Assembly (NCBI GenBank): GCA_027592025.1 | Contig: JAQCIQ010000009.1 | Span: 14,376-78,375 of the forward strand | DNA length: 64,000 nt | Direction: 5' to 3' | Source of the DNA: Bacteroidota bacterium | GTDB lineage: Bacteria > Bacteroidota > Bacteroidia > Flavobacteriales > Flavobacteriaceae | Shown: piece after piece, positions 1 through 64,000 of the stretch | Position numbering within the stretch: position 1 is the stretch's first letter | Layout of the letters: each line of letters starts with the position of its first letter | Program-made: the position numbers and the translations under genes | Notes under the pieces: generated by a model | What the model was told of the DNA's origin: nothing | The model's database searches: none | What the model saw: only the letters and a program-made list of their open reading frames with translations

Positions 1-501
1 GCTGCAACAATTGCTATTGCTGAATTGCATGGCCCAGTCTATTTGCGTTTTGGTCGCCCTAAGGTGCCCAATTTTACTCCTGACGACCAAAAATTTGAAA
101 TAGGCAAAGCCGTTCTTCTCACAGAAGGCACCGACGTCACTATAGTAGCAACAGGACATTTGGTGTGGGAGGCACTCGAAGCAGCAAAATCCTTAAAAGA
201 ACAAGGGATTTCGGCAGAGGTTTTGAACATTCATACCATCAAACCCCTTGACGACGATGCTATCCTTTCATCTGTCGTTAAAACAGGGTGTTTAGTTTCG
301 GCTGAAGAACACAATTTTCTGGGTGGATTGGGTGAAAGTGTTGCCAGAGTATTAGCTCTGCATCATCCTGTTCCACAAGAGTTTGTTGCAACAAATGACA
401 CTTTTGGAGAATCAGGTACTCCAGAACAACTCATGGAAAAATATGGGCTTAATGCCGCTTCTATCGAAGCGAAAGCCAAACAGGTGGTTAATCGAAAATA
501 A
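1..501 (+). CDS. Transketolase C-terminal subunit (5' end outside window)
   Basis: Frame 1 is open from base 1, so the track start at 25 is an internal TTG. VTIVATGHLVWEALEAAKSLKEQGISAEVLNIHTIKPLDDDAI...SAEEHNFLGGLGESVA matches the C-terminal domains of split two-subunit transketolases. Confidence 0.8.
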   Translation, partial: AATIAIAELHGPVYLRFGRPKVPNFTPDDQKFEIGKAVLLTEGTDVTIVATGHLVWEALEAAKSLKEQGISAEVLNIHTIKPLDDDAILSSVVKTGCLVSAEEHNFLGGLGESVARVLALHHPVPQEFVATNDTFGESGTPEQLMEKYGLNAASIEAKAKQVVNRK

Positions 502-508
502 ACATGAG

Positions 509-1480
509 CTAATCCAGTCTAGAGCCAGTAGAATCAGTGTCTAGGTAGTTAGGAATGCCGTCGTTATCCGAATCGTCATTCGTTGGATCACCATCCCCAA
601 TATCATTCGTCGGGTCGCCATCCCCGTCTCGGTCCACGGTGAGATCAGTGTCAGGCTCCAAATCTTCGTCTTTGGTCAACACGCCATCTCCGTCGTCGTC
701 AGCATCATTGAAGTTATATCTAAAATCATTGTCTGTGTCGTCAGTTGCCAAATTCATATCGCCGTCTAAATCTTCGAGATAAGAAGGAATATTGTCCAAA
801 TCATGGTCATTAACACTTGATTGAAGTAAGGTAAACGAAAAAACTAAATTGGTATAAGGGGGAATCGCTCCGTTGCCGTCAAAATAGGCCAATCCTGAAG
901 GAAGAAACATCACGCCAACGCCTGGATTGGAATAGGTCACTGTCCCGTCATTATTGGTAACATAGCCGTCGGCTACATTGAATTGAGGCAAAACCCTGCT
1001 CCATCCCGCCACCAAATAGGTCAAATCTAACTCCTCAGGATTGATACGACTGTCGAAAATAGAACCATCAAAATAAGACCCCTTGTATTGCACTCTGACA
1101 TCATCAGAAAAATGCGGGCGTTCTTCTCCACCACCTTGTCGAACTCGGAGGATATAGTATTCGTAGTCCACTCCCAAGTAGGAGGTCGTGTGAGTTTCTA
1201 CGGCATTAATTAAAAGTGTTTGATTATCAGGATCAGGCAATTGACCATCTGCTGGTAGGACTTCGATTTGAATGTCGCTATCGATTGGATTGCTCATGGC
1301 AGCTAACTCCCCTGAGTTGTAATAGTGAGTTGAGAGGTAGCTCTGAAGAGAATCCCTGTCAATAACTTGCTGCTCAGCTCTGTCTCTTAGGGGAATCTCT
1401 TGGACGGGGTCATCTGGAGAACATGCCAAATAAAGTCCTAACCCTAAAAAAACAATTAAAAATCTTCGCAATCCTAACAT
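509..1480 (-). CDS. Probable lipoprotein with an FKBP-like PPIase fold plus acidic thrombospondin-type-3-like Ca-binding repeats
   Basis: Signal peptide ending LGLYLAC|S. Residues ~120-220 (VRVQYKGSYFDGSIFDS...VAGWSRVLPQF...MFLPSGLAYF...LVFSFTLL) follow the FKBP_C pattern. Residues ~236-316 carry DxDxDG-type loops (DADDDGDGV, DRDGDGDPTND, GDGDPTNDD, DNDGIPNYLDTD). Confidence 0.6.
   Translation of the reverse strand: MLGLRRFLIVFLGLGLYLACSPDDPVQEIPLRDRAEQQVIDRDSLQSYLSTHYYNSGELAAMSNPIDSDIQIEVLPADGQLPDPDNQTLLINAVETHTTSYLGVDYEYYILRVRQGGGEERPHFSDDVRVQYKGSYFDGSIFDSRINPEELDLTYLVAGWSRVLPQFNVADGYVTNNDGTVTYSNPGVGVMFLPSGLAYFDGNGAIPPYTNLVFSFTLLQSSVNDHDLDNIPSYLEDLDGDMNLATDDTDNDFRYNFNDADDDGDGVLTKDEDLEPDTDLTVDRDGDGDPTNDIGDGDPTNDDSDNDGIPNYLDTDSTGSRLD
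533..775 (-). repeat. Imperfect tandem coding repeats encoding acidic Asp/Gly loops
   Basis: Reiterated units of the form attcgtYggRtcRccatcccc are visible around 575-640. They encode the DGDPTND units of the lipoprotein C-terminus. Confidence 0.5.
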
Positions 1481-1565
1481 CTTTTATTTTTTTCTTGTCT
1501 GTAGCAAAAACTGTTCCTTACGTTCGCAGCTCAGATAATTAGACGTGCAAGATACAATTTTATTG

Positions 1566-1573
1566 TATTTTTG
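1566..1573 (+). promoter_or_regulatory. Candidate Bacteroidota -7 promoter box (TAnnTTTG)
   Basis: TATTTTTG, 16 nt upstream of the ATG at 1590. Confidence 0.4.
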
Positions 1574-1589
1574 ATCGAACAATTTACTT

Positions 1590-1961
1590 ATGCGAGTCGA
1601 TAAATTTTTGTGGTGTACACGATATTTTAAATCGAGGTCAATAGCATCTGAGGCCTGTAGAAAGGGTCACGTTAAATTGAGAGGGAAATCCATCAAACCG
1701 AGTCATGAGGTTTTTGCTCAAGACCATTTAGTGGTTAGAAAGAATCAAATCAACTATGAATTGATAATTTTAGACACACCTGACAGTCGTGTTGGAGCTG
1801 CATTGGTAGATATTTACCGCAAAGATAAGACCCCAGCAGACGCCTTTAAATCCCAAGAAATGCTAAAATCAGCTTCCGAGCATCATCGTCTCAAGGGACT
1901 GGGGCGGCCAACCAAAAAAGATCGGAGAAATTTGGACGACTACAACGAACAAATTGACTAA
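1590..1961 (+). CDS. S4-domain RNA-binding protein (Hsp15/HslR-like)
   Basis: MRVDKFLWCTRYFKSRSIASEACRKGHVKLRGKSIKPSHEV is an S4 domain. The small size and basic C-terminal tail fit this family. Confidence 0.75.
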   Translation: MRVDKFLWCTRYFKSRSIASEACRKGHVKLRGKSIKPSHEVFAQDHLVVRKNQINYELIILDTPDSRVGAALVDIYRKDKTPADAFKSQEMLKSASEHHRLKGLGRPTKKDRRNLDDYNEQID

Positions 1962-1984
1962 CTTTATACCTAATTCATTCACTT

Positions 1985-2482
1985 ATGAAGGAAGCTGTCA
2001 TTCTCAATGACCAACAAATTAGAGCCAAAATCAAACGCATTGCGTTTCAAATTTTGGAATCTCACGTTGACTCGCAGAAGCTCATATTGGCTGGAATTGC
2101 ATCGGGAGGATATGTTTTGGCACAATTGATTGTTAAAGAGTTGTCCAAGATTTCTGATATTGAAATCTCACTTTGCGAAGTAGTCATGGATAAATCCAAA
2201 CCTAACGGCCCGATAGTCACCAGCCTGAGTCCAACAGAATATCAAAATCAGTGTATTGTTTTGGTGGATGACGTTTTGAATTCTGGTACCACCTTGATAT
2301 ACGGCGTCTGCCACTTCCTTCAAGTACCGCTTCTCCAATTCAAAACGGCCGTGTTGGTTGATCGCAGTCACAAAAAATATCCGGTCAAAGCCGACTTCAA
2401 AGGCATTTCACTCTCTACTTCAATACAAGAAACTGTAAAAGTAGATTTGACCAGTAAACTATTCAGTGCGGTTTTGAAGTAG
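1985..2482 (+). CDS. Phosphoribosyltransferase family protein (PyrR-like)
   Basis: PRPP-binding loop VLVDDVLNSGTT and type I PRTase layout, 165 aa. Confidence 0.7.
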   Translation: MKEAVILNDQQIRAKIKRIAFQILESHVDSQKLILAGIASGGYVLAQLIVKELSKISDIEISLCEVVMDKSKPNGPIVTSLSPTEYQNQCIVLVDDVLNSGTTLIYGVCHFLQVPLLQFKTAVLVDRSHKKYPVKADFKGISLSTSIQETVKVDLTSKLFSAVLK

Positions 2483-2992
2483 CTGGAGACATTCTGCGGT
2501 TACCTCTTCTAAACTTTTATCATCCACAGCTACGACCTGATGACTTTGTTCGTAATAAAAACTGCGTTCAAAAAGGTGTTTTGCTATGAACTCTTCCTTC
2601 GACAAACTGTCCTTTAGAAAGTCCAAAAGTGGCCTTGATTGTTTTGAAGATTCCAATCTTTTAACAATTGTTTGAATATTGGCTTTCAAATAAATGATTT
2701 TGACTTGAGGTTGAGCAAGCATGTAGGCCGTGTTGTCGCCATAACAAGGTGTGCCGCCACCTAATGCAATGACTGTATTTCCTTCTCGCGAAAGCACATT
2801 TTCGAGAACTTGACGTTCGACCCTTCTAAAATAGAGTTCTCCAGAGTTTGAGAAAATTTCAGAAACCGTTCGAGATTCATGCTCAGAAATGCATTGGTCA
2901 AGATCCAAAAAAGCCATAGAGCTCGATTTTGAAAGGCGTAAGCCAACGGCAGACTTGCCAGAACCCATATAACCACAAAGGATAATTTTCAT
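2459..2992 (-). CDS. aroK: Shikimate kinase
   Basis: MKIILCGYMGSGKSAVG (Walker A) and LGGGTPC. The start is moved to the ATG at 2992 because the track's 14-aa extension (MIFFCSFT..) reads through AT-rich upstream DNA. Confidence 0.85.
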   Translation of the reverse strand: MKIILCGYMGSGKSAVGLRLSKSSSMAFLDLDQCISEHESRTVSEIFSNSGELYFRRVERQVLENVLSREGNTVIALGGGTPCYGDNTAYMLAQPQVKIIYLKANIQTIVKRLESSKQSRPLLDFLKDSLSKEEFIAKHLFERSFYYEQSHQVVAVDDKSLEEVTAECLQLLQNRTE

Positions 2993-3061
2993 AACGAATA
3001 AATTTCGTTCAGTAAAAGAACAAAAAAATATCAAAACGGTTGCTTAATGTTTGAAACCTCT

Positions 3062-3069
3062 TATCTTTG
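3062..3069 (+). promoter_or_regulatory. Candidate -7 promoter box for the tRNA pair
   Basis: TATCTTTG, 16 nt upstream of the tRNA-Lys 5' end. A TTG lies about 19 nt further upstream at 3040-3042. Confidence 0.45.
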
Positions 3070-3085
3070 CCACCTCATTAAAAAA

Positions 3086-3158
3086 GACCTGGTAGCTCAG
3101 CTGGTAGAGCAATACACTTTTAATGTATGGGTCCTGGGTTCGAATCCCAGCCAGGTCA
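3086..3158 (+). tRNA. tRNA-Lys (anticodon UUU)
   Basis: Hand-folded cloverleaf: acceptor GACCTGG/CCAGGTC, D arm GCTCAGCTGGTAGAGC, anticodon stem ATACA/TGTAT with loop CTTTTAA, T arm CTGGGTTCGAATCCCAG, discriminator A. No encoded CCA. Confidence 0.9.
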
Positions 3159-3200
3159 CTTTTTTATTTGATTTTTTCCTTTTCTTATTGACCCCTTTGA

Positions 3201-3285
3201 GCGCACGTGGCGGAATTGGTAGACGCGTTAGGTTGAGGGCCTAATGACCGCTTAGGTCGTGGAAGTTCGAGTCTTCTCGTGCGCA
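3201..3285 (+). tRNA. tRNA-Leu (anticodon GAG), class II with long variable arm
   Basis: Acceptor GCGCACG/CGTGCGC, D arm GCGGAATTGGTAGACGC, anticodon stem TTAGG/CCTAA with loop TTGAGGG, long variable arm, T arm GGAAGTTCGAGTCTTCT. Confidence 0.9.
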
Positions 3286-3321
3286 CTTCAAGTCTTTTTT
3301 TTCTTCCCCGTTGTTTTTGCT

Positions 3322-3329
3322 TACTTTTG
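3322..3329 (+). promoter_or_regulatory. Candidate -7 promoter box upstream of the MerR stub and crt cluster
   Basis: TACTTTTG, 21 nt upstream of the ATG at 3351. Confidence 0.4.
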
Positions 3330-3350
3330 TTTAATATTTATGCCATAACA

Positions 3351-3596
3351 ATGAACAATGTTAAAAATCAATTTAGCATTAAAGATTTAAAAAACATCAG
3401 CGGCATTAAAGCTCACAACAATAGAATCTGCGAAAAAAGGCACCAATTACTCCATCCCGAAGGCAGAAATTGCAATAAACGCTTCCACATTCTTTCCAAT
3501 TTGCAAAAATTATTGAACGCGATGCATTACAATAAAGAAATGCGTATCTCAAAAATTGCCTGTATGCCAGATGTAGAATTAAACAAACTTATTTAG
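3351..3596 (+). CDS. Truncated MerR-family HTH stub (N-terminal DNA-binding domain only), possibly a decaying relic
   Basis: MNNVKNQFSIKDLKNISGIKAHNNRICEKRHQLLHPEG...LQKLLN resembles the N-terminus of the MerR regulators that precede flavobacterial crt clusters. It stops after 81 codons. The track ORF start at 3279 overlaps tRNA-Leu and is rejected. Confidence 0.45.
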   Translation: MNNVKNQFSIKDLKNISGIKAHNNRICEKRHQLLHPEGRNCNKRFHILSNLQKLLNAMHYNKEMRISKIACMPDVELNKLI

Positions 3597-3651
3597 AAAA
3601 AATTAAAATGTTTGAAAGTATATAGCAACTCATACAAACCATTTAACAATT

Positions 3652-5112
3652 ATGTCAAAAAAACAAACTATAATAATAGGATCAGGTTTTTCGGCTCTGG
3701 CGGCATCCTCATACCTCGCGAAATCTGGGCATCAGGTCACCGTTTTGGAGAAAAACGCCCAAATTGGAGGCCGAGCCCGTCAGCTCAAAAGAGACGGATT
3801 CACTTTTGACATTGGACCAACTTGGTATTGGATGCCCGATGTTTTTGAACGTTTCTTCGCAGACTTTGGCAAACTACCAAGTGACTATTACAGTTTGGAA
3901 AAATTGAGCCCGGCCTATAGTGTATATTTTGGTCAAAACGATAGAATCACTATTGGAGACACCTTGGATAAGATCTGTGAAGCCTTCGAAGCAGAAGAAC
4001 CAGGCAGTTCTGTCGTGTTAAGAAAATTTATCGATAAAGCGAAAAAAAACTATGACATAGCTATAAAGGACTTAGTATACCGTCCAGGTTTGTCGCCTAT
4101 TGAATTGGTCACTCCTCAAACAGCTGTCAGAGTTGGACAGTTTTTTAGTACCATCCAAAAAGATGTGCGAAGAGCATTTAAAAATGAAAGGCTGGCCCTT
4201 ATTCTAGAATTTCCAGTTCTTTTTTTAGGCGCCAAGGCTTCTAAAACTCCTGGGTTTTATTCTTTCATGAACTATGCCGATTTTGGTATTGGAACTTTTC
4301 ATCCCAAAAAAGGAATGTATGAAGTCGTCAAAGGCATGGCCTCTTTGGCAGAAGAACTTGGCGTGACCATTCAAACAGGGATGAATGTGGAAGAAATTCT
4401 TTTAGAGAATGGCAAAGCCATTGGCGTTATGGCCAATGGGCAAAAACACTTGGCCGATGTAATTCTGAGCGGCGCTGATTACCACCACAGTGAGACATTA
4501 TTGCCAGAACGTTTCAGGCAATATTCGGAGTCCTATTGGGAAAAAAAGACATTCGCACCTTCGTCCCTATTGTTCTACATCGGATTCGATAAAAAATTGA
4601 AGAACGTAGACCACCACACTCTATTTTTTGATGTAGATTTTGAAAAGCACGCTGCGACCATCTACGATGATGCCAAATGGCCAGAAGAGCCTCTGTTCTA
4701 TGCCAGTTTTCCAAGTATTACTGACGATAACGCAGCACCTCAAGGACAGGAGGCTGGCATTTTTTTGATTCCCATCGCTCCAGGAATCGAGGACACACCC
4801 GAAATCAGAGCAGTATTTTTGGATAAAATCCTTACCCGATTTGAGTCTCTTACTCAACAAAATGTGAAAAATAGCATTATATTTGCTGAATCGTTCTGTG
4901 TTAATGATTTTGTCAAGGATTACAATTCCTACAAAGGAAATGCATACGGTATGGCTAACACTCTGCTTCAAACGGCTTTTTTACGGCCTAAGTTACAGAG
5001 TAAAAAAGTAAAAAGTTTATTCTTTACTGGCCAACTGAGCGTCCCTGGTCCTGGCGTCCCTCCTTCCTTAATATCAGGAAAATTGGTCGCCGACTTGATC
5101 AACAAAGCCTAG
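3652..5112 (+). CDS. crtI: Phytoene desaturase
   Basis: N-terminal FAD fold IIIGSGFSALAASSYLAKSGHQVTVLEKN..GGR, 486 aa, directly followed by crtB. Confidence 0.9.
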   Translation: MSKKQTIIIGSGFSALAASSYLAKSGHQVTVLEKNAQIGGRARQLKRDGFTFDIGPTWYWMPDVFERFFADFGKLPSDYYSLEKLSPAYSVYFGQNDRITIGDTLDKICEAFEAEEPGSSVVLRKFIDKAKKNYDIAIKDLVYRPGLSPIELVTPQTAVRVGQFFSTIQKDVRRAFKNERLALILEFPVLFLGAKASKTPGFYSFMNYADFGIGTFHPKKGMYEVVKGMASLAEELGVTIQTGMNVEEILLENGKAIGVMANGQKHLADVILSGADYHHSETLLPERFRQYSESYWEKKTFAPSSLLFYIGFDKKLKNVDHHTLFFDVDFEKHAATIYDDAKWPEEPLFYASFPSITDDNAAPQGQEAGIFLIPIAPGIEDTPEIRAVFLDKILTRFESLTQQNVKNSIIFAESFCVNDFVKDYNSYKGNAYGMANTLLQTAFLRPKLQSKKVKSLFFTGQLSVPGPGVPPSLISGKLVADLINKA

Positions 5113-5159
5113 TCGATTGGTCCCCACCTACCCTGAAAATACTTACTCATAGAGTAACT

Positions 5160-5999
5160 ATGAAACAAGTATTTGACGACATTTCGTACCGTTGTAATCG
5201 AATGGTTACAACAACATACAGCACTTCCTTTGGCATGGCTACGAAAATGTTGGCCTCTTCCATTAGGCAGGACATCTATAACATCTATGGATTTGTCCGT
5301 TTGGCAGATGAGATTGTCGATTCGTTTCACGACTTCGACAAAAAGACTCTTCTTGACCGATTTGAAGTCAGTCTATATGAAGCCTTTGATGAACACATCA
5401 GTGTTAACCCAATTTTAAACGCTTTTCAACACACTTATCACAAGTGTAATATCGATCGTCAGTTTGTCGAAGCCTTCATGCACAGCATGAGGTTGGACTT
5501 GACCAAATCACAATACCTGACTTTGGAAGAATATCAAAACTATATTTACGGTTCTGCTGACGTGGTTGGTTTGATGTGCCTAAAGGTATTTGTGAAAGGT
5601 GACCAAAAGCAATTTGACGCTCTAAAGAATTCGGCCATGTCATTGGGATCGGCCTTTCAAAAAGTCAACTTTTTGAGAGACCTCAAGGCCGATTATGAAG
5701 GACTCAACAGAACTTATTTCCCTGGGACAGATTTGAGTAGGCTGGATGAAGAATCTAAGAATGCGATTATTCTTGATATTGAAAGCGATTTTGCCAAAGG
5801 TTTGGCAGGAATTCGTCAATTGCCGATGGAAGCCAGATTTGGCGTATTCATGGCTTACCGCTATTATTCAAAGCTCCTGCAAAAACTTAAAAAGACCCCT
5901 GCTACGGACATCAAAAACGCCCGGATCAGAGTGTCTAATCACAAAAAAATTATCCTCCTAACAAGGAGTTATGTCAAGTATCAACTGAATCTCATTTAA
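5160..5999 (+). CDS. crtB: Phytoene synthase
   Basis: Squalene/phytoene synthase layout with Asp-rich segments (YGFVRLADEIVD, YGSADVVG..., FLRDLKAD), 279 aa. Confidence 0.9.
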   Translation: MKQVFDDISYRCNRMVTTTYSTSFGMATKMLASSIRQDIYNIYGFVRLADEIVDSFHDFDKKTLLDRFEVSLYEAFDEHISVNPILNAFQHTYHKCNIDRQFVEAFMHSMRLDLTKSQYLTLEEYQNYIYGSADVVGLMCLKVFVKGDQKQFDALKNSAMSLGSAFQKVNFLRDLKADYEGLNRTYFPGTDLSRLDEESKNAIILDIESDFAKGLAGIRQLPMEARFGVFMAYRYYSKLLQKLKKTPATDIKNARIRVSNHKKIILLTRSYVKYQLNLI

Positions 6000-6010
6000 A
6001 CCTACTCTTT

Positions 6011-6460
6011 ATGCAAACAGCTCTTTGGATCGGCATATACTTAGCTACATTTTTTTCTATGGAATTCATGGCCTGGTTTACCCACAAATATGTTATGCAT
6101 GGATTTCTTTGGCATATTCATGCGGATCATCACAAAAAGGACCACGACAGTTGGTTTGAGCGGAATGACTTGTTTTTTATCTTCTACGCTGTGGTCAGTA
6201 TGGGCTGCATTATACTTTGGAGCGAGTATGGGGTTTGGTTTGCTTTACCGATAGGAATAGGTATTTTTAGCTACGGTTTAGCCTATTTCATGGTTCATGA
6301 TATTTTTATACATCAGCGTTTCAAAATATTCAAAAAGGCCGATAATATATACGCAAAAGGCATTCGCAGAGCTCATAAAATTCATCACAAACATATAGGC
6401 AAGAAAGAAGGGGAAAATTTCGGGATGCTCATTGTACCATTCAAATATTTTAAAAATTAA
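6011..6460 (+). CDS. crtZ: Beta-carotene 3-hydroxylase (fatty-acid-hydroxylase superfamily)
   Basis: His boxes HKYVMH, HADHHK, HDIFIHQR and HKIHHKH in a ~150-aa membrane protein, in crt cluster context. Confidence 0.85.
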   Translation: MQTALWIGIYLATFFSMEFMAWFTHKYVMHGFLWHIHADHHKKDHDSWFERNDLFFIFYAVVSMGCIILWSEYGVWFALPIGIGIFSYGLAYFMVHDIFIHQRFKIFKKADNIYAKGIRRAHKIHHKHIGKKEGENFGMLIVPFKYFKN

Positions 6461-6464
6461 ATCA

Positions 6465-7166
6465 ATGCAGTATTTATATCTACTGCTCAATTTAGGGGCA
6501 ATTTTGGTTCCACTCATCTTCAGCTTTCATCCGAAATTAAAATTCTATAAAATGTGGCCTGCTCTAGGTCTAAGTATAATTTTTAATATGGTCCTTTTTA
6601 TTCCTTGGGATCACATTTTTACAGTCAATGGATTTTGGGGATTTGACAGTAACTATCTGAGTGGCTATAGTTTTTTAGAACTTCCTTTAGAAGAATGGCT
6701 CTTTTTTATTTGCATTCCCTATGCCTGTGTGTTCATGCATCATGCCATTTTGGTTTTTCACCGAAAAAGACGTTTGCCTGTCAGGTTAACCCATGTTGTT
6801 AGTGGACTATTGATTTTAGCGTTGGCAATCTCTATTGTCAAGTATCACGACCGCTGGTACACTGTGATCAATTTCGCTTATGGGATTCTATTACTGAGCA
6901 TAATAGTTTGGAAAAGGAATGATTTGCTTCAACATTACTACCTCACCTTTATATTCATGCTTATTCCATTTTTCATTATTAATGGCATATTGACAGGCAC
7001 AGGGATTGAAGATCCTATTGTTTGGTATAATAATTTTGAAAACATTGGTCTTAGACTAGGAACTATCCCAATTGAAGACACCATATACGCCTTTACCCTT
7101 ATATTAGGGAATCTGGCCATGACAGATTACTTCCACCAAAAATTGGGAAAATTGACCGATTATTGA
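6465..7166 (+). CDS. Lycopene cyclase domain protein (fused CrtYc/CrtYd-type)
   Basis: Polytopic membrane protein with two copies of the PxE(E/D) motif (LPLEEWLFF and [10 protein letters not shown]). The start is taken at the ATG at 6465 ([11 protein letters not shown]), 4 nt after the crtZ stop. Confidence 0.75.
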
Positions 7167-9421
7167 TTTTGTAACTTGATCAAATTCAGCGCCGATCCAG
7201 CCATAAACCACTCAATCTGACTCTCATTATAAGAGTGATTTGCTACAATGATGTCAGAAGATCCATCGGCGTGATTGACTTTAATATTCAATGGAACTCC
7301 TGGCCGAAATGATGCCAAATCAATGAAATCGAAAGTATCATCCTCTTGTATTTTGTCGTAATCAGATTCTGTGGCAAATGTTAGACCGAGCATCCCTTGC
7401 TTTTTGAGATTGGTTTCGTGAATGCGTGCAAAAGACTTGACCAAAACTGCTACTACGCCAAGATGACGTGGCTCCATAGCAGCGTGCTCTCTCGACGATC
7501 CTTCTCCGTAATTGTGATCTCCAACCACTATAGAAGGAATAGCGTTGGCCTTGTATTGGCGTTGTACTTTCGGAACCGCATCATAACCTCCAGTCAACTG
7601 ATTCTTAACAAAATTGGTTTGCTGGTTAAAGGCATTGACAGCCCCTATCAAACAGTTGTCAGATATATTATCAAGATGACCTCGATATCTCAACCAAGGG
7701 CCCGCCATAGAAATGTGATCGGTTGTACATTTTCCGTAAGCCTTGATGAGCAATTTCGCACCTTGAATATCAGTTCCAATCGGCTTGAAGAGATCAAGAA
7801 GTTGAAGTCGTTTTGAATCTGGGTCGACTTTAACTGTTACGGCATCGCCATTCTCTCCAGGAGGGATAAACCCAGCGTCTTCGACAGCGAAACCACGGAC
7901 TGGCAATTCGTATCCAGTTGGCTCGTCTAACCTCACTTCTTGACCTTCAGAATTGGTCAAGGTATCGGTAATCGGGTTAAAATCTAAACGACCTGAAATG
8001 GCTATGGCTGCCACCATTTCTGGAGAAGTCACAAAGGCGTGAGTGTTAGGGTTTCCATCGGCACGCTTGGCAAAATTGCGATTGAAAGAGTGGACAATCG
8101 TGTTTCGAGGTGATTTATCGGCGCCTTCTCTTGCCCATTGACCGATACAAGGACCACAAGCGTTAGTAAATATAACAGCGTCCAATTGTTCAAACACGTT
8201 CAGAATACCGTCTCGTTCAGCGGTATATCGCACCTGTTCCGAACCTGGATTGATTCCAAAATCGGCTTTGGTTTTTAGCTTTTTATCAACCGCCTGTTGA
8301 GCGATAGATGCAGCTCTAGACAAATCTTCGTAGGAGGAGTTGGTACAAGAGCCGATTAAACCCCATTCTACATCGACAGGCCAATCATTGGTCTTGGCAG
8401 CGGCCTTCATTTGACTTATTGGGGTAGCTAAGTCAGGTGTAAATGGCCCATTGACATGTGGCTCCAAAGTCGATAAATCAATTTCAATAACTTGATCGAA
8501 ATATTTCTCAGGATTGGCATAAACCTCAGCATCAGCAGTCAAATATGGGCGGATCTCATTGGCAGCATCAGCCACATCAGATCGATGTGTTGCACGCAAA
8601 TACCGCTCCATGGAGTCGTCATAACCAAAAGTTGAAGTCGTTGCTCCTATTTCGGCTCCCATATTGCAAATTGTACCTTTACCAGTGCACGACATGGCCA
8701 ATGCTCCCGGTCCAAAATATTCTACAATACATCCCGTTCCACCTTTTACGGTCAGTATTCCAGCTACTTTGAGGATAACATCTTTGGGTGCTGTCCATCC
8801 AGACAACTTCCCTGTCAATTTGACACCGATCAGTTTGGGGAATTTCAACTCCCAGGCCATACCTGCCATAACATCAACGGCATCCGCGCCGCCAACACCA
8901 ATCGCAACCATTCCGAGCCCACCGGCGTTTACTGTATGAGAATCAGTGCCTATCATCATTCCCCCAGGAAAAGCATAGTTTTCCAAAACTACTTGATGAA
9001 TAATTCCCGCTCCTGGCTTCCAAAATCCGATACCGTATTTTTCGGAAACAGATTGGAGAAAATTAAAAACCTCGTTCGAACTGTTGAGAGCCTCTTGCAA
9101 ATCGGCATCGGCTCCTATTTTTGCTTGAATCAGGTGGTCACAATGCACCGTTGTCGGTACTGCAACTTTTGATTTACCAGCCTGCATGAACTGCAACAAG
9201 GCCATTTGAGCGGTGGCATCTTGACAAGCAATACGATCTGGAGCGAAATCGACATAATCTGCTCCACGTTTAAAATCAGTTTGGGCTTTTCCATCCCACA
9301 AATGGCTGTACAGAATTTTTTCTGTGAGGGTCAACGGTCTTCCAGTAAGACGTTTTGCATGGTCAACTTTTTCGACCATGTTTTTGTAAACCTCTCGAAT
9401 CATATCAATATCAAAAGCCAT
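7160..9421 (-). CDS. acnA: Aconitate hydratase
   Basis: Fe-S cluster ligand regions IGTDSHT, GSCTNSS and ACGPCIGQW. Start at [11 protein letters not shown]; the upstream extension MYFCSPKF.. is a read-through of the promoter box. Confidence 0.9.
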
Positions 9422-9446
9422 ATAGCGATTTTTAAATTTTGGTGAG

Positions 9447-9454
9447 CAAAAATA
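9447..9454 (-). promoter_or_regulatory. Candidate -7 promoter box for the aconitase gene
   Basis: Minus-strand TATTTTTG, 25 nt upstream of the ATG at 9421. Confidence 0.45.
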
Positions 9455-9512
9455 CAAAAAGGGAATAGCAAATACAATTTATTACCGATTCTCAACAAAC
9501 AGAAAATAATTA

Positions 9513-10466
9513 TTAAAGAATGGAATCAATAATTGTATTTTCCTTAATTCCTTCTGCTTCAGATTTATAATTTCTTATTATTCTATGACGAAGTATGGGC
9601 AAAGCTACAGCTTTGACATTTTCAATATCCGGCGAAAACTTCCCATTGATTGCAGCGTGGGTTTTGGCCGCTAGTATCAAATTTTGTGAAGCTCTTGGTC
9701 CGGCTCCCCAGTCTACATATTGATTGATGAGCGCATTTGAATTGTCTGGTCCAGGCCTAGAACTGGCAGCTAGTCTAACGGCGTATTCGACCACATTGTC
9801 GGCAACAGGAATCCGTCGCATCAGATGTTGTATTTCGGCTACCTCATTGGCTTCAAATATTGCTGAAACTGCCATTTGTCGGTCAGAAGTGGTTTGCTTA
9901 ACAATGTCTATTTCATTTTCAAAACTCGGATACTCCAAGTAAATGGCAGCCATAAATCGATCCAATTGTGCTTCAGGGAGAGGATATGTTCCTTCCTGTT
10001 CAATTGGGTTTTGGGTGGCTAAAACAAAATAAGGATTTGGCAAATCGTAGGTGTGACCTGCAACGGTCACCCTTCGCTCCTGCATGGCTTCTAGCAAAGC
10101 TGCTTGAGTTTTTGGAGGTGTCCGATTGATTTCATCGGCTAAAATGATGTTCGAAAATACCGGTCCTTTTACAAACTTGAAGTGTCGGGATTCGTCCAAA
10201 ATTTCACTTCCCAAAATGTCACTCGGCATGAGATCGGGAGTAAACTGAATTCGATTGAAATTCAGCCCCAAAGCTGATGCAACAGTTTGAACCATGAGGG
10301 TTTTTGCTAAACCAGGCACGCCAATCAGCAAGGCGTGACCTCCAGAAAACACGGTGATCAAGATTTGACTGAGAACATCGTCTTGACCTACTATGACCTT
10401 ACCGACTTCCTTCTTAAGATCGGCGTACTTTTCTAAAAATTGGCGCAGTCTTGCTGTGTCAGACAT
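9513..10466 (-). CDS. MoxR-family AAA+ ATPase
   Basis: Walker A GVPGLAKT, Walker B ILADEINR and QNPIEQEGTYPLPEAQLDRF (AAA_3/MoxR signature). Confidence 0.85.
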   Translation of the reverse strand: MSDTARLRQFLEKYADLKKEVGKVIVGQDDVLSQILITVFSGGHALLIGVPGLAKTLMVQTVASALGLNFNRIQFTPDLMPSDILGSEILDESRHFKFVKGPVFSNIILADEINRTPPKTQAALLEAMQERRVTVAGHTYDLPNPYFVLATQNPIEQEGTYPLPEAQLDRFMAAIYLEYPSFENEIDIVKQTTSDRQMAVSAIFEANEVAEIQHLMRRIPVADNVVEYAVRLAASSRPGPDNSNALINQYVDWGAGPRASQNLILAAKTHAAINGKFSPDIENVKAVALPILRHRIIRNYKSEAEGIKENTIIDSIL

Positions 10467-10469
10467 GTG

Positions 10470-11852
10470 TTAATTCTTACCGTTTTGGAACCAATCGCTG
10501 CTGAATTCACAATTCTTAAATTCTCCATTTATTTTGACGTAAGTGGCCGATATCTTGGATTTCTGCCACTTGTCAATAGCCCTAATTTGCTTATCCTGTA
10601 GAGCCAGATTCTTAATTTTTAAATAATCACGATCAAAATTGGCATCGTGTTCATCTACCCTTTGAGTAACCGTTACGATTTTGAATTTAACTGCATTGAT
10701 GCGGTCTTGATCGTTCAATACTGGACTTATTTCTCCCTCGTCTAAATTTTGAATTTGAGCGTATAATTCGGGTTCCATTTTAGCCAATTCGAAAGAATAG
10801 CTTCTGCCGAGCGGATTGCGCAATTTGCCGCCTTCATATTTGGTCTCTTTTTCATCACTCACTTCAAGAGCCGCCTCAGCAAACGTCAACTCCCCATTGA
10901 CAATTCTTTCTCTCACATTTTCGATTTTTTCTTTGGCTTCTTTTATAGCTTCTTGCGTTACTTCTGGTCTAAGTAAAATATGTCTGACATCGTACTCTTG
11001 ACCTCTGATCTTTTCGAGGTATACAATATGATAACCAAAGTCTGTTTCAAATGGATCGGATATTTCTCCTTCTTGCAACGAAAAAGCTACTTCTCTAAAT
11101 TCTTTGACCATCTGAGGTCTGTTCTTATTGAGCGTATATTTTCCTCCATTTCGTCTCGAAGGAATGTCCTCTGAATAAAGAACGGCCTTGGTCCGAAAAC
11201 TAGCTCCATTTTCGATGATGTCAGCCTTAAATTCTTTCAATCGATCTACAACCTTTTGCTTTTGCTCATCTCCAACCTTAGGAATGACAACAATTTGAGC
11301 AACTCCCAACTCAGTGCCAAATCGGGGCAAATCATTCTGAAGAACTGTTTTGAAATAGGTACTGACCTCATCAGGGGTTATTTCGATGGGATCAATAATG
11401 GCCTCATACATTTTTCGTGCAAGTGCAACATTTTTTTTCACTTCAAACATTTCGGTACGCAGCTCCTGTTCACTATTTTTCTTATAAAATTCCACCAACT
11501 TTTCCATAGAACCAATTTGCTCTGCGAACGAATTGACCTGCATGTCTACCTCTGAGAGAATATCACCAGTGCTAATTTCTAAACTGTCCTGAATGGCATG
11601 ATGGATGTAGAGTTTTTCTTCCAGCAATTTACCAAGCATTTGACACCTATCAATGCCCTCTGTATCCTTGCCATCTGCCTGAAGAATCAGATACTGGCGA
11701 TCAATATCAGAATCCAAAACCACAAAATCGCCAATTACGGCAGCAACACCGTCAATTTTTTGGCGTTGAGAATTGGCTGTTGGAGGTGTTTGGCCAAAGA
11801 TCAATTGCATGGCGCAAAACAAAATGGGTGTGAGTGATAGTGATTTATTCAT
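10470..11852 (-). CDS. SurA-like periplasmic peptidyl-prolyl isomerase (parvulin type)
   Basis: Signal peptide MNKSLSLTPILFCAMQLIFGQ and rotamase signature DFGYHIVYLEKIRG. The ATG at 11852 overlaps the upstream stop by 8 nt (TATGAATAA). Confidence 0.75.
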   Translation of the reverse strand: MNKSLSLTPILFCAMQLIFGQTPPTANSQRQKIDGVAAVIGDFVVLDSDIDRQYLILQADGKDTEGIDRCQMLGKLLEEKLYIHHAIQDSLEISTGDILSEVDMQVNSFAEQIGSMEKLVEFYKKNSEQELRTEMFEVKKNVALARKMYEAIIDPIEITPDEVSTYFKTVLQNDLPRFGTELGVAQIVVIPKVGDEQKQKVVDRLKEFKADIIENGASFRTKAVLYSEDIPSRRNGGKYTLNKNRPQMVKEFREVAFSLQEGEISDPFETDFGYHIVYLEKIRGQEYDVRHILLRPEVTQEAIKEAKEKIENVRERIVNGELTFAEAALEVSDEKETKYEGGKLRNPLGRSYSFELAKMEPELYAQIQNLDEGEISPVLNDQDRINAVKFKIVTVTQRVDEHDANFDRDYLKIKNLALQDKQIRAIDKWQKSKISATYVKINGEFKNCEFSSDWFQNGKN

Positions 11853-12708
11853 AAACTTCGAATGTTCTATTGTTGAGTGCATCTTTGATAACATCTTTTT
11901 TTAGCTCAGAAACAAGATTTAACTTCCTTTGGTTGAGTACGATTTGCCTAACTGTAGGCATAACATAAGACAATGGTGCTATTTCGTTTCGAGCTAAAAC
12001 GGCATTAACTTGCACCAAATATAGGTCGATTGAATCTTGAAGTTGCACAAAATTAGGTTTTTTTAACACATCCATACGATCTCGATCGCGCAGAATGGAA
12101 ATACTTTGAATGACCTCTTCACTTCTGACCCACACAGAGTCATTGAGGAAAAAGGATTTGAATTGAATTGAAATCGAATCTAAATAGGCCTGATCACCTG
12201 AATTGAACCTTGAAAATCGCCTTTTCACTTCTCTCATGCCTTCATAATCGGCCTTGAGTTTGATATACCTCAGTTTAATCAAGGCTTCGTTCAAGACAAA
12301 ACTCGACTTATTGTCTTCGTATACTTTTCGGGCTTGCTCGGTGGTCACAATGGTATCCATTTCTCGAGCTACCAAGGCCTCGATGTAGGCATTCATATAC
12401 AAGTCTGTTCTGTATTGTTCGACTAGCAACTCCAAATCTTGTTGTGTGTTTTCTTCTAAATTGTATTTAGAGAAGTTAAAAAGTAATTTGTCGACTGCCC
12501 AATTGTTAATGAACTGAGAATACCACTGCAGGCTGTCTTCTTTCGAAAGACCTTTCGGATATATCGACTCCGCATCAGACTTTAGCAACACCTCACTTTT
12601 GACTCTGGCCAAAACATTGGCCTCGTCTTCTTCTCCCACGTCTTGGCAAGACCAAGTGCTGAGCATAGAAACGAGACAACTAAAAACTATCAATGGATTG
12701 TATTTCAT
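11845..12708 (-). CDS. Hypothetical lipoprotein (chaperone-like, no rotamase signature seen)
   Basis: MKYNPLIVFSCLVSMLSTWSC|QD is lipoprotein-like. The ATG at 12708 forms a 4-nt overlap with the upstream stop. The gene sits between two parvulin genes. Confidence 0.5.
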   Translation of the reverse strand: MKYNPLIVFSCLVSMLSTWSCQDVGEEDEANVLARVKSEVLLKSDAESIYPKGLSKEDSLQWYSQFINNWAVDKLLFNFSKYNLEENTQQDLELLVEQYRTDLYMNAYIEALVAREMDTIVTTEQARKVYEDNKSSFVLNEALIKLRYIKLKADYEGMREVKRRFSRFNSGDQAYLDSISIQFKSFFLNDSVWVRSEEVIQSISILRDRDRMDVLKKPNFVQLQDSIDLYLVQVNAVLARNEIAPLSYVMPTVRQIVLNQRKLNLVSELKKDVIKDALNNRTFEVYE

Positions 12709-14303
12709 TTCTTGGTCTGGCTTAAAAGTTCTTGTTTCAAGGCATCCCATGCCAAGGTATTGATTTCAATCTTGTGTTTTTGTTTCAAAGAATTGACCCA
12801 GGTTTGCTCCAGAGTTTCTTGAAATTTGACAACGTCCTCATTTTGATCTGGATATTTGCTCCATACATTTTGTTGCATGACATCAAACAAAAGTAAACCC
12901 TCGCGATATTCATTAAGCAGAAATCTAAACTCAGGAAAACGCTCTGACAATTCCGATTGGTATTTGTTGTACATCGTGTTATTGACGAAATTCTTAAAAG
13001 CATCGGCCAGCATACCATCCAATGACCACGAAGAGTCATAACGTTTTTTTCCGTCGGTGAGATAATTGACAAAATTGACTAGGTAAATTTTTTGACCATT
13101 CAATACAAACAAAACAGCATCTTGAGGCATGTCGATTGGCGGTTGCCAACTTTGATCAAAATAGGTTTTGTCAATGATTTTCAACAAATAATCTTTTTGT
13201 GGGTTGTAATAAGTCACTTGGTACAGTTTGGCCAACTTATTGAAAAAGGCCTGATTGATCTTTTGAGAACGGCCGTCGCGTTGGATGCGCTTTTCAAGAT
13301 CAACTTTAGCTAATTCAAAAGGTTCCATTATTTTTATATCCAGTAGTTGGACAATATGCCAGCCAAACTCTGTTTGGAAAGGCGCTGTAAACGCTCCAAT
13401 CTCTTTCAGTGACAAACACTTGGATTCAAAGATTTCTGACGCCAATTGTCCTCGTCTGAAATAATTTAATCGACCTCCCTTTCCTACAGTCTGTGGGTCG
13501 TCAGAATACTTCTTAGCCAAAGCCGAAAAATCGGCACCATTTAGCAGTTCTTGATAGAGTTTGTTAATCTGCTTTTCTGAAGGAATAGTGTCTTTAGGCT
13601 GATCCGCCAGCATGATATGAGCCACTTGAATTTCTCCATCGCTTTTAACGCGATCTAAAACCTTCAACACGTGATGTCCGTACTTGGTTTTAAATGGATT
13701 TGACAGAGAGCCAACAGGGGTGTTGAAAGCCACCGTTTCAAAATCGTAATCCATATTGAAGGCGGTGAAATAACCTAAATTTTCTACAAAAACTGTTTTG
13801 CCATTGTGATATTTTTCCCGCATTTCCTCGAACGGCAATTTGCCGAGTAATTTCCCTAACCGGTTTGCTTCGGTAATCTCCTGAACACTGTCATTCAAGC
13901 GCACCAAAACATGAATAGCTTTGACGTCATATTGCAGCCTATTATAAGCTTCTAACAACAAAGAGTTGCTGATCGTTTGATCTGACAAGTAGTTGCGCTC
14001 AAGTTTTGTTTTGTATCCTCTTAACTCCCTTTGAAAAGAGGCGTCGGTGTCCATGCCCTGTTCAATAGCTTCAGCAACTTTGAGCTTAAACGACACAAAT
14101 AATTCCATATACTGGTCTAAATCTAATTCAGATTCTATTTTGTTTAATTCGGAATTTTTATTAAACATCCACAAGAACTCATCAGACTTAATATACTGAT
14201 TATCAATAGTTAATACAGTGTCATTAACTTTTGATTGAGCAGTAGAAATTAGAGGCAGCAGCAGTCCTAGAAACAACAAAAAAATGGGACAGTGTTTTTT
14301 CAT
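12705..14303 (-). CDS. Periplasmic peptidyl-prolyl isomerase (PpiC/parvulin type)
   Basis: Signal peptide MKKHCPIFLLFLGLLLPLISTAQ and two rotamase signatures, KYGHHVLKVL and EFGWHIVQLLD. Confidence 0.75.
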   Translation of the reverse strand: MKKHCPIFLLFLGLLLPLISTAQSKVNDTVLTIDNQYIKSDEFLWMFNKNSELNKIESELDLDQYMELFVSFKLKVAEAIEQGMDTDASFQRELRGYKTKLERNYLSDQTISNSLLLEAYNRLQYDVKAIHVLVRLNDSVQEITEANRLGKLLGKLPFEEMREKYHNGKTVFVENLGYFTAFNMDYDFETVAFNTPVGSLSNPFKTKYGHHVLKVLDRVKSDGEIQVAHIMLADQPKDTIPSEKQINKLYQELLNGADFSALAKKYSDDPQTVGKGGRLNYFRRGQLASEIFESKCLSLKEIGAFTAPFQTEFGWHIVQLLDIKIMEPFELAKVDLEKRIQRDGRSQKINQAFFNKLAKLYQVTYYNPQKDYLLKIIDKTYFDQSWQPPIDMPQDAVLFVLNGQKIYLVNFVNYLTDGKKRYDSSWSLDGMLADAFKNFVNNTMYNKYQSELSERFPEFRFLLNEYREGLLLFDVMQQNVWSKYPDQNEDVVKFQETLEQTWVNSLKQKHKIEINTLAWDALKQELLSQTKK

Positions 14304-14332
14304 AACTCCAATTTAGTGAAGGGTAAAATTAA

Positions 14333-14340
14333 CAAAATTA
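14333..14340 (-). promoter_or_regulatory. Candidate -7 promoter box for the PPIase-MoxR operon
   Basis: Minus-strand TAATTTTG, 29 nt upstream of the ATG at 14303. Confidence 0.4.
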
Positions 14341-14378
14341 GCTCGAAATGAATCCTGAAAAATCGGGCAACAGTCAAA

Positions 14379-15854
14379 CTATCGTCGCGAGTAATTCGGA
14401 GCTTCTTTGGTAATGGTGACATTGTGAGGATGGCTTTCAATTATACCAGAATTGGTGATTTTGACAAACCGTCCCTTTTCTTGTAAGGTAGATACATCTT
14501 TTGCGCCGCAATATCCCATACTCGCTCTCAGCCCACCTATGAACTGGTGCACCGTTTCAATCAAATCGCCTTTATAAGGCACTCTTCCAACAATTCCTTC
14601 TGGAACAAGCTTTCTGAGATCATCTTCCATGTCCTGAAAATATCGGTCTTTACTGCCTTCCTTCATGGCTTCGACGCTTCCCATGCCTCTGTAGGATTTA
14701 AAGCGTCTGCCTTCAAAAATAATGGTCTCTCCTGGCGATTCTTTTGTTCCAGCCAACATGCTGCCTAGCATGACACTGTCGGCTCCTGCTGCAATGGCTT
14801 TTGGAATATCGCCAGTGTATCGAATTCCTCCATCGGCTATTACAGGAACACCTGTGCCTTTGAGTGCTTCGGCAACTTCCATGATTGCGGACAGTTGAGG
14901 GAATCCAACTCCAGCTACAATTCTGGTGGTACAAATTGAACCTGGTCCTATTCCAACCTTTACAGCGTCAGCTCCAGCATCAGCCAAGTATTTTGCAGCT
15001 TCACCTGTGGCAATATTTCCTACCACAACATCAATGTGAGGAAATTCCGACTTAATGGCCTTTAACATTTTTACCACTCCTGCTGAATGTCCGTGGGCAG
15101 TGTCGATTACTAATGCATCTACACCAGCAGCTACTAGAGCGGAAACTCGATCCATACCATCTAAAGACACGCCTACCGCTGCCGCAACTCTAAGTCTGCC
15201 AAAGTGATCCTTATTGGCAATTGGCTTCTGAGTCAATTTTGTGATGTCTCTAAAGGTAATCAGCCCAACTAAAACATTATTCCCGTCAACTACAGGAAGC
15301 TTTTCAATTTTATTTTGCTGCAGAATGCCTTCCGCATCTTTGAGAGAAGTACCTGCACTAACTGTTACCAGATTTTTACTTGTCATCACCTCAGTGATCG
15401 GACGGTTATCATTGCGCTCAAATCGCAAATCTCGGTTTGTAACAATACCCTTAAGTTTACCTTGGTCATCGACAACTGGAATGCCTCCAATGCTAAATTC
15501 TGCCATATTTTGCTTGGCATCTCGAACAACTGAATCCATGGGCAAAGTGACAGGATCCATGATCATTCCACTCTCCGCACGCTTCACTTTTCGAACTTTT
15601 AAGGCTTGCTCCTCAATGCTCATGTTTTTGTGAAGGACGCCAATCCCACCTTCCTGAGCCATGGCAATAGCCATTTTGCTTTCTGTAACCGTATCCATTG
15701 CCGCAGAAACGATAGGGATATTCAGTGAAATATTTCTCGTTAGCTTAGACTTTACATCGACGTCACGGGGCAGAACTTCGGAATAGTTTGGTACCAAAAG
15801 GACGTCGTCGTAAGTCAACCCTTCGCCTAAAATTTTATTTGAATGTGAAGTCAT
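14379..15854 (-). CDS. guaB: IMP dehydrogenase
   Basis: Catalytic loop [11 protein letters not shown] and an inserted CBS pair, 491 aa. Confidence 0.95.
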
Positions 15855-15930
15855 TGCAATTAGATTTAATTGCCTGCGAATTTACGACATTTCGTTGGTT
15901 TGGCTGCTATACTAATAAACAAACTGCTTC

Positions 15931-16434
15931 TTACTTTTCGATTTTATCACTAAAACCCATTTCTATGAGAATCAGAATAACTGAAGTGGCATAAGTAATT
16001 GTCATTAAAAACCCAGAAAAAGCAACAATGTAGCTGAACCAATTTACCCCAAGCCACATAACAAAGAGTCCTCCGAAGGTCACAGCTACTGAGACAAAGG
16101 GCTCAATAACCAAGAACAATTTGAATTTATTAGGAAGACCTGTCAAACTAACTAAGAGTCCCACAATACCAAAAACTAAGGCTAAAGACATGGTGTGGGT
16201 GTGAATGATGGTAAGCATTTCGCGCTCGCTTTTTTTAAATTTCATTTCCATTACCGCTCCATCTTCGTTCTCATTACCTAGATATTGAGACTCAATACCG
16301 CTGGGAGTAGCATTAGTAGTATTGGAAACAAACCCCAAGCCAGTAAAAAACCCAATGCTAAGAATTATCAGAAAAGACACCAAAAGAGCCTTTTGAACAG
16401 TTGGCAGTGATTTCAGTTTGTTTTCTGTCCTCAT
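15931..16434 (-). CDS. Small integral membrane protein (~4 TM), family unknown
   Basis: Hydrophobic spans LLVSFLIILSIGFFTGLGFV, SLALVFGIVGLLVSL, FVSVAVTFGGLFVMWLG and IVAFSGFLMTITYATSVILILI. The start overlaps the upstream stop as ATGA. Confidence 0.6.
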   Translation of the reverse strand: MRTENKLKSLPTVQKALLVSFLIILSIGFFTGLGFVSNTTNATPSGIESQYLGNENEDGAVMEMKFKKSEREMLTIIHTHTMSLALVFGIVGLLVSLTGLPNKFKLFLVIEPFVSVAVTFGGLFVMWLGVNWFSYIVAFSGFLMTITYATSVILILIEMGFSDKIEK

Positions 16435-16961
16435 AAAATATCATTTAGTTTTAGCACATTGACGGCTTTTAAAACCAGGTTAACCATTTCTGTCATGGAC
16501 CTCACCGAAATGGTCGCTCCCGAAATGGCCGCAATATTTTTTCCAACCACAAATTCACTGTCTGCTGCGCTTCCATTAAACTGCTTGAGCCAACGCTTGC
16601 TGGCAATTTCTCCCCCATAATCCTCTCTGTACTGCAATACTTTGACAGATTTGACCATGAGGTTGGTGTCAAATAAAATTGCAAAATCGTACACGTCAGT
16701 CTTGCTTGGTCCTTGGCCTACATAAACGAAACCAATTGGTTTTGAGGAAGATTCAATTTTGTACAAATTAGAGAGCCGAAACGCATTTGGAAGATTGACT
16801 CTAGTCGCATCCGGACCTTTAACCTCCTCTATTTCATAAGTTTGAACTGAAAAATTGTCTAAAACAAGGGGCCTTAATTTCTTTTCCAAATTAGACGGAG
16901 GTGCCGTTACACCCAACAATAATAAGCTAGAGAATATGGCCAGATGCTGTGTTCTTCTCAT
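16431..16961 (-). CDS. Secreted FMN-binding domain protein
   Basis: Signal peptide MRRTQHLAIFSSLLLLGVTA. VLQYREDYGGEIASKRWLKQFNG...NIAAISGATISVRSM matches the FMN_bind pattern of NqrC/RnfG. The ATG at 16961 is preferred over the track's TTG at 16976. Confidence 0.7.
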   Translation of the reverse strand: MRRTQHLAIFSSLLLLGVTAPPSNLEKKLRPLVLDNFSVQTYEIEEVKGPDATRVNLPNAFRLSNLYKIESSSKPIGFVYVGQGPSKTDVYDFAILFDTNLMVKSVKVLQYREDYGGEIASKRWLKQFNGSAADSEFVVGKNIAAISGATISVRSMTEMVNLVLKAVNVLKLNDIL

Positions 16962-16966
16962 GTTTT

Positions 16967-18127
16967 TCAATACCAAAATCCTACTCCCATATTGAACTGT
17001 CCATAACTGTCATTCGCCGCATTCCAATGGCGCTGGTAATCTGTTTTGAAAACAACACCCTGAGTCAAAGCCAAACCAAAGCCTGAAGTTACCGAATTGC
17101 GGTGATAAGCACCGTTTTTCAGTTGATTGATTACTGCAGCATGCGTATCCACATTCTCATATCTTGAGAATAGCGTTAAACTTCGGTTATTTCCAAAATC
17201 TAATATCTTGAAACTGCCTTCCAAATACCACCCATACATTTTGGAACCCAAATCACTGTCGTATAAATCGTTATAACTTGAGGTATTGGACAATCGGGCA
17301 TGAATGTACTGTCCTCGTGCAGCGAATGAACCATTTGAATACCGAGCGTCTAATCCCACCATGTTCACTCCTACATTCTCCACATCTAGATCTGTCTTTT
17401 CTAAGTCAGATTGTGTTTGCCCAACATAATATGACAACCCCACTCTCAGATTACGCAAGCCATAATAATCGAGTTTGACAGAAAAATTCGGACTGTTGAT
17501 AATGGATTTGCCACCTTTCTGACGACCGTTTCGAAGTCCATTTTCGCCATTCAAAACTTTGCCTTCATTCTCTGAGGCAAAACCATTAACAATATAGGCC
17601 TGATACCTCATACTGAGATTGTCGAATCTTCCCGCAATTCCTGCTCCTATTTCCCGCCAAGTGGTCGGGACCAAATAGGTGTCACCGATAGGACGACTAA
17701 CGCCATTGAAAGTAGTTGGCTCGTGATATTCGTTAATAATTCCCATTGGGACGAGCAGCAGTCCAGCGCGCAAATTAAGGGCGTCTGATACATTGTAATT
17801 TACAAATGCCTGCTCTACATACAGTTCTGTAGTATGTTCCATTTCAATTTCGGTAATGAACTGTACCCTTTCATCAAATCGATATCCTAACAACAAGACC
17901 ATCCTGTGAACATCTAACAAGCCATTCTGATCTTGAGGTTTCAAATATTCGACTTCCCCGTACATTCCGATTGTTAAAGAATTTTGAGCTGATGCAGTAA
18001 GCAAAGTTTGAGCAGCGTTATTTTGAACATACGGAATAGAATCGCTAGCAATACGAACAATTTGGGCAAACCCGCATGTTGGCAGTAACAACATTAGAAA
18101 GCTCGTACAAATAAGCTTAAAATTCAT
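16967..18127 (-). CDS. Outer-membrane beta-barrel, porin-like
   Basis: Signal peptide MNFKLICTSFLMLLLPTCGFAQ, alternating-hydrophobic strands throughout and C-terminal GVGFWY. The ATG at 18127 is used because the track's TTG at 18166 lies inside the promoter box. Confidence 0.6.
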   Translation of the reverse strand: MNFKLICTSFLMLLLPTCGFAQIVRIASDSIPYVQNNAAQTLLTASAQNSLTIGMYGEVEYLKPQDQNGLLDVHRMVLLLGYRFDERVQFITEIEMEHTTELYVEQAFVNYNVSDALNLRAGLLLVPMGIINEYHEPTTFNGVSRPIGDTYLVPTTWREIGAGIAGRFDNLSMRYQAYIVNGFASENEGKVLNGENGLRNGRQKGGKSIINSPNFSVKLDYYGLRNLRVGLSYYVGQTQSDLEKTDLDVENVGVNMVGLDARYSNGSFAARGQYIHARLSNTSSYNDLYDSDLGSKMYGWYLEGSFKILDFGNNRSLTLFSRYENVDTHAAVINQLKNGAYHRNSVTSGFGLALTQGVVFKTDYQRHWNAANDSYGQFNMGVGFWY

Positions 18128-18163
18128 AAATAAGCACTTAAAATTGGTTGAATTAAAGAGGCC

Positions 18164-18171
18164 CAAAAATA
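18164..18171 (-). promoter_or_regulatory. Candidate -7 promoter box for the porin / FMN-binding / 4-TM operon
   Basis: Minus-strand TATTTTTG, 36 nt upstream of the ATG at 18127. Very AT-rich DNA lies further upstream, to 18234. Confidence 0.45.
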
Positions 18172-18234
18172 GTGCAGATAATTATACCATCCAACTTATT
18201 TAGAATTAATTTAAATAAAAATAAGAAAAAATTA

Positions 18235-19095
18235 TCAACTGCTTTTGAACAATTCGAGCGCCGCGTTGTAAGCTCTTTCGAAATGGAAGGTATTCAAATT
18301 GAGGTCAATCTTTTGAGAACTGAAAAAAGAAAATAGTCGTTCTGTAGGCATATTGCCAGTCAGCTCATCGAGAGCCATTGGGCATCCACCGAAACCGCGA
18401 ATTGCACCATCAAAGCGAAGACAACCTGAATCATAAGCGGCCTGAACTTTTTCGTACCACTGATTGGGCAGGGTATGGAAATGAGCGCCAAACTCAATAT
18501 GAGAGTAAATTGGAATCAATCTTTGGTACAATTGAGAAATATCATCTGACTTTGCTACTCCAATGGTGTCGCTGAGAGAAATGATCTTTACCCCCATTTT
18601 GCTCAACATATCAACCCATTTTTCAACGATTTCTGTACTCCAAAAATCTCCATAAGGGTTGCCAAATCCCATGGACAAATAAACTACCACTTCTTTGCCA
18701 GTTTGATCGGCCAATTCCAAAATTTGCATCAAAACCTCTATTGATTCTTGAATAGATTTGTGCGTATTTCTCATTTGAAAATTCTCAGAAATCGAGAATG
18801 GGAATCCCAAATAATCTACCACTTCAAATTGAGAGGCTTCGACAGCACCTCTAAGATTAGCAACAATCACCAAAAACTTGCTGTCGGTAGGGAGGGTTTC
18901 CACGGCTCTTAGGATTTCTTTAGTATCCGCCATTTGAGGGATTGATTTGACTGAAACAAAACTCCCGATGTCAATGGTGTGGAACCCAACAGGCAGAAGA
19001 CTTTTGATGTAGGCCAATTTGTCTTGTGTAGGAATAAAGCTGCGAACGCCTTGCATGGCATCTCTAGGACATTCTATGATTTTTACTGACCCCAT
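18235..19095 (-). CDS. Hydroxymethylglutaryl-CoA lyase
   Basis: HMGL-like TIM-barrel pattern: [31 protein letters not shown]. It overlaps the pyrD stop by 13 nt. Confidence 0.8.
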
Positions 19096-20120
19096 TTCTC
19101 AGCAGTTCGGGACAAAATAGCCTTGTTTATGGCCTTAATGAGAGCAGGACCTTCGTATATAAACCCAGTGTAAAGTTGCAGCAGTGTGGCGCCGGCGTCA
19201 AGTTTTTCTATAGCGTCCTGCGCAGAATGAATGCCGCCAACTCCAATGATTGGAAAGGCTTGCTTGCTGTTAGCAGACAAATACCTGATTACTTCTGTTG
19301 ATCGCTTGGAAAGGGGTTTGCCACTAAGGCCTCCTGTTTCGCTTTTATTTTTGGACTTTAAACCTTCCCTAGAAATGGTCGTATTGGTAGCTATAACGCC
19401 ATCTATTTTTGTCGTGTCGACAATCTCAATGATGTCATCCAATTGCCGATCTGTCAAATCTGGCGCAATTTTTAATAGAATTGGCTTAGGATTTACTTTT
19501 ACAGCATTGTCGGCCTTAATGGCATTTAACAAAGCGGTCAATGGCTCTCGATCTTGCAAGGCTCTCAAGTTTGGTGTGTTCGGAGAGCTCACATTGACAA
19601 CAAAATAATCCACATATGGGAAAAGTGCTTCGAAACAAATGCGATAGTCTTCCAGTGCATTGTCGTTTTCTGTAATCTTATTTTTTCCAATATTTCCACC
19701 AATTAAGATCCCAGGATTTTTCTTTAATCGCTGAACAGCATCCTCGACTCCTCTGTTGTTAAATCCCATTCTATTGATGATGGCTTGATCGGACTTTAAC
19801 CGAAATAAGCGTCTCTTAGGATTACCATCTTGAGCCTTGGGAGTTAAAGTGCCAATTTCTATAAAACCAAAACCAAAATTGGATAATTCACAAAACAATT
19901 TGGCATCTTTATCAAATCCAGCGGCAAGGCCAACGGGATTTTTAAATTTTAACCCAAAGACCTGACGCTCCAGCCTTGAGTCTGTCAATGTGAACCGCCA
20001 TTGAAGGAAAGAGCCAACAAAGGGAATGAAGTGAATCCACTTGATCATTGTAAAAGAGAAATGATGCACAGATTCAGGATCAAAACAAAATAAGAGTGGT
20101 CTAATTAATTTTTTATACAT
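19083..20120 (-). CDS. pyrD: Dihydroorotate dehydrogenase (quinone), class 2
   Basis: [20 protein letters not shown] and IGVGGI motifs. ATG at 20120 ([11 protein letters not shown]); the track start at 20132 is GTG. Confidence 0.9.
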
Positions 20121-20137
20121 ATCGCGGAACACTGAGA

Positions 20138-20145
20138 CAAAGGTA
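20138..20145 (-). promoter_or_regulatory. Candidate -7 promoter box for pyrD
   Basis: Minus-strand TACCTTTG, 17 nt upstream of the ATG at 20120. Confidence 0.4.
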
Positions 20146-20203
20146 CTTGAATCGTCTTAACTAAAAAAGCACATAGTCCTATGGAAAGTTGAATCTTATA
20201 AAG

Positions 20204-20211
20204 TATTTTTG
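20204..20211 (+). promoter_or_regulatory. Candidate -7 promoter box for pepT
   Basis: TATTTTTG, 25 nt upstream of the ATG at 20237. Confidence 0.4.
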
Positions 20212-20236
20212 ACGTTATATCAACAATCTTACAATC

Positions 20237-21478
20237 ATGACTGAACAAGCCCTACTGGATAGATTTTTAAAATACGTTCGAATCGATACGGAGTCAAATC
20301 CGGCATCTGATAGTACCCCTAGTTCTTCGAAACAATGGGACTTGGCCAATTTGTTGTTTGAAGAACTGAAACAAATTGGCATGACAGAAGTCACCATAGA
20401 CGACAATTCCTATGTGATGGCCACTCTCCCATCCAACGTCAGCCATGAGGTACCTGCCATTGGTTTTGTTTCTCATTTTGACACTACCCCTGATTTTACT
20501 GGAGCGAACGTCAAACCTCAAATTATAGAAAATTACGACGGCAAAGCGATTGCTTTGAAAGGTGTTCCCGATAAATTTTTGTCACCAGAAGAATTTGACG
20601 ACTTGTTACTCTACAAAGGCCAAACTCTAATCACTACCGATGGAACAACCCTTTTGGGAGCCGACGACAAGGCAGGTGTCGCAGAAATCGTGTCTGCAAT
20701 GGAATATCTCATTCAGAATCCTCAAATTAAGCATGGTAAAATAAGAATTTGTTTTACTCCAGATGAAGAAATTGGTCGAGGGGCACACAAATTTGATGTT
20801 AAAGAATTTGGAGCGGAATGGGCCTATACGATGGATGGCAGTCAAATTGGTGAATTGGAATATGAAAATTTTAATGCTGCCGATTGCAAAGTAACCATTA
20901 GAGGTAAAATTGTACATCCTGGTTATGCCAAAGGCAAAATGGAAAACGCCTTATACTACGCCACTGAGTTCATCAATTCCCTACCGAGAACGGAAACTCC
21001 GGAACAAACCGAAGGATACGAAGGTTTTTTTCATCTGTCGCGGTGTAACGGGAATGTGGATCAAACGGTATTGGAATACATTATTCGGGATCACGATTTT
21101 GACAAATTTCAGGCGCGTAAAAACTTCATGCGTGAGGTTGCCGACAACCTCAACAATAAATACGGCAAGAGCATTGTAGAGCTCAATATGAAAGACCAAT
21201 ACTTCAACATGAAAACCAAGGTCGAGCCAGTAATGTTTATCGTCGATATCGCGGAGGAAGCTATGAAGCAAGAGGGGATTAAACCTCTAATCAAAGCCAT
21301 TAGAGGAGGGACCGATGGTTCTCAATTGAGTTATATGGGTCTGCCTTGCCCTAATATCTTCGCAGGTGGACATAACTTTCATGGACCTTACGAATATGTG
21401 CCTTTACAAAGCATGCAAAAAGCAATGGCGGTTATCTGTAGAATTACAGAACTAACCGCCATGAGGTATTCAAAATAA
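20237..21478 (+). CDS. pepT: Peptidase T (tripeptide aminopeptidase, M20B)
   Basis: [26 protein letters not shown] and PDEEIG, 413 aa. Confidence 0.9.
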
Positions 21479-21488
21479 TTAAAGCTAT

Positions 21489-21773
21489 TTATTCAGCAGC
21501 AGTTTTATTGGCTTTTTGACTCATTTCCATAGAAATGGCTGAAATTTCAAAGCGAATTTTACCAGCCATGGTTTCTAATACACAAGTACCGTTCTTACTC
21601 AATTCAGAGACTCTACCATGCAAACCACTTTTGGTTACTACCCTGTCGCCTTTTTTAATTTCAGCAGCAAATTGTCTTTCTTTTTTTGCTCTCTTCATTT
21701 GAGGAGCAATCATAAAAAAGTACAAAACCGCAAACATTAAAATAAACGGCGCAAATTGGCTTAATCCTTCCAT
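21489..21773 (-). CDS. yajC: Preprotein translocase subunit YajC
   Basis: Single N-terminal TM followed by KKGDRVVTKSGLHGRV, 94 aa. Confidence 0.85.
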   Translation of the reverse strand: MEGLSQFAPFILMFAVLYFFMIAPQMKRAKKERQFAAEIKKGDRVVTKSGLHGRVSELSKNGTCVLETMAGKIRFEISAISMEMSQKANKTAAE

Positions 21774-21776
21774 AAT

Positions 21777-22268
21777 TTATTTGATAACTGAAGGGCTTAT
21801 TTGTGGCGTTGCTTGAACAGCTCCGCTATTCTTAATGAAAGCAGAGATTTTCACTGTTTCAGTACCTTTTTCAGTATTCGTAGTTAGAGTAACTGTCTTG
21901 GAAACTTTGTTAGCGCCTTTACCGTTAAATTTAACCGTAAATTGGGCAGTAGCTCCTGGAGCCAGAGGCTCTTTACTCCAATCTTGAGGCACAGTACAAC
22001 CGCAAGTACTCTTGATGTCCGTTACAACCAGTGGAGAGCGTCCAACGTTAGTGTAGGAGAAGGTAGTTTCTACTGGTGTTCCGTCGGCGATTTCACCGAA
22101 ATCATGCTCAACTCTATCAAATTGGATAACTGGATAGACAATATCTTGAGAATCACGCGTGGCAGCCTGCTCAACATTTTCTGGATTGATTTTTGAAGCG
22201 GCGTTATCTTTACATGAGCTTGCAAATACAAACAAACTCATTGCAGAAAGAAGAAATACTCTTTTCAT
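21777..22268 (-). CDS. DUF1573 domain protein
   Basis: Signal/lipobox-like FVFASSC and the characteristic IKSTCGCTVP motif. The nusB-DUF1573-yajC synteny also fits. Confidence 0.7.
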   Translation of the reverse strand: MKRVFLLSAMSLFVFASSCKDNAASKINPENVEQAATRDSQDIVYPVIQFDRVEHDFGEIADGTPVETTFSYTNVGRSPLVVTDIKSTCGCTVPQDWSKEPLAPGATAQFTVKFNGKGANKVSKTVTLTTNTEKGTETVKISAFIKNSGAVQATPQISPSVIK

Positions 22269-22314
22269 ATGTAATTTATTTTCAGGTTTAACGGGTGTAA
22301 ATTTAGTGATTTTT

Positions 22315-23280
22315 TCAGAGCAAACCGCGGCCTATTTTATTCAACTCATTGGACGCCATGTATTCTTTGATGATCTTGTCTAATATTCCATTGACAAATA
22401 TGCTGCTCTTTGGTGTTGAAAACTCTTTAGCCAATTCAATGTATTCGTCAATAGTAACAAAAACAGGTAGTTGTGGAAATTCTTTGAATTCACAAATCGC
22501 CATTTGCAGCAATACCATGTCTAGACGAGCAATGCGCTCTTGATCCCAATTCTCGGTTTTTTTAGACACCTCCTCTTGATAAGCATTGCCATTGAGAATC
22601 GTTTTGGTCATAAGATCGATTGCAAACTGTTCATCTTCATGATCATTAAAAATATCAACCATGAAATAATCAGGAGCTATTGGATCCTTAACCTTGGCGA
22701 GTCTTTTCAGAAGAAGACTGTTTACTACAGGAAGATCAACATCCCACGTCAAACGATGATCGCTAAAAAAATCGTGTAATTTTTCATTTGGTGCAATCAC
22801 ATTTTTAAACAGTGCGGTCATCTGAAGCCGGTCTGCTTCAAAATCCGGTTTTTTTACGCAAGACTGTGAACTGAATTCTTTATCAGTCCAAATGGCTTTA
22901 AAAACGAGGTCTATATATTCTGGATAGTTTTTCCATAAGTCGATATGTCTTCGTCGCATTTCCTCTTCCAAAAACTCATTGGTCACAATATGGTTGAGAA
23001 TACGATTGTTTACCAAATTTTCACACATCATCCTTTCTTGATCCTGAAGGATGTGTTTTTGCTCATAGAATTGAAGTTGACGACTTGCCTTTTTATGAAT
23101 CCCAACAAATAGTGCCAGCTGAAGCAAATAAAAATCGTAGACCCCGAGCATACTCTCCTTGAGAAGAGACTTTACGGCAACTAGATTGGCTTGTTCGCCT
23201 TCGCTGTTCGCAAAAAGCAACTGCATTACCTTGGTGCGAATATGCCTTCGCGTTAGCAGACTTTGCTGGTTTTTGGACAT
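22315..23280 (-). CDS. nusB: Transcription antitermination factor NusB (long Bacteroidota form)
   Basis: C-terminal NusB fold (RIARLDMVLLQMAICEF...IDEYIELAKEFSTPKSSIFVNGILDK) with a long N-terminal extension. Confidence 0.75.
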   Translation of the reverse strand: MSKNQQSLLTRRHIRTKVMQLLFANSEGEQANLVAVKSLLKESMLGVYDFYLLQLALFVGIHKKASRQLQFYEQKHILQDQERMMCENLVNNRILNHIVTNEFLEEEMRRRHIDLWKNYPEYIDLVFKAIWTDKEFSSQSCVKKPDFEADRLQMTALFKNVIAPNEKLHDFFSDHRLTWDVDLPVVNSLLLKRLAKVKDPIAPDYFMVDIFNDHEDEQFAIDLMTKTILNGNAYQEEVSKKTENWDQERIARLDMVLLQMAICEFKEFPQLPVFVTIDEYIELAKEFSTPKSSIFVNGILDKIIKEYMASNELNKIGRGLL

Positions 23281-24390
23281 CTAAACTTGAGTATGGATTT
23301 TCGGTTGTTTGGCCTGTGCAATCCTTTCATTAGCCATTTTCATTGCCGCCTCATTTGGAGTAATATTCTCATCTCTTGAGCGCTCAAGAATTTTTGTAGT
23401 AGTGTGATAAATGTTTTTGGTCTTATTCATAATTTCCTGACGACCATAACCTTCAAGTTCAGCAAACACGTTGATTATTCCGCCAGCATTGATTAAAAAG
23501 TCCGGTGCATAAATAATTCCCCTTGACTTGAGCATTTCTCCATGTTTTTTGGCGTCAGCCAATTGATTATTGGCAGCACCGGCGATGATATCGGTCTGAA
23601 GATTCTCGGCGGAGTAGTCGTTGATGGAAGCTCCCAAAGCGCAAGGTGCATAAATGTCCATTTTGAGAGAACAAATGTCAGAACCACTAAATATGGAAGC
23701 TCCATATCGCTCACTGACAAACTTCAAACGCTCTTTATCAATATCGGTTATAAGCACCTTTGCCCCCTCGTTGGTCAAATGCTCTACTAAAGCTTCACCG
23801 ACATGACCCACGCCTTCAACCAAAATTACTTTATCTTCCAAAACATCTGTTCCATGCTTGAAAGCAGAAGCTGCTTTCATGCCCATGTAAACTCCGTAGG
23901 CCGTCACAGGCGAAGGATTTCCAGCCCCTCCTCTAGATTCTGAAATCCCCGTAACGTAGGGCGTCACATCTCTGATAGCGTCCATGTCTTCCGTTTCCAT
24001 CCCCATATCTTCTGCGGTGATGTAAGCTCCACTAAGACCATGAACAAATTCAGCAAACCGTCGCATCAATGCAGGAGTCTTGTCTTTTTTGGGATCACCG
24101 ATGATTACAGCCTTTCCACCACCTAGATTTAATCCAGTAATGGCCGATTTAAAGGTCATGCCTCGAGATAATCGAAGAACATCGTTGATGGCCTCCATTT
24201 CATTGTTATAAAGCCGCATTCTGGTTCCTCCAAGGGCTGGCCCAAGAGTGGTACTGTGAATGCCAATTATTGCTTTCAATCCAGTATCTTTGTCGTTGCA
24301 AAAAAGAATTTGTTCGTGATTGTCAAATGAGCTGTGACCAAAGATGGGAGCATCCATTTGGAATTGGGATTCAATTTTTGAAATCATCAT
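23281..24390 (-). CDS. Leucine (Glu/Leu/Phe/Val) dehydrogenase
   Basis: Catalytic-Lys region NLGGGKAVIIGDP and Rossmann motif VEGVGHVG, 369 aa. Confidence 0.8.
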   Translation of the reverse strand: MMISKIESQFQMDAPIFGHSSFDNHEQILFCNDKDTGLKAIIGIHSTTLGPALGGTRMRLYNNEMEAINDVLRLSRGMTFKSAITGLNLGGGKAVIIGDPKKDKTPALMRRFAEFVHGLSGAYITAEDMGMETEDMDAIRDVTPYVTGISESRGGAGNPSPVTAYGVYMGMKAASAFKHGTDVLEDKVILVEGVGHVGEALVEHLTNEGAKVLITDIDKERLKFVSERYGASIFSGSDICSLKMDIYAPCALGASINDYSAENLQTDIIAGAANNQLADAKKHGEMLKSRGIIYAPDFLINAGGIINVFAELEGYGRQEIMNKTKNIYHTTTKILERSRDENITPNEAAMKMANERIAQAKQPKIHTQV

Positions 24391-24432
24391 GTCAAAAAAT
24401 TTTCAGAAAAATCTAAATGGGTTTTTCCGCTG

Positions 24433-24440
24433 CAAAAGTA
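24433..24440 (-). promoter_or_regulatory. Candidate -7 promoter box for the leuDH-nusB-DUF1573-yajC operon
   Basis: Minus-strand TACTTTTG, 42 nt upstream of the ATG at 24390. Confidence 0.35.
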
Positions 24441-24512
24441 AAACTTTATTAACGGTTCCACAAAGGTTTATTTTTCACCTTCCTTTGAAAGCCCAATTTT
24501 ATTAAAATTTTC

Positions 24513-26258
24513 ATGAAGGCTCTACTTTATTTGAATTCCTACTTTTTGAAATACAAGTGGTCCATGCTCTTCGGCATTCTGATTACCATTGCAGCCAAAA
24601 TTTTCTCTTTGTTTACCCCTAAACTTATTGGTAATCTGGTTGACGTTATTTCTAGCTTTTTATCTAGTGACCGCTCCAGTTTAGTTCAATTTAAAGCGGA
24701 TTTATTTATTAACATCAGCCTATTGATTGGCTCAGCACTGCTGGCAGGTTTGTTTACTTTTTTCATGAGGCAAACGATCATCAATGTCTCGAGATATGTG
24801 GAATTCGATTTGAAAAATGAAATCTATAAACAGTACCAAAGACTCTCTTTGAGTTTTTACAAATCAAATCGCACTGGTGATTTGATGAGCCGCATCAGTG
24901 AAGACGTCAGCAAGGTTCGCATGTATGTTGGTCCAGCCATTATGTACACCATGAATATGGTGACTTTATTTATTGTTGCGTTCATCAATATGTATAGGAA
25001 AGCGCCTTCTCTAACTCTTTATATCATCATACCGCTGCCCCTTTTGTCTTTGAGCATCTATTATCTCAGCCGACAAATCAACATTCGAAGTACAGAGGTT
25101 CAACAACATTTGTCCACCTTGTCAGCGTTCACTCAGGAGGCCTTTAGTGGTATTGCTATTTTAAAATCGTTTGCCATAGAACCATTGTCCAACCGAGAAT
25201 TCCAATCGCTAGCCGATACCCAGCGCGAGAAGCAAATCAATCTTACAAAAGTACAAGCGCTGTTTTTTCCAATGATGCTCTTGCTCATAGGGTTCAGTAA
25301 CATATTGGTACTCTATATTGGTGGCAAGCAATACATGGATGGCACCATTAAGGAATTTGGAACCATCGTTGAGTTTCTTGTTTATGTCAACATGTTAACT
25401 TGGCCAGTTGCGACCCTAGGCTGGGTTACCTCAATCGTTCAGGAGGCTGAGGCTTCCCAACAAAGGATCAACGATTTTCTTTTGATAAAACCAGAAATTC
25501 AGAACCCTAGCTTAGAGCCTTTCCAAATCAAAGGTTCTATTCGTTTCGAAAATGTCAATTTCACTTATCCCGACACCAACATTAAGGCCATCAACAATCT
25601 TAGTTTCTCTATTGGTGCAGGAGAAACACTAGCCATTATTGGAAAAACTGGGGTAGGAAAATCATCTATTTTAGACCTCATTTCACGACTGTATGACCCC
25701 GAATCGGGTACCATTTACATTGACGAACAAGATATTTCCAAGGTCAATTTGAATGATTTGAGACGCCAAATTGGCTATGTTACCCAGGAAGCCTTTTTGT
25801 TTTCGGACAGCATAAGGAACAACATCCGTTTTGGACGCCTCGAAGCAAGCGACGAAGAAATCATTGAATCAGCGAAAATTGCTGACCTAGACGACAACAT
25901 TACATCATTTGCCAAAGGCTACGACACCTTGCTAGGAGAACGGGGCGTGACACTTTCAGGTGGTCAAAAACAACGCATGTCAATCGCGCGCTCAATTGTT
26001 AAAAATCCTGTTATTTTACTGCTGGACGATTGTCTTTCGGCAGTGGACACAAAAACTGAAGAGCGCATTTTAAAAAACTTGAAACCCATTATAGCGAAAA
26101 GAACTACCATCATTGTTTCGCACAGGATTTCTTCAATTAAGAATGCCGATCACATTTTGGTTATTGAAAACGGCAGTGTTGTCCAAAGTGGAAAACACAA
26201 AGACCTGATAGGGTCTCCAGGCTACTATCAACTGATTTATCAAGAGCAACATTCCTAG
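24513..26258 (+). CDS. ABC exporter, fused permease/ATPase (MsbA-like)
   Basis: Six-TM N-terminal domain, Walker A GKTGVGKSS, signature LSGGQKQR and Walker B LLLDD. Confidence 0.85.
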   Translation: MKALLYLNSYFLKYKWSMLFGILITIAAKIFSLFTPKLIGNLVDVISSFLSSDRSSLVQFKADLFINISLLIGSALLAGLFTFFMRQTIINVSRYVEFDLKNEIYKQYQRLSLSFYKSNRTGDLMSRISEDVSKVRMYVGPAIMYTMNMVTLFIVAFINMYRKAPSLTLYIIIPLPLLSLSIYYLSRQINIRSTEVQQHLSTLSAFTQEAFSGIAILKSFAIEPLSNREFQSLADTQREKQINLTKVQALFFPMMLLLIGFSNILVLYIGGKQYMDGTIKEFGTIVEFLVYVNMLTWPVATLGWVTSIVQEAEASQQRINDFLLIKPEIQNPSLEPFQIKGSIRFENVNFTYPDTNIKAINNLSFSIGAGETLAIIGKTGVGKSSILDLISRLYDPESGTIYIDEQDISKVNLNDLRRQIGYVTQEAFLFSDSIRNNIRFGRLEASDEEIIESAKIADLDDNITSFAKGYDTLLGERGVTLSGGQKQRMSIARSIVKNPVILLLDDCLSAVDTKTEERILKNLKPIIAKRTTIIVSHRISSIKNADHILVIENGSVVQSGKHKDLIGSPGYYQLIYQEQHS

Positions 26259-26307
26259 TTTAGACCTGAAAAAGCTCTTTAAAACGTCTTATTGGACTAT
26301 TTTTTTA

Positions 26308-26315
26308 TACATTTG
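26308..26315 (+). promoter_or_regulatory. Candidate -7 promoter box
   Basis: TACATTTG, 20 nt upstream of the ATG at 26336. Confidence 0.4.
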
Positions 26316-26335
26316 AGAAACCTAGTTAATCTTCA

Positions 26336-26671
26336 ATGGTTATGGAAAATGAAGCTGTTTTTTCTAAAGTACTAAGAGCTGGACGCCGAACTTACTTTTT
26401 TGATGTCCGGGAGACTAAGGCTGGAGACCACTATTTGACCATTACTGAGAGTAAGAAATTCACTAACGAAGACGGGAGTTTTCAATTCAAAAAACATAAA
26501 GTATATCTGTATAAAGAGGATATGGCTGAATTTAAAAACATGCTCGGTGATACCTTACATTTCATAGAATCCTCTGAAGGACCCCCTAAATCTTCTTCAA
26601 CTGAGGACCGACAATCATCCGAGCAAGATCATACCAGCCCATATACTGACCTGAGTTTTGACGACATTTAA
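26336..26671 (+). CDS. DUF3276 / PUR-alpha-like nucleic-acid-binding protein
   Basis: VFSKVLRAGRRTYFFDVRETKAGDHYLTITESKKF...FKKHKVYLYKEDMAEF is the PUR-repeat-like pattern I recall for Bacteroidota DUF3276. The tail is acidic and Ser-rich. Confidence 0.6.
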   Translation: MVMENEAVFSKVLRAGRRTYFFDVRETKAGDHYLTITESKKFTNEDGSFQFKKHKVYLYKEDMAEFKNMLGDTLHFIESSEGPPKSSSTEDRQSSEQDHTSPYTDLSFDDI

Positions 26672-26702
26672 TCTTATTTATTTAACACTTTAATACTACT
26701 TG

Positions 26703-29219
26703 ATGAGACTTCTAATCGTTGGATTTATTTTGCTCTCTGGGCAAATGTTTGGTCAAAAAGACCTATCAGCAAACTACTACCTTCCCCAAGATGTGACCTA
26801 CAACAGTAAAATTCCCACTCCAGCATCGGTAATTGGACATGAAGTTGGAGAATGGCATGTCACCCATGACAAGTTGGTTCAGTACATGTATGCTGTTGCT
26901 GCCGCTTCTGACCGTATATCCATTGTAAGTCGTGGAACGACATTTGAAGGCCGTCCGTTGCTCTTGCTTACCATAACCTCTACTCAAAATCACGCGAATT
27001 TAGAGAGCATCCATAAAAATCACCTCAAAAGAACAAATGAAGACGTCAGTCCGAGTGAAATTGAAAAATCTCCCATTGTGGTTTATCAGGGTTTTTCGAT
27101 TCACGGCAATGAACCCAGCGGATCAAATGCTGCTTTAATGGTGGCTTATTATTTGGCTGCTGCTCAAGACCCTCAAATTGACGCACTGCTCAACAACACA
27201 GTCATATTGTTTGACCCTTCTTTTAATCCTGATGGCTTGCAAAGGTTTGCCTATTGGGCGAATACCAACAGAAATAAAAATCTGACTACAGACGGTAACG
27301 ATAGAGAATACCATGAGGTTTGGCCAGGAGGTCGTTCTAATCATTATTGGTTTGACATGAATCGAGACTGGCTTCCTGTTCAACTTCCAGAGTCGAGAGC
27401 GAGGCTGGTTACCTTTCACGATTGGCTGCCAAACATATTGACAGACCATCACGAAATGGGCACCAATTCTAGCTTCTTTTTTCAGCCAGGAATTCCTGAG
27501 CGCACTCATCCATTGACTCCTTCAATGAACCAAGAACTCACTCGAAAAATTGGCACCTATCACGCTGCAGCACTCGACCAAATTGGATCATTATATTATT
27601 CCGAAGAAGATTATGACGACTTTTATTACGGTAAAGGATCGACCTTCCCTGACATCAACGGAAGCGTAGGTATATTATTTGAGCAAGCCAGTTCAAGAGG
27701 CCATGTTCAGGAAAGTGACAACGGAATTTTGACATTTGCTTTTACCATTCGCAATCAATTTACAGCTGCCCTTTCTACCTTGAAAGCCGCGGTAGAAATG
27801 AGAAAAGAAATGCTAAATTATCAGTATGACTTTTTCAAAGCAAGACGCGACCAAATCAGCAATGCGAAAACCAACGCCTATTTGGTCGGCGATCAAAAGG
27901 ATGTCTCGAAAATGACTCACTTTTTAGATATTTTACTCAGACATCAAATCAAAGTTCATCAACTCGATTCCGATATTACTCTAAACGGCAAAAACTTTAA
28001 AGCAGGTAAGAGTTATGTTATACCTAAAGACCAAAAAAATAAGACCCTTTTAAATGCCATGTTTGAAAAAAGAACCTCTTTTCAAGACAGTCTTTTCTAT
28101 GACATCTCGGCATGGAGTTTCCCTTTAGCCTTTAATTTAGATTTTGCCGACAACGGAAATACCAAACTGTCTGGTGCACCAATTGAAAAGGCAGAATTCA
28201 ACAAAGGAACAATTACGACCAAAAGCAATTATGCCTATCTTTTTGAATGGCATGATTACTACGCTCCTAAACTGGCCTATCGCTTGTTGAGTAAAGGTGT
28301 GCATCTCAAAGTGGGAAAATCTCCATTTAGTCAAAATGATGTTAACTTTGACTATGGGACTATCATGATCCCAGCTCAAAATCAGAGCATGTCTTCCGAA
28401 GAATTGTTTCAAATAATCGATGAAGCTTTAGCTGGCATTCCAGTGCAAGTTTTTGGAGTAGGAACTGGTTTGAATAAAGGCATTGATCTAGGAAGCGGAG
28501 AATTTAGCACCTTAAAATTACCCAAAATTGGGTTGTTTGTGGGTGGCGGAGTCAACCCACACGACGCTGGAGAAATGTGGCATATGCTTGACCAACGTTT
28601 TGACATACCCATCAGCAAACTGGATGTAGACGATTTATCAGGCATGGATTTAAGCCGATATAATGTGTTGATTGCTTCCAATATGAGAGGGTCTTTAAGT
28701 GAAGGAGCGGAAAAAAATCTCAAATCTTGGATAGAAGATGGCGGCACCCTAGTGGCCTACGGATCGGTTTTGACTTGGTTGGCCAAGAAAGAGTGGCTTA
28801 ATGCCAAGTTCAAATCAACTACTCAGGTTGCAAAAAACATTAGTTTCGATCAAAAATCGAATTTTCAAGGCGCTCAGGTTGTGGGAGGTGCCATTTTTAA
28901 TTCTAAAATTGACCGCTCGCATCCCATAAATTTTGGGACTTTGGGCAATGAGTTGCCGGTTTTTAGAAACAGTACGATGTTTATGGAAGCCGATAAAGAC
29001 AGTTACAACAATCCTGTTCAATATACTGACAGTCCTTTGTTGAGCGGTTACATTTCAACGACCAATTTGGACAGCCTCAAAGGAACTTCGGCCGTCAAAA
29101 TTCAGCGATTAGGGCGTGGTCGAATTGTTGGTATTGTCAACAATACCGCCTTCAGAGCGTTTTGGTTTGGAACTAATAAACTTCTTTTAAATTCAATATT
29201 TTTCAGAGAAGAATTCTAG
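26703..29219 (+). CDS. M14-family zinc carboxypeptidase with a large C-terminal extension
   Basis: Signal peptide MRLLIVGFILLSGQMFGQ and the zinc-ligand regions SIHGNEPSG and TDHHEMG. ATG at 26703; the track start at 26700 is TTG. Confidence 0.8.
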   Translation: MRLLIVGFILLSGQMFGQKDLSANYYLPQDVTYNSKIPTPASVIGHEVGEWHVTHDKLVQYMYAVAAASDRISIVSRGTTFEGRPLLLLTITSTQNHANLESIHKNHLKRTNEDVSPSEIEKSPIVVYQGFSIHGNEPSGSNAALMVAYYLAAAQDPQIDALLNNTVILFDPSFNPDGLQRFAYWANTNRNKNLTTDGNDREYHEVWPGGRSNHYWFDMNRDWLPVQLPESRARLVTFHDWLPNILTDHHEMGTNSSFFFQPGIPERTHPLTPSMNQELTRKIGTYHAAALDQIGSLYYSEEDYDDFYYGKGSTFPDINGSVGILFEQASSRGHVQESDNGILTFAFTIRNQFTAALSTLKAAVEMRKEMLNYQYDFFKARRDQISNAKTNAYLVGDQKDVSKMTHFLDILLRHQIKVHQLDSDITLNGKNFKAGKSYVIPKDQKNKTLLNAMFEKRTSFQDSLFYDISAWSFPLAFNLDFADNGNTKLSGAPIEKAEFNKGTITTKSNYAYLFEWHDYYAPKLAYRLLSKGVHLKVGKSPFSQNDVNFDYGTIMIPAQNQSMSSEELFQIIDEALAGIPVQVFGVGTGLNKGIDLGSGEFSTLKLPKIGLFVGGGVNPHDAGEMWHMLDQRFDIPISKLDVDDLSGMDLSRYNVLIASNMRGSLSEGAEKNLKSWIEDGGTLVAYGSVLTWLAKKEWLNAKFKSTTQVAKNISFDQKSNFQGAQVVGGAIFNSKIDRSHPINFGTLGNELPVFRNSTMFMEADKDSYNNPVQYTDSPLLSGYISTTNLDSLKGTSAVKIQRLGRGRIVGIVNNTAFRAFWFGTNKLLLNSIFFREEF

Positions 29220-29220
29220 C

Positions 29221-29556
29221 CTAGTTTACTGGACTTCCGTTAGGTACTGCAGATTCTGGAGCAAGCAATACCACACCTGTTTCTCCCAGAACTCCCATCA
29301 CCAAACACTGACTTTCAAAGTCAGCAATTTGACGAGGAGCTATATTTACCAAGGCCATAATCTGCCTGTTAACAAGTTCAGATTTCTGATACAAATCGGT
29401 GATTTGGGCTGACGATGTTTTGATTCCCAAGTCGCCAAAATCAATGGTCAATTGATAAGCTGGTTTTCGCACCTTGGCGAAATCTGCAACTTCAACAATT
29501 GTTCCGATTCGGAGGTCTAGACCTTGAAATTGATCAAAGGAAATGCTTGTTTTCAT
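29221..29556 (-). CDS. tRNA-binding domain protein (CsaA-like)
   Basis: OB-fold pattern F..LDLRIGTIVEV...KPAYQLTIDFGDLG...SSAQIT, 111 aa. Confidence 0.75.
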   Translation of the reverse strand: MKTSISFDQFQGLDLRIGTIVEVADFAKVRKPAYQLTIDFGDLGIKTSSAQITDLYQKSELVNRQIMALVNIAPRQIADFESQCLVMGVLGETGVVLLAPESAVPNGSPVN

Positions 29557-29607
29557 GGGTTAAAGTTACAATTTATTACGATATTTGAGCTTTATCAATT
29601 TACTGTT

Positions 29608-30165
29608 ATGGCACGTACACCGTCAAATATGCTGCCTTTAGGTACTAAGGCACCCAACTTCACTCTTCCTGACACGATCAGTGGAAAGCATCTGACTTTT
29701 AAAGACATCAAAGGAGATTATGGCACTGTGGTATTTTTTATTTGCAACCACTGCCCATTCGTTGTGCATGTTAACCATACATTGGTAGAGGTAGCAAAAG
29801 ATTACAATACTAAAGGAATAGGATTTGTAGCAATTTCAAGTAATGATGCCGAGAATTACCCCCAAGACGGTCCACGGGAAATGACAATTCACGCTGCAAC
29901 GGTAGGCTATCCATTTCCTTACCTTTATGACGAAAGTCAAGATATCGCAAGGGCATACGACGCAGCTTGTACTCCAGACATTTATTTGTTCGATAACAAT
30001 GATCAGTTGGTTTACAGAGGACAGCTTGACGATTCACGACCTGGCAATGGCATACCTTCAGATGGGTCAGACTTGAAACAAGCCATTTCAAATCTGATTG
30101 CGGGCGACAACCCCCTAGTACTTCAAAAACCAAGTATCGGCTGCAATATCAAATGGAAGTCCTAG
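29608..30165 (+). CDS. Thioredoxin-fold protein (AhpC/TSA-like)
   Basis: KAPNFTLPD...[17 protein letters not shown] at 29608 ([12 protein letters not shown]); the track's 28-aa extension overlaps the divergent gene. Confidence 0.75.
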
Positions 30166-31094
30166 GACTTGATGTCCATCAATTCGACGTCAAAAACTAA
30201 AGTCGCATCAGGAGGAATAACACCTCCCGCACCTCTGGCACCATAACCTAGATCACTTGGAATGACGAATCTGGCTTTATCCCCAACATTCAATAAGGCA
30301 ACGCCTTCATCCCAGCCTCTAATGACTTGTCCTTGACCCAACAAAAAGTCAATGGGTTCATTGCGTTTGTATGATGAGTCAAAAACAGTACCATCTGCCA
30401 ATTGCCCTTTGTAATGAACCGATACAGTGTCTCCTGATTTTGCTTGCTTCCCAGTTCCCTTTTGAATGATCTGATAACGCAAACCAGAGGCTGTCTCTTC
30501 AAATCCTTTTGCCAATTGGTCCAATTCAGCCCGGCGCAGTTGTTTTTCGGCTTCGATTCGTTGGGCTCGTGATCCTTCAAAAGTCCTGAACGCTTCAACA
30601 GCATTAAATGCCTCGGCCTTCGCTCCTTTCCGCTCGATGGTAATGTTTTCGATTTTGTCGTTTTGAGTGATGCTATTTACCACATCCATCCCATTTACAA
30701 CTTTTCCAAAAACCGTGTGTTTGCCGTCTAGCCAAGGCGTATCGATATGGGTGATAAAAAACTGACTTCCATTGGTTCCTGGTCCAGCATTAGCCATGGA
30801 CAATACCCCTGGAGCGTCGTGCTTTAATTCTGGATGAAATTCATCGTCAAATTGGTAGCCAGGATTCCCAGTACCCGTGCCTAGTGGACAACCGCCTTGA
30901 ATCATAAAATCTGGAATTACCCGATGGAACTTAAGCCCATCGTAATAAGGTGTTCCTTGATTTTTGGCGGAATTTTCTAATTGACCTTCGGCTAAGGCCA
31001 CAAAATTACCTACTGTACCAGGAGTTTTTTCAAATTCTAAAGCAACTGAAATTTTACCTTTATTGGTATTGAAATGCGCTAATAGTTCAGACAT
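30162..31094 (-). CDS. Dual-family peptidyl-prolyl isomerase: N-terminal cyclophilin fused to C-terminal FKBP
   Basis: Cyclophilin pattern [13 protein letters not shown]...[17 protein letters not shown]...[11 protein letters not shown], a charged helical linker, then FKBP pattern [19 protein letters not shown]...VIRGWDEGV...IPSDLGYG...[13 protein letters not shown]. No signal peptide. Confidence 0.85.
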
Positions 31095-31132
31095 AAAAAA
31101 AGTTTTGCGCGAAGATAAAAATTCGAAAGGGC

Positions 31133-33316
31133 TTAGTGGCCCAATTCGCTAATAAATTTCAATCTAAAAATGCGCAACTCTTCTGTGTCGTACTCTCCGT
31201 CGAATTCAGACACTGCTTCGTCAATTTCTTCTGACTCGGATTCCAAAAAGTAGGCTTCCAAATCCTCGATTTGTTCCTCGTCAAAAATTTCGTCTATGCA
31301 GTAATCGATATTGAGCTTAGTTCCCGAATTGACGATAGATTCCAATTCATTCAGAAAATCTTTCATATCCATTCCTTTGGCTTTAGCAATATCTTCGAAA
31401 GGCAGTTTGCGATCAATACTTTGAATAATGTACAATTTGAGCGCAGAATTGCTGCCAGTGGACTTTACAATGAAGTCTTGAGCACGTTCAATGTCGTTCT
31501 CTTCAACATATTTGGAAATCAGTGAAAGAAATTCGGCACCATATTTCTTGGCTTTACCTTCACCAACGCCATAAACTTGGGTTAGTTCATCCAATGTTAT
31601 GGGATACTTTATGGCCATATCTTCCAACGACGGATCCTGAAAAATGACATAGGGTGGTATTTCCTTTGTCTTAGCCATCTTCTTTCGCAAGTCTTTGAGC
31701 ATTTTTACCAGTACCTCATCACCTCCAGATTTGGTCTTGATTACTGAGTCAAAAAGTCCAGAACCATAATCCTGTGGTTCACTCATGACAAAGCCTGTTG
31801 GATTTTTCAAAAATGAATGGCCCTTTTGCGACAATTTGATGACACCATAGGTTTCGATGTCCTTATTAAGTAACCCTTCAATTAGCAGTTGCCTGATCAA
31901 AGCCGTCCAATAAAAATCAGCATGATTTTTACCCTTGCCAAAAAATGTTGTTTCGTGGATGCGGTGTGACTTGATCAAGGCATTTTCTTTACCTATAAGC
32001 ACGTTAACCAAATCCTTGAGTTTGTATTTTTCATTTGTTTGATTAACGACATCAATAACGAGTTCAGCTTCCTTACCAGCTTCAAGCATTTTTTTAGGAA
32101 ATCTGACATTGTCGTCCATATCTCCTCCAGCGCCAGTTTCATTGTTAAATTCTTCACCGAAATAATGCAGAATGAACTTGCGCCTCGAAATAGTCGTCTC
32201 GGCATAAGCTACCACTTCATTCAGTAATGCCATACCAATTTCCTGTTCAGAGACTGGCTTTCCCGACATGAATTTTTCTAGCTTCTCAATGTCTTGATAA
32301 CTATAAAAAGCCAAGCAATGGCCCTCTCCTCCGTCGCGACCTGCTCGACCCGTTTCTTGGTAATAGCTTTCAATACTTTTGGGCATGTCGTTGTGAATCA
32401 CAAATCTAACATCTGGCTTGTCAATCCCCATTCCAAAAGCAATAGTAGCGACTACAATGTCGGTATCCTCCATCAAGAACATGTCTTGATGTCTTGCTCT
32501 AGTTTTACCATCCAATCCCGCGTGATACGGCACTGCTTTGATGCCATTGACCTGAAGTACCTGAGCTAATTCTTCAACACGCTTGCGACTCAAACAATAG
32601 ACAATGCCTGACTTACCTTCGTTCTGTTTGATGAATCGTATGATGTCCGCGTCTACATTTTTAGTTTTAGGCCTTACTTCATAGTACATATTGGGACGGT
32701 TAAAAGAGTCCTTAAAAACAATGGCATCTTGAATGTTCAAATTCTTTACAATGTCTTGTTGCACTTTTGGAGTAGCAGTAGCTGTAACTGCAATTATTGG
32801 CACATTGATAGCAATTTGGTCAATGATATGTCTCAAATTTCTGTATTCGGGACGGAAATCGTGACCCCATTCGCTGATGCAATGGGCTTCGTCAATGGCC
32901 AAAAAAGAAATTTTGACAGACTTCAAAAACTCTATATTTTCTTCTTTTGACAACGATTCTGGGGCGACATAGAGCAGTTTGGTGATGCCATTTACAATAT
33001 CCTCTTTAACAATTTTAATTTCAGTCTTGTTCAAAGACGAATTGATAACATGTGCCACTCCCTCTTCGTTTGAAATTCCTCTGAGCGCGTCAACTTGATT
33101 TTTCATTAATGCAATCAAGGGAGAAACCACAATAGCAGTGCCTTCTTGTATTAGAGCAGGCATTTGATAGCACAGCGATTTGCCTCCTCCAGTGGGCATG
33201 ATTGCGAAGACATCCTTTTTATCCATCAAACTTTTAACGACTTCCAGCTGCATGCCTTTGAAGGCATCAAATCCAAAATAGCGCTTGAGCGCTTTTAATA
33301 ATAATTCTTCAGTCAT
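31133..33316 (-). CDS. recQ: ATP-dependent DNA helicase RecQ
   Basis: [30 protein letters not shown] and [12 protein letters not shown], plus C-terminal RQC/HRDC-like regions, 727 aa. Confidence 0.9.
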
Positions 33317-33451
33317 TTAAACTTCTGTTTGATGTATTCTGGTAATTAAAAGATGTAAGACCACACCAACTGATGCGAAAGGAATGGTAAAAGAATGCAT
33401 TTTTTTTGTTCTTTTGTATCACTATTCTAAAAGTACTACTTTTTGATAGAA

Positions 33452-34444
33452 ATGATTCATCAAAATACAAAAAAGTTGGACAATAATCACCGCATTCTAG
33501 AATTCGCAAAAAAAACATTAGAGCTTGAAGGTCAATCTGTTCTGCAACTCATTAATTATTTGGATGACAATTTTTCGAAAGCGGTTGATCTTATCTACCA
33601 TTCTAAAGGTCGAGTCATTGTCACGGGAGTGGGTAAAAGTGCAATTATAGCCAATAAAATTGTGGCGACATTTAACTCAACAGGAACCCCTGCCATTTTT
33701 ATGCATGCCGCCGATGCCATTCATGGCGATCTGGGATTGGTTCAAGATGACGACATAGTGCTTTGTATTTCTAAAAGTGGTGACACTCCAGAAATCAAGG
33801 TTTTGATTCCATTCATCAAAAGCAACCACAATACTTTGATCGGAATGACTGGCAATCCTAAATCTTTCCTCGGCACTCAAAGTGACTTTGTTCTCAGAAC
33901 AACCGTCCAAAAGGAAGCTTGTCCTAATGATCTTGCACCTACCACTAGCACAACTGCGCAATTGGCAATGGGCGACGCCGTTGCTGTATCACTCCTTCAG
34001 TTGCGCTCATTTACCAGCACCGATTTCGCCAAATACCATCCTGGGGGTGCTTTGGGCAAAAAACTGTATTTGAGGGTAGGTGATCTTTCCTCTCAAAATG
34101 AAGTTCCAGCAGTTTCACCTCAAACCAAGCTCAAGGATATCATTTTAGAAATTACCGATAAACGACTTGGACTAACTGCGGTATTGGATGGTAATGAATT
34201 GCAAGGAATAATTACTGACGGAGATTTGAGACGGATGCTTCACAACAACCCCGATTTGAATCAGGTAATGGCCGTGGACATCATGACCAAGAATCCTAAG
34301 ACCATAGCGGAATCCGAAATGGCCTTTGCCGCAAAAGACCTCATGGAAAACTTTGGAATTTCTCAACTCATTGTGGTGAACGAGAAAGGCATATATTGTG
34401 GAGTCCTTCACATGCATGACCTCATCAGAGAAGGCTTGATCTAA
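33452..34444 (+). CDS. kpsF: Arabinose-5-phosphate isomerase (KpsF/GutQ/KdsD family)
   Basis: SIS domain (VTGVGKSAIIANK...ISKSGDTPE) plus a tandem CBS pair. First ATG at 33452; the track start is TTG. Confidence 0.85.
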   Translation: MIHQNTKKLDNNHRILEFAKKTLELEGQSVLQLINYLDDNFSKAVDLIYHSKGRVIVTGVGKSAIIANKIVATFNSTGTPAIFMHAADAIHGDLGLVQDDDIVLCISKSGDTPEIKVLIPFIKSNHNTLIGMTGNPKSFLGTQSDFVLRTTVQKEACPNDLAPTTSTTAQLAMGDAVAVSLLQLRSFTSTDFAKYHPGGALGKKLYLRVGDLSSQNEVPAVSPQTKLKDIILEITDKRLGLTAVLDGNELQGIITDGDLRRMLHNNPDLNQVMAVDIMTKNPKTIAESEMAFAAKDLMENFGISQLIVVNEKGIYCGVLHMHDLIREGLI

Positions 34445-34455
34445 CAAGGAGAATT

Positions 34456-35262
34456 ATGGCAAGTCAAAACATGTCTTTTTTAGATCATTTAGAGGTATTG
34501 CGATGGCACATCATCAGAATAATTATTGCCGTAAGTATTTCAGGTCTGGTGGCATTTCTTTTTAAGGAATTTATTTTTGACACCATTATATTTGGTCCCA
34601 AGCAAATCAATTTTCCAACCTACCGGCTGTTATGTAAAGTAGCTAATTTTTTTGGAGTTGACAGTGAATTCTGTGGCGGCGAACTACCCTTCACCATTCA
34701 GAGCAGAACCATGTCTGGACAGTTTTCGGCACACTTGTGGACTTCTATTTGGGCGGGGTTCGTGGTTGCCTTTCCTTACGTAATTTTTGAAATCTGGCGA
34801 TTCATTAGTCCTGGGTTACATCCAAATGAACGCCGTCATGCTCGGGGTTTTATTTTTGGAGCATCACTACTTTTCTTTCTAGGAGTATTGTTCGGTTACT
34901 ACGTTGTTTGTCCATTGTCTATTAATTTTTTAGGAACCTATCAAGTCTCTTCTCAGGTGCTCAATGAGTTTGATCTCAGCTCCTACATCGCTCTAGTAAG
35001 ATCATCTTGTTTGGCCTGTGGATTTATTTTCGAACTCCCAATTGTGATTTACTTTTTAACCAAGATTGGATTGGTAACTCCAGACTTTTTGAAGAAATAC
35101 AGAAAATACGCCTTGATTATTGTTCTTATCATCGCTGCTGTTATTACACCTCCTGACGTAACAAGCCAAATAATTGTGACGATACCTGTAATGATTTTGT
35201 ATCAGTTCAGTATCTTTTTATCAAGAATAACCTACAAAAGAAACAAGAGAAAAAATGAGTGA
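34456..35262 (+). CDS. tatC: Twin-arginine translocase subunit TatC
   Basis: MSFLDHLEVLRWHIIR, six TM spans and PPDVTSQ, 268 aa. Confidence 0.9.
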   Translation: MASQNMSFLDHLEVLRWHIIRIIIAVSISGLVAFLFKEFIFDTIIFGPKQINFPTYRLLCKVANFFGVDSEFCGGELPFTIQSRTMSGQFSAHLWTSIWAGFVVAFPYVIFEIWRFISPGLHPNERRHARGFIFGASLLFFLGVLFGYYVVCPLSINFLGTYQVSSQVLNEFDLSSYIALVRSSCLACGFIFELPIVIYFLTKIGLVTPDFLKKYRKYALIIVLIIAAVITPPDVTSQIIVTIPVMILYQFSIFLSRITYKRNKRKNE

Positions 35263-35611
35263 TTTGGTCAACGATTTTAACGCTTATCGCGAGCGAATGA
35301 ATGCCGAAATATTGGCAGATAACAACAAGATTATCAAAAGGATTTTCAACTTAGACACCAATGCTTATGCTGAGGGAGCTCTGGATGTCAAAACCAAAGA
35401 ATTGCTTGGGCTAGTTGCTTCGACTGTATTGCGCTGCGACGATTGCATCAAGTATCATCTTTCCACTTCCTACGAGTTAGGATTGAGCAAAGAGCAAGTT
35501 GTCGAAGCCTTGGGAATTGCTACTCTTGTTGGAGGAACCATTGTCATTCCACACTTGCGCAAAGCCTACGAATTTTGGGATGCTCTTGAAGCGCAACAGC
35601 TTGAAAAATAA
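35255..35611 (+). CDS. Carboxymuconolactone decarboxylase (AhpD-like) family protein
   Basis: [22 protein letters not shown] (CxxC..H motif of the CMD/AhpD fold). It overlaps the tatC stop by 8 nt. Confidence 0.75.
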
Positions 35612-35643
35612 ATCCGTATTTTAGCCATTCAATAATTTCATAC

Positions 35644-36384
35644 ATGAAGCTTCACGCAACACAATTGATGAAATCCTACAGCGGCCGCAAGGTGGTTAAA
35701 GATGTGTCTTTGGAGGTGAATCAGGGAGAGATTGTTGGATTATTAGGTCCCAATGGTGCAGGAAAAACAACAAGTTTTTACATGATTGTTGGCCTCATCC
35801 GACCCAATGGTGGTCAAATTTTTATTGATGACACCAATATCACCTCTTTCCCAATGTACAAAAGAGCCCAGATAGGGATTGGTTATCTGGCGCAAGAAGC
35901 GTCAGTATTCAGAAAACTGAGTGTTGAAGACAACATTCTCAGCGTACTGCAATTGACCACTTTGTCTAAGAAAGAACAACAAGAGAAAGTAGAAGTACTG
36001 TTGGACGAATTTGGATTAAACCACATTCGAAAAAATCGTGGAGATTTATTGTCTGGTGGAGAGCGCCGTCGAACCGAAATCGCGCGAGCCCTTGCTACCG
36101 ATCCAAAATTTATTCTTCTCGATGAACCATTTGCTGGAGTTGACCCGGTAGCAGTCGAAGACATTCAGCGCATCGTTGCCCAATTGACCAAAAAGAACAT
36201 CGGCATTCTCATTACCGACCACAATGTTCAAGAAACCTTGGCAATCACTGATAGAACTTATTTGATGTTCGAAGGCAGTATTCTAAAATACGGCAAACCA
36301 GAAGAATTAGCCGAAGACGAAACAGTCAGAAGGATTTATTTGGGTCAAAACTTCGAGCTGAGAAAAAAGAGATTAGAGTTTTAA
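35644..36384 (+). CDS. lptB: LPS export ABC transporter ATP-binding protein
   Basis: [35 protein letters not shown] and [12 protein letters not shown], 246 aa. Confidence 0.85.
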
Positions 36385-36387
36385 GAC

Positions 36388-37158
36388 CTAATTTTCGTTC
36401 TGTCTTTCCTCGATCAGCTTCTTTTGATATCTCCCTTGTACGATATCGATCAGAATCAAAATACCTATGATGAAATAAAAGGTGGTTTTACTCATGGCTT
36501 CTATGGGATTTCCAAACAACTTCAAATGGGCCAAATGACCACCTTCAGTGACTAACATGATACCAACAATAAACAAAATAAACAGCCCTAGCACCTCATA
36601 CATTCGATTGCGTTCCAAGAAGCTTGAAACTCTGTCTGACAACCACATCATCATCAGACCACCTACCACTATTGCCACAGCCATGACCCAAAAGACTTTA
36701 GTCAATGCCATAGCACTCAAAATGGAATCAAAGGAAAATACCAAGTTCATTACTGTGATCAATACCGTAACCTTCAAAACACTACTCGATTTGATTTCTT
36801 GTTGCTCGGATCGATTTGCGTTAAATCCGACCATGTGCCAAATTTCTTTCATGGCAGTATAGACAATAAACACTCCCCCAGCCAAAACTATTAGACTGTG
36901 GAAATTGACTGTCGCCTCCACTATCCCTTCATTTTTAATTTGAGCAAAAGGATCTTGAAAGTACTGAATCAAATTGAGAAGAGCGAAAAGCAACAGTATG
37001 CGCAAGCCAATCGCTATCAAAATGCCATTGCGTCTTACTCTTTTTTGATGCTCCTTTGGGGCTCTCTTCGATTCCAAAGAGATGTATAGCAAATTGTCAA
37101 ATCCCAATACTGCTTGCAGCATGATGAGCATGACAAGCGTAAAAATATTTTCAATCAT
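36388..37158 (-). CDS. TerC family integral membrane protein
   Basis: Polytopic protein with LQAVLGFDNLLYISL and VFSFDSILSA (the paired TerC motifs). Confidence 0.8.
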   Translation of the reverse strand: MIENIFTLVMLIMLQAVLGFDNLLYISLESKRAPKEHQKRVRRNGILIAIGLRILLLFALLNLIQYFQDPFAQIKNEGIVEATVNFHSLIVLAGGVFIVYTAMKEIWHMVGFNANRSEQQEIKSSSVLKVTVLITVMNLVFSFDSILSAMALTKVFWVMAVAIVVGGLMMMWLSDRVSSFLERNRMYEVLGLFILFIVGIMLVTEGGHLAHLKLFGNPIEAMSKTTFYFIIGILILIDIVQGRYQKKLIEERQNEN

Positions 37159-37862
37159 CTGGGGTAAAATTTAACTAAGGATATGAGGATGTGAGTAAAA
37201 ACGATCAGAGGCAAAGCCGCAAATTTTAAGGTGATCAAAAACACCACAGACAATACAACAAGAATAATTTGTGGAGACAATTCTTTCCAATTGGAGCCAC
37301 TAAATTTCATGGACATGATTCGAATGGGTAAATTCATCAAAACTACTGACAAGATTGCTAAGCCAATTAACCAGGCGGGATTAAGAATCAACGTATTCAT
37401 AGCATCGCTGCCTTGATATGCCATAATGAGTGGGAGAGATACAATCAAAATTGCATTGGCTGGAGTCGGTAATCCAATAAAATCATCCTGAGAGGGAAGT
37501 ACATTAAATTTGGCCAAGCGAAATGCAGCACCAAGTGTAATTATAAATCCCAAGTATGGCAGAAATTCAGCCAAACTGCTGTCTGAGGGGATCGACGTCA
37601 CAGACATTTGTAACAATTTAAAAATCATCAGGCCCGGAACAACGCCAAAGGTGACTATATCTGCCAAGGAGTCCAATTCTTTCCCCAGCGGTCCTTGAAC
37701 CTTCAAGGCACGAGCAACCAATCCATCAAAAAAATCGAAAACCATGCCCACCAAAACAGCTATTGAGGCCCATTCCAAATGATGTTCGAAAATTAAAACT
37801 ATTGCAATGCATCCCGAGAGCAGATTCGATAGGGTCAACAGGTTGGGTATGGACGATTTCAT
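37155..37862 (-). CDS. pssA: CDP-diacylglycerol--serine O-phosphatidyltransferase
   Basis: CDP-alcohol phosphatidyltransferase motif DFFDGLVARALKVQGPLGKELDSLADIVTFG. ATGA overlap with the TerC start. Confidence 0.8.
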   Translation of the reverse strand: MKSSIPNLLTLSNLLSGCIAIVLIFEHHLEWASIAVLVGMVFDFFDGLVARALKVQGPLGKELDSLADIVTFGVVPGLMIFKLLQMSVTSIPSDSSLAEFLPYLGFIITLGAAFRLAKFNVLPSQDDFIGLPTPANAILIVSLPLIMAYQGSDAMNTLILNPAWLIGLAILSVVLMNLPIRIMSMKFSGSNWKELSPQIILVVLSVVFLITLKFAALPLIVFTHILISLVKFYPR

Positions 37863-37983
37863 AACACTTTTTTAGCGTTTAAATATACTAAACTAAAAAG
37901 GAAATAAGACGTCTGTAAACAATATTGAGACCCAATTGGAGTTTGAATTGTCACAATCCCGACCAAATGATTTTGACAAAATT

Positions 37984-39081
37984 ATGTGCATCTTTGTAAA
38001 AACATCTGACTTGAACAAGCTTCTTTGTGCTTTATTATTCGGGATTGGAACTTTGGCCATGTCCCAGTCAGCTCCCAAATACTCCAATGAATTTTTGAAT
38101 ATTGGCGTGGATGCTGCAGCTCTTGGCAGCTCCAACGCTGTGGTCGCGCGTTCCAACGATGTCAATGCCAGCTATTGGAATCCCGCTGGTCTCACAGAGG
38201 TAGAAGACCGAGAACTATCCCTGATGCATGCCAGCTATTTCGCCAACATTGCAAACTATAATTTTATTGGCTATGCTATGAAAATTGATGACAAGAGCGC
38301 TGCTGCGGCCAGTCTGATTCGATTTGGAGTAGATGATATTTTGGACACCACCCAGCTCATTGACGATCAAGGTCAAATTAACTACAACCGTATTTCATTA
38401 TTTTCGGCAGCAGACTATGCCCTCACTCTTTCTTATGGGCGTAAAGATGTTCTAAAAACTTTTGATTACGGCGTAAATGCAAAAATCATTAGGCGAATTA
38501 TTGGAGATTTTGCCTCGTCTTGGGGTTTTGGTTTTGACCTTGGTGTCCGAGCAACCTCAAAGGGAGGTTGGCAGTTCGGCATTATGGCCAGAGACATTAC
38601 TACAACGGTAAATGTTTGGAGCTTTGATGAGGCGAAATTGGCGGACATTCAAAATGCTATTGAGGGTCAAAACCAATCTGTTCCGAGGTCAACAGAGATT
38701 ACAGCACCAAAGCTGCAAATGGGCGTAGCCAAAACTTTCTTGTTTGGGTATGATTATGAACTTCAAACCGAACTAGATATGATCGTAAGGTTTGAACAAA
38801 ACAACGATTTAATTTCCACAAAAGCCGCCAGCATGACTCCTGCACTTGGCCTTCAACTGGGTTATCAAGATTTGGTTTTTGTCAGAGCTGGAGCAGGCAA
38901 CTTTCAATACGAAACGTCACTAGATCGTCAAGAAAATCTCAGCTTCCAACCAAACATAGGTCTGGGATTCAAATATCGAGGAATTGAAATAGACTATGCT
39001 CTTACTGACATTGGCGATCAGAGTATCGCACTCTATTCAAATATATTTTCGCTCAAGCTAGATTTTGGTACTTTTAAATAA
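37984..39081 (+). CDS. PorV/PorQ-family outer-membrane beta-barrel (T9SS-associated family)
   Basis: Signal peptide, then FLNIGVDAAALGSSNAVVARSNDVNASYWNPAGL, the N-terminal signature I recall for PorV/PorQ/FadL-like proteins. C-terminal ...FSLKLDFGTFK. ATG at 37984; the track start is TTG. Confidence 0.5.
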   Translation: MCIFVKTSDLNKLLCALLFGIGTLAMSQSAPKYSNEFLNIGVDAAALGSSNAVVARSNDVNASYWNPAGLTEVEDRELSLMHASYFANIANYNFIGYAMKIDDKSAAAASLIRFGVDDILDTTQLIDDQGQINYNRISLFSAADYALTLSYGRKDVLKTFDYGVNAKIIRRIIGDFASSWGFGFDLGVRATSKGGWQFGIMARDITTTVNVWSFDEAKLADIQNAIEGQNQSVPRSTEITAPKLQMGVAKTFLFGYDYELQTELDMIVRFEQNNDLISTKAASMTPALGLQLGYQDLVFVRAGAGNFQYETSLDRQENLSFQPNIGLGFKYRGIEIDYALTDIGDQSIALYSNIFSLKLDFGTFK

Positions 39082-39090
39082 ATTTGACAC

Positions 39091-40248
39091 ATGAAAAAAA
39101 TTGTACTCGCCATCCTCTTGTGTTCCAACTTTTATGCCTCTGCACAGATTTTATCCCATTATTCAGATATCAGCATTTTAACCGTTGGCCCTGGCGATAA
39201 CCTCAACGATTCCTTTGGTCACAGCGCCATTCGTGTGAAGGATTATGTGATGAACTACGACATTGTTTTCGACTACGGGAGATACGATTTTAACTCACCC
39301 AACTTTTATCTGAAATTTGCTCGTGGTCAACTTGACTATCAACTCGGAGTCTCCTATTTCGATGATTTTTTCGACATCTACCTCCGTCAAGGCAGATCCA
39401 TTGACAGTCAAACCTTGGATTTGACTCAAGAGGAAAAACAACAGATTTTCTCTTATCTGTTGACCAACAATCTTCCCGAAAACCGCGCTTACCGTTACGA
39501 TTTTTTTTATGATAATTGTGCCAACAGAATACCATTGGTCCTAGAAGAATCGCTTACCGATTCGCTATCTTATCAATATCCTAAAGAATTTAAAATCAAA
39601 ACTTTCAGGGATTTGATTTACGAATGTGTGGACAAAAATAGCTGGGGTAGTTTTGGTATTGACTTGGCTCTTGGATCTGTTATTGACAAACCGACCTCCT
39701 TGGAAGATCAGCTGTTTCTGCCGAAATATGTTCGTTCTTATTTCGAAAACGCGCAACGAAAAGGGGGTAAAAAATTGATCAAAAAGAGTGAAAATCTTTT
39801 AGAGGAAAAGCCGGTTGAAAAGGAATATAGCCTGGCCAATCCAATGACTGTTTTGACCAGTTTTAGTTTGATTTTATTGGTTTTAACTATTGTGGATTGG
39901 AAACGGCAAAAACGTTTCAAGTGGTTGGATGTGATGCTCTTTTTAACGACTGGCTTACTCGGTGTTTTGGTTTTACTACTTTGGTTTGCAACTGATCATA
40001 CCGCCACAGCTTTTAACTACAATTTCCTTTGGGCTTTTGCTCCAAATGTTTTGATGTTTGTTGCCATTTCAAGATCTCAGTTGGCGACATGGATGAAAGG
40101 CTATTTGAAATTTTTATTGCTTTTGATGGCCCTTATGGTTTTGCATGCGATCACTAAGGTTCAAGTCTTTTCTTGGGCCCTATTCCCTTTTTGCTTAGCC
40201 TTAGCGTTCAGATACTTCTTTCTGCTTCGCCAATTCAAAAAAGCATAA
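39091..40248 (+). CDS. DUF4105 (Lnb N-terminal periplasmic domain) protein with a C-terminal multi-TM region
   Basis: Signal peptide, then ILTVGPGDNLNDSFGHSAIRV...YDFNSPNFYLKFARG (DUF4105 pattern from memory). Residues ~250-385 hold four or five hydrophobic spans. Confidence 0.55.
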   Translation: MKKIVLAILLCSNFYASAQILSHYSDISILTVGPGDNLNDSFGHSAIRVKDYVMNYDIVFDYGRYDFNSPNFYLKFARGQLDYQLGVSYFDDFFDIYLRQGRSIDSQTLDLTQEEKQQIFSYLLTNNLPENRAYRYDFFYDNCANRIPLVLEESLTDSLSYQYPKEFKIKTFRDLIYECVDKNSWGSFGIDLALGSVIDKPTSLEDQLFLPKYVRSYFENAQRKGGKKLIKKSENLLEEKPVEKEYSLANPMTVLTSFSLILLVLTIVDWKRQKRFKWLDVMLFLTTGLLGVLVLLLWFATDHTATAFNYNFLWAFAPNVLMFVAISRSQLATWMKGYLKFLLLLMALMVLHAITKVQVFSWALFPFCLALAFRYFFLLRQFKKA

Positions 40249-40255
40249 TACAGCC

Positions 40256-40705
40256 ATGACCAACCTCTGTTTTCAAACGAAGGCTTATTGGAATTTTCTA
40301 TTAAAATCAAAAACCAAATACCGGATTCACTCACCCTTTGTTTACAAATTGGTAACTCAATGTTTGGAAAACCCAAGAGGATTCAAAAAACTGTCTGCCA
40401 CAAATCAAATGTTCCAGTTAAAAAATTATCTTCTTAAGTCCAATTCCCGAGAAAGCGAAGTTATAGAAGGCCTTATTTTGGAATCAATGGACGATTTTCA
40501 AGTCATAAATGATTTTATCCAAAACAGTTCTGAGGTAAGCTTTTTATTGATCAAAAAGCCGCACGAAAATCAAACCAAGGAAAAACTTTGGAAACGTTTA
40601 AAAACCAGCCATCAATTGAACGTGAGCATAGACTTGTTCTTTGTTGGAATACTCTTTAAGCGACCTCAACAAGTGGAGGAACATTTCCGTATACGATTGC
40701 TCTAA
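40256..40705 (+). CDS. Hypothetical protein, possibly an internally deleted methyltransferase-like relic
   Basis: The N-terminus FLLKSKTKYRIHSPFVYKLVTQC and C-terminus VSIDLFFVGILFKRPQQVEEHFRIRLL resemble the ends of a ~230-aa flavobacterial class I methyltransferase-like family. No glycine-rich SAM motif is present. Confidence 0.35.
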   Translation: MTNLCFQTKAYWNFLLKSKTKYRIHSPFVYKLVTQCLENPRGFKKLSATNQMFQLKNYLLKSNSRESEVIEGLILESMDDFQVINDFIQNSSEVSFLLIKKPHENQTKEKLWKRLKTSHQLNVSIDLFFVGILFKRPQQVEEHFRIRLL

Positions 40706-40742
40706 CATCGAATTGATTTTTTTAACTTGCCCCTAAATAATA

Positions 40743-41303
40743 ATGTCTGCTATGAAAATTTATACAAAAACTGGTGACAAAGGTGAAACTGGGCTTTATG
40801 GCGGCAAACGTGTCCCAAAACACCACCTCAGGGTTGATGCCTACGGCACCCTCGACGAACTCAACTCGCATGTAGGATTGCTATTAGATTTGTGTGCCAA
40901 TACCGTTGAAGCACCCATCTTACTTCACATTCAAAATGATCTATTCACGTTAGGCTCAATGCTCGCATCCGAAATGAACGAACATCAAGCCTTTGAAAAA
41001 AACCTTCCTTATTTGAAAGAAAAAAGTATTACCGATTTAGAAATTCGAATCGATTTATGTAATGAAACCTTGAGTCCAATGACCCACTTTATTTTGCCTG
41101 GTGGTCATCCGACCATTTCGCATTGCCATATCTGTAGGACGGTTTGTCGAAGAGCCGAAAGAATGGTTTCCGCACTGAGTGAATCGGAAGTTGTTCCTGA
41201 AATTGCGATTAAATTTCTGAACCGCCTATCGGACTATTTGTTCACCCTTGCGAGGCTCATGCATCACAGGCTGGAAGTAGAAGAAATTAAATGGATTCCC
41301 TGA
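40743..41303 (+). CDS. ATP:cob(I)alamin adenosyltransferase, PduO type
   Basis: MKIYTKTGDKGETGLYGG...RVDAYGTLDELNS...CRRAER. The true start may be the ATG at 40752. Confidence 0.85.
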   Translation: MSAMKIYTKTGDKGETGLYGGKRVPKHHLRVDAYGTLDELNSHVGLLLDLCANTVEAPILLHIQNDLFTLGSMLASEMNEHQAFEKNLPYLKEKSITDLEIRIDLCNETLSPMTHFILPGGHPTISHCHICRTVCRRAERMVSALSESEVVPEIAIKFLNRLSDYLFTLARLMHHRLEVEEIKWIP

Positions 41304-41443
41304 TTGGATACACTACCAGCAAGACCAAGACGTATGTCATGGACTTTAACCGAAATTTAATTGACTTAAAAATTTAATTATCAGTGTTTTATGCTTGATT
41401 TTTAAAATTAACAGAAAAACGTTTTCTATGTCATTTTAAAATT

Positions 41444-41451
41444 TATTTTTG
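41444..41451 (+). promoter_or_regulatory. Candidate -7 promoter box
   Basis: TATTTTTG, 21 nt upstream of the ATG at 41473. Confidence 0.4.
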
Positions 41452-41472
41452 CAAATACTAAATACTTGAATC

Positions 41473-41694
41473 ATGTACTGGACACTAGAATTGGCCTCAT
41501 ACTTAAGTGACGCCCCTTGGCCTGCAACCAAAGATGAATTAATTGATTATTCTATCCGGACTGGAGCTCCTTTAGAAGTAGTTGAAAACTTACAATCTAT
41601 AGAAGACGAAGAAGACATTTACGAAACCATCCAAGAAATTTGGCCAGATTACCCCAGCGAAGACGACTATCTGTGGAATGAAGATGAATATTGA
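41473..41694 (+). CDS. DUF2795 domain protein
   Basis: YLSDAPWPATKDELIDYSIRTGAPLEVVENLQSI matches the DUF2795 pattern, 73 aa. Confidence 0.7.
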   Translation: MYWTLELASYLSDAPWPATKDELIDYSIRTGAPLEVVENLQSIEDEEDIYETIQEIWPDYPSEDDYLWNEDEY

Positions 41695-41701
41695 TTAATT
41701 G

Positions 41702-41729
41702 AAAAGTCTCTAACGAGACTTTTTTTTTT
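41702..41729 (+). terminator. Intrinsic terminator
   Basis: Stem AAAAGTCTC / GAGACTTTT (41702-41710 pairs with 41715-23), loop TAAC, running into a 10-T tract (41720-41729), 8 nt after the stop codon. Confidence 0.75.
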
Positions 41730-41764
41730 AACTTCATATTAAGCCCGAAAAGCCTAAACATTCT

Positions 41765-41772
41765 TATCTTTG
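41765..41772 (+). promoter_or_regulatory. Candidate -7 promoter box for secA
   Basis: TATCTTTG, 28 nt upstream of the ATG at 41801. Confidence 0.45.
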
Positions 41773-41800
41773 GCAGGCATTCCAAACAATTTCTATAGCC

Positions 41801-44800
41801 ATGAGCTTATTGAATTCCATACTTAAAGTATTCGTCGGCGACAAATCGAAACAAGACGTCAAGTCCATATTACCCATTGTCCAACAAATCAAGTCGTTAG
41901 AAGAAGAAATCAAGGCCCTATCTCATGATCAACTGAGAGGAAAAACGGAAGAATTTAAATTGCGATTGTCCGAAGCTCGAAAAGAAACGGAGGAACAAAT
42001 TGACCAACTCAAGACCCAAATTGAATCTACTGAAGACATCGACGAACGGGAATCGCTTTACGAACAAATAGATCGACTTAAAGAAGAACAATACGAGATT
42101 TCTGAATCTTGTCTGAACGCTATTTTGCCCGAAGCCTTCGCGGTGATGAAAGAAACTGCCCAGCGCTTTGTCGATAATTCGGAAATTACTGTTTCGGCGA
42201 GTCCTTATGATCGCATCCTGTCTGGCAAAAAATCATACGTCAACCTCAAGGGTGATGTCGCAACTTGGAATAACTACTGGGATGCCGCAGGGAAACCAAT
42301 TGTTTGGGACATGGTTCACTATGACGTGCAGCTCATTGGTGGTATTGCCATGCACCAGGGTAAAATCGCTGAAATGCAGACAGGAGAAGGTAAAACCTTG
42401 GTCGCTACCTTGCCTGTTTACCTCAACGCTTTGGCAGGTAATGGCGTTCACTTGGTTACGGTCAACGACTACTTGGCCAAACGCGACAGCGCTTGGATGG
42501 CTCCCTTGTTTGAGTTTCACGGCTTAAGTGTTGATTGTATCGATTATCACAAACCTAATTCTCAAGAACGCAGAAATGCCTACAATGCCGACATTACCTA
42601 TGGGACCAATAACGAATTTGGCTTTGACTATCTCAGAGATAATATGGCTCATGCTCCTGAAGATTTGGTTCAAAGACCACATCACTACGCCATAGTTGAC
42701 GAAGTTGATTCGGTTTTAGTGGATGATGCTAGAACTCCACTAATCATTTCTGGACCAGTTCCAAAAGGAGAACAACACGAGTTCAACGAACTCAAACCAA
42801 AGGTTTACAACATTGTGCAAGCTCAAAGGCAAAATTTGACTGCCGTCCTGGCCGAGGCAAAAAAACTGATCGCTAGTGGAGACACTAAAGAAGGTGGTTT
42901 CAAGCTTTTAAGGGTTTACAGAGGAATCCCAAAAAACAAGGCCCTCATTAAGTTTTTGAGTGAAGAGGGGGTTCGACAGCTGTTACAGAAAACAGAGAAC
43001 TTTTACATGCAAGACAACAATAGGGAAATGCCTAAAGTTGATGAAGAGTTGTTGTATGTTATTGACGAAAAAAACAATCAAGTTGAATTAACTGATTTGG
43101 GTGTAGATTTTCTTTCTGGAAAAGATGACCCCAATTTCTTCGTCATGCCAGAAATGGGCATTGAACTAGACAAAATTGATCAATCACAAGAGAGCCCAGA
43201 AAACAAGGCTAATCTCAAGGATAACTTGTTTAGAGATTTTTCTGTGAAGTCGGAAAGAATTCACACCCTTAACCAATTACTAAAAGCTTATGCTTTGTTT
43301 GAAAAAGACATTCAGTACGTGGTCATGGACAATAAAGTGTTGATTGTTGACGAACAAACTGGTCGAATTATGGATGGCCGACGTTACAGCGATGGATTGC
43401 ATCAGGCCATAGAAGCCAAGGAAAACGTCAAGATCGAAGCCGCTACACAGACCTTTGCGACTATCACGCTTCAAAATTATTTTAGAATGTACAACAAACT
43501 GTCAGGGATGACAGGAACAGCTGTGACAGAAGCAGGAGAATTTTGGGAAATTTACAAACTCGATGTGGTTGAAATTCCCACTAACAGACCTGTTGTTCGA
43601 AAAGACTATCACGACTTAGTATATAAGACCAAAAGAGAAAAATACAACGCCGTTATCGAAGAGGTTACTGCTCTTTCAAAGGCAGGACGCCCAATTCTTA
43701 TCGGCACAACCTCAGTGGAAATTTCGGAACTTTTGGGCAAAATGCTCGACATAAGAAAAATTCCTCACAATGTGTTGAATGCCAAATTACACAAAAAAGA
43801 GGCCGACATTGTTGCTGAAGCGGGCAAACCTGGTCAGGTGACTATTGCTACCAACATGGCGGGTCGTGGAACGGACATTAAACTGACCGAAGAAGTCAAA
43901 GCGAATGGTGGTTTGGCCATTATAGGCACAGAACGTCACGATTCAAGACGGGTAGATCGTCAGCTACGCGGTCGATCAGGGCGTCAAGGTGACCCTGGCA
44001 GTTCTCAATTTTACGTTTCTCTAGAGGACAATTTGATGAGACTCTTTGGAAGCGAGCGTATTGCAAAAATGATGGACCGCATGGGACTTCAAGAAGGTGA
44101 AGTGATTCAGCACTCCATGATCTCCAAATCGATTGAACGGGCTCAGAAAAAAGTAGAGGAAAACAATTTTGGGGTAAGAAAGCGTTTGCTCGAATACGAC
44201 GACGTGATGAACGCTCAGAGAGAAGTGGTTTACAAAAGACGACACCACGCCTTGTTTGGAGAGAGACTGAGAGTAGATATCGCCAACATGATTTACGATA
44301 CCTGTGAGCTCATAGCAGAAATCAACAAGAACGCCAACGACTTTAAAAATTTCGAATTCGAATTGATGCGTTATTTCACATTGCCTACTCCAGTAAGTGA
44401 AAGCGAGTTTGGAAACCTTACAGTTCAACAGCTTACGGCCAAAATATACAAATCTGCTTACAAGCAATATACCGATAAAATGGTGCGCAGTGCTGATATG
44501 GCTTTTCCTGTGATCAAAAAGGTTTATGAAAATCAACGCCAACAATTTAAGCGAATTGCGGTGCCTTTTACAGATGGGATCAAGTCCCTTCAAGTAGTTA
44601 CAGACTTGGAAAAGGCCTTTCAAACCAAGGGCAAGCAGCTAGTAACTGATTTTGAAAAAAACATATCTCTTGCAATTATCGATGACGCTTGGAAAACTCA
44701 TTTGAGAAAAATGGACGAACTCAAGCAGTCGGTACAATTGGCTGTACACGAACAAAAAGACCCCTTGTTGATTTACAAATTCGAATCCTTTGAATTGTTT

Positions 44801-45151
44801 AAAGAGATGCTCGAAAAAGTAAATAAAGAGGTGATTTCATTTTTGTTTAAAGGAGAAATTCCTCAGGAGACCAACCCAAACATTCAAGAAGCTCGAGTCA
44901 AGCAACGTGAGCAAATCGATACCAAGAAGGAAGAAATTCCTAATATGGATCAGCGATCTGCTCAAAATCGTGCCGCCGGCAATACCCAATCTCAGCGGAT
45001 TGTAGAAACCATTGTTCGCGATCAGCCAAAAATTGGACGAAACGAACGAGTGACCATCAAGAATGTAATAAGAGGTGAAAGTAAAACCTTAAAATTCAAA
45101 CAGGCTGAACCTCTTTTATCTACTGGAGAATGGGTTTTGGTTGACGAATAG
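41801..45151 (+). CDS. secA: Preprotein translocase ATPase SecA
   Basis: [46 protein letters not shown] and [10 protein letters not shown], 1116 aa. Confidence 0.95.
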
Positions 45152-45156
45152 CAGCA

Positions 45157-46164
45157 ATGTCTCAACAAACTAATATTGACAACGGTGGCCAACCTCAATT
45201 CAATGTTGAGAAGATTACCGATGGCATTCTTCGCGGCGATATTGCTGCATTGGGACGGGGAATCACCTTGGTCGAAAGTCAACAGAAAAACCACAAGCCA
45301 TTAGCCCAAAAACTGATTCAACACTGCCTTCCAGAGGGTGTGCCTTCCTTTAGAATAGGAATTACTGGAGTACCAGGTGTCGGAAAAAGCACCTTCATCG
45401 AAGCCTTTGGTCAAACCCTGCTACAACTGGGAAAACGAGTGGCTGTTTTAGCTATCGATCCGAGCAGCAGCATCAGCAAAGGCAGTATTTTGGGCGACAA
45501 AACGCGCATGGAAACCCTGGTAAAGGAGCAAGGAGTTTTTATTCGTCCTTCTGCCTCAGGTGATAATTTGGGAGGTGTGGCTCGAAAAACAAGAGAGTCC
45601 ATCATTTTATGTGAAGCCGCAGGTTTTGACACCATTCTCATCGAAACGGTTGGAGTTGGTCAAAGTGAAACAGTGGTCCACAGCATGGTCGATTTTTTCC
45701 TATTGCTTCAAATCGCAGGTGCAGGTGATCAACTGCAAGGCATAAAACGGGGAATTATTGAAATGGCAGACCTGTTGGTCATCAATAAAGTGGACGGCGA
45801 CAATATCGCCAGGGCCAATAGAACAAAAGCAGATTTGGATAATGCGCTCCAACTCTACCCCAACAAACCATCCGGATGGACCGCCTCTACAGCCTTGTGT
45901 AGCGCGATTGAAAAAACAGGGATTAAAGAAATTTGGGACATACTTCTGGACTACGCAACAAAAACCAAATCAAACGGTTATTGGAAAAAACACCGAGATG
46001 AACAGAATAAATATTGGCTTTTACAAACCATTCAGGACAGGCTACAAAGCGATTTTTTTGGAGCAGAAGGAATAGATGAAAAATTGAATGCCTTAGTGAA
46101 AGAAATGGCTGAGAACAGAATTACTCCATTCGAAGCAGCCAATTTACTCCTCAATCAATCATAG
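45157..46164 (+). CDS. meaB: Methylmalonyl-CoA mutase-associated GTPase (MeaB/ArgK)
   Basis: GITGVPGVGKSTFIE, ETVGVGQSE and INKVDG, 335 aa. Confidence 0.85.
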   Translation: MSQQTNIDNGGQPQFNVEKITDGILRGDIAALGRGITLVESQQKNHKPLAQKLIQHCLPEGVPSFRIGITGVPGVGKSTFIEAFGQTLLQLGKRVAVLAIDPSSSISKGSILGDKTRMETLVKEQGVFIRPSASGDNLGGVARKTRESIILCEAAGFDTILIETVGVGQSETVVHSMVDFFLLLQIAGAGDQLQGIKRGIIEMADLLVINKVDGDNIARANRTKADLDNALQLYPNKPSGWTASTALCSAIEKTGIKEIWDILLDYATKTKSNGYWKKHRDEQNKYWLLQTIQDRLQSDFFGAEGIDEKLNALVKEMAENRITPFEAANLLLNQS

Positions 46165-47094
46165 GTTTTTAAACCAATCTACTTGGGCCTTTACGGCCTC
46201 TAGCAAAGTAGTGTGCGGGTTGTAGTTCAACAAACGTCTCGCTTTATCAATGACAGCTTTGGTTCGATCTTGATCCCCTCTTCTCTTAGGATTGATGTCC
46301 ATTTGGATTTTTACGTTTAAAACGGCCTCTACGGCCTCTATCCCCTGCTGGGTCGAGTATTCCTTTTCTGTGCCTAGGTTTATAACTTCTCCATTGACTG
46401 TTGCTTCCTTTCCAATTACGCTTACGATACCATCTACAATATCACCAACGTATGTGAAACTTCTGAGGTGCAATTGACTGCCTTCAAAAAGCGGAAAGGC
46501 GTTCCCTTCTATTCCCGCCGCTATGAGTTTGGTAAACAATTTTTCGGGACGCTCTCGAGGTCCAATAACAGAATACAAGCGTAACGAACACGCCATGAGT
46601 TTGTTTTCACGAGACAATTGAAGAGCAAGTTGTTCGGCCGCCAGTTTTGTCACTCCATAAAAGGACGCGGGCTGGGGCGCTACACTTTCTGGACTTACTG
46701 CTTCCAACCCATAAATAGAAGAGGTGCCAATGTTGATAAACAATTTTAGATTAGGGCAAGTTTGAGCAAAATCTAAAACAGACTTGGTGGCTAGTACATT
46801 GTTCTTGAGATAGTCCTCAAAAGTAACTTGAGCAGCAATTCCTGGTTGGGCGGCGAAATGAAAAATATAGTGAAAGTCATTTGACATTTGGGACATTGAC
46901 CCTTTATCGCAAAGTTCTACTTCCAAAACCTGGACACCTTTGGCCGCAAGGTCTTTGGCATTTTGTCTTTTCAATTTGGGATCATAATAATCTGAAAAGT
47001 TGTCGACACCCACCACATGATGACCCAGAGAAGCCAGCCGTTCGGCAGTATGTGAACCAATAAATCCAGCAGCTCCTGTTATCAAAATATTCAT
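46159..47094 (-). CDS. NAD-dependent epimerase/dehydratase (extended SDR)
   Basis: MNILITGAAGFIGSH and catalytic YGVTK, 311 aa. Confidence 0.8.
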   Translation of the reverse strand: MNILITGAAGFIGSHTAERLASLGHHVVGVDNFSDYYDPKLKRQNAKDLAAKGVQVLEVELCDKGSMSQMSNDFHYIFHFAAQPGIAAQVTFEDYLKNNVLATKSVLDFAQTCPNLKLFINIGTSSIYGLEAVSPESVAPQPASFYGVTKLAAEQLALQLSRENKLMACSLRLYSVIGPRERPEKLFTKLIAAGIEGNAFPLFEGSQLHLRSFTYVGDIVDGIVSVIGKEATVNGEVINLGTEKEYSTQQGIEAVEAVLNVKIQMDINPKRRGDQDRTKAVIDKARRLLNYNPHTTLLEAVKAQVDWFKNL

Positions 47095-47098
47095 AGGG

Positions 47099-47106
47099 CA
47101 AACTTA
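47099..47106 (-). promoter_or_regulatory. Possible -7 promoter box, only 4 nt from the start codon
   Basis: Minus-strand TAAGTTTG ends 4 nt before the ATG at 47094. This could be a chance match. Confidence 0.25.
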
Positions 47107-47234
47107 GTCAATAGTAATGAATCGCAGAAAACAGAGAACAAAATAATTCCGTCGGCTCAAAGCAAGAGCAGCGGTTATTTTTGGCCTAGGATTAAAAAAA
47201 ATGACGATATTGAACCAAAGAAAAATTATACATT

Positions 47235-49571
47235 ATGTCTATTAAGAATCCGTACTCGCTTCTATTGCTCCTGAGTTTAACCTTCAACCTTACCATTGGA
47301 CAAACTGGAAAAGACAGCATCCCCGAGCTCACCAAAGAGATGACTCTATCTTCAGGAATCTTGGACACCTATTTATCGGCGGATGGAAAGTTGTTTTTCA
47401 CGGTCGATCGTGAATTACTGGATAAAGATTTATTGATGGTCACAAGGATTGCACAAATACCAGCTAATTACTCAGCCTATTCCAATGCTGGTTCTAAAAC
47501 TGCTGAGAGTGTAGTTCATTTTTCTAAAAGTGGCAACAGAATTTTATTGACTCAGATTTCCTACTCCAACATTGCCAACGACAATGACCCCATAAAAATT
47601 AGTGTAGAAGAAAATAATTTCAGCCCGATTTTGGCATCTTTTGACATCAAAAATAGCGAGGCCGATCAATTTCTTATTGACGTAACCGAGCATTTTATGG
47701 ATGATTCGCCTGGATTTAATATCATTCCAACTCGGCTAAAAGATGATTATAAAATTGGCAAAAGAGATAAAAGTAGAAGTCAAATTGACAGTGCAAGAAG
47801 TTTTCCCGAAAACACAGAAATTTTGCATACGCTAACTTTTCCCGCCACAAACGCACCACGAGGCAACAATACTGGAAGTTTGACTTTTCAAATTAATCAT
47901 TCCATCATATTGCTTCCCGAAATTCCTATGAAACCGCGCTTCGCCGATCACCGTGTGGGTTGGTTTTCCATTTCTCAAATCGATTACAGCTCTGAAGCAC
48001 TTAAATCGGATGAGATGGAACTCATCAGACGTTGGCGATTAGAACCTAAAGATGAAGCGGCCTATGCCCGCGGGGAATTGGTTGAGCCAAAAAAGCCAAT
48101 TGTATACTATCTTGATCCTGCAACACCAATCAAATGGAGGCCCTATTTCATTCAAGGCATCGAAGACTGGAACAGCGCCTTTGAGAAGGCAGGATTTAAG
48201 AACGCCATTCAAGGCAAAATTGCTCCAACTCCAGAAGAAGATCCAAATTTTAGCCCGGAAGACACTCGCTTTTCGACAGTAAGATACGTTGCTTCAACAA
48301 CACGAAATGCCGTTGGGCCATCGGTTTCAGACCCGCGAACAGGAGAAATTATTGAAAGTGATATTATTTGGTATCACAATCACTTGAGATCCTACCGCAA
48401 CCGTTATCTTCTCGAAACTGGAGCAGCCAATCCCAAAGCGAGAAGCCTCGATACTCCCGAAGAAGAAATTGGAGAAATGATGAGACGAGTGATTTCTCAT
48501 GAAATTGGGCATGCTTTGGGCTTACCTCATAACATGAAAGCCAGTTCTGCCTATCCCGTGGACTCTTTGCGCTCTGGAGATTTTACTCAAAAAATGGGAA
48601 TTGCTACTACCATTATGGACTATGCGCGTTTTAACTACATTGCTCAACCAGGAGACCAGAACATTCGTTTTGTCAGACAGTTAGGACCCTACGACGATTA
48701 TGCCATTGAGTTTGGTTACCGATATTTTCCCACCCAAACAGTCGATCAAGAAAAAGAGTGGTTGCGTTTGTTTGTGGACAATAAAAGCACTGACCCAATG
48801 TACATATACGGCAGCACAGGAAACGACCCAAATGCTCAAACGGAAAACGTAGGAGACGATCCTGTTTTGGCCAGTTCCTATGGTCTTAAAAATTTGAGAA
48901 TAGTAGCCCAAAATCTTCCCGAGTGGGTTCTTACCGATGGAGATAACTACGACGACTTGAATGAGCTTTACGATGAAATGATTGGGGTGTACTCCCGTTA
49001 CATTTATCATGTTCACTCCATTGTTGGAGGGATTTATGAAACGCTTCATAATACCAATCAAAAAGGCCTACACACCTACTCTGTTGTACCTGCGGAAGAA
49101 CAAAAGCGAGCCTTAAGGTTTTTGAATAGCGAATTGTGGAACACGCCAAAATGGCTTTTAAATAGTGATTTGATTTCTAATATCAAAGGTACTGGCAATC
49201 TAGATCGCATTGAAGACCTTCAGGCCTCAGCTCTAGGCAGACTGCTATCATCATCGAATCTTAACAAAATGCTGTCTTCTGAATACACTCTAGTAGGCAA
49301 TGGCTTATCGCCTGCGGAGCTGATGCAAATCTTATTTACGGATATTTTTGTCAACAACAAGACACCAGACGTCTTTGGACGAAATCTTCAAAAGAGTTTC
49401 GTAGAGAACGTGATTTCATTGATCAATGACAAACAACTCGGTTCTGAGATCAAAGGATTGGCTTTGTTCTATCAAAAAGAAATTCACAAGCTCAGCGCAA
49501 AAAGAGTCAAAAGTTGGGACAAAATACTTCAAGCTCATTACGACTATTGCAAGTCGCAATCAGAGGATTAG
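47235..49571 (+). CDS. Secreted zinc-dependent metalloprotease
   Basis: Signal peptide MSIKNPYSLLLLLSLTFNLTIGQ and zinc site VISHEIGHALGLPHN, 778 aa. Confidence 0.75.
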   Translation: MSIKNPYSLLLLLSLTFNLTIGQTGKDSIPELTKEMTLSSGILDTYLSADGKLFFTVDRELLDKDLLMVTRIAQIPANYSAYSNAGSKTAESVVHFSKSGNRILLTQISYSNIANDNDPIKISVEENNFSPILASFDIKNSEADQFLIDVTEHFMDDSPGFNIIPTRLKDDYKIGKRDKSRSQIDSARSFPENTEILHTLTFPATNAPRGNNTGSLTFQINHSIILLPEIPMKPRFADHRVGWFSISQIDYSSEALKSDEMELIRRWRLEPKDEAAYARGELVEPKKPIVYYLDPATPIKWRPYFIQGIEDWNSAFEKAGFKNAIQGKIAPTPEEDPNFSPEDTRFSTVRYVASTTRNAVGPSVSDPRTGEIIESDIIWYHNHLRSYRNRYLLETGAANPKARSLDTPEEEIGEMMRRVISHEIGHALGLPHNMKASSAYPVDSLRSGDFTQKMGIATTIMDYARFNYIAQPGDQNIRFVRQLGPYDDYAIEFGYRYFPTQTVDQEKEWLRLFVDNKSTDPMYIYGSTGNDPNAQTENVGDDPVLASSYGLKNLRIVAQNLPEWVLTDGDNYDDLNELYDEMIGVYSRYIYHVHSIVGGIYETLHNTNQKGLHTYSVVPAEEQKRALRFLNSELWNTPKWLLNSDLISNIKGTGNLDRIEDLQASALGRLLSSSNLNKMLSSEYTLVGNGLSPAELMQILFTDIFVNNKTPDVFGRNLQKSFVENVISLINDKQLGSEIKGLALFYQKEIHKLSAKRVKSWDKILQAHYDYCKSQSED

Positions 49572-49586
49572 AGGTGTTTTTTGAGA

Positions 49587-50150
49587 TTACTTATAAAGAC
49601 GTCCAGTCCATTTGTCGAGGACTTTGTAGAAAGTCCAGCCAGAAATAGCACCAAAAAGAAGTCCACACAGGACATCTATGGGATAATGAACACCCACATA
49701 AATTCTTGAATAAGCGACCATTATGCTCCAAAGTACCAAAGAGGTGAGTAGCCATTTGAAATGAGAACGAAGCAAAAGTCCAATCAATACCGCCGTAGCC
49801 ATTGTATTGGAGGCGTGAGCAGAGAAAAAACCATATAAACCACAGTGATCTGCTACCATCCTCATTTGATCCATGACCAATGGTTCTCTGCATGGTCTTA
49901 GGCGTTCAAATCCATACTTAAAAAGATTGGTTACTTGATCGGTTATCAAAATCATCGCAGCAGCGACCACAACGACTCGAAGCAATACGCTCCATCCCAT
50001 CTTGCTATAAATGAGGAAAAGCAGCAATGCATATAACGGAACAAAAGTAAATCTGTCTGTGACGGTCAACCAGAAACCGTCCCAGTCATTGCTTCCCAAC
50101 CCATTGAGGAATAGAAAAAGATCGTGATCCCAAGTAATGATTTGATCCAT
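49587..50150 (-). CDS. PAP2-family phosphatase
   Basis: The three PAP2 motifs: KYGFERLRP, FFSAHAS and SRIYVGVHYPIDV. Confidence 0.8.
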   Translation of the reverse strand: MDQIITWDHDLFLFLNGLGSNDWDGFWLTVTDRFTFVPLYALLLFLIYSKMGWSVLLRVVVVAAAMILITDQVTNLFKYGFERLRPCREPLVMDQMRMVADHCGLYGFFSAHASNTMATAVLIGLLLRSHFKWLLTSLVLWSIMVAYSRIYVGVHYPIDVLCGLLFGAISGWTFYKVLDKWTGRLYK

Positions 50151-50156
50151 GATATA

Positions 50157-50405
50157 CTAACTATCGTATCTGCTCATTTCTCGATCATAGAACTCTGAGG
50201 CCTCTTGAATCAACCCAGGGGTAGCTTCCTCTAAATCATCTTTTTCAGAAGTTTCAAATTCTTCTAACCATTCCACGTTATCATCTTTCAGATTGATAAC
50301 AAATCTTGGATATTGGGTATGGATGACGAAAATATCATCAGGAAAATCAGTGTTGTCCCCCAATAGGAATTTGGGCAATTCGGTGGTGTTAATCAATTCT
50401 TTCAT
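50157..50405 (-). CDS. Hypothetical small acidic protein
   Basis: 82-codon ATG-initiated ORF that fills the gap between the MATE and PAP2 genes. It overlaps the MATE 3' end by 17 nt. I recognise no family. Confidence 0.4.
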   Translation of the reverse strand: MKELINTTELPKFLLGDNTDFPDDIFVIHTQYPRFVINLKDDNVEWLEEFETSEKDDLEEATPGLIQEASEFYDREMSRYDS

Positions 50406-51789
50406 TGTTAATCCATTTTTTAGTCAAATATTGGAAACGAAGATACATCAAAACTGAAGCAGTTGTCAAACCGAACAGCAGTCCGATCCAAATGCCCACC
50501 CCTCCAAACATGTTTGGCTTACCTAAAAAGTAACAGACTGGAAAACCGATGACCCAATAAGAAATAAAGGTAATCAATGAAGGGATCTTCACGTCTTGCA
50601 TTCCCCTGAGGGCTCCTAAAACCATGACCTGCACGCTATCAGATATCTGAAAGATAGCTGCCAACAGCAAGAGAGAAGCAGCTGAAGCCACGACCTCACG
50701 AGTATCTTGGATTTGAGACAGGTCGTTGACATTGACATAGAGATTAGGTAAAGAAAACCTGAACAACATAAAAATCACCGCAAACCCAATGGCAAAAAGT
50801 AGTCCCAATAAGAAAATTGATTGCGCAACACGTCTGAGTTCAGTGAAATTGCGAAGGCCCTTCTGATTCCCTACGCGGATCATGGCCGTTACTCCAAGAC
50901 CCATAGCGAACATAAAGGTCATCGAAGCTAAGTTTAGAGCAATTTGATTGGCGGCTTGCATGTTCTTACCCAATACCCCGCTTAACCAAATTGCCGCCGT
51001 AAACAAGGCAACTTCAAAAAACATTTGAAGTGCACTTGGAAAACCTAAATTCAGAAGTTTCTTGGACATTCTTTTTTGAATATTTCTAAAGTTTAGACCA
51101 GCGAGAAAAGGAGCGGTTTTCTTGTTGCGCTTGAGGAGGACAATTAAAATAACGAGCATGGCGCCTCGAGAAATCAAAGTGCCTATGGCTGCACCAACAA
51201 TGCCCATTTGTGGAAAACCAAATTTTCCAAAAATCAACACATAGTTTAAAAGTACATTGATGATATTAGCAATAATAGTAGCATACATGGGAAACACCGT
51301 CTTGGACATCCCATCGCTGAACTGCTTAAAGGCTTGAAAAATTATCAAGGGAATCAACGAAATGGCAACCAAATCTAGGTAAGGTAGCGCTAGAGCAACA
51401 ACCTCCTCTGGCTGCTGCATCAAAGACATCAAAGGCTTACCAAGCAAAATTAATCCGAATAACACAACACTGAGCAGAGTGCACAAAAACACACCGTGTT
51501 TTAAAACCGACTGACCACTTGCAAAATTGCCCTCAGAATCGGATTCTGCTACAAGTGGAGTAATTGCCGTTGAAAATCCAATACCCAAAGACATGGCAAT
51601 AAAAAGAAAGCTGTTACCCAAAGATACTGCAGCCAATTCGGCTGTTCCCATTTGACCCACCATCACATTATCAACAAAACTGACCAAAGTATGGCCAAGC
51701 ATTCCTGTGATTACTGGGCTGGCCAACTTCCAGTTGTAACGAAATTCCTTCGTGTATTTGTGTAGTGATCCTATTATCAAAGTGCCCAA
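50389..51789 (-). CDS. MATE-family efflux transporter
   Basis: 12-TM layout with N-terminal YTKEFRYNWKLASPVITGMLGHTLVSFVDNVMVG. Apparent TTG start 1 nt after the def stop; there is no nearby in-frame ATG. Confidence 0.85.
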   Translation of the reverse strand: MGTLIIGSLHKYTKEFRYNWKLASPVITGMLGHTLVSFVDNVMVGQMGTAELAAVSLGNSFLFIAMSLGIGFSTAITPLVAESDSEGNFASGQSVLKHGVFLCTLLSVVLFGLILLGKPLMSLMQQPEEVVALALPYLDLVAISLIPLIIFQAFKQFSDGMSKTVFPMYATIIANIINVLLNYVLIFGKFGFPQMGIVGAAIGTLISRGAMLVILIVLLKRNKKTAPFLAGLNFRNIQKRMSKKLLNLGFPSALQMFFEVALFTAAIWLSGVLGKNMQAANQIALNLASMTFMFAMGLGVTAMIRVGNQKGLRNFTELRRVAQSIFLLGLLFAIGFAVIFMLFRFSLPNLYVNVNDLSQIQDTREVVASAASLLLLAAIFQISDSVQVMVLGALRGMQDVKIPSLITFISYWVIGFPVCYFLGKPNMFGGVGIWIGLLFGLTTASVLMYLRFQYLTKKWINNERID

Positions 51790-51790
51790 A

Positions 51791-52366
51791 TTATTGCGGA
51801 AAACGCATTTTATAATCTGTTTTCACTTTACCAGAAGAAATGAGTTGGATGCGCTTTCTGAGCAGTCGTTTCTTTAAAGAAGACAATTTATCGGTAAATA
51901 AAATCCCTTCAATATGATCATATTCGTGCTGAATGACACGAGCCGCTAGACCGTCATAGGTTTCGATGTACTCTTGAAAATTTATGTCTTGATATTTAAT
52001 GGTCACTCGAGCCCTGCGGGACACGTCCTCTCTAATATTTGGAATACTTAAGCAGCCTTCGTTAAAGTCCCAATATTCGCCACTTTCCTCAATAACTTCT
52101 GGATTGATAAAAACTTTCTTAAGATTAAACAATATCTTTTGCTCGTCTTCCGACAAATCCTCGTCGTCGGCAAAAGGTGCTGTATCGACGACAAATAACC
52201 TAATATCTAAACCTATTTGCGGTGCCGCCAATCCCACTCCACTGGCTTCGTACATGGTGGCAAACATGTCGTTAATCAAGGTGTCAATATGCGGATAGTT
52301 GGGTTCGATGACCTTGCATTTTTTGCGCAAAACAGCATCTCCGATAGCAACAATTGGGTAAACCAT
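51791..52366 (-). CDS. def: Peptide deformylase
   Basis: GVGLAAPQIG, EGCLSIP and QHEYDHIEG. Start at MVYPIVAIGD; the upstream MYFCPLFFT is a promoter-box read-through. Confidence 0.9.
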   Translation of the reverse strand: MVYPIVAIGDAVLRKKCKVIEPNYPHIDTLINDMFATMYEASGVGLAAPQIGLDIRLFVVDTAPFADDEDLSEDEQKILFNLKKVFINPEVIEESGEYWDFNEGCLSIPNIREDVSRRARVTIKYQDINFQEYIETYDGLAARVIQHEYDHIEGILFTDKLSSLKKRLLRKRIQLISSGKVKTDYKMRFPQ

Positions 52367-52382
52367 GGTAAAAAATAAAGGA

Positions 52383-52390
52383 CAAAAATA
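52383..52390 (-). promoter_or_regulatory. Candidate -7 promoter box for def
   Basis: Minus-strand TATTTTTG, 16 nt upstream of the ATG at 52366. Confidence 0.45.
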
Positions 52391-52427
52391 CAATACTTAA
52401 ACGAATGAAACTTTCTAAAATTGAACC

Positions 52428-52841
52428 TCAATTCAAAGATTCCATAAAACCTTGCAGAATCAAGGTCGCACTGATTTTGTCCAGCATGCCCTTCTCTCTT
52501 CTTTTTGATTTTTTAACTCCTCCACTGATCATCGCCTGGCTGGCCATTTTGGAAGTAAAACGCTCGTCATATCTCACAACTTTTAGTCCAACGAAGTTCC
52601 TATCGAGACTCTCTATAAATTTCAAGATAGCAGGTTCGCTCTCTGATGCCGAATTATCCATTTGTTTTGGGAGTCCTACAACAATTAAATCTACTTCTTC
52701 TTTGGCAAAATATTCGGATAAAAAAAGAATGAGCTTGGAGGTTTCGACTGTGGTCAATCCTGAAGCGATTAACCTCAGCGGATCCGTAATTGCTATCCCA
52801 GATCTTTTGAGACCATAGTCAATGGCGAGTATTCTTGGCAT
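52428..52841 (-). CDS. ruvX: Holliday junction resolvase-like protein RuvX (YqgF)
   Basis: MPRILAIDYGLKRSGIAITD...VVGLP...DERFTS, 137 aa. Confidence 0.85.
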   Translation of the reverse strand: MPRILAIDYGLKRSGIAITDPLRLIASGLTTVETSKLILFLSEYFAKEEVDLIVVGLPKQMDNSASESEPAILKFIESLDRNFVGLKVVRYDERFTSKMASQAMISGGVKKSKRREKGMLDKISATLILQGFMESLN

Positions 52842-52882
52842 GTTGCTAAATTAAAAAACTTAATCGTACAAAAGGAATGTTT

Positions 52883-52890
52883 TATCTTTG
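52883..52890 (+). promoter_or_regulatory. Candidate -7 promoter box for dapD, 4 nt from the ATG
   Basis: TATCTTTG. The track ORF start at 52877 (MFYLCP) reads through this box. Confidence 0.4.
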
Positions 52891-52894
52891 CCCC

Positions 52895-53719
52895 ATGATG
52901 ACAGAAAGCCAAACCAAAAGTATCATTGAAAAAGCGTGGGATGACAGGACAATTTTGTCTGATCCAGACACCTTAAAAGCCATAGAGTCTGTTTTGAAAG
53001 ACTTGGACAATGGTCACCTGAGAGTTGCGCAGCCAGGGCCTAATGGGTGGCAAGTCAATGAATGGATTAAAAAGGCAGTGGTTTTGTACTTTCCAATCCG
53101 ACAAATGGAAACTTTTGAAGTTGGCCCCTTTGAATTTCACGACAAAATACCATTGAAATCGAACTACGCCGAAAAAGGGGTTCGAGTGGTTCCCACCGCT
53201 GTGGCACGTTACGGCGCATTTATTGCAAAAAATACGATTTTAATGCCAAGTTATGTCAATATCGGCGCCTATGTCGATGAGGGCACAATGGTTGACACTT
53301 GGGCCACAGTTGGGAGTTGTGCTCAAATTGGCAAAGGAGTTCACCTTTCAGGAGGGGTTGGAATTGGTGGAGTACTCGAACCGCTTCAAGCTGCACCAGT
53401 AATTATTGAAGATCACGCCTTTATTGGCTCGCGATGTATCGTTGTAGAAGGAGTTCGAGTGGAACGTGAGGCTGTTTTAGGAGCGAATGTTGTATTGACT
53501 GGCTCTACTAAAATTATTGACGTTTCAGGTTCAGAACCAGTTACGCTCCAAGGTGTTATTCCTGCGAGGTCAGTGGTTATTCCAGGCACCTATACCAAGA
53601 GTTTTTCTGCGGGAGACTACCAAGTGCCTTGTGCTTTAATTATAGGCAAAAGAAAAGAAAGTACTGATACAAAAACCACATTGAATCAGGCACTAAGAGA
53701 ATACGACGTGGCCGTATAA
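52895..53719 (+). CDS. dapD: 2,3,4,5-tetrahydropyridine-2,6-dicarboxylate N-succinyltransferase
   Basis: Left-handed beta-helix hexapeptide repeats (IGKGVHLSGGVGIGGVLEP...IIEDHAFIGSRCIVVEGV) with a DapD-type N-terminus (IIEKAWDDR). Confidence 0.85.
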   Translation: MMTESQTKSIIEKAWDDRTILSDPDTLKAIESVLKDLDNGHLRVAQPGPNGWQVNEWIKKAVVLYFPIRQMETFEVGPFEFHDKIPLKSNYAEKGVRVVPTAVARYGAFIAKNTILMPSYVNIGAYVDEGTMVDTWATVGSCAQIGKGVHLSGGVGIGGVLEPLQAAPVIIEDHAFIGSRCIVVEGVRVEREAVLGANVVLTGSTKIIDVSGSEPVTLQGVIPARSVVIPGTYTKSFSAGDYQVPCALIIGKRKESTDTKTTLNQALREYDVAV

Positions 53720-53733
53720 GTCTATCTGGCCAA

Positions 53734-54807
53734 ATGAAAAAAGTCCTAGTCATTCAAAACAAATTTATTGGTGATGTGCTCATCGCTTCTGTTCTTGCAC
53801 AGAACATCAAAAAAACATACCCCAATTGTCATGTGAGTTATCTGGTTTATGACTATTGTGCGGGAGTCATTGAAAACCATCCTCAAATAGACGAAGTCAT
53901 CATAGTGAACGAACGTTGGCTAAAAAAATTCCCAAATTTGATGAGATTGGCTTTCCAAATCAGAAAAAAATCATTTGACACCATTTTCGATCCTTATTCT
54001 AAATTTCAGAGCAGAGTGTTATGTCTGTTCTCATCAGCCGAGACTAGAATAGGTTTTTCCAAAGGCAATTTCGATAATCTGCTTCCCTATTACACTCATA
54101 GCGTTCAACATGTGCAGAAAAAAACTAGGAATTGTGGAAAATCTATTGAGGACCGACTCGCGCTCCTACAATGCTTTCCAGAAATTAATATAGAACAATT
54201 GGATGATAAACCAAAAATATATTTGTGTCCTGAAGAGCGAAACTACAAATCTGAGGAATTCCTTAAACCTCATATTGTTCTTGGCATTCTTGGCAGTACT
54301 GCCGTTAAGAGTTTGCCTCATCCCTATATTATAGAGATTGTAAATTTCTTGTCCACCAACTACGATTTTCAAATTATTTTCAACTACTCCCCCCATCAGA
54401 AAGAATTGGCTAAGGCCATCTATGACCAATGCGAGCACAAAGACAAAATTTCACTTGACCTCTACGAAAATTCCATCCGTGGATTTGTCAAAATAATGGG
54501 TCAATCGCGATTGCTAATTGCCAATGAAGGAGGTTCTGTTCACATCGCAAAAGCTCTGGACAAACCAACTTTTACAATATTTTCGCCCTATGAATTGAAA
54601 GAACATTGGGCTAGTTTTGACGACGGCAAATTTCACGCTTCCGTCCACCTTTTAGAGGAAAAACCTGAACTTTTTCCTGAAATCACGAGAAAACTTAGAA
54701 GGAAAATCGAGGCTAATCCTAGCTTTTACTACAACGAATTCAGGCCAGAATTGATTACTCCCAAATTGAAAGTGTTCTTGGAGCACCACGCCGATCGGCT
54801 TTTATGA
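53734..54807 (+). CDS. Glycosyltransferase family 9 (heptosyltransferase-like)
   Basis: MKKVLVIQNKFIGDVLIAS...GSTAVKSLP...LIANEGGSVHIAKAL, 357 aa. Confidence 0.8.
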   Translation: MKKVLVIQNKFIGDVLIASVLAQNIKKTYPNCHVSYLVYDYCAGVIENHPQIDEVIIVNERWLKKFPNLMRLAFQIRKKSFDTIFDPYSKFQSRVLCLFSSAETRIGFSKGNFDNLLPYYTHSVQHVQKKTRNCGKSIEDRLALLQCFPEINIEQLDDKPKIYLCPEERNYKSEEFLKPHIVLGILGSTAVKSLPHPYIIEIVNFLSTNYDFQIIFNYSPHQKELAKAIYDQCEHKDKISLDLYENSIRGFVKIMGQSRLLIANEGGSVHIAKALDKPTFTIFSPYELKEHWASFDDGKFHASVHLLEEKPELFPEITRKLRRKIEANPSFYYNEFRPELITPKLKVFLEHHADRLL

Positions 54808-55641
54808 GGAAGCTTCTGCGTTGTTTTGTGTAATGCCATAAGGTGTCTGAACAATTTTCTCAGTCTTGGTCTGTTTTCTAATGTTCAGATTGCGTTGCAA
54901 TGACTCTTTGGTTTTATATCCTCGAGCGTGATCCAAATGCAGGCATATAGCTCTATAGCGAATTTGCTTGGACTTAATTCTAAGATTTACCAAACGTTCT
55001 CCCAGTTCTCGATCGGGTCCACCGTATCTCATCCTCTCGTCATAGCCGTTTATGGCCAGCAAATCTTCTTTCCAAGCAGAGGAATTGCAATTGTTAAAAG
55101 TAGCTCCAGTCGGCGTAGTAAAATCTAAAATGTTGGCTAACGATTTTCCTGCGCTTAACTTAAGTCTTTGCTTCCAACCCAATGGCCCCATTTTTGACAA
55201 AAAAGAAGGTTTGAAACAATGCGAAGTTTTGATATCTTCCTCCGCAATGGCCTCACTGACGTCCATGGACAATTTGCAATAGCCCCCGGACAAAAAGAAA
55301 CCTTTTTCCGCAAACTGAACATGCACTTCTAGAAAATCAGGCCTTGGAATGCAATCGCCATCAGTAAACAATACATAGGGGTTAGCGGCAGCAACTATCG
55401 CCAGATTCAAGATCCGTTGTCTGCGGTAACCTTGATCTTCGTGCCATATATGTCTTAAGGGCACTGGAAAGCTCTTTGCAAACCGATCGATTAGTGCCTT
55501 AGTCTCTGGTCCAGAACCGTCATCAGCGACAATGACTTCAAAATTTTCATAGGTCTGAACACTATATCCTGTAAGAACTTTAGCGAGCCATGCTTCCGAA
55601 TTGTATGTACTGATGATTACGGTAACGGCCAATGTTTTCAT
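54802..55641 (-). CDS. Glycosyltransferase family 2
   Basis: VTVIISTYNSEAWL...VIVADDGSGPET...FTDGDCIP. ATG at 55641 (MKTLAV). Confidence 0.75.
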   Translation of the reverse strand: MKTLAVTVIISTYNSEAWLAKVLTGYSVQTYENFEVIVADDGSGPETKALIDRFAKSFPVPLRHIWHEDQGYRRQRILNLAIVAAANPYVLFTDGDCIPRPDFLEVHVQFAEKGFFLSGGYCKLSMDVSEAIAEEDIKTSHCFKPSFLSKMGPLGWKQRLKLSAGKSLANILDFTTPTGATFNNCNSSAWKEDLLAINGYDERMRYGGPDRELGERLVNLRIKSKQIRYRAICLHLDHARGYKTKESLQRNLNIRKQTKTEKIVQTPYGITQNNAEASS

Positions 55642-55661
55642 ATTTCCCCTTTTGATGAGCG

Positions 55662-55669
55662 CAAATTTA
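55662..55669 (-). promoter_or_regulatory. Candidate -7 promoter box
   Basis: Minus-strand TAAATTTG, 20 nt upstream of the ATG at 55641. Confidence 0.4.
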
Positions 55670-55764
55670 CACATTATAAAAATACCTTCACCGCGAGACA
55701 ACTCATCCTAAAACGTGAAATCAAAAAAATCGTACTTTTAGCTGATAAAATTGTAACAATCGGC

Positions 55765-56514
55765 ATGTCTAAAATTTCCGTAATTATTCCCACCTGCAAC
55801 GAAGAAGCTTTTGTTAAAAATGCCATTCAATCTGTGGAATTTGCCGATGAAATTATCGTTATAGACTCAAATAGTACTGATAGAACGGCTCAAATTGCCG
55901 AAGGGTTAGGGTGTAAAGTGTTGTTTCGTGAATTTGATAATTTTTCAAACCAAAAAAATCACGCCCTTCAATTCGCTTCCAATGAATGGGTTTTATTTCT
56001 TGATGCTGACGAACGGATCACCAACCGACTGAGGTATGAAATTTTGGAAGCTGTAAAAAGCAACGAATTTACTGGATATAAGTTATATTTCCCTCATTTC
56101 TTCATGAATCGATTTCTTTACCACCACAGCAATATGGTGACGAGATTGGTCAAAAAAGACTCATGCCATTTTTCAGGTGATGTACACGAAAAACTCCATG
56201 TCAATGGCAAAATAGGTAAATTAAAACATCAGGTCAACCACTATACCTACAAGGGTCTGACGCATTACATTTCCAAAAAGGATCATTATTCCTATTTTCA
56301 ATCTCAACAAGCTCTGAAAAAAAATAAAAATGCCTCCCTATTGGTATTTTTCTTCAAGCCGTTCTATCGTTTTTTTAGCAGTTATGTCCTAAGAGGGGGA
56401 TTTAAAGATGGTATTCCTGGCCTAATCGTTGCGCGCATCAACGCCTATGGGGTATTTTCGAGATATGCTAAACTTGAAATTTCCAAGCACCATCAAAACC
56501 AAAATCGTCCATAA
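55765..56514 (+). CDS. Glycosyltransferase family 2 (LPS-core type), paralogue A
   Basis: ISVIIPTCNEE...IIVIDSNSTDRT...FSNQKNHAL...LFLDADE, 249 aa. Confidence 0.75.
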   Translation: MSKISVIIPTCNEEAFVKNAIQSVEFADEIIVIDSNSTDRTAQIAEGLGCKVLFREFDNFSNQKNHALQFASNEWVLFLDADERITNRLRYEILEAVKSNEFTGYKLYFPHFFMNRFLYHHSNMVTRLVKKDSCHFSGDVHEKLHVNGKIGKLKHQVNHYTYKGLTHYISKKDHYSYFQSQQALKKNKNASLLVFFFKPFYRFFSSYVLRGGFKDGIPGLIVARINAYGVFSRYAKLEISKHHQNQNRP

Positions 56515-57200
56515 CGCAATTTCCGTCTGAATTCCCGATCAGTGAATTCTCCTCTGATGTCAATCCGTTGGATTTCAAAAGCATTCTTAAATGGGAATCG
56601 GTTCAAGCGATTTCCAATCCTTAAGCCATAAGAGATTTTAAACTCCTTCAACAATTCAAAAAACTGTATGTTAGCCTTGCCTTTTCGTGGAAATTTCCCG
56701 TAGGGATAGGCAATTACTGGACTTACCTCAAGTTGGTTAGACCTCACAAAAGTGTCGCATTGTTCGAGGTCGGCTCGGATTTCCTCTAGAGACATTTGAT
56801 CATATCGACCATGGGCGAATGAATGCCAACCGAGCTCCACGATGGACTGATCAAGAGACCTTAAATGGTCGATTGACATTATAGGTTCTTTGCCCTGATC
56901 CCAAGCATTGAAACCACCCACATATTTGAACGGAATGCAAAAACATGCTTTAAACCCGAAACTTACCAGCAGTGGATAGGCCCAATCGAGCTGATTGACA
57001 TAAACATCATCAAACGAAATAATGATTGGTTTTAGAGGCAATTCATTCAACAGTAATAAATCCTTAAAATGAATTGGATTATATCCCTCGTCTTTGAGAT
57101 ATTCAAAATGAGATTGGAGTCGATCCGCGTCTATGGTTAGCCCTGAAGCCCCAGTTCCCGCTGGAGCAATTTGATGAAACATGAGAACTGGTATTCGCAT
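56493..57200 (-). CDS. Polysaccharide deacetylase (NodB homology domain)
   Basis: IPVLMFHQI, IISFDD (NodB motif 1) and HSFAH (H-S/T-x-x-H motif). ATG at 57200; the track start is TTG. Confidence 0.7.
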   Translation of the reverse strand: MRIPVLMFHQIAPAGTGASGLTIDADRLQSHFEYLKDEGYNPIHFKDLLLLNELPLKPIIISFDDVYVNQLDWAYPLLVSFGFKACFCIPFKYVGGFNAWDQGKEPIMSIDHLRSLDQSIVELGWHSFAHGRYDQMSLEEIRADLEQCDTFVRSNQLEVSPVIAYPYGKFPRKGKANIQFFELLKEFKISYGLRIGNRLNRFPFKNAFEIQRIDIRGEFTDREFRRKLRYGRFWF

Positions 57201-57300
57201 ATGAAATTCACAGGTTGGCAAACTAATATCTACTTATAATAACTACATTTGCTTAGCTATCAGTGTCAACTTTGGCACTAAAGTAAACAATTCAACAGAC

Positions 57301-58047
57301 TTGATCAGCGCATTAGCCATAACTTTCAATGAAGTCCAGAACGTAGAAGCCTATCTCGAAAGACTGAGCTTTGCAGATGAAATAATCATTGTCGATTCAT
57401 TCAGTTCGGACGGTACAAAGGAGTTGGCTGAAAAAATGGGTGCCCGAGTAGTTCAGAGAAAATTTGATCATTTTTCTAACCAAAGAAACTTTGCACTGTC
57501 ATTAGCTAAGCATGATTGGGTAGTGTTTTTTGATTTGGACGAACGCATCAACAATGATTTGGTTTTAGAAATCAAAGAAAAGGTCAATTCGCAAGCCCAA
57601 CTCGATGGCTACTATGTAAAACGACAGTATTTTTTTTTTAATCAACGCATTAAATACAGCGGCTTTCAAACCGACTGGTCCGTTAGGCTATTTAAAAAAT
57701 CAACTTGTACTTATGATGGCAATTTCGTCCATGAAGAAATTAAAACTACTGGTCAATTTGGTCGTTTAGAAAATGCAGCAAACCACTATTCATTTTCTGA
57801 TTTTGATCGGTACAATCAAAAATTGACTCAGTATAGTAAATTACAAGCAGAAGTTTTGTTTGATAAAGGAGTTAGACCAAACCTTTTTCATTTTTTAGTT
57901 AGACCAAGCTATAGATTCTTTACTCAATATTTTTGGCGTTTGGGACTTCTGGATGGCAAGGCTGGTTTTATTTTAGCCTATGTTCACAGTTTCGCTGTAT
58001 TCAAAAGATATGCCTTTCTCTGGCTCAAATACCGAGGAATTGAATAA
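57301..58047 (+). CDS. Glycosyltransferase family 2 (LPS-core type), paralogue B
   Basis: ISALAITFNE...IIIVDSFSSDGT...FSNQRNFAL...VFFDLDE aligns along its length with 55765-56514. It has a TTG start and no in-frame ATG between the upstream stop (57202) and 57301. Confidence 0.7.
   Translation: MISALAITFNEVQNVEAYLERLSFADEIIIVDSFSSDGTKELAEKMGARVVQRKFDHFSNQRNFALSLAKHDWVVFFDLDERINNDLVLEIKEKVNSQAQLDGYYVKRQYFFFNQRIKYSGFQTDWSVRLFKKSTCTYDGNFVHEEIKTTGQFGRLENAANHYSFSDFDRYNQKLTQYSKLQAEVLFDKGVRPNLFHFLVRPSYRFFTQYFWRLGLLDGKAGFILAYVHSFAVFKRYAFLWLKYRGIE
57630..57639 (+). repeat. T10 homopolymer inside the GT2 coding sequence
   Basis: cag tat ttt ttt ttt aat, encoding QYFFFN. It is the longest coding homopolymer I noticed in the window. 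Confidence 0.9.
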
Positions 58048-58968
58048 CTAACGGTGAGGCATTCTGACCTGCTTGTACCTCAATGACTCTGACATCGGGC
58101 TACCCTTCAGCAATAATTTCAATATTCTAAATTTGCTCGGTTTTCCAATCCCTTTTACTGCATTAGCCAATATGTTACCAACTAATATGGCCCAATAGGT
58201 AAACGAGCCAAAATGTTTTTTTAGAATGTAGAAATAAGAAATTAAGAATTCCTGCTTACTCAACCACCTATCTCCAGTACTTTTTCCTTCAAAATGAACA
58301 TATGAGACGTATGGAACAAAATAAGTTTCATACCCAGCCAACTTGAGGCGGTAGCAAATGTCAATTTCTTCGAAATACAAGAACAACTTGGTGTCCATAC
58401 CTCCTATTTCCCAAAATGATGAGGCTCGAAAGCACATCAGTGAACCTTGGACAGCGTTGACCAAGACTGGACTAGTGTGGTTTCTGAATCTTCTAGGGTA
58501 TTTACTAGGCCAAAAATACTCCATAGCAGAGCGACCAAAAAAATCCTTAGCGATGCAGGGAAAATGATCTAATCCACGGAGTTCTTCTCCGTTTTCATCA
58601 AAAACTCGAGGGCCGCTCACCCCTGCCTTTGGTGTTTTCTGCATAAAATCGATCAAATGTTCGAAGGTACTAACGTCCACTTGTACGTCATTGTTTAGAA
58701 ACCCGATGTAATTCCCACGCGCTAGTTTAGCTCCCAACATGTTGCCCCCGGCAAAGCCTAGATTCAAATCGCTGGACAGCAGTTGAATTGGCTTCGACTT
58801 TGCCCAAGTTTTTAAGTTTTGGTATGCTGCTTCTTCTGAAGCATTGTCCACCAAGATATATTCAATTTCAAGTTGGGTTGACTGTTTGAGTAATCCTTCC
58901 AAGCAAGAAATGGTGTAATCCGTACTGTTGTAATTAATCATTACGATACTCAAGTCAATTACACTCAT
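58048..58968 (-). CDS. Glycosyltransferase family 2
   Basis: LSIVMINYNSTDYT...YILVDNASEE...FLNNDVQV. The ATG at 58968 forms an ATGA overlap with the upstream stop. Confidence 0.75.
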   Translation of the reverse strand: MSVIDLSIVMINYNSTDYTISCLEGLLKQSTQLEIEYILVDNASEEAAYQNLKTWAKSKPIQLLSSDLNLGFAGGNMLGAKLARGNYIGFLNNDVQVDVSTFEHLIDFMQKTPKAGVSGPRVFDENGEELRGLDHFPCIAKDFFGRSAMEYFWPSKYPRRFRNHTSPVLVNAVQGSLMCFRASSFWEIGGMDTKLFLYFEEIDICYRLKLAGYETYFVPYVSYVHFEGKSTGDRWLSKQEFLISYFYILKKHFGSFTYWAILVGNILANAVKGIGKPSKFRILKLLLKGSPMSESLRYKQVRMPHR

Positions 58969-59981
58969 AATTGATGCCAAGGTTTAGTTAGACTATTATA
59001 CCAATCGGCCAAACTATCGGGTTGTTTCAAGTCGCCAGAAAGACGGTTGTAAGCCGTATAAACAGGACATCCGAACTCATGAGCGTAGTGCCCAGCGGAG
59101 GAAATGACCGTGAAAACGTTCGGCAGATGTTGAAAGCAATAGTGCTCCAAATTGACCTCTGGACCCAAAAAAGAAACAGTCACGCCGACATAATTCTTTT
59201 CCACCTCTTTAAAAACGACATCAAGTTGTTCTTTGACATTGACATTTTCATCGTTGAACAAAGTAGGATGATACTTGACAATAAGTTGATTTGAAAGTTC
59301 CAATGCTTTTGGAATCATCAGTTCACTGAGTACTTTCAGATATTTTCCCGTAGAAATCAAGGATTCCTTAAAATCCAAAAATCCATCAACCACCATCAGT
59401 GACTCTCCCTTTGAAGCTTGTTCTCCCTCATATAAATTAGGAAGTGTAACTCGATTTGTCGACTGTAAAAAGGCCTTTGACAGTCCGTAGCTTCCACTGT
59501 ATTTTTTAAATTCAGGAAATAAAGATTGACCAAATCTATTATTATCGGTATAGTGGTTAGGGATATAAGACGCCACGCCTTCCTCGATGTAAAAAAACCC
59601 CAAGCAAAAAGGAGACTTAACTAACTTAAAGGATCTCAACAAGGCGTGGGGCAGATATAAGTAAAATCCACTCATGATGAAATATTGTCGGTTTTGCGCC
59701 CAAGTCAAAACCCTTTTTTTTGAAATAATTCTAAAATAGAAAATAAAATGAAAGAACACCGACATCACATTGGTAAGTATCCACTGCTTTCGAAACGAAC
59801 GTTCTGAAAAGGTCTTTGAGAGTGGTCTGTGAGCGAATTCAATTCCTCTATCCAACACAAAGCCTATTCGCTCGTCAACAATTCCTTTTTGGTCAATAAT
59901 TCTATCAGATACGACTGCTGTAATACCACTATGTACAAAGAAAATATGTGAAGGATCAGTCACTGCCAGAATTTGAAACAA
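58965..59981 (-). CDS. Uncharacterised protein of the glycan cluster (candidate novel glycosyltransferase)
   Basis: 338-codon ORF translationally coupled (ATGA) to the downstream GT2. I recognise no family. The start is uncertain: the track's TTG at 59981 is part of a TATTTTTG box, and GTG at 59963 or ATT at 59972 are alternatives. Confidence 0.5.
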   Translation of the reverse strand: MFQILAVTDPSHIFFVHSGITAVVSDRIIDQKGIVDERIGFVLDRGIEFAHRPLSKTFSERSFRKQWILTNVMSVFFHFIFYFRIISKKRVLTWAQNRQYFIMSGFYLYLPHALLRSFKLVKSPFCLGFFYIEEGVASYIPNHYTDNNRFGQSLFPEFKKYSGSYGLSKAFLQSTNRVTLPNLYEGEQASKGESLMVVDGFLDFKESLISTGKYLKVLSELMIPKALELSNQLIVKYHPTLFNDENVNVKEQLDVVFKEVEKNYVGVTVSFLGPEVNLEHYCFQHLPNVFTVISSAGHYAHEFGCPVYTAYNRLSGDLKQPDSLADWYNSLTKPWHQL

Positions 59982-59986
59982 AAATA
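59979..59986 (-). promoter_or_regulatory. Candidate -7 promoter box overlapping the predicted TTG start
   Basis: Minus-strand TATTTTTG. Its TTG is the track's start codon for 58965-59981. Confidence 0.3.
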
Positions 59987-60045
59987 CAAAATCGAACTAA
60001 TGATTTAATATTTATTGAATCAATCGTCAAATGTCTTAACAGTTT

Positions 60046-60053
60046 TATCTTTG
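60046..60053 (+). promoter_or_regulatory. Candidate -7 promoter box for the tsaC-cca-ctaA operon
   Basis: TATCTTTG, 23 nt upstream of the TTG at 60077. Confidence 0.45.
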
Positions 60054-60076
60054 CCATGTACAAAACTTGAATTACG

Positions 60077-60625
60077 TTGATTGACATTATCAATTGTTTG
60101 AAACAAGGAGGCCTCATCCTATACCCTACTGACACCATTTGGGGTATCGGTTGTGATGCCACCAATGCTGATGCGGTAGCCCGAATATACACTCTTAAAA
60201 AACGCATCGAATCTAAAAGCATGATCTGCTTGGTCAGCGACTTAGACATGCTTCAAAAATATGTTGAAGAAGTGCCAACACAGGCTCTTGAGTTAATCGA
60301 AAAAGCCAGCAGACCGACAACAATCGTTTATGACAGTGCTTTGGGATTAGCCAATAATCTTTTAGCCGAAGACGGATCTGTCGGTATTCGAATCGTGAAA
60401 GATGGGTTCAGCCACGAACTTATTAAAAAGTTAGAGGGTCCTTTAGTGTCCACCTCAGCCAATATTAGCGGCATGCCTTCGCCTATTAGATTCAAAGAAA
60501 TTCAACAAGAGATTTTAACAGGCGTTGACTATGTTGTAAATTTGCCGGACTATTCGCAAGAATCATTACCCTCTACGGTGATCAAGGTATCTAAAAATGG
60601 GGGGATTCAAGTCTTAAGAGCTTAA
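60077..60625 (+). CDS. tsaC: L-threonylcarbamoyladenylate synthase (YrdC/TsaC type)
   Basis: GGLILYPTDTIWGIGCDA...VSTSANISG. TTG start; the only nearby ATG (60056) opens a 4-codon ORF. Confidence 0.8.
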   Translation: MIDIINCLKQGGLILYPTDTIWGIGCDATNADAVARIYTLKKRIESKSMICLVSDLDMLQKYVEEVPTQALELIEKASRPTTIVYDSALGLANNLLAEDGSVGIRIVKDGFSHELIKKLEGPLVSTSANISGMPSPIRFKEIQQEILTGVDYVVNLPDYSQESLPSTVIKVSKNGGIQVLRA

Positions 60626-60630
60626 TTCAC

Positions 60631-62055
60631 ATGGCAGATCACAAATCAGCATTGACTCATTCAATCTTTCGTCACATTTCGGAAGCAGCTGAGCAGTTGG
60701 AATATCCAGCTTATGTTATCGGTGGTTTTGTAAGAGACCATTTGATGAACAGGCCTCAAAAGAATGATATTGATATTGTCACGGTCGGAGACGGCATTGC
60801 TTTGGCAAAAGCTGTCGCCGCTTCATTACCAGAAAAACCGAAGGTGTCATATTTTAAAACTTACGGCACAGCCATGATTCATTTTAAAGAATTGGATATT
60901 GAATTTGTTGGTGCGCGAATTGAATCCTATTCCGAAGACAGTCGCAATCCAAGCGTCGTACCAGGCAGTTTAGAAGACGATCAAAATCGTCGAGATTTTA
61001 CGATCAACGCAATGGCATTTGACTTAGGGCGTGAGAAGTTTGGCACGTTAATAGACCCATTTAACGGCCTTCAGGATCTCGAGCAAGGCGTGATTCGCAC
61101 ACCATTAGACCCTGAAACTACTTTTAATGACGATCCTCTTAGAATGATGCGAGCCATAAGATTTGCTGCTCAACTTAACTTTTCAATAGAGGAGAACGCA
61201 ATAGCTGCTATAGCTAAATTTGCTGACAGAATTCAAATCATTTCTGAAGAACGCATCGTAACCGAAATCAACAAAATTTTAGAATCCGAAAAACCGTCAG
61301 TTGGATTTTTACTCCTTGAAGAGACTGGACTATTGGAATACATTTTGCCCGAGTTGACCGCCCTTAAGGGCATAGATGAAATTGAGGGTCAAAAACACAA
61401 AGACAACTTTTACCACACCTTGGAAGTGGTTGACAACATTTGTGAAAATACTAATAATATTTGGCTCAGGTGGGCTGCGTTGCTTCACGACATAGGAAAA
61501 GCTCCCACCAAAAAATTTCACGATCGCGCGGGTTGGACCTTTCACGGTCACGAGTTTGAAGGATCAAAAATGGTGTTTAAATTGTTCAAAAGACTCAAAT
61601 TGCCATTGAATGACAAAATGAAATTTGTACAAAAAATGGTATTTATGAGTTCTAGGCCCATTGCACTGGCTTCGGAAGAAGTTACTGACTCGGCCGTTCG
61701 GCGTTTAGTATTTGATGCAGGAGACTATGTTGAGGATTTGATGATTTTGTGTGAGGCCGATATCACGACTAAAAACAAAAAACGGTTTCGACGATACCAT
61801 GACAATTTTAAAATGGTGCGTCAAAAAATTACCGAAGTTGAAGAACGCGACCACATCAGGAATTTTCAACCGCCTATATCTGGAGAACTGATCATTCAGA
61901 CCTTCGACATCAAACCATCCAGAGAAATTGGGATAATTAAAGAAGCCATCAAAGAAGCTATTTTAGAAGGTGAAATCCTCAATGAGTTTGATGCGGCTTA
62001 CAACAAAATGCTGGAACTGGGTCAAGCCCTTGGCCTTAAAGCTCCAGTTAAATAA
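60631..62055 (+). CDS. cca: CCA tRNA nucleotidyltransferase / poly(A) polymerase family with HD domain
   Basis: VIGGFVRDHLMNR..NDIDIV, RRDFTINAMA, DPLRMMRAIRF and the HD region LLHDIGK. Confidence 0.8.
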   Translation: MADHKSALTHSIFRHISEAAEQLEYPAYVIGGFVRDHLMNRPQKNDIDIVTVGDGIALAKAVAASLPEKPKVSYFKTYGTAMIHFKELDIEFVGARIESYSEDSRNPSVVPGSLEDDQNRRDFTINAMAFDLGREKFGTLIDPFNGLQDLEQGVIRTPLDPETTFNDDPLRMMRAIRFAAQLNFSIEENAIAAIAKFADRIQIISEERIVTEINKILESEKPSVGFLLLEETGLLEYILPELTALKGIDEIEGQKHKDNFYHTLEVVDNICENTNNIWLRWAALLHDIGKAPTKKFHDRAGWTFHGHEFEGSKMVFKLFKRLKLPLNDKMKFVQKMVFMSSRPIALASEEVTDSAVRRLVFDAGDYVEDLMILCEADITTKNKKRFRRYHDNFKMVRQKITEVEERDHIRNFQPPISGELIIQTFDIKPSREIGIIKEAIKEAILEGEILNEFDAAYNKMLELGQALGLKAPVK

Positions 62056-62064
62056 TCATAACCT

Positions 62065-63093
62065 ATGACCCAATTGTTTCATCAAACCGCAAAAATAGCT
62101 CTGATATTGATTTATCTGGTCATTCTAGCAGGAGCTGTAGTTCGTATGACTGGTTCTGGTATGGGCTGCCCAGATTGGCCCAAATGTTTTGGGTATTATA
62201 TCCCACCAACAGAAGCGAGTGCCTTGCAGTTCAAGCCTGATCACCATTATTCAAAAGGACATATTATTATTTTGAACGATTCTCTTTGGGTCGCCAAAAA
62301 GGACTTTACTTCTTCGGAGTCCATTTCACTTGAGCAGTGGAGCCCTTACACCACTCATGACTACTCAACTTATAATCCGCTTCACACATGGGTAGAGTAC
62401 ATTAACCGTCTTCTGGGCGCTTTGTCTGGTATACCTATCCTGATCTTGACTTTTTTGTCTCTTAAACGTTGGAAAATCAACCGCTGGAATACTGTCGTAG
62501 GAATTCTAACGTTAATTGGAATTGGCTTCCAGGCTTGGTTAGGAAAAACTGTCGTGGATTCGAACTTAGCTCCACATAAAATTACCATACACATGGTTAT
62601 GGCTCTTGTCATTGTTGCTTTTTTGATCTATCAAATCACAAGTTCAAACGACCAGTTCATAAAAATCGAAAAGGATCAAACGTTCAAATACTTAGTGCTT
62701 TTCACACTGACCTTATCCTTAGTTCAAATCGTTTTGGGCACTCAAGTCAGACAATTTGTTGATACCCAAATCAAGAGTTTAGGAGACAACCCTGCTCTTT
62801 GGATGTCAAAACCTCTTGTAAATTTTTATTGGCACAGATCGATGTCAATTCTAATATTACTTACCAATATTGGTGTCTTTTGGAGAAATCGATCAAAAAA
62901 TTTGCCCTTCAAAAGTATCACGCTTTGGATACTATTGATGATTGGCATTGAGGTGCTTTCAGGTATTTTAATGTATTATTTCGATTTCCCCTTCTCCACT
63001 CAACCCATTCATTTAATGATGGCTACAATTTTGTTTGGATTGCAATTCTATCTTTGGATGACCTACAAAAAACAAACTCAGCATGATTTATAG
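62065..63093 (+). CDS. ctaA: Heme A synthase (COX15/CtaA family)
   Basis: VRMTGSGMGCPDWPKCFG, a polytopic protein with conserved His in the TM helices, 342 aa. Confidence 0.85.
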   Translation: MTQLFHQTAKIALILIYLVILAGAVVRMTGSGMGCPDWPKCFGYYIPPTEASALQFKPDHHYSKGHIIILNDSLWVAKKDFTSSESISLEQWSPYTTHDYSTYNPLHTWVEYINRLLGALSGIPILILTFLSLKRWKINRWNTVVGILTLIGIGFQAWLGKTVVDSNLAPHKITIHMVMALVIVAFLIYQITSSNDQFIKIEKDQTFKYLVLFTLTLSLVQIVLGTQVRQFVDTQIKSLGDNPALWMSKPLVNFYWHRSMSILILLTNIGVFWRNRSKNLPFKSITLWILLMIGIEVLSGILMYYFDFPFSTQPIHLMMATILFGLQFYLWMTYKKQTQHDL

Positions 63094-63613
63094 ATTTCGC
63101 ATCATTCTTGACCATCATGGAGAATCGGACATCTTTAGAGATATTGAACTCCGTAATACGGATACGTTTGAAGACTTTCACAACGCCATTGTGCAAGCTT
63201 TTGGTTTTGACGGAACTGAAATGGCATCCTTTTACGTAAGCGATGACCTATGGGAACAAGGTGAGGAAATTTCGTTGTTCGATTTGGGCGAAGGTGAATC
63301 GGCGTCTAGAAATATGGCAACAACACAAATTCAAGACCTTGTGGATGGCAACCAAAACAAGCTCATCTATATTTATGATTTTCTGAACATGTGGACCTTT
63401 CTGGTAGAGTTGTCCGAAATATTGAACGAAACAGACGGGTCAGATTACCCCAAATTGCTATTTGCACATGGTCAGATGCCAGAGTCAGCACCTGAAAAGG
63501 AATTCGAGACTGAGGGATCACTTGGATTAAACGGTTTTGAAGAAGAGGAAGATGAGGATGGATATGACGAGGAAGATTATGACAGTTATGACTCTTCCAA
63601 TGATTGGTATTAA
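63083..63613 (+). CDS. pRiA4b ORF-3-like domain protein with a poly-acidic tail
   Basis: IYRFRIILDHHGESDIFRDIELRNTDTFEDFHNAIVQAFGFDGTEMASFYV resembles the PF07929-type pattern from memory. C-terminus EEEEDEDGYDEEDYDSYDSSNDWY. It overlaps ctaA by 11 nt. Confidence 0.4.
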   Translation: MIYRFRIILDHHGESDIFRDIELRNTDTFEDFHNAIVQAFGFDGTEMASFYVSDDLWEQGEEISLFDLGEGESASRNMATTQIQDLVDGNQNKLIYIYDFLNMWTFLVELSEILNETDGSDYPKLLFAHGQMPESAPEKEFETEGSLGLNGFEEEEDEDGYDEEDYDSYDSSNDWY

Positions 63614-63652
63614 TTTTATGTAACAAATGACCGAATCTAACGTCTTAGATGT

Positions 63653-64000
63653 ATGCCGAAAATCTTAGATATTCAAAATCTCTCCAAATGGTTTGGCTCT
63701 CAAATCGCTGTAAATAATATTTCCTTCAGCATTGAAAAGGGACACGTCTATGGCATCTTAGGCCCCAACGGCAGTGGAAAATCTACTACCTTAGGCATGG
63801 TTCTCAATGTGGTTAATCCAACATCAGGAAGTTTTAAATGGTTTGAAGGCTCTATCAATACGCATCAAGCCCTCAAAAAAGTAGGGGCTATTATCGAGCG
63901 GCCCAACTTTTACCCCTACATGACTGCTGAGCAAAACTTGAAACTTGTCTGTCAAATTAAGGGCACATCTTTTGCAAGAATTGATAAAGTCCTTGAAATT
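63653..64000 (+). CDS. ABC transporter ATP-binding protein (3' end outside window)
   Basis: Not in the ORF track because it is open-ended. My translation from the ATG at 63653 is MPKILDIQNLSKWFGSQIAVNNISFSIEKGHVYGILGPNGSGKSTTLGMV..., which includes Walker A. The frame is open to base 64000. Confidence 0.8.
   Translation, partial: MPKILDIQNLSKWFGSQIAVNNISFSIEKGHVYGILGPNGSGKSTTLGMVLNVVNPTSGSFKWFEGSINTHQALKKVGAIIERPNFYPYMTAEQNLKLVCQIKGTSFARIDKVLEI

Follow-up and report, generated by a model that had tools for sequence, protein, structure and literature searches.

The locus described here raises the question of what an outer-membrane porin, a flavin-binding protein and a small inner-membrane protein do together in the envelope of a member of the Flavobacteriaceae. 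The three genes lie tightly packed on the minus strand of the window (the whole stretch of 64 kb that was analysed; Table 1), the porin gene (gene 1) being followed by the genes for an FMN_bind protein (gene 2) and a 4-TM protein (gene 3). Genes 1 and 2 are separated by 5 nt (16962-16966), and genes 2 and 3 share an ATGA overlap (16431-16434), as had been stated for three same-strand genes in a sequence-only reading of the same DNA. That reading had further described gene 1 as an outer-membrane barrel ending in GVGFWY, gene 2 as carrying an FMN_bind-type domain, and gene 3 as a 167-aa protein with about four TM spans and an H-T-H-T cluster at the start of TM2, and these descriptions are borne out by the structure models, profile matches and alignments presented below. 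In our view, there is an even chance that the operon encodes a three-part module of the envelope which acquires iron by reduction and is repressed by Fur.

Table 1. Features of the operon, with positions in the window, and gene orders at distant loci
Feature	Position	Strand	Basis
Predicted Fur box, 23-bp palindrome TTATTTAAATTAATTCTAAATAA	18196-18218	minus	abuts -33-like TTG, upstream of gene 1
Putative Bacteroidetes-type promoter: TTG 18192-18194, 20-nt spacer, TATTTTTG 18164-18171	18164-18194	minus	sequence reading
Gene 1, 16-stranded porin-type outer-membrane barrel, 386 aa from ATG	16967-18127	minus	homologs (PF07396/PF13609), AF2, Foldseek
Gene 1 E-I-E-M-E-H (E93, E95, E97, H98), alternating glutamates, one barrel strand	17834-17851	minus	translation, alignment
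Gene 1 N-E-Y-H-E-P in long L3-like constriction loop after strand 5	17717-17734	minus	alignment
Gene 2, secreted or anchored RnfG-like FMN_bind protein, 176 aa	16431-16961	minus	PF04205 (6.3e-8), sub-threshold TIGR01947
Gene 2 S-G-A-T, residues 147-150, predicted ApbE flavinylation site, T150 as acceptor	16512-16523	minus	motif
Gene 3, 4-TM inner-membrane protein, PF27139 (Aq_1264_TM), 167 aa	15931-16434	minus	Pfam of homologs, AF2
Gene 3 H78-T79-H80, periplasmic end of TM2	16195-16203	minus	alignment
Order barrel-FMN_bind-TM (L010, L016)			
Order barrel-(FMN_bind-ApbE fusion)-TM (L007, L015)			
Order barrel-FMN_bind-TM-ApbE (L099)			

The core of the palindrome upstream of gene 1 (18198-18216) has no mismatch to ATTTARA-N5-TCTAAAT, and the box begins 91 nt 5' of the gene 1 ATG. 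The consensus is that of Riemerella anatipestifer, which belongs to another family than the host; its Fur box, a prediction there too, is ATTTAGAATTATTCTAAAT, and binding of Fur was seen in EMSA with whole promoter fragments that contain this box (PMC5609570). By chance, 0.24 sites per window would be expected at ≤1 mismatch. A predicted Fur box is present in 52 of 55 distinct orthologous upstream regions; two boxes are present in 36, and the paired boxes sit at fixed positions, about -105 and -35 relative to the ATG. Where genes 1 and 2 are missing, a predicted box also precedes gene 3, and TonB receptors; at distant loci outside the Bacteroidetes, Fur boxes were not found. The box that the sequence-only reading had placed upstream of the genes is TATTTTTG, about 37 nt 5' of the gene 1 ATG, which fits the Bacteroidetes -7 element TAnnTTTG. 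The TTTG...TAnnTTTG(C) arrangement recurs across 56 aligned upstream regions, and we infer that this is the promoter. The leader of the operon gave no riboswitch or other Rfam element, and a scan for sigma-70 promoters and terminators is uninformative for a promoter of the Bacteroidetes type. Taken together, the site match and the conservation of the site at orthologous promoters suggest that the operon belongs to the Flavobacteriales Fur regulon and would be bound by Fur.

A comparison of gene neighbourhoods, which the sequence-only reading had proposed, found the trio to be syntenic in 60 of 80 Flavobacteriaceae genomes. Furthermore, genes for the barrel, the FMN_bind protein and the Aq_1264_TM protein, each orthologous to its counterpart in the operon, are adjacent in unrelated lineages ranging from 33 to 70% GC, and such adjacency argues for functional linkage. 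A search of a species-representative genome collection with the Flavobacteriaceae gene 3 alignment found relatives of gene 3 at at least 536 places, which indicates that the operon is widespread. About 11 of the 80 Flavobacteriaceae genomes (Flagellimonas/Muricauda) have kept gene 3 behind a Fur box, with genes 1 and 2 missing from the locus, and gene 3 therefore has a role that is independent of an adjacent flavoprotein. The earlier picture of an outer-membrane channel, a periplasmic flavoprotein and an inner-membrane anchor acting together is supported as an architecture, but gene 3, being retained alone, is more than an anchor.

The gene 2 product matches PF04205 (FMN_bind) at residues 95-164 with 33.6 bits, above the gathering score of 22, and aligns over its full length to TIGR01947 (rnfG), albeit below threshold (25.5 versus a cutoff of 102). 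In the S-G-A-T motif, G148, A149 and T150 are invariant in 11 orthologs; the flavinylation motif has been defined as [S/T]GA[S/T] (PMC8238504). The N-terminus shows MRRTQH and the segment LAIFSSLLLLGV, and orthologs show clear AxA-type sites, signal peptides having been judged by eye. In FMN_bind-ApbE fusions, the FMN_bind half is the ortholog of gene 2: ApbE is fused to distant gene 2 orthologs at L007 and L015 and follows them at L099. The PF04205 match, the invariant GAT of SGAT, and the fused or adjacent ApbE thus predict that gene 2 is flavinylated. By tblastn, the 64-kb window contains no ApbE, Rnf/Nqr subunit, PepSY_TM, TonB receptor or ferritin. That the usual partners are absent was also the view of the sequence-only reading, and for ApbE it holds in the window but not in the distant orthologous operons. 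Gene 2 as a subunit of an Rnf or Nqr complex was rejected because of the TIGR01947 score and because RnfD/E/A, NqrF and NqrB/D/E are missing from the window.

The gene 1 protein has an apparent signal peptide ending in FAQ and the C-terminus MGVGFWY. Searched against the local Pfam, it gave nothing at E ≤ 1 except a spurious DUF3102; Porin_O_P is not matched by the protein itself. Homologs at 52 to 55% identity carry PF07396 (Porin_O_P) or PF13609, and of those at 52 to 56%, only some carry PF07396. An AlphaFold (AF2) model of medium confidence (pLDDT 69), in which conserved loops are poorly modelled, has 16 strands, and Foldseek matched it to the trimeric porins OmpM1, OmpT, OprP and OmpC at E values of 7e-14 to 1e-11; OprP (2o4v) was found at 5.5e-12 and OprO at 3.6e-11, and general porins score equally well. 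The barrel assignment is accompanied by the genomic context of its orthologs, which adjoin FMN_bind and Aq_1264_TM genes in distant lineages. Among barrels only 24 to 54% identical, E93, E95 and E97 are invariant, and judging from their alternation along the strand, they would face the barrel lumen. Loop 127-156 is the most conserved stretch of the protein, yet it has low model confidence; N132 and H135 are invariant across distant orthologs. The invariant E-x-E-x-E strand and N-E-x-H loop suggest that cationic, weakly complexed iron passes the pore, not anions; alongside them, R199 and R202 are invariant as well. An MtrCAB-like conduit, with the flavoprotein sheathed by the porin, was set aside, because a folded FMN_bind domain would not fit inside so narrow a barrel of 16 strands.

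The sequence-only reading could not assign gene 3 to a family and had allowed for a characterised non-redox one; instead, the protein falls in the uncharacterised PF27139. The local Pfam (which lacks the PF27139 model) and NCBIfam gave no match, but 1439 proteins match gene 3 at E ≤ 0.001, and among the matches listed, 120 of 120 homologs carry a precomputed PF27139 assignment (E 1e-89 to 9e-47; identity from 90% downward). The AF2 model (pLDDT 94) has TM helices at 12-40, 70-96, 102-127 and 133-160 plus a short loop helix. Foldseek against the PDB found no solved relative of this fold (best E, 1.5; generic helical bundles), and a profile search of PDB sequences gave nothing. The cluster reads I-H-T-H-T at residues 77-81, and in 34 representatives that are 24 to 46% identical to gene 3, H78 and H80 are, besides the initiator Met, the sole invariant residues. 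No cofactor or quinone motif is recognisable in gene 3, and with its two histidines on one helix at a spacing of two residues, a monomer could not use both as ligands of the same heme. Membrane classes known to be associated with flavinylation are NapH-like, MsrQ-like, PepSY-like, DsbD, NqrB/RnfD-like and DUF4405 (PMC8238504, PMC11334425). Gene 3 did not match PF12801, PF01794, PF03929/PF16357, PF02683, NQR2_RnfD_RnfE or DUF4405, and for 34 diverse members, those classes are absent from the 25 most-matched of 35 families at E ≤ 10. Cytochrome b561 (PF01292) was rejected, with a sub-threshold match in one of the 34 members (P0366; 20.6 versus 30.1 bits) and two invariant histidines on one helix in the gene 3 family versus four on separate helices in b561. 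Single members also matched VKOR and DUF2871, but too weakly for an assignment.

Among relatives of gene 3, a subgroup of 159 aa is found beside MenA, a polyprenyl synthase and an Rnf/Nqr-like operon (L014) and beside an EetB/ECF-T-type flavin exporter, FAD synthetase, ApbE and FMN_bind (L097). Another variant has a conserved CXXCH in the periplasmic loop and no FMN_bind neighbour; nor does it retain the porin, the 412-aa gene upstream of it at L100 being unrelated. From these subgroup neighbours and the CXXCH variant, we infer a redox role for gene 3, which probably links the flavoprotein to the quinol pool.

The variable neighbours of the operon point to iron. A ferritin gene is inserted beside it at two loci (L041, L091), and at two others the porin is replaced by a divergent TonB receptor and DUF6607 (L089, L098), with HmuY, DUF6686 and a TonB receptor adjoining the operon at L098. 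PepSY_TM and a TonB receptor lie downstream at L010, and an HTTM protein and a TonB receptor lie upstream at L074. Together with the conserved Fur boxes, these neighbours suggest that the "unknown extracytoplasmic substrate" of the sequence-only reading can be narrowed to iron.

In our model of reductive iron acquisition, Fur would leave the palindrome abutting the -33 element under iron scarcity, and the operon would be transcribed. Gene 1, a 16-stranded channel of the trimeric-porin type, would pass cationic, weakly complexed iron. Gene 2 would be exported and receive a covalent flavin on T150 from an ApbE whose gene lies outside the window. With this one flavin, it would carry electrons in the periplasm and reduce Fe(III) species, whereas gene 3 would be its membrane redox partner, transferring electrons from menaquinol to the flavin, possibly via a His-ligated cofactor. 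The Fe(II) might then enter through a transporter encoded elsewhere, e.g., FeoB. Iron as the substrate, the direction of electron flow, quinol as the donor, the role of the H-x-H and the selectivity of the pore are predictions of this model. Flavinylated systems have already been tied to Fur-regulated iron reduction via other membrane partners (PMC8238504). However, several points count against the model: the module itself has no gene for an Fe(II) importer, gene 3 lacks a recognisable cofactor motif and a solved relative and is retained without genes 1 and 2 in Flagellimonas/Muricauda, the Fur box is a prediction carried over from another family and is absent from the distant loci outside the Bacteroidetes, and the barrel model is of medium confidence.

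The missing importer would be accounted for if gene 3 were itself a permease for Fe(II) or another metal. H78/H80 and the acidic loop would capture the reduced metal, a polar stripe (S83, E111, S115, T119, S140) would conduct it inward, and the flavin would receive its electrons from a partner encoded elsewhere, in the same iron-regulated setting. Indeed, the module is otherwise devoid of an inner-membrane transporter, gene 3 and its Fur box, sometimes beside a TonB receptor, are kept where genes 1 and 2 are lost from the locus, and the periplasmic loop is conserved and acidic (Y-x-G-N-E-x-D-E), with the H-x-H at the periplasmic face. We nevertheless consider a permease unlikely: outside the Flavobacteriaceae, only the H-x-H and G53 are conserved and not E111 or the other polar TM residues, the 159-aa subgroup lies among genes for quinone biosynthesis and flavin export or flavinylation with iron genes absent nearby, and the variant with CXXCH in its loop points to electron transfer.

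Fur control would fit the sparing of iron as well as its uptake. As flavodoxin replaces ferredoxin, a periplasmic flavin carrier and its membrane partner could, in iron-starved cells, replace an iron-rich (cytochrome or Fe-S) route to another periplasmic acceptor, with the porin admitting a substrate other than iron. Such a swap is what the CXXCH variant of gene 3 resembles, the interchange of flavins and cytochromes in flavinylated systems is documented (PMC8238504), and the L016 operon adjoins genes for AhpC, AhpF and catalase. This explanation appears quite improbable to us, since the outer-membrane component is swapped for TonB-dependent receptors, the neighbours ferritin, HmuY and PepSY_TM belong to iron and heme acquisition, and the conserved set never includes a terminal oxidoreductase. 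Very improbable is a role in heme utilization, in which the flavoprotein would reduce hemin or aid iron release from heme in the periplasm after uptake by an HmuR-type receptor or the porin. At L098, DUF6607-FMN_bind-Aq_1264_TM is divergent from HmuY-DUF6686-TonB receptor, and in Flagellimonas, DUF6686 behind a Fur box adjoins gene 3; however, the link to HmuY exists at one locus only, and the carriers, mostly free-living and marine, use a small porin whose narrow, charged constriction is ill-suited to heme. It is scarcely credible that gene 3, instead of transferring electrons, exports flavin (FAD/FMN) or assists ApbE by supplying the cofactor for gene 2: it is tightly associated with ApbE fusions and ApbE genes, and FAD delivery to ApbE is poorly defined in most Gram-negative bacteria (PMC9973259), but the flavin exporter beside Aq_1264_TM at L097 indicates that neither makes the other redundant, Flagellimonas keeps gene 3 at a locus from which gene 2 is absent, and a 4-helix protein without a conserved polar core is unlikely to carry flavins.

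It is poorly understood how marine heterotrophs among the bacteria acquire iron in forms other than siderophore complexes, and in waters poor in iron, the Flavobacteriaceae rank among the main consumers of organic matter from algae. The operon, read as a reductive iron acquisition module, is a concrete candidate for such a route. Only tentatively do we extend this to an unrecognised, siderophore-independent reductive iron uptake in marine Flavobacteriaceae and scattered other phyla, in which iron that is unchelated or only weakly chelated enters through an iron-regulated porin lined with glutamates and is reduced by a periplasmic flavoprotein that menaquinol drives. If true, Aq_1264_TM would be a minimal 4-helix quinol:flavoprotein oxidoreductase built around one H-x-H, and the known membrane partners of ApbE-flavinylated proteins would be joined by one more class, new in structure. 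Of the genomes surveyed, 6230 have flavinylation components but no characterised system, and five newly described apparatuses cover 3635 of them (PMC8238504). Neither the Aq_1264_TM membrane partner nor the porin is among the systems in the flavinylation surveys (PMC8238504, PMC11334425); the operon adds both to the field. Literature searches for Aq_1264, PF27139, DUF6607 and DUF6686, and for FMN-binding with porin, iron and Flavobacteria, found nothing relevant. The minimal 4-TM size and the two invariant histidines make gene 3 attractive for studying electron transfer out of the membrane to a flavin in the periplasm.

The single parts have well-known relatives. Like RnfG and NqrC, gene 2 has an N-terminal anchor or signal (putative here) followed by an FMN_bind domain with the SGAT threonine; its family motif is YRE-x-(Y/H)-GG-E instead of ETPGLGG. 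With OprP/OprO (PF07396) and the general trimeric porins, gene 1 shares the 16-stranded barrel, the long constriction loop and the aromatic C-terminus. In contrast to the arginine ladder of OprP, named in the title of its entry, the invariant candidates for lumen-facing residues are acidic or His (E93/E95/E97, E105, H135) in gene 1, which, unlike OprP/OprO, sits behind a Fur box in one operon with a flavoprotein.

As a system, the operon recalls the extracellular electron transfer locus of Listeria monocytogenes (Ndh2, DmkA/DmkB, EetA/EetB, FmnA/FmnB, PplA), where a dedicated quinone supplies the electrons with which an FMN_bind protein, flavinylated by a homolog of ApbE, reduces Fe(III) outside the cell. 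In PplA, the FMN_bind domain is present twice. The likeness extends to the distant Aq_1264_TM members beside MenA, polyprenyl-synthase and EetB/ECF-T-like genes. Listeria, however, is Gram-positive, without an outer membrane or porin, and is not known to have an Aq_1264_TM, whereas the operon in the window has no NDH-2, quinone or exporter genes. A part in assimilatory iron reduction has been proposed for PepSY-like/DUF2271/ApbE and MsrQ-like flavinylation clusters (Meheust et al. 2021, PMC8238504). With these and with the PepSY_TM siderophore reductases of the FoxB type, the operon has in common an extracytoplasmic ApbE-flavinylated protein (predicted here) and a dedicated inner-membrane partner, as well as Fur regulation (likewise predicted here), TonB-receptor neighbours and a proposed periplasmic reduction of Fe(III). 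The di-heme PepSY_TM and MsrQ proteins have four axial histidines, whereas gene 3, a 4-TM protein of PF27139 that matches none of their Pfam models, has a single H-x-H. In contrast to the DUF2271 clusters, moreover, the flavoprotein in the window is an RnfG-like FMN_bind protein, and a porin is a conserved member of the operon.

Genes 1 to 3, encoding a porin-type outer membrane barrel, a secreted FMN_bind protein, and a protein with four transmembrane (TM) helices, are all located on the minus strand, in the same-strand arrangement described in the sequence-only reading, with a 5-nt gap between genes 1 and 2 and an ATGA overlap between genes 2 and 3. Bacteroidetes promoters are of the −33/−7 type, and the box TATTTTTG at 18164-18171 with a TTG 20 nt upstream of it resembles them. 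Overlooked in that reading was a 23-bp palindrome, TTATTTARA-N5-TCTAAATAA, which was found upstream of gene 1 by aligning the corresponding regions of 56 loci. Its 19-bp core is identical to the predicted binding site of the iron regulator Fur in the flavobacterium Riemerella anatipestifer, ATTTAGAATTATTCTAAAT, a consensus from another family, and promoter fragments with the Riemerella box are shifted by purified Fur (PMC5609570). Compared to the Riemerella hmuR box ATTTAAAATTATTCTAAAT, the site in the window, ATTTAAATTAATTCTAAAT, differs in the spacer alone. Of 55 distinct upstream regions from orthologous loci, 52 contain the box with one mismatch at most, and 36 have two, at around −105 and −35 from the ATG on either side of the promoter; 0.24 sites would be expected in the window by chance. 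Downstream of gene 3, guaB follows on the same strand after only 76 nt (15855-15930), in which a terminator scan found no terminator-like hairpin, and it is possible that transcription from the iron-regulated operon runs on into guaB.

Features in the window and in related loci (L numbers; coordinates are those of the respective locus)
Feature	Position	Strand	Remarks
Gene 1	16967-18127, from ATG	minus	386 aa
Gene 2	16431-16961	minus	176 aa
Gene 3	15931-16434	minus	167 aa
guaB (IMPDH)	14379-15854	minus	
−7-like box	18164-18171	minus	~37 nt before gene 1 ATG
Predicted Fur box	18196-18218	minus	perfect match; abuts −33-like TTG
tRNA genes	3086-3158, 3201-3285	plus	
Fur-box-like site ATTTTAATTTTTTCTAAAT	3591-3609		one mismatch
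Phytoene desaturase-type Amino_oxidase	3652-5112		carotenoid cluster
Phytoene synthase	5160-5999		carotenoid cluster
Hydroxylase	6011-6460		carotenoid cluster
Lycopene cyclase	6432-7166		carotenoid cluster
Gene 3-only loci	L024, L028, L035, L036, L042, L053, L063, L074, L081, L083, L094, around 3900-4500		between HMGL-like gene and guaB
DUF6686 protein	L024 4506-4856	minus	116-122 aa; recurs near gene 3
DUF6686 protein	L098 3149-3517		116-122 aa; recurs near gene 3
DUF6607 protein	L089 2572-3468; L098 4952-5869		~300 aa
CXXCH variant of Aq_1264_TM	L100 5944-6795; L101 about 2035-2815		264 aa, lengthened periplasmic loop

Two further sites of this kind were observed. Where ~100 nt separate genes 1 and 2, as in loci of the L001 type (Maribacter, Arenibacter, and others), this gap holds a third, weaker copy of the palindrome (two mismatches; about position 3429), which suggests that genes 2 and 3 have an internal promoter under Fur control. 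The other, a Fur-box-like site in the window, precedes a carotenoid cluster by ~40 nt, and two tRNA genes also lie directly upstream of the cluster; this site could be due to chance or reflect iron-linked control of the pigment.

Although gene 1 itself had no match in a Pfam search, homologs with 52 to 56% identity bear PF07396 (Porin_O_P) or PF13609, and its AlphaFold model (16 strands, pLDDT 69) matches the trimeric porins OmpM1, OmpT, OprP, and OmpC (E = 7e-14 to 1e-11), in agreement with the outer membrane barrel proposed before. Residues invariant across barrels 24 to 54% identical to gene 1 are E93, E95, and E97 on one strand, E105, N132 and H135 in a long constriction-type loop, R145-P146, R199, and R202. 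E93, E95, and E97 alternate along the strand, which implies that they point to one common side. The phosphate porin OprP has an arginine ladder, whereas gene 1 has an acidic strand, which would fit a cation or metal channel, with the side-chain orientation being unreadable from the model.

Gene 2 had been assigned an FMN_bind domain, and it indeed scores 33.6 bits against the Pfam model (threshold of 22); it also aligns over the full length of the RnfG model TIGR01947, with a score under the cutoff. S147-G-A-T150 conforms to the motif flavinylated by the flavin transferase ApbE, [S/T]GA[S/T] (PMC8238504), and G148, A149, and T150 are unchanged in 11 orthologs. Since distant orthologs are ApbE fusions, the gene 2 family is very likely flavinylated. 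As stated in the sequence-only reading, ApbE is not encoded in the window (tblastn of the 64 kb).

In 60 of 80 Flavobacteriaceae genomes, the trio is flanked by an HMGL-like gene and guaB. Shared ancestry could account for the synteny within this family; the decisive evidence for a unit is provided by distant relatives of gene 3. The order barrel, FMN_bind, and Aq_1264_TM (the gene 3 family) recurs in L010 and L016 (47% GC), is followed by ApbE in L099 (67% GC), and has an FMN_bind-ApbE fusion in second place in L007 and L015 (66 to 70% GC). These barrels are homologous to gene 1 (E = 1e-21 to 9e-62) and the flavoproteins to gene 2 (E = 1e-14 to 1e-19). In L016 (1231-5704), genes for AhpC, an AhpF-like protein, and catalase adjoin the trio, together with an unannotated 167-aa ORF that to the eye resembles ankyrin; the proximity of this oxidative-stress cluster may be coincidence or a sign of a link to redox stress.

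Further neighbors vary. A ferritin gene is inserted next to the operon in L041, L052, L059, and L091; PepSY_TM and a TonB receptor are encoded downstream in L010, and an HTTM protein and a TonB receptor upstream in L074. In L089 (Mesonia) and L098, the porin is swapped for a secreted DUF6607 protein that bears a conserved CGC motif close to the N terminus and is encoded directly upstream of FMN_bind and Aq_1264_TM and divergently from a TonB-dependent receptor; a Fur-like box lies between the two divergent genes. L098 additionally encodes HmuY and DUF6686, the latter between HmuY and the TonB receptor. About 11 Flagellimonas/Muricauda genomes lack genes 1 and 2 at the locus and retain an intact gene 3 preceded by a Fur box of its own; divergent from it in L081 and L083 is the gene for a 740-aa TonB receptor, likewise with a Fur box. 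Flagellimonas loci also have a Fur box right upstream of guaB. There, the box lies in the gap between guaB and the start of DUF6686, which is a candidate for an unstudied member of the iron regulon.

For the module as a whole, we give an even chance to reductive iron acquisition, derepressed via Fur, through the porin, the flavoprotein, and gene 3. Iron scarcity would relieve the operon of repression by Fur, and weakly complexed iron would be admitted by the porin or, in some genomes, by a TonB receptor. The covalently flavinylated gene 2 protein would then reduce Fe(III) with electrons from menaquinol, supplied via gene 3, and the Fe(II) would be imported by a transporter encoded elsewhere.

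Gene 3 has no match in NCBIfam or in the Pfam release without PF27139; this newer model (Aq_1264_TM) was found on 120 of 120 homologs among the matches listed. The family consists exclusively of small proteins (353 representatives at 50% identity). In 34 representatives 24 to 46% identical to gene 3, H78 and H80 are the sole invariant residues besides the initiator methionine, and G53 is almost invariant. The AlphaFold model (pLDDT 94) has four TM helices, consistent with the roughly four spans seen before, and an extra short helix in the first periplasmic loop; neither Foldseek (best E = 1.5) nor a sequence-profile search found a solved relative. From the positive-inside rule, we infer a cytoplasmic N terminus, which would therefore place the H-x-H at the periplasmic end of TM2. 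Histidines at i and i+2 of one helix might hold a quinol head group, or they might be ligands of a heme or a metal at the interface of an oligomer or with a partner. A lone, subthreshold cytochrome b561 match in one family member is insufficient to decide on such an identity.

Three observations lead us to favor electron transfer over transport as the role of gene 3. It is unlikely that gene 3 is an Fe(II) permease, because a subgroup of 159-aa members is encoded away from iron genes and adjoins redox and flavin genes, as in L014 (Armatimonadota MAG), after MenA and polyprenyl synthase and beside an Rnf/Nqr-like operon. Also speaking against a transporter, a variant (P0388 in L100 and its 57%-identical relative in L101) has a conserved CXXCH motif in the periplasmic loop (NCTSCH/NCTECH), with weak cytochrome c/Haem_bd matches. 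Among the genes flanking the variants, neither FMN_bind nor a porin was detected, a pattern that echoes the flavin/cytochrome interchange reported for flavinylated systems (PMC8238504). Convergent to the variant is a gene for a bifunctional riboflavin kinase/FAD synthetase. That the module is an iron-sparing flavin carrier serving some other acceptor seems improbable to us, and a heme-directed role even more so. Least credible is a helper function in flavin export: in L097, a 159-aa member leads a cluster of an EetB/ECF-T-type flavin exporter (PF07456; PMC9973259), FAD synthetase, ApbE, and a gene 2-like FMN_bind protein, and the presence of this exporter argues against gene 3 being one.

Flavinylated extracytosolic systems linked to iron reduction are already known, and NapH-, MsrQ-, PepSY-, DsbD-, and NqrB/RnfD-like proteins and DUF4405 have been described as their membrane partners (PMC8238504; PMC11334425). 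None of these families came up for gene 3 itself or among the matches listed for 34 diverse members of its family. A porin-containing flavinylation module is not mentioned in these two surveys, and a literature search on Aq_1264, PF27139, DUF6607, and DUF6686 found no mention of them. The principle of the proposed reductive iron acquisition is familiar; new, judging from the sequence, are the uncharacterized membrane component and the dedicated porin, predicted to be Fur controlled, within the operon.
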